From an uncultured Myxococcales bacterium (GTDB taxonomy: Bacteria; Myxococcota; UBA4151), in assembly GCA_964013405.1 (NCBI GenBank), contig CAXGWI010000131.1:1-10291 (forward strand): a stretch of 10,291 bases of DNA. Reading direction: 5' to 3'. Under the pieces are notes generated by a model. That model was not told where the DNA came from, searched no databases, and was given only the letters and a program-made list of their open reading frames with translations. Made by a program: the position numbers and the translations under genes. Below, piece after piece: positions 1 to 10,291 of the stretch (position 1 is its first letter; each line of letters begins with the position of its first letter).

Positions 1-75
1 CGAGCTTATGATCGTGGGCTCGGCCGGGGCGACTCCGGTTGACGAGGCTAACGGAACCGGTCAGCGCAAACCGCT

Positions 76-1116
76 TCATCGAACCCACTCACTCACGTCT
101 TCTGGGCAGTCGACTGGGAACCCATACTCGTTCCAGCACGCAGGGCTACCGACGACTTTGCCATTTTTATACTCCACATCGAACGCTTTATGACCCCTTT
201 GCTGGTTCCAAACTGTCACTCTCCGGATTTCATCTTCAGAGTTGGAACAAATTGTCATTACGCCTTCTTTACCCTTCATCACTGAGTCAAGCGGGCAGTG
301 TCGCATCTGCGAATAGCCGTACATCAACATGCCGTACACCAAGCAAATAAACATTGCCGGTACTTGCGGCGCAACGGCCGCACTACTCCATTTAAGAATG
401 AAGGGGAGAATGACCAGCCAAGCGAAGCCCCCCATCACCGCAATGATGAGGAGCCTTTCCACATATTCCGATTCGTGTGGTCGCTCGCCAAAGGCCAACT
501 GCACCAATCTACCCCATTTTCCACCGCCATCCAGCCACCACGAGAATGCTGCAAAACTAGGCATCACGACTGACGATAGAATGACGAGCCAAAAGTGTGT
601 GGCAAGTCCGCCCGGCGAACCATGGTCGCCATGGTCATCGCCGGTCTCCGAACCCGACAGAAGGGCATCTGTTGGCTCAAATTCCCTGTGTGCATCCCCT
701 ATCTCCAGTCTCACGGTCGCCCCTGCGCCCGTGAGTTGGCTGATCGCCTCGGCTCTCACATGTGCATCCGGAGTCCAAGGCAGCACGCTGGGTGCACGAT
801 CAACGAGCTCCTTCGACGCTCTGAAACCCAAACCAAACAAGTCCTTAACGACTTTAATGACCGCAATTTTCCGAGGGCCCGCGCTGAACAACACAACTTG
901 CGCCTGACTTGGCGGCCATTCGTCCCCGTCGCTCCCGTCCGCTAGACCAGAGTCTGAGTCTCCTTCCTCGAAGGAGTCAGCTGGGTCATCCGGCTCGCCC
1001 CCATCCTCATTCGAAGCAGACAAAACCTCTTGTTTTGCGGCGCTAAACTCCTCTTGAGTCAGCACACCCTCATCGAACAGTTCCTTCAGGGCCCTCAGTT
1101 TTTCGATGTCCGGCAT
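76..1116 (-). CDS. Membrane protein with N-terminal SHOCT domain, ribosomal L7/L12 C-terminal-like domain, about 3 TM helices and a short C-terminal beta-rich region (346 aa)
   Basis: IEKLRALKELFDEGVLTQEEFSAAKQEVL matches the SHOCT pattern, followed by an acidic linker. VVLFSAGPRKIAVIKVVKDLFGLGFRASKELVDRAPSVL...AISQLTGAGATVRLE resembles the L7/L12 CTD. Three hydrophobic segments follow. GAGAGG lies upstream of the ATG. Confidence 0.85.
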   Translation of the reverse strand: MPDIEKLRALKELFDEGVLTQEEFSAAKQEVLSASNEDGGEPDDPADSFEEGDSDSGLADGSDGDEWPPSQAQVVLFSAGPRKIAVIKVVKDLFGLGFRASKELVDRAPSVLPWTPDAHVRAEAISQLTGAGATVRLEIGDAHREFEPTDALLSGSETGDDHGDHGSPGGLATHFWLVILSSVVMPSFAAFSWWLDGGGKWGRLVQLAFGERPHESEYVERLLIIAVMGGFAWLVILPFILKWSSAAVAPQVPAMFICLVYGMLMYGYSQMRHCPLDSVMKGKEGVMTICSNSEDEIRRVTVWNQQRGHKAFDVEYKNGKVVGSPACWNEYGFPVDCPEDVSEWVR

Positions 1117-1171
1117 TCAAGAGCCTCTCTCTTTAGAGAATTCCCATGTCCCCTTCTTGGCTGAGGTGCGA

Positions 1172-1191
1172 AATCAGGACAAGGGGCTGTG
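1172..1191 (+). repeat. Intergenic repeat copy 1 (AATCAGGACAAGGGGCTGTG)
   Basis: Shares GGACAAGGGGCTGTG (15/15) with 8599-8613 and AATCwGGACAAGGGG (14/15) with 6101-6115. Confidence 0.6.
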
Positions 1192-1268
1192 ATTGACGGG
1201 AGCACCCCCCAAAGTGGGACGTCACGGGCACTCGAAATGACGCGGGATGGGGTCGAAGCAGCCGCGCC

Positions 1269-2663
1269 CTAGTTTGAGGTCTTCTTGATGATCCAATGCC
1301 CCAACAGCGAGAAGGTCCCCGCGATCACGACGCCGCCGAAGAGGATAAAGACAGCCATCGTGACCGGATCCAAGAAGCGCCACTCGAGGTTCACGCCGAA
1401 GTAGCCCAACCACAGACCACTCATGGCGATGGCCAGGCCACCGATGGTGACATGACGCTCAAAGCGTTCCATCCTCATCTTGGCGCTCTCTTGAGCGGCT
1501 AGCAGCTTGCGCTCGTGTTCTTGAGAGACAAAACTGACCGTGAGCTGGATTGCTTCTCGAACCAAGTCGAAGCGACGATCGAGCCGAAACTGCTCTTCTA
1601 ATAGGTCACAGAAGAGTTGCTCTCTGCGGCTCTCGAGGCGCAGTTCCGGCTGATAAGCACTCGCTAGAAACTGGATAAACTGACGCTCAAGGTCCTGAAA
1701 CAGCTCCACTTGGCCGCGACCTGCCAGTTTTCCAGCGTAGTCAGCGACCTCGTGCTTGAGCCCGGCAAGAATCAGCGATTGGAGCTGGAACGAGCGGTAA
1801 TGGGCCCATTGCTCACTGAAGAACTTCGATGGAACCGTCGCTTTCAGATGTTGGTTGCTGCCAGGATCGAAGACCAGCACGCCATGACTGCGGCCCGTCG
1901 CGAGAAACCAAGCGTTCTCTTGAAGTTTCTTTAAACCAGGCGCCTCCGGCCCGAGCACATCGGCTTCGTCTTTTTTTGGCCATTGCCTTGAGCAAAGTAG
2001 CGAAGAACGAAGTGTCGCCTGCTCCCCCACTTCAAGCCCTTCAACCACCAAGCTAAAATATGGGTAGATTCGGGGCTTTGGGCCCGCCTCGATCGCCTCG
2101 ACATGGCTGCTTTCAGGCCACAGGTTGTGCAGCAGAAGCGCAGGTAGGGGCTGAGCTGTCTCAGGCTCATGAAAGAGTGGGAGCGGGTTTCCGCCATTGA
2201 TACACTCTGGCTCTTCCTCGTAATGCACTTGGAAGCCGGAATCCCCGTACCTGCAATGGGCTGCAAGGCTTAGGAAGCTTACCCAATCCTTATGGCTTGT
2301 CCCCTCTTTCGGGCTCAGCTCGATCGATAAGAGCCCAACCCCATGTTCAGACAAGGTGAGCAGCACGCTTTCTTTCGCCTTCGAGGAGAGCGTCAGTTCA
2401 ACTGGGCTCTCTTTATCGCGTCTAAAACTCCACACTACCTCATTGCGGTGAAAGCCTTCAGCCCCTGCGATCAGTTTCTGGTTCAAGTGCCAACATTTGG
2501 GTGGAGATGGCTCTCGATCGTCTCCAGCCATTGACTGCCAAAATGCACCTCCAGACCGCATCTTCCGGTTCTCAACTGCAGCGACAACCTCCCCATAATG
2601 GCGCTGGCTGAATTTGAAGGGGTAGACCCAGCGCACCCTGCCTTTCGCTGTCACTTCTGCCAT
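1269..2663 (-). CDS. CorA-like membrane protein, large soluble N-terminal domain + 2 C-terminal TM helices (about 464 aa from MAEVTAK); putative defence effector/channel
   Basis: A long helical stalk (RRFDLVREAIQ...MRMERFERHVT) precedes two TM helices. The first ends in YFGVN (1389-1403), a variant of the CorA GMN signature. Start moved to the ATG at 2663 because GGAG lies just upstream; the ORF-track extension to 2747 looks non-coding. Confidence 0.75.
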   Translation of the reverse strand: MAEVTAKGRVRWVYPFKFSQRHYGEVVAAVENRKMRSGGAFWQSMAGDDREPSPPKCWHLNQKLIAGAEGFHRNEVVWSFRRDKESPVELTLSSKAKESVLLTLSEHGVGLLSIELSPKEGTSHKDWVSFLSLAAHCRYGDSGFQVHYEEEPECINGGNPLPLFHEPETAQPLPALLLHNLWPESSHVEAIEAGPKPRIYPYFSLVVEGLEVGEQATLRSSLLCSRQWPKKDEADVLGPEAPGLKKLQENAWFLATGRSHGVLVFDPGSNQHLKATVPSKFFSEQWAHYRSFQLQSLILAGLKHEVADYAGKLAGRGQVELFQDLERQFIQFLASAYQPELRLESRREQLFCDLLEEQFRLDRRFDLVREAIQLTVSFVSQEHERKLLAAQESAKMRMERFERHVTIGGLAIAMSGLWLGYFGVNLEWRFLDPVTMAVFILFGGVVIAGTFSLLGHWIIKKTSN

Positions 2664-3000
2664 ATCTTGTCTCCGCTCATCTGGGGGATGCTGCTCCCGC
2701 TGCCCCTTCCCCATGGGCGAGGCAGAGCACAACGCGCCGCCAACCAATGACCAAGCATGGAGAGACCGTAATCAGTTTCTCTCCAGACCATGGCGTCTTT
2801 TGGCCTTCCCTCCGCTATCTAACTGCCGCCTATCGATTTCGAATTTGTTAAAGAGGTTCCGCCATGCACATCTTGGTACGCACGGCTAAACGGTTCCGGA
2901 AAGTAATCACGGACTGCACGGATAAGATCGCTCTGGTTCTGAACAGACATTTATCTCTTCTCACCTATCTCTCGGTTCTTAGTTCATTCCCACTGGGCTC

Positions 3001-3136
3001 GACAAGACGCCTTGGGGTGAGAAAGCCCCACAAACCAGACCCCCACGCGCCCCTCGGAACGAAGGCTCTTCACCACGATTCGTGTGAAGGTGGGGCTTCA
3101 TTTCCCACCTTGTCTTTGCCTGAACAGGGCGGCAAA
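3001..3136 (+). promoter_or_regulatory. Hairpin-rich leader upstream of the macro-HEPN gene
   Basis: Inverted repeats at 3013-3030, 3068-3089, 3087-3111 (AAGGTGGG/CCCACCTT) and 3115-3136 (TTTGCC/GGCAAA). Confidence 0.35.
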
Positions 3137-3161
3137 CGAACGGGAGAGGACGAATGCAGAG

Positions 3162-4412
3162 ATGTCTGAGACTAAGCCATCGATTCCAGAAGGTACTCTG
3201 ATCTACACCCGTAGCATTCAGACGGCGCTCGGGCCACGGGATGTTCGTTTGTATTGGGGCAATCTCGCAAGCCTGATCCGAGAGGACGCTGTCGCCTTGG
3301 TCAGTGCCAGTGTCTTTCGGCCCGATAATATCGGGAAGGCCTGGCGCAGTCTTGCGGAGAGGTTTCCAGAGCTTGTGGGCGCCGACCAAGCCTTGAGGAA
3401 GCTCGTGACTGCCGAGCCTGAATCTGCCCTGTGGACCATGAGTGAAGATCTGCAAGCCCATTACGACCAATATCGAGATGATTTTGATCCGCCCGCGGTT
3501 TGGGTCAGTCCTGAACTCCCCGCTCGCTCCATGCGCCCCCTGCGACGGGTTTTTGTCGTCCGAAGCATCGCAAAGGAGAACTCTCCATCGGAAGAGCAGG
3601 ACTACAACAACCAACTGCGCGCTTGTTTCACCGCCATCCGAGCCCAGGAGTGTGCCGATCTCATCGAATCCCCTGAGGCGACGCCGTACCAACGTCTGGT
3701 CTTGTCTCCCTTAAGCCTTCGACAGGGTAACAAGCGCGCCGTCGTGTTGTCGGAACTCATTGCGGAAGCCTGTCGCTGGCTCAAAGCCTCGCCCCAGTGG
3801 CGTGCAGTCGACATCGCCTATTGGGATGAGAAGGACCAGGCCGAGGACCTGACGCAACTCCGGGGGGATCTCCTCCAGGAAATCGGCGATCAGCCCCTTG
3901 GCGAGCCCTCGGAAGCCTTGCATCACCTCATCAAGGACCTGCTGAACATCTGTCGGACCCTGGCTCAGGCCATTCGGGGCAAGCCAACGAAGAGTAAACG
4001 TCAATCGGCCGCTTTGTGTCTGGCCCTCGAAGACCTGGAAACCACCCTGAGCCGTCAGGATTTTACGGTGCGAGAGCTGGGCTCCTCGGGAGGTCGATTG
4101 ACGGAGGCGCTGGTGAACTGGCTGTGTGCGGAGCTCCTCAATGGCTATCAGGCCAAAGACTTTTATGACGGAATTGAGCGGCTCGGTGACCGGCGGTCCA
4201 AAAAAGGGAACCTTCGAGATCTCTGGCTCTCGAACTGGTTTCGAAGTTACCTCCATACCCTTCGTATTCTTCGCAACGTGACCGTGCACTCTCAAAGTCC
4301 CGAAGAGGGACAGTTTCCATTACAACCCGTGGAGGCCGATCTCACGGTGATGGTGGCGAGCCTGTTAAGGGTTCTAAGCCTTCAAAACCAGCTCCTTGAG
4401 CAACAAGAATAG
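3162..4412 (+). CDS. Macro-like N-terminal domain fused to C-terminal HEPN/DUF4145-like domain (about 416 aa from MSETKPS)
   Basis: The N-terminus DVRLYWGNLASLIREDAVALVSASVF resembles the first strands of a macro domain. The helical C-terminus GRLTEALV...FYDGIERL...WFRSYLHTLRILRNVTVH carries an RNxxxH HEPN motif (4272-4289). ATG at 3162 has purine-rich GGAGAGGA upstream. Confidence 0.65.
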   Translation: MSETKPSIPEGTLIYTRSIQTALGPRDVRLYWGNLASLIREDAVALVSASVFRPDNIGKAWRSLAERFPELVGADQALRKLVTAEPESALWTMSEDLQAHYDQYRDDFDPPAVWVSPELPARSMRPLRRVFVVRSIAKENSPSEEQDYNNQLRACFTAIRAQECADLIESPEATPYQRLVLSPLSLRQGNKRAVVLSELIAEACRWLKASPQWRAVDIAYWDEKDQAEDLTQLRGDLLQEIGDQPLGEPSEALHHLIKDLLNICRTLAQAIRGKPTKSKRQSAALCLALEDLETTLSRQDFTVRELGSSGGRLTEALVNWLCAELLNGYQAKDFYDGIERLGDRRSKKGNLRDLWLSNWFRSYLHTLRILRNVTVHSQSPEEGQFPLQPVEADLTVMVASLLRVLSLQNQLLEQQE

Positions 4413-4414
4413 AG

Positions 4415-4530
4415 GTGCCGCCGACGCATCGCGGCGTGGTTGTTGTGGCCCGTTATTGGCAAATGGGACGGGGCCCATGCGAGGACGGAGCGCAGGGCTC
4501 CTCATCAGCAAATCGACACCCCGACGGCAC
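4415..4530 (-). other. Structured non-coding segment between the convergent HEPN and RT genes
   Basis: 9-bp closing stem on the minus strand (GUGCCGUCG 4530-4522 with CGGCGGCAC 4423-4415, one G-U), with internal hairpins at 4447-4475 and 4487-4501. Confidence 0.35.
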
Positions 4531-4561
4531 GTCTCTCTCTAGCCAGAAGCGGGACACAAAC

Positions 4562-5830
4562 TCAATCTTCAGCTCGCGGATAGCGGCTTTCGGCGTCTTG
4601 CCGAGCTTGGTGGCGGCCCTTCTTGTGTCGCCAGGCCCAGCCGTAGGCACTTGCCACGCGGAGCTCTCCCCGTAGACCGAGATTCCACCGGGCGGTCAGC
4701 GCGGAGACAGCGTGCCGAATCCGTGTATCCACAGCCCGATAGAGCTCTAAATTCTCGCCCATAGAATAGTAGGGCAAATGCATCCCCTCTGCCCCGGACA
4801 GTTCCCGGTTGAGGTGATTCACGAGGAGCCTAAGTTTATGGCTGGCATCGGCTCGATCTTGCGCCCCTAAAATATCGCTTCGCTGGCGCCCGACCTTACT
4901 GAGGAGTCTCTGGGTCCATCCTTGAGTCTTTTCTTCAGGAATCAGCAATCTGTCGCCGTGAAAACGGAACCCTAGATAATTGAATCCCGTTGCAAATCGC
5001 CCTCGGTGGCTCTTGCTCGGCCGGAGCTCCAGGCCGGCAGCATCAAGTTGCGCACGCAATGCCTCGATGCCCTCCGACAAGCCGGCGTGGTCTCTGGCCG
5101 CAAGGAAAACATCGTCGGTATAGCGCAGGTAGAGCATGTCTTCTCTGGCTGCGAAGGCTTGATCGACGACCGACAGGAAGAGCTGGCCCAACAGTGAGGC
5201 GATGGATAGCCCCGTCGGAACACCCACCTGGCGTCGCTTGCCTTGCCCCCGACCGAAGGCCCAGGGCCGTGCTGGAGTTTCTGTGAGCAACTGCTGAATG
5301 AGCGCCAAGGCTTGGGGCTCTAGCTCGAGTCGTTGGAGCGCTTCGAAGAGCCCCTTGTGGGGAATGGATTCGTAGTACGCGTGAATGTCCGTCTTGAAGA
5401 TGTGCTCCCGACCTTGCAAGCGTCCCTCGTGAATCACGCGGCGAATCATATCTTGGGGCCGAGAAGGGGGCAGCCCGATGCCATGGGCGGCCATCTGGGC
5501 TGCGAGATGGGCGCTGAGTGCTTTCAGGACGACTTGATCTCGGAGCCGGGGAATGTAGACCAAACGCCCCCCACCCCGACGGCCCGGGGGCAAGCGACGC
5601 TCCAGCAAGGGCCCGAATCGGTACAGACCTTGAGCATCTCCGGGTTTGTAGCGGACGAGTCTTCGCTCAATTTCGTCGAGGTGAAAATCCAGTCGAGCAG
5701 CAAAATGCGCCGCCGACTGTCCATCGAGACCGACAGCTGGCCTGCGTTGCTGCGCACCTAACCGCCGTTGGTTCAGTCGCGTCCAAGCTTCCTCAAGGGC
5801 CCCACGGGAAACCCAACTCGGTTCACTCAA
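4562..5830 (-). CDS. Stand-alone reverse transcriptase (422 aa), group II-like / UG17(DRT10)-like
   Basis: RT0-like AVGLDG; RLVYIPRLRDQVVLKAL; motif A KTDIHAYYESIPH; motif B GVPTGLSIASLLGQLFL; catalytic RYTDD (YTDD 5111-5122); FNYLGFRF; thumb-like LVNHLNRELSG...YYS...YRAVDTRI. No HNH, Cas1 or RNase H fusion is visible. The TTG start overlaps the upstream TGA (TTGA). RT identity is secure; the subclass is not. Confidence 0.93.
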   Translation of the reverse strand: MSEPSWVSRGALEEAWTRLNQRRLGAQQRRPAVGLDGQSAAHFAARLDFHLDEIERRLVRYKPGDAQGLYRFGPLLERRLPPGRRGGGRLVYIPRLRDQVVLKALSAHLAAQMAAHGIGLPPSRPQDMIRRVIHEGRLQGREHIFKTDIHAYYESIPHKGLFEALQRLELEPQALALIQQLLTETPARPWAFGRGQGKRRQVGVPTGLSIASLLGQLFLSVVDQAFAAREDMLYLRYTDDVFLAARDHAGLSEGIEALRAQLDAAGLELRPSKSHRGRFATGFNYLGFRFHGDRLLIPEEKTQGWTQRLLSKVGRQRSDILGAQDRADASHKLRLLVNHLNRELSGAEGMHLPYYSMGENLELYRAVDTRIRHAVSALTARWNLGLRGELRVASAYGWAWRHKKGRHQARQDAESRYPRAED

Positions 5831-6030
5831 GAGTCTGCGTCTACCTCGCCTTCGGCTTCCACAGGCTCGGGCTTCGGTGGCGGATTACTGACAAAATCAG
5901 CGAGCATTCTCGAGAGCTCCATGGCCTCGTCCTGACTGAGGCGCCAGGAGTGCTTACCGATGGACAACAAGACCCGATCTCGCTTTTCGTCCCGAGGCCG
6001 ATCTTCGATGGGATGAGAGACTGTAATCAT
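5827..6030 (-). CDS. Small hypothetical protein (67 aa, MITVSHPIEDRP...), RT-coupled accessory candidate
   Basis: GGAGG Shine-Dalgarno (6035-6039) sits before the ATG at 6030, and the stop overlaps the RT start codon. The sequence suggests a strand-strand-helix pattern (RVLLSIGKHSWRLSQDEAMELSRMLADFV) with an acidic/Pro tail and no TM segment. Confidence 0.75.
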   Translation of the reverse strand: MITVSHPIEDRPRDEKRDRVLLSIGKHSWRLSQDEAMELSRMLADFVSNPPPKPEPVEAEGEVDADS

Positions 6031-6034
6031 ATCG

Positions 6035-6039
6035 CCTCC
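6035..6039 (-). promoter_or_regulatory. Ribosome-binding site of the small ORF-RT operon
   Basis: GGAGG on the minus strand, 4 nt upstream of ATG 6030. Confidence 0.7.
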
Positions 6040-6047
6040 ATTGCATT

Positions 6048-6262
6048 GCGCCCTTGCTCGTGCACCGAGCTTTCCAAGCACCGCTTATCCCGACCTGCTG
6101 AATCTGGACAAGGGGATCTGATGGATGGTGGCTGGTGGGGCTCAACGATCGGGTCCTACCCACTGCTGATGACGCTCTAGAGCGCAAGTGCCCTTGGGTT
6201 GTGGGCAAACACGAGAGAGGCCGCGAGCATGACCTCGCCAGCGCTCCAGACACGAGGGGCGC
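6048..6262 (-). ncRNA. Putative structured RT-associated non-coding RNA
   Basis: A 12-bp closing stem (GCGCCC-ttg-CTCGTG 6048-6062 with CACGAGGGGCGC 6251-6262) encloses tandem short hairpins at 6087-6117, 6135-6163, 6173-6184, 6189-6207 and 6217-6236. It lies directly upstream of the RT operon. Confidence 0.4.
6101..6115 (+). repeat. Intergenic repeat copy 2 (AATCTGGACAAGGGG)
   Basis: 14/15 identical to 1172-1186. Confidence 0.55.
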
Positions 6263-6393
6263 CGCCGTCTCAAGCGCCAACGCAAAACTTGCCCCAGACA
6301 ACATGACTCGATTTTTGCCCATTTTTAGTTGCTACAAACCGGGTTCTGGATTCACGGATTGCGATGGTTCGCGTTCCCTTCTAGCTTAAGGCC

Positions 6394-7152
6394 ATGAACA
6401 CACTGGCGATTTTGGCAATTCTGAGCGCCGGACCTGTGCCGCCCACGGACAGCACGGGGCTTGCGATGCTGGGCGTGAAGGGCTCCCATGGGGTGAAGCC
6501 TAGTTTGGCCCAGCTGCTGGACGAAGCCCTTTTGGTGAGCCTGAAGACATCTGGTGTTTTTAGTTCCGTGCTGGGGGCTTCCGATATCGCCCAGATCCTC
6601 GACCTTGAGGAGCAGAAGAGTATCACGGGCTGTGAGGAAGACTCGTGCCTTGCTGAGGCCGGGGGAGCCCTGGGTGTCCCATTCCTTGGTTCATGCACCG
6701 TGGGGAAACTGGGCACCCGTTACTTAGTCACGTTCAAGGTGATTCGCAGCGATGAAGCCAAAGTGGTGTCTCGAGCCATGCGCCAGGTGGACGACGAGGG
6801 GGGCTTGATCGACGCCGTGACGGCCTTGGTCAACGAGGTGAGTAAGGATGTCAAAGCGGCGATCGAAGCAGAGCGAGAGGTCCCGGAAATTGGTCAAGAC
6901 CAGGTCTCAAGGCGGAGCAAGAGCCCCCTTGCGAAGATGAGTCTCGGGCTTGCCGGGCTGGGCGCTTTGCTTGCCGGAGTCGGCGCGTATGTCCAGATGG
7001 ACGCCCAATCGACCTTCGACCTGGCCAAGTCGGACGGGGTGACGCTTCAGGAAGTCGACCAGATCGAGGGGGGCTTCCAAATGGGGCACCGTCTGGTCGG
7101 TGGAGGCGCTGGTCTGCTGGTGCTCGGGCTGCTTGGCGGGCTCTTCTTATGA
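6394..7152 (+). CDS. Exported protein with TolB_N/CsgG-like (DUF2380-like) domain and C-terminal Gly-rich hydrophobic segments (252 aa)
   Basis: Signal-like N-terminus. GCEEDSCLAEAGGALGV...CTVGKLGTRYLVTFKVI is typical of myxobacterial surface proteins. Two Gly/Leu-rich C-terminal hydrophobic stretches. ATGA overlap with the next gene. Confidence 0.75.
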   Translation: MNTLAILAILSAGPVPPTDSTGLAMLGVKGSHGVKPSLAQLLDEALLVSLKTSGVFSSVLGASDIAQILDLEEQKSITGCEEDSCLAEAGGALGVPFLGSCTVGKLGTRYLVTFKVIRSDEAKVVSRAMRQVDDEGGLIDAVTALVNEVSKDVKAAIEAEREVPEIGQDQVSRRSKSPLAKMSLGLAGLGALLAGVGAYVQMDAQSTFDLAKSDGVTLQEVDQIEGGFQMGHRLVGGGAGLLVLGLLGGLFL

Positions 7153-8528
7153 GGATCTTTTGCGCAGTTCTTATGGTCCTCGGGGCCTGCTGGGCGCCGA
7201 ACCTGGACGGTTATCAGCGCTGTGCGCGCGACGGTGACTGCGTGGCTCAACGTCTTTGCCAGGGGGGGGTATGCACCCCCGTCGGCCCGACGGATGGCGG
7301 CAGCCCCGTCCTGGGGCTTAGCGGGGTGGAGGGCATCACCGTCGATGGAGAGGCCTTTGAGCCCGTTCACGGTTACGCCACCCGGGGCTCGATGGATGAG
7401 CTGGGTCCGGGCTTGATCCTGATGTTGTCGAACGAGGCTTCCGCCCTGGAGGATGTGCGGGCGGGCCGGGAGGTGCTCAACGGCCGAGTGATCTCGCTTT
7501 GGGTTGCAGAGGTCGGGTCTGGAGATGGGGGACCTCAGGAAGGGGCCCCAGGAGTTGGGACGTACAACGCCTTTGTCCGGGCAGATCAAACGGGACCCGT
7601 GTTTTGGGCCCAGACGCGGCGCTACGACAATTGTGCGCCCAGCGGCTCCGAGGACCTCCTGGGGGGGCAACTGCGACTGGATACCGTGACAGAGACCCAT
7701 GTGTCGGGGCAATTGACGAACGTACTCCTCGGGGAGGCAGAGGGGAGCCTCTCCTTGCGCTTTCACCTGCCGGTCGAGCCCGCTCCTCCGGAGCCGGGGA
7801 GCCCCTGTGAACCCGTCGTCCATGGTACAGATTGTCAGGCGATCAAGGCGGACAGCGGGATCGCTGAGGGCGGCGGTTATTACACGGTTCGGGGAGCCGA
7901 TGACCGCCCCCTCCGGGTCTGGTGCAACGAGACGGGCTGGGCTCTTGTCGCCCGAGTGACAGCGAGTTGCCCCCTGTGGAACGCGGTCTCGGAGTCGGCC
8001 AACGAAAACGAGGCAGACGGCTCCTGTTACGGTCTTCCCCTACAAGCGCTGGACCCGGATGCCACCGGGGCCTCCAGTTTGTTCAAGGTCCTTATCTCCG
8101 CTGAGTCCGTGACGAAGACTCGAATCTTTACGGGCACAAGTCACAGTGTTTGGAGCAACGGGGAGGAGGCCCTCATCGACGCGGATGGCTTCATTCGGGT
8201 GAACCCGGGCACAGAATACACCGTCGCCTATGTCACATCCCAGCAGTTGATTCGTTTCCATCCAAGCCACGCATGGGCGGTCAGCTCGTGCACGGCAACT
8301 CAGTGTGAAGACGTGGAGGGCTCCGCTCCCTGTCGAAGTGGGGACGGGCGGACCCCAGCGGTTTGTGTCGAAGGGTACCAAGCTGGCTTGGACCAGGACG
8401 GTTTCGTGCTGCACAAGGATGGGAACGGTCAGGCCACGAACATCTCGGGCTGGGGAACATGGGAAGAGGCAGCCCTGGGCTCTTTGGAGCTCTGGTTGAA
8501 GCCTGCGCCCCCCCTGGAGGTCCCTTGA
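7149..8528 (+). CDS. Cys-rich lipoprotein with a fibrinogen-C-like (YCDxxxxGGGW-type) domain (459 aa)
   Basis: Lipobox LGA-C; Cys repeat CARDGDCVAQRLCQGGVC; Pro linker; DCQAIKADS...GYYTVRGADDRPLRVWCNETGWALVAR resembles the start of a fibrinogen-related domain. Confidence 0.8.
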   Translation: MRIFCAVLMVLGACWAPNLDGYQRCARDGDCVAQRLCQGGVCTPVGPTDGGSPVLGLSGVEGITVDGEAFEPVHGYATRGSMDELGPGLILMLSNEASALEDVRAGREVLNGRVISLWVAEVGSGDGGPQEGAPGVGTYNAFVRADQTGPVFWAQTRRYDNCAPSGSEDLLGGQLRLDTVTETHVSGQLTNVLLGEAEGSLSLRFHLPVEPAPPEPGSPCEPVVHGTDCQAIKADSGIAEGGGYYTVRGADDRPLRVWCNETGWALVARVTASCPLWNAVSESANENEADGSCYGLPLQALDPDATGASSLFKVLISAESVTKTRIFTGTSHSVWSNGEEALIDADGFIRVNPGTEYTVAYVTSQQLIRFHPSHAWAVSSCTATQCEDVEGSAPCRSGDGRTPAVCVEGYQAGLDQDGFVLHKDGNGQATNISGWGTWEEAALGSLELWLKPAPPLEVP

Positions 8529-8598
8529 TTGAACGAGATGATGGCTCGGCGACGCCCGACGAAATCCGACGCCCGAAATTGGCCTAAGGGGTTTTAGG

Positions 8599-8613
8599 GG
8601 ACAAGGGGCTGTG
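8599..8613 (+). repeat. Intergenic repeat copy 3 (GGACAAGGGGCTGTG)
   Basis: 15/15 identical to 1177-1191. Confidence 0.6.
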
Positions 8614-8725
8614 GGCTTTGCTGCCTCGTTTAAAACTCAGTGAAGCTAAGTTTGCTTACTATCGCGGAACTAACCAAGGTCTGCACGACAGCTTACAACT
8701 GGAAAACGAAAGGATCCATGTAGCG

Positions 8726-9402
8726 ATGATCAAGCGATTTGTATGGGTGATGTCCGTTTTGTTCTTCGTACCCATTTCAGCCGACGCGATGGATGCGACG
8801 ACACTAAAAACTGGAGTAACCGAACATGAGGTAACTTTGGGGACGACCCACCCGGTTGGCAAAGAGGGAGTTGGTATTGAATGGCCAGATGGGAAAATCC
8901 GACCTGGAATGAGATGTCCCCCAATTTTGGGTATCGCTTTCGGCGCGGCCTGACTGACCGTTTGGATGCCACGTTGCACTTAAACTATCTTCAAACGCTA
9001 GGTTCGGTTGACCTACGTTTGGCCGGCCAACTGCTGGGCGGCGGCTCGACTTCGGGGCTTTCCATAAAACTCGAAACGGGTTTGGAGGTTAATTTGCTCC
9101 TTAATGACGATACTTCGATCCCTCTGCAGTTGAGTGCGGGACTTCCCTTGGGTCAGAAGCAAATCGGGGTGGTTATGGGGGTTCGGGCTTTCAAGAACTT
9201 CTGGGTGAACGATGACTCCCCCTTTCTTTTGACACCGAACTTTGGAATCGGCGCCCGCATGCCTTGGGGCAGGCGAAAGCTATCGCTACGGCTGAGTTAC
9301 ATCCAATCACTAACCCCACCCGACGGTGAGCCTGGTGTCGAGCAAGAACTCGTGGACAACATAGCTGGACTTCTCTTTACGGAGTTTGGCGTGGCGTTTT
9401 AA
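8726..9402 (+). pseudogene. Frameshifted gene for a secreted, probably outer-membrane beta-barrel, protein
   Basis: The signal peptide MIKRFVWVMSVLFFVPISADA (from ATG 8726) is in one frame. The amphipathic beta-strand region ending FGVAF-stop is in the -1 frame (8881-9402). The switch must lie between 8881 and 8950. It may be a sequencing indel rather than a true pseudogene. Confidence 0.65.
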
Positions 9403-9673
9403 CGGTATCGCAGGCTTCATCCAACTCGACGCGCCCACTGCCGCAGAAAGCCTCACGACAGGCGTTGTCGCAGCCGTCGTCTTCCACTGGGTTGGCGTCC
9501 TAGCATTCGTCTTCGGCTGACCTCAGAACCCAACTTCATGACGCGCGTCTTATCGCCATTTCCCACTGCAAGAAGTGTGGAGCATCCACGCGATCCATGA
9601 TCAATAAGCGGGGCTCAACCGTTGATGTGTTCTCGGCAGGAACATATCGTTCTGGAATCTGGAGAAAAAACTC

Positions 9674-10291
9674 GTGTTGAATCGACCACTTACCGGCTTG
9701 GCCTTAACGACTTTGTTCACTTTGGGTGCATGCGAAAACGCCCAAAAGACGGAGGGAGCGAAAGAAAAACCTCCCACTGAGGCGACTTCAACAACGGATT
9801 CAGCGTCGTCGACAGGCCCCCGGGTTCAAACCAAATCGGCGACCGGCAAGGCGCCAAACCAGAGCCAAGAAATTATCGTCTTCAATCCCTTGAAGCCGCC
9901 CCCTGGATACAAAAATTGCCATCACAATCACTGCCACCTTGTGGGTGGTGGGGTTGAGTCCTACCAGCAAGTGATGGAGAAAATGGGCGCGACGAAAATT
10001 ATCGAGCCGCCGAAGCCTCCGGCACCAGCAGATGTTGCGGCTCCACCGGAGGACGCGACACGCACGGCCAGTGGACTGGCCTATAAACTGCTCACGGCCG
10101 GTTCAAGCAACACCAAACCGACGCTCGAGAGCACTGTGGTTGCGCACATCAACAGCTGGAGCACAGACGGTAAATCACTCTCGAGCACCTCGGCCAGAAA
10201 GCGTCCTGCCACCATTCCACTCCAACGTGTCTTTAAGGGACTTCAGGAAGCATTCATGCTGATGGACGTGGGTTCCGAGTACCGATTTTGG
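9674..10291 (+). CDS. FKBP-type peptidyl-prolyl isomerase-family lipoprotein, 3'-truncated by the window edge (206 codons visible)
   Basis: Not in the ORF track; translated by hand from GTG 9674 (GGAG at 9661): MLNRPLTGLALTTLFTLGACENAQK...PADVAAPPEDATRTASGLAYKLLTAGSSNTKPTLESTVVAHINSWSTDGKSLSST...RVFKGLQEAFMLMDVGSEYRFW. Open to the end of the window. Confidence 0.88.
   Translation, partial: MLNRPLTGLALTTLFTLGACENAQKTEGAKEKPPTEATSTTDSASSTGPRVQTKSATGKAPNQSQEIIVFNPLKPPPGYKNCHHNHCHLVGGGVESYQQVMEKMGATKIIEPPKPPAPADVAAPPEDATRTASGLAYKLLTAGSSNTKPTLESTVVAHINSWSTDGKSLSSTSARKRPATIPLQRVFKGLQEAFMLMDVGSEYRFW

Follow-up and report, generated by a model that had tools for sequence, protein, structure and literature searches.

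The 10,291-nt stretch of DNA analysed here (the window) carries a three-part unit comprised of a small-protein gene, a reverse transcriptase (RT) gene and a structured RNA element of ∼100 nt, following each other in this order along the minus strand and spanning ∼1.7 kb in total (Table 1). The unit is real, and it is conserved at related loci. It is apparently an undescribed variant of the Class 2 RT-ncRNA systems. The initial annotation had proposed a tripartite RT system with a hairpin-dense upstream leader as its RNA. The small soluble protein, the intron-free RT and a conserved structured RNA all stand, but the RNA lies 3′ of the RT and not in the leader. The architecture is not described in the openly available full texts that we searched. 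We found no Rfam match anywhere in the window and no long repeats pointing to a CRISPR array or TR/VR pairs in positions 2700–6500, in agreement with the earlier statement that intron RNA, CRISPR arrays, TR-VR and retron features are absent.

Table 1. Features of the three-part unit and of the convergent gene (window coordinates).
Feature	Position	Strand	Basis
Reverse transcriptase, 422 aa, YTDD; UG17/DRT10 sister clade; no C-terminal Ser/Tyr primer tail	4562–5830	−	ORF, HMMs, tree
Small protein, 67 aa, one repeat of a two-repeat family, predicted Whirly/PUR-type fold	5827–6030	−	HMM, model
GGAGG ribosome-binding site, 4 nt 5′ of the ATG of the small ORF	6035–6039	−	sequence
Candidate ncRNA, 116 nt, 9–10 bp basal stem; very likely a divergent family member	4415–4530	−	RNA models
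Hairpin M1, 3-bp stem, 7-nt loop; U-A replaces one family C-G pair	4497–4509	−	
UGCGC of loop A, CGC invariant in the family; candidate template	4490–4494	−	
Central stem-loop, putative pseudo-symmetric counterpart of the basal stem	4463–4478	−	
Hairpin M2, in which the conserved hairpin recurs	4448–4460	−	
Loop B, C/A-rich; second candidate template	4438–4447	−	
Convergent gene, macrodomain fold and HEPN/DUF4145-like domain with RNxxxH; candidate effector; likely start ATG 3162	3084–4412	+	

The RT frame is open from its TTG codon, which overlaps the TGA of the small ORF (TTGA, 5830–5827), so that the initial reading of an intact RT with this start stands. Relatives align from RT residue 1–8, supporting the TTG start; the gene call of the sequence collection itself starts at residue 80. 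The protein matches Pfam RVT_1 at 78 bits. The RT0 GLDG and IPRLRD motifs claimed initially are both present (the latter as IPRLRDQ) along with YTDD, and the catalytic YxDD or FxDD is intact in all 26 clade proteins. The gene is single-copy in its own genome.

A relationship to UG17 had been suggested, and RT_UG17 is indeed the best PADLOC model for the window RT (170 bits, E = 1.4e-50; next model 111 bits). Among the 28 matches scanned with this model, four canonical UG17 proteins scored 407–482 bits (E from 1e-122 to 1e-145), and single-RT clade members 89–187 bits. Scores on other models were low: 49 bits for Drt9, 82 bits for Drt3a, 101 bits for the group II maturase model TIGR04416 (cut-off 300) and 29 bits for the retron RT model (cut-off 235). 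The RT is also far under the cut-offs of Drt2, Drt3a and Drt5. RT_UG39 was absent from the 25 best PADLOC models. Sanchez-Nieto et al. (2026) give E < 1e-100 as the UG17 HMM filter; the window RT misses this threshold as measured with the PADLOC model rather than the authors' own HMM, and the filter would probably leave out the clade. At least one clade member, the RT of F. chungnamense (L055), is filed in Tang et al. Table S1 as UG17, with SLATT 0 and ncRNA 0.

To place the RT in a tree, we used 150 proteins from an unindexed phmmer search. In a FastTree phylogeny of 140 rows, with rows outside 290–520 aa excluded, a 28-row clade including the window RT was split from 93 canonical UG17-like rows. 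An IQ-TREE analysis of 30 chosen rows, with group II-like and UG26-like RTs as the outside rows, yielded support of 97/96 for the clade, 100/100 for UG17 and 100/99 for the two joined; the clade and UG17 were reciprocally monophyletic, and forcing the window RT into UG17 was rejected (p-AU 0.002). Thus, the RT is nested neither in group II maturases nor in canonical UG17. As DRT2, DRT3 and DRT9 RTs were not in the tree, "sister" is valid only among the families included.

A clade motif retrieved 35 loci, 28 from metagenomes and seven from genomes, forming 21 groups at 80% and 15 at 60% RT identity; the named records belong to Verrucomicrobiota and Bacteroidota. Word-index searches gave only three distant RTs. 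In viral contigs, one pattern found 17 distant RT loci and the clade pattern none, and plasmids had no match at E 1e-25. Four of 60 related genomes had matches at E ≤ 1e-30, in ORFs that resemble group II intron RTs by eye.

In DRT10, a Ser or Tyr at the C-terminus serves as the primer (PMC12632851; 10.64898/2026.06.29.735271). The last residue is Ser or Tyr in 76 of 87 UG17 proteins vs three of 26 clade proteins, and in the alignment the C-terminal extension is largely deleted in the clade. The subclade of the window RT keeps a short helix with a conserved Phe at the end; the second subclade stops before this helix. In the window RT the Phe position is taken by a Tyr, five residues from the C-terminal end. 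Priming would have to differ from that of DRT10.

The small ORF has the strong GGAGG that was noted initially, and its product has no transmembrane segment, so the description of the partner as a small soluble protein holds. It is not the unrecognized orphan it had been taken for: although word-index searches found no homolog of the 67-aa protein and no lead from the ESM Atlas reached 0.8, it proved to be one repeat of a conserved two-repeat family of 97–113 aa (158 aa with a GYF_2 tail). An HMM of 21 relatives, built with the window excluded, has a single match in the genome, namely the window ORF (E 2e-6, HMM positions 55–97 of 101). Where upstream DNA is available, this HMM detects the small gene in 29 of 31 loci, including 28 directly before the RT, confirming the expectation that homologues keep it; four of the 35 loci have no upstream DNA. 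At the remaining locus of the 29, L045, the small gene is separated from the RT by an inserted Prim-Pol gene, and its product is likewise of the one-repeat form. L055 has no small gene, and L048 is undecided: two of its ORFs look like single repeats by eye (HMM E 0.27 and 0.78). R, W and E are invariant in the family, which has a weak internal repeat (hhalign 53%, E 1e-4).

The AlphaFold model of one relative of the small protein (L030) has pLDDT 81. Its six best structure matches among 48,161 chains are Pur-alpha, the cyanobacterial DUF proteins 2it9 and 2nvn, MRP1/2, Why2 and PBF-2 (Z 6.9–5.2, below the tool's caution line of Z 8; rmsd 3.0–3.6; 90–97 residues aligned), which we take to share the Whirly/PUR single-strand-binding fold. 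Foldseek matches the model to the same group, with a best E of 0.014, which is not significant. These matches modestly support a predicted Whirly/PUR-type fold, and the small protein may by this likeness bind single-stranded DNA or RNA. The window protein, being one repeat, would need to dimerise. A predicted complex of the L030 RT and small protein scored 0.00, in a run with no controls alongside. The idea that the small protein primes in trans through a C-terminal Ser was dropped, as relatives keep no terminal Ser or Tyr.

In DRT10 (UG17), an ncRNA, a SLATT protein and an RT act together, and SLATT is essential (PMC12632851; 10.64898/2026.04.29.721553; 10.64898/2026.06.29.735271; 10.64898/2026.10.08.757509). 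The lack of a SLATT partner stated initially is borne out: we found no SLATT among the ORFs of the window and no SLATT-sized multi-TM ORF beside any of the 35 clade RTs, while SLATT_5 is present at the canonical loci L008 and L010. This absence rests on the locus ORFs; a genome-wide search had no responding control, and a separate two-sequence HMM is weak. These observations bear on the reading of the clade as a fourth DRT10 subtype, in which the RT would supply the priming residue for the repeats and the small protein and neighbours would be accessories. UG17 being the best HMM, the UG17 label in Tang et al., the RNA that follows the RT in RT-SLATT UG17 loci as well (10.64898/2026.04.29.721553) and the Tyr near the end of the window RT would fit such a subtype. 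Still, the SLATT on which DRT10 depends was not found, the primer tail is missing, the Tyr sits at the Phe position of the family, the small gene is retained at nearly all loci, and the clade and UG17 are reciprocally monophyletic; we consider it unlikely.

The leader (6031–6393, 363 nt) was the proposed template RNA. Its folding does not exceed expectation: the MFE z-score is +0.21, with 56 of 100 shuffles folding as well, and six 110-nt sub-windows have z from −1.34 to +0.83. The leader is also not conserved: its best nhmmer match in the 35 related loci has E 1.1. A leader would not even fit in eight of 23 relatives, where the ATG of the small gene is overlapped by another gene or is at most 6 nt away from the end of one. 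The RNA hairpin of the family occurs 5′ of the small gene in one of 24 loci, which is not the window. Local hairpins can be drawn in the leader, and canonical SLATT-RT DRT10 carries its RNA upstream; but with no fold excess, no Rfam match and no conservation, we rejected the leader as a template, a role we regard as scarcely credible. Most simply, the leader would be a promoter region common to the unit and to the divergent gene that begins on its other side at 6394. No sigma-70-like site was found in it. A by-eye likeness of the leader to a decayed Prim-Pol gene was also discarded (E about 14, no Pfam match).

Downstream DNA of 100 nt or more is available for 27 loci, and every one of them has an RNA element of 96–112 nt 3′ of the RT stop; in 14 its first base is inside the RT frame. 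A basal stem of 9–15 bp encloses, in order, hairpin M1, loop A, a central stem, hairpin M2, which repeats M1, and loop B. At the family level, this is a pseudo-symmetric RNA with a basal stem, as in DRT10. An RNA model built from six sequences found the element in 17 loci on the sense strand, and a second model in 20 of the 27; the remaining seven were placed by a motif and stem script alone. The position behind the RT is not new by itself, as UG17 loci in RT-SLATT order have an RNA before SLATT.

The basal stem shows two-sided changes in 12 of 12 pairs, with 97% of cells paired, figures that are inflated by the fitting of the alignment (A10) to the structure. None of 500 shuffles had pairing as high, and slid controls were 30–59% paired. 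RNAalifold on a MAFFT alignment, in which the two sides of the basal stem were misaligned, recovered only five pairs. G-U pairs of the stem favour the RT-sense strand, and the elements of five relatives fold with z from −1.9 to −2.8. The CGC of loop A is invariant, and GCGC occurs in 22 of 26 loops A; the A-B-A′ signal of loop A consists of this conserved GCGC only. Loop B has an A-B-A′ arrangement in 11 of 26 loci, with a shuffled mean of 12.5, that is, no enrichment. Loops A and B can pair over three or four bases, covarying in 24 of 25 and 23 of 25 loci, with p-values that are too optimistic given the relatedness of these sequences; for templating, this pairing would have to open.

The element could instead act in cis, as a terminator or for RNA stability between two convergent genes, the RT having another template or none. 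T-rich tracts behind the basal stem in many loci, a next gene that is often convergent and the pairing of the loops would be in keeping with this. On the other hand, the 13-nt hairpin present twice and the invariant CGC are kept in Bacteroidota, Verrucomicrobiota and the window while the neighbouring gene varies. To our knowledge, terminators need no such inner motifs, and we deem this reading quite unlikely.

In the window, the element begins 32 nt past the RT stop. The top match of two RNA models, both built without the window, lies at 4427–4526, in the orientation of the RT (E 0.022 and 0.12); a 41-source search did not report the element at E ≤ 0.05. Both hairpins and the UGCGC are present, M1 with a compensatory U-A pair. 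The folding z-score is −1.26, and a family-like inner fold has −27.8 kcal/mol (without the stem extension) vs an MFE of −48.4. The 3-bp pairing of loops A and B is absent. A compound RNA pattern has a single match in 3.9 Mb, at this element; the pattern was written after sight of the window sequence, and the match is therefore not independent. Taken together, position, strand and motifs make 4415–4530 very likely a divergent copy of the family element.

With its single small-protein repeat, its marginal RNA model score, the missing loop pairing and no primase, the window might hold a decaying copy of a family that is functional elsewhere. But the RT frame is open with YTDD, the ribosome-binding site and the translational overlap are present, M1 retains pairing through a compensatory change, and L045 also has a one-repeat protein. 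Decay of the window copy thus appears very unlikely.

The initial annotation overlooked the convergent gene that encodes a macrodomain and a HEPN-like domain. Homologues are found at the corresponding place in 14 of 27 loci, one as a contig-end fragment, and the family is kept across phyla, on the strand opposite to the RT. In a model with pLDDT 68, the macrodomain is matched at Foldseek E 4e-5 and Z 12.3, and the helical domain has Roquin ROQ (Z 11.6) and AF0298 HEPN (Z 9.2) among its helical-bundle matches. RNxxxH is found in the window gene and three relatives, with S or G replacing R in the others. DUF4145 was found in two of the three relatives scanned, in one above the cut-off. Elsewhere this position is taken by an uncharacterized gene of ∼800 aa, by SbcC or by unrelated genes.

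AEP primase genes adjoin 14 of the 35 loci (seven Prim-Pol, seven BT4734-like), the BT4734-like neighbour matching PADLOC RTasVirE-PriCT2; the own genome of the window has no AEP primase match. Further neighbours of clade loci include NACHT-TPR, DruE, PDC-S22 and PD-(D/E)XK, which suggest defence islands. A CorA-like gene of the window was considered as a homolog of the upstream two-TM genes of relatives and rejected, as no profile matched.

A minimal selfish retroelement, with a chaperone ORF, an RT, a 3′ structure for copying its own mRNA and primases for the second strand, would share the ORF1-ORF2-3′ structure layout, the overlap of the RNA with the RT stop in about half of the loci, the adjacent primases and the patchy distribution. 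Yet the unit is single-copy in its genome, which has no primase match, it includes no endonuclease or integrase and is not flanked by long repeats, and the same convergent neighbour family accompanies it across phyla. A selfish element is highly improbable.

We favour, by a modest balance, the reading of this DRT10-sister unit as a maker of RNA-templated DNA repeats in anti-phage defence. By analogy with DRT10, the RT probably binds and copies the downstream RNA, and a defence role of the unit is rather likely. As in DRT10, the RNA would likely be the 3′ end of the RT transcript, and two RTs, one on each of the equivalent hairpins M1 and M2, could make repeated copies of a short loop. That the invariant (G)CGC of loop A gives self-complementary dG-dC repeats is doubtful. 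The primer might be an internal RT residue, the partner or, where adjacent, an AEP primase. The Whirly-type protein, acting as a homodimer in the window, could take the place of SLATT, binding either the RNA or the single-stranded DNA product to relay or buffer a signal. The output may tentatively be assigned to an exchangeable neighbour, here perhaps the macrodomain and HEPN-like protein. The full chain, in which a telomerase-like RT-RNA pair with no C-terminal priming of its own would make dG-dC repeats from the GCGC loop and a Whirly/PUR reader would gate a swappable effector, is a speculative proposal that we think rather unlikely in all its parts. Against the DRT10-like reading stand the marginal model match of the window RNA and its missing loop pairing, the lack of A-B-A′ excess in loop B, a Whirly match under Z 8, a candidate effector that is encoded on the opposite strand and occurs in only about half of the loci, and a sample that shrinks to 15 groups at 60% identity.

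Among bacterial RT systems, DRT10 comes mechanistically closest to telomerase, and the clade touches two questions about it, namely how the cDNA signals to the effector and how priming evolved. By keeping the RNA layout without SLATT and the priming residue, and with a soluble partner of predicted single-strand-binding fold, the clade provides a natural experiment. If the telomerase-like reading is true, the clade would represent a branch beside DRT10 that is primer-independent or trans-primed, informative on the origin of telomerase-type priming. The unit is compact, its RNA boundaries are now defined, and it is amenable to existing DRT assays in E. coli.

Several known systems resemble the unit in part. 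It shares the RT0–7 core with group II intron RTs and maturases, but the maturase score is under the cut-off, there is no intron RNA in the window and the RT is separate in the tree. Type VI retrons reportedly combine a small protein, an HTH protein and an RT; the unit is similar in that its RT is accompanied by an RNA and a small-protein gene, but has no HTH gene, no Rfam retron match and a retron RT score far below the cut-off. The AEP primase neighbours of relatives recall UG39, an RT with a VirE/PriCT-2 primase (PMC9226505), whereas in the clade the primase is optional, and at the window it is absent. DRT9 (UG28) and DRT3a (UG3) are Class 2 RTs described in 10.64898/2026.06.29.735271 as copying a short loop between two stem-loops. 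In the clade, the candidate template is comparable, being a short conserved motif in a loop that anchoring stems flank, but the motif and the partners are different, there is no second RT, and the HMM scores are much lower. DRT10 is the closest: it is the nearest RT family, with a stand-alone RT of ∼420 aa, a small partner gene overlapping the RT start and a layout of basal stem, hairpin, loop, stem, hairpin and loop that parallels the pseudo-symmetric DRT10 RNA, to which two RTs bind (10.64898/2026.06.29.735271). Unlike DRT10, the clade is a separate lineage in which no SLATT was found at the loci and the RT lacks the C-terminal extension that carries the priming Ser/Tyr; its partner is soluble and of predicted Whirly type; and the RNA is ∼100 nt rather than 137–143, abuts or overlaps the RT stop and has conserved motifs of its own. 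Although it departs from DRT10 in three defining features, the clade likely works in a DRT10-like way.

The unit of small-protein gene, RT and RNA element varies among the related loci of the RT clade (see the table). In the Flavobacterium chungnamense locus L055, the loop A-loop B pairing of the RNA carries a compensatory change. In three other loci (L028, L034, and L054), a GYF_2 domain is fused C-terminally to the small protein, and the same domain is also present in the neighbouring NACHT-TPR and LRR genes. One Opitutales assembly holds two different members of the system, L053 and L054.

Primase genes of two kinds adjoin related units. Where a BT4734-like primase gene is present, its end overlaps the basal stem of the RNA from the opposite strand, and it is followed by an HEPN-like gene and then, usually, by a PD-(D/E)XK gene.

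Genes of the window and of related loci (L numbers)
Feature	Position	Strand	Remarks
Stand-alone Prim-Pol	L041:3076-3669; L047:2266-2880; L051, L052, L056	same	immediately upstream of unit
Stand-alone Prim-Pol	L048:1465-2226	divergent	immediately upstream of unit
Stand-alone Prim-Pol	L045:457-1191	divergent	between small gene and RT
BT4734-like primase	L036:5274-5858; six other loci	opposite to RNA	
RT and RNA	L055:3929-5200		no detectable small gene; cultured strain
~800-aa gene, unannotated	L025:2039-4582; L029, L030, L033	convergent	at the place of the macro-HEPN gene
vWA and tubulin-like genes	L059:5500-9087		downstream
346-aa protein	window 76-1116	minus	SHOCT; domain resembling the C-terminal one of ribosomal L7/L12; C-terminal portion hydrophobic
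CorA-like protein, 492 aa	window 1269-2747	minus	weak match (PADLOC E 3e-4)
Two overlapping ORFs	window 8618-8953, 8881-9402	plus	different frames

In the window, the CorA-like gene is divergent from the macro-HEPN gene, and its product has a TM region at the C-terminal end. Genes of similar size encoding two TM segments sit upstream of the small gene in nine related loci; profile comparison found no homology between them and the CorA-like gene. The two overlapping ORFs may be a single frameshifted gene.

Two proteins from the RT homologue search, P0027 and P0029 (854-858 aa), each contain two complete RT domains in tandem, with UG26 as the best match. In the tree, the halves of both proteins cluster together. 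Possibly, these tandem RTs are a single-chain form of a two-RT complex.

As for other downstream neighbours, the ~800-aa convergent gene had no Pfam or PADLOC match. The vWA and tubulin-like genes of L059 are reminiscent of ternary conflict systems.
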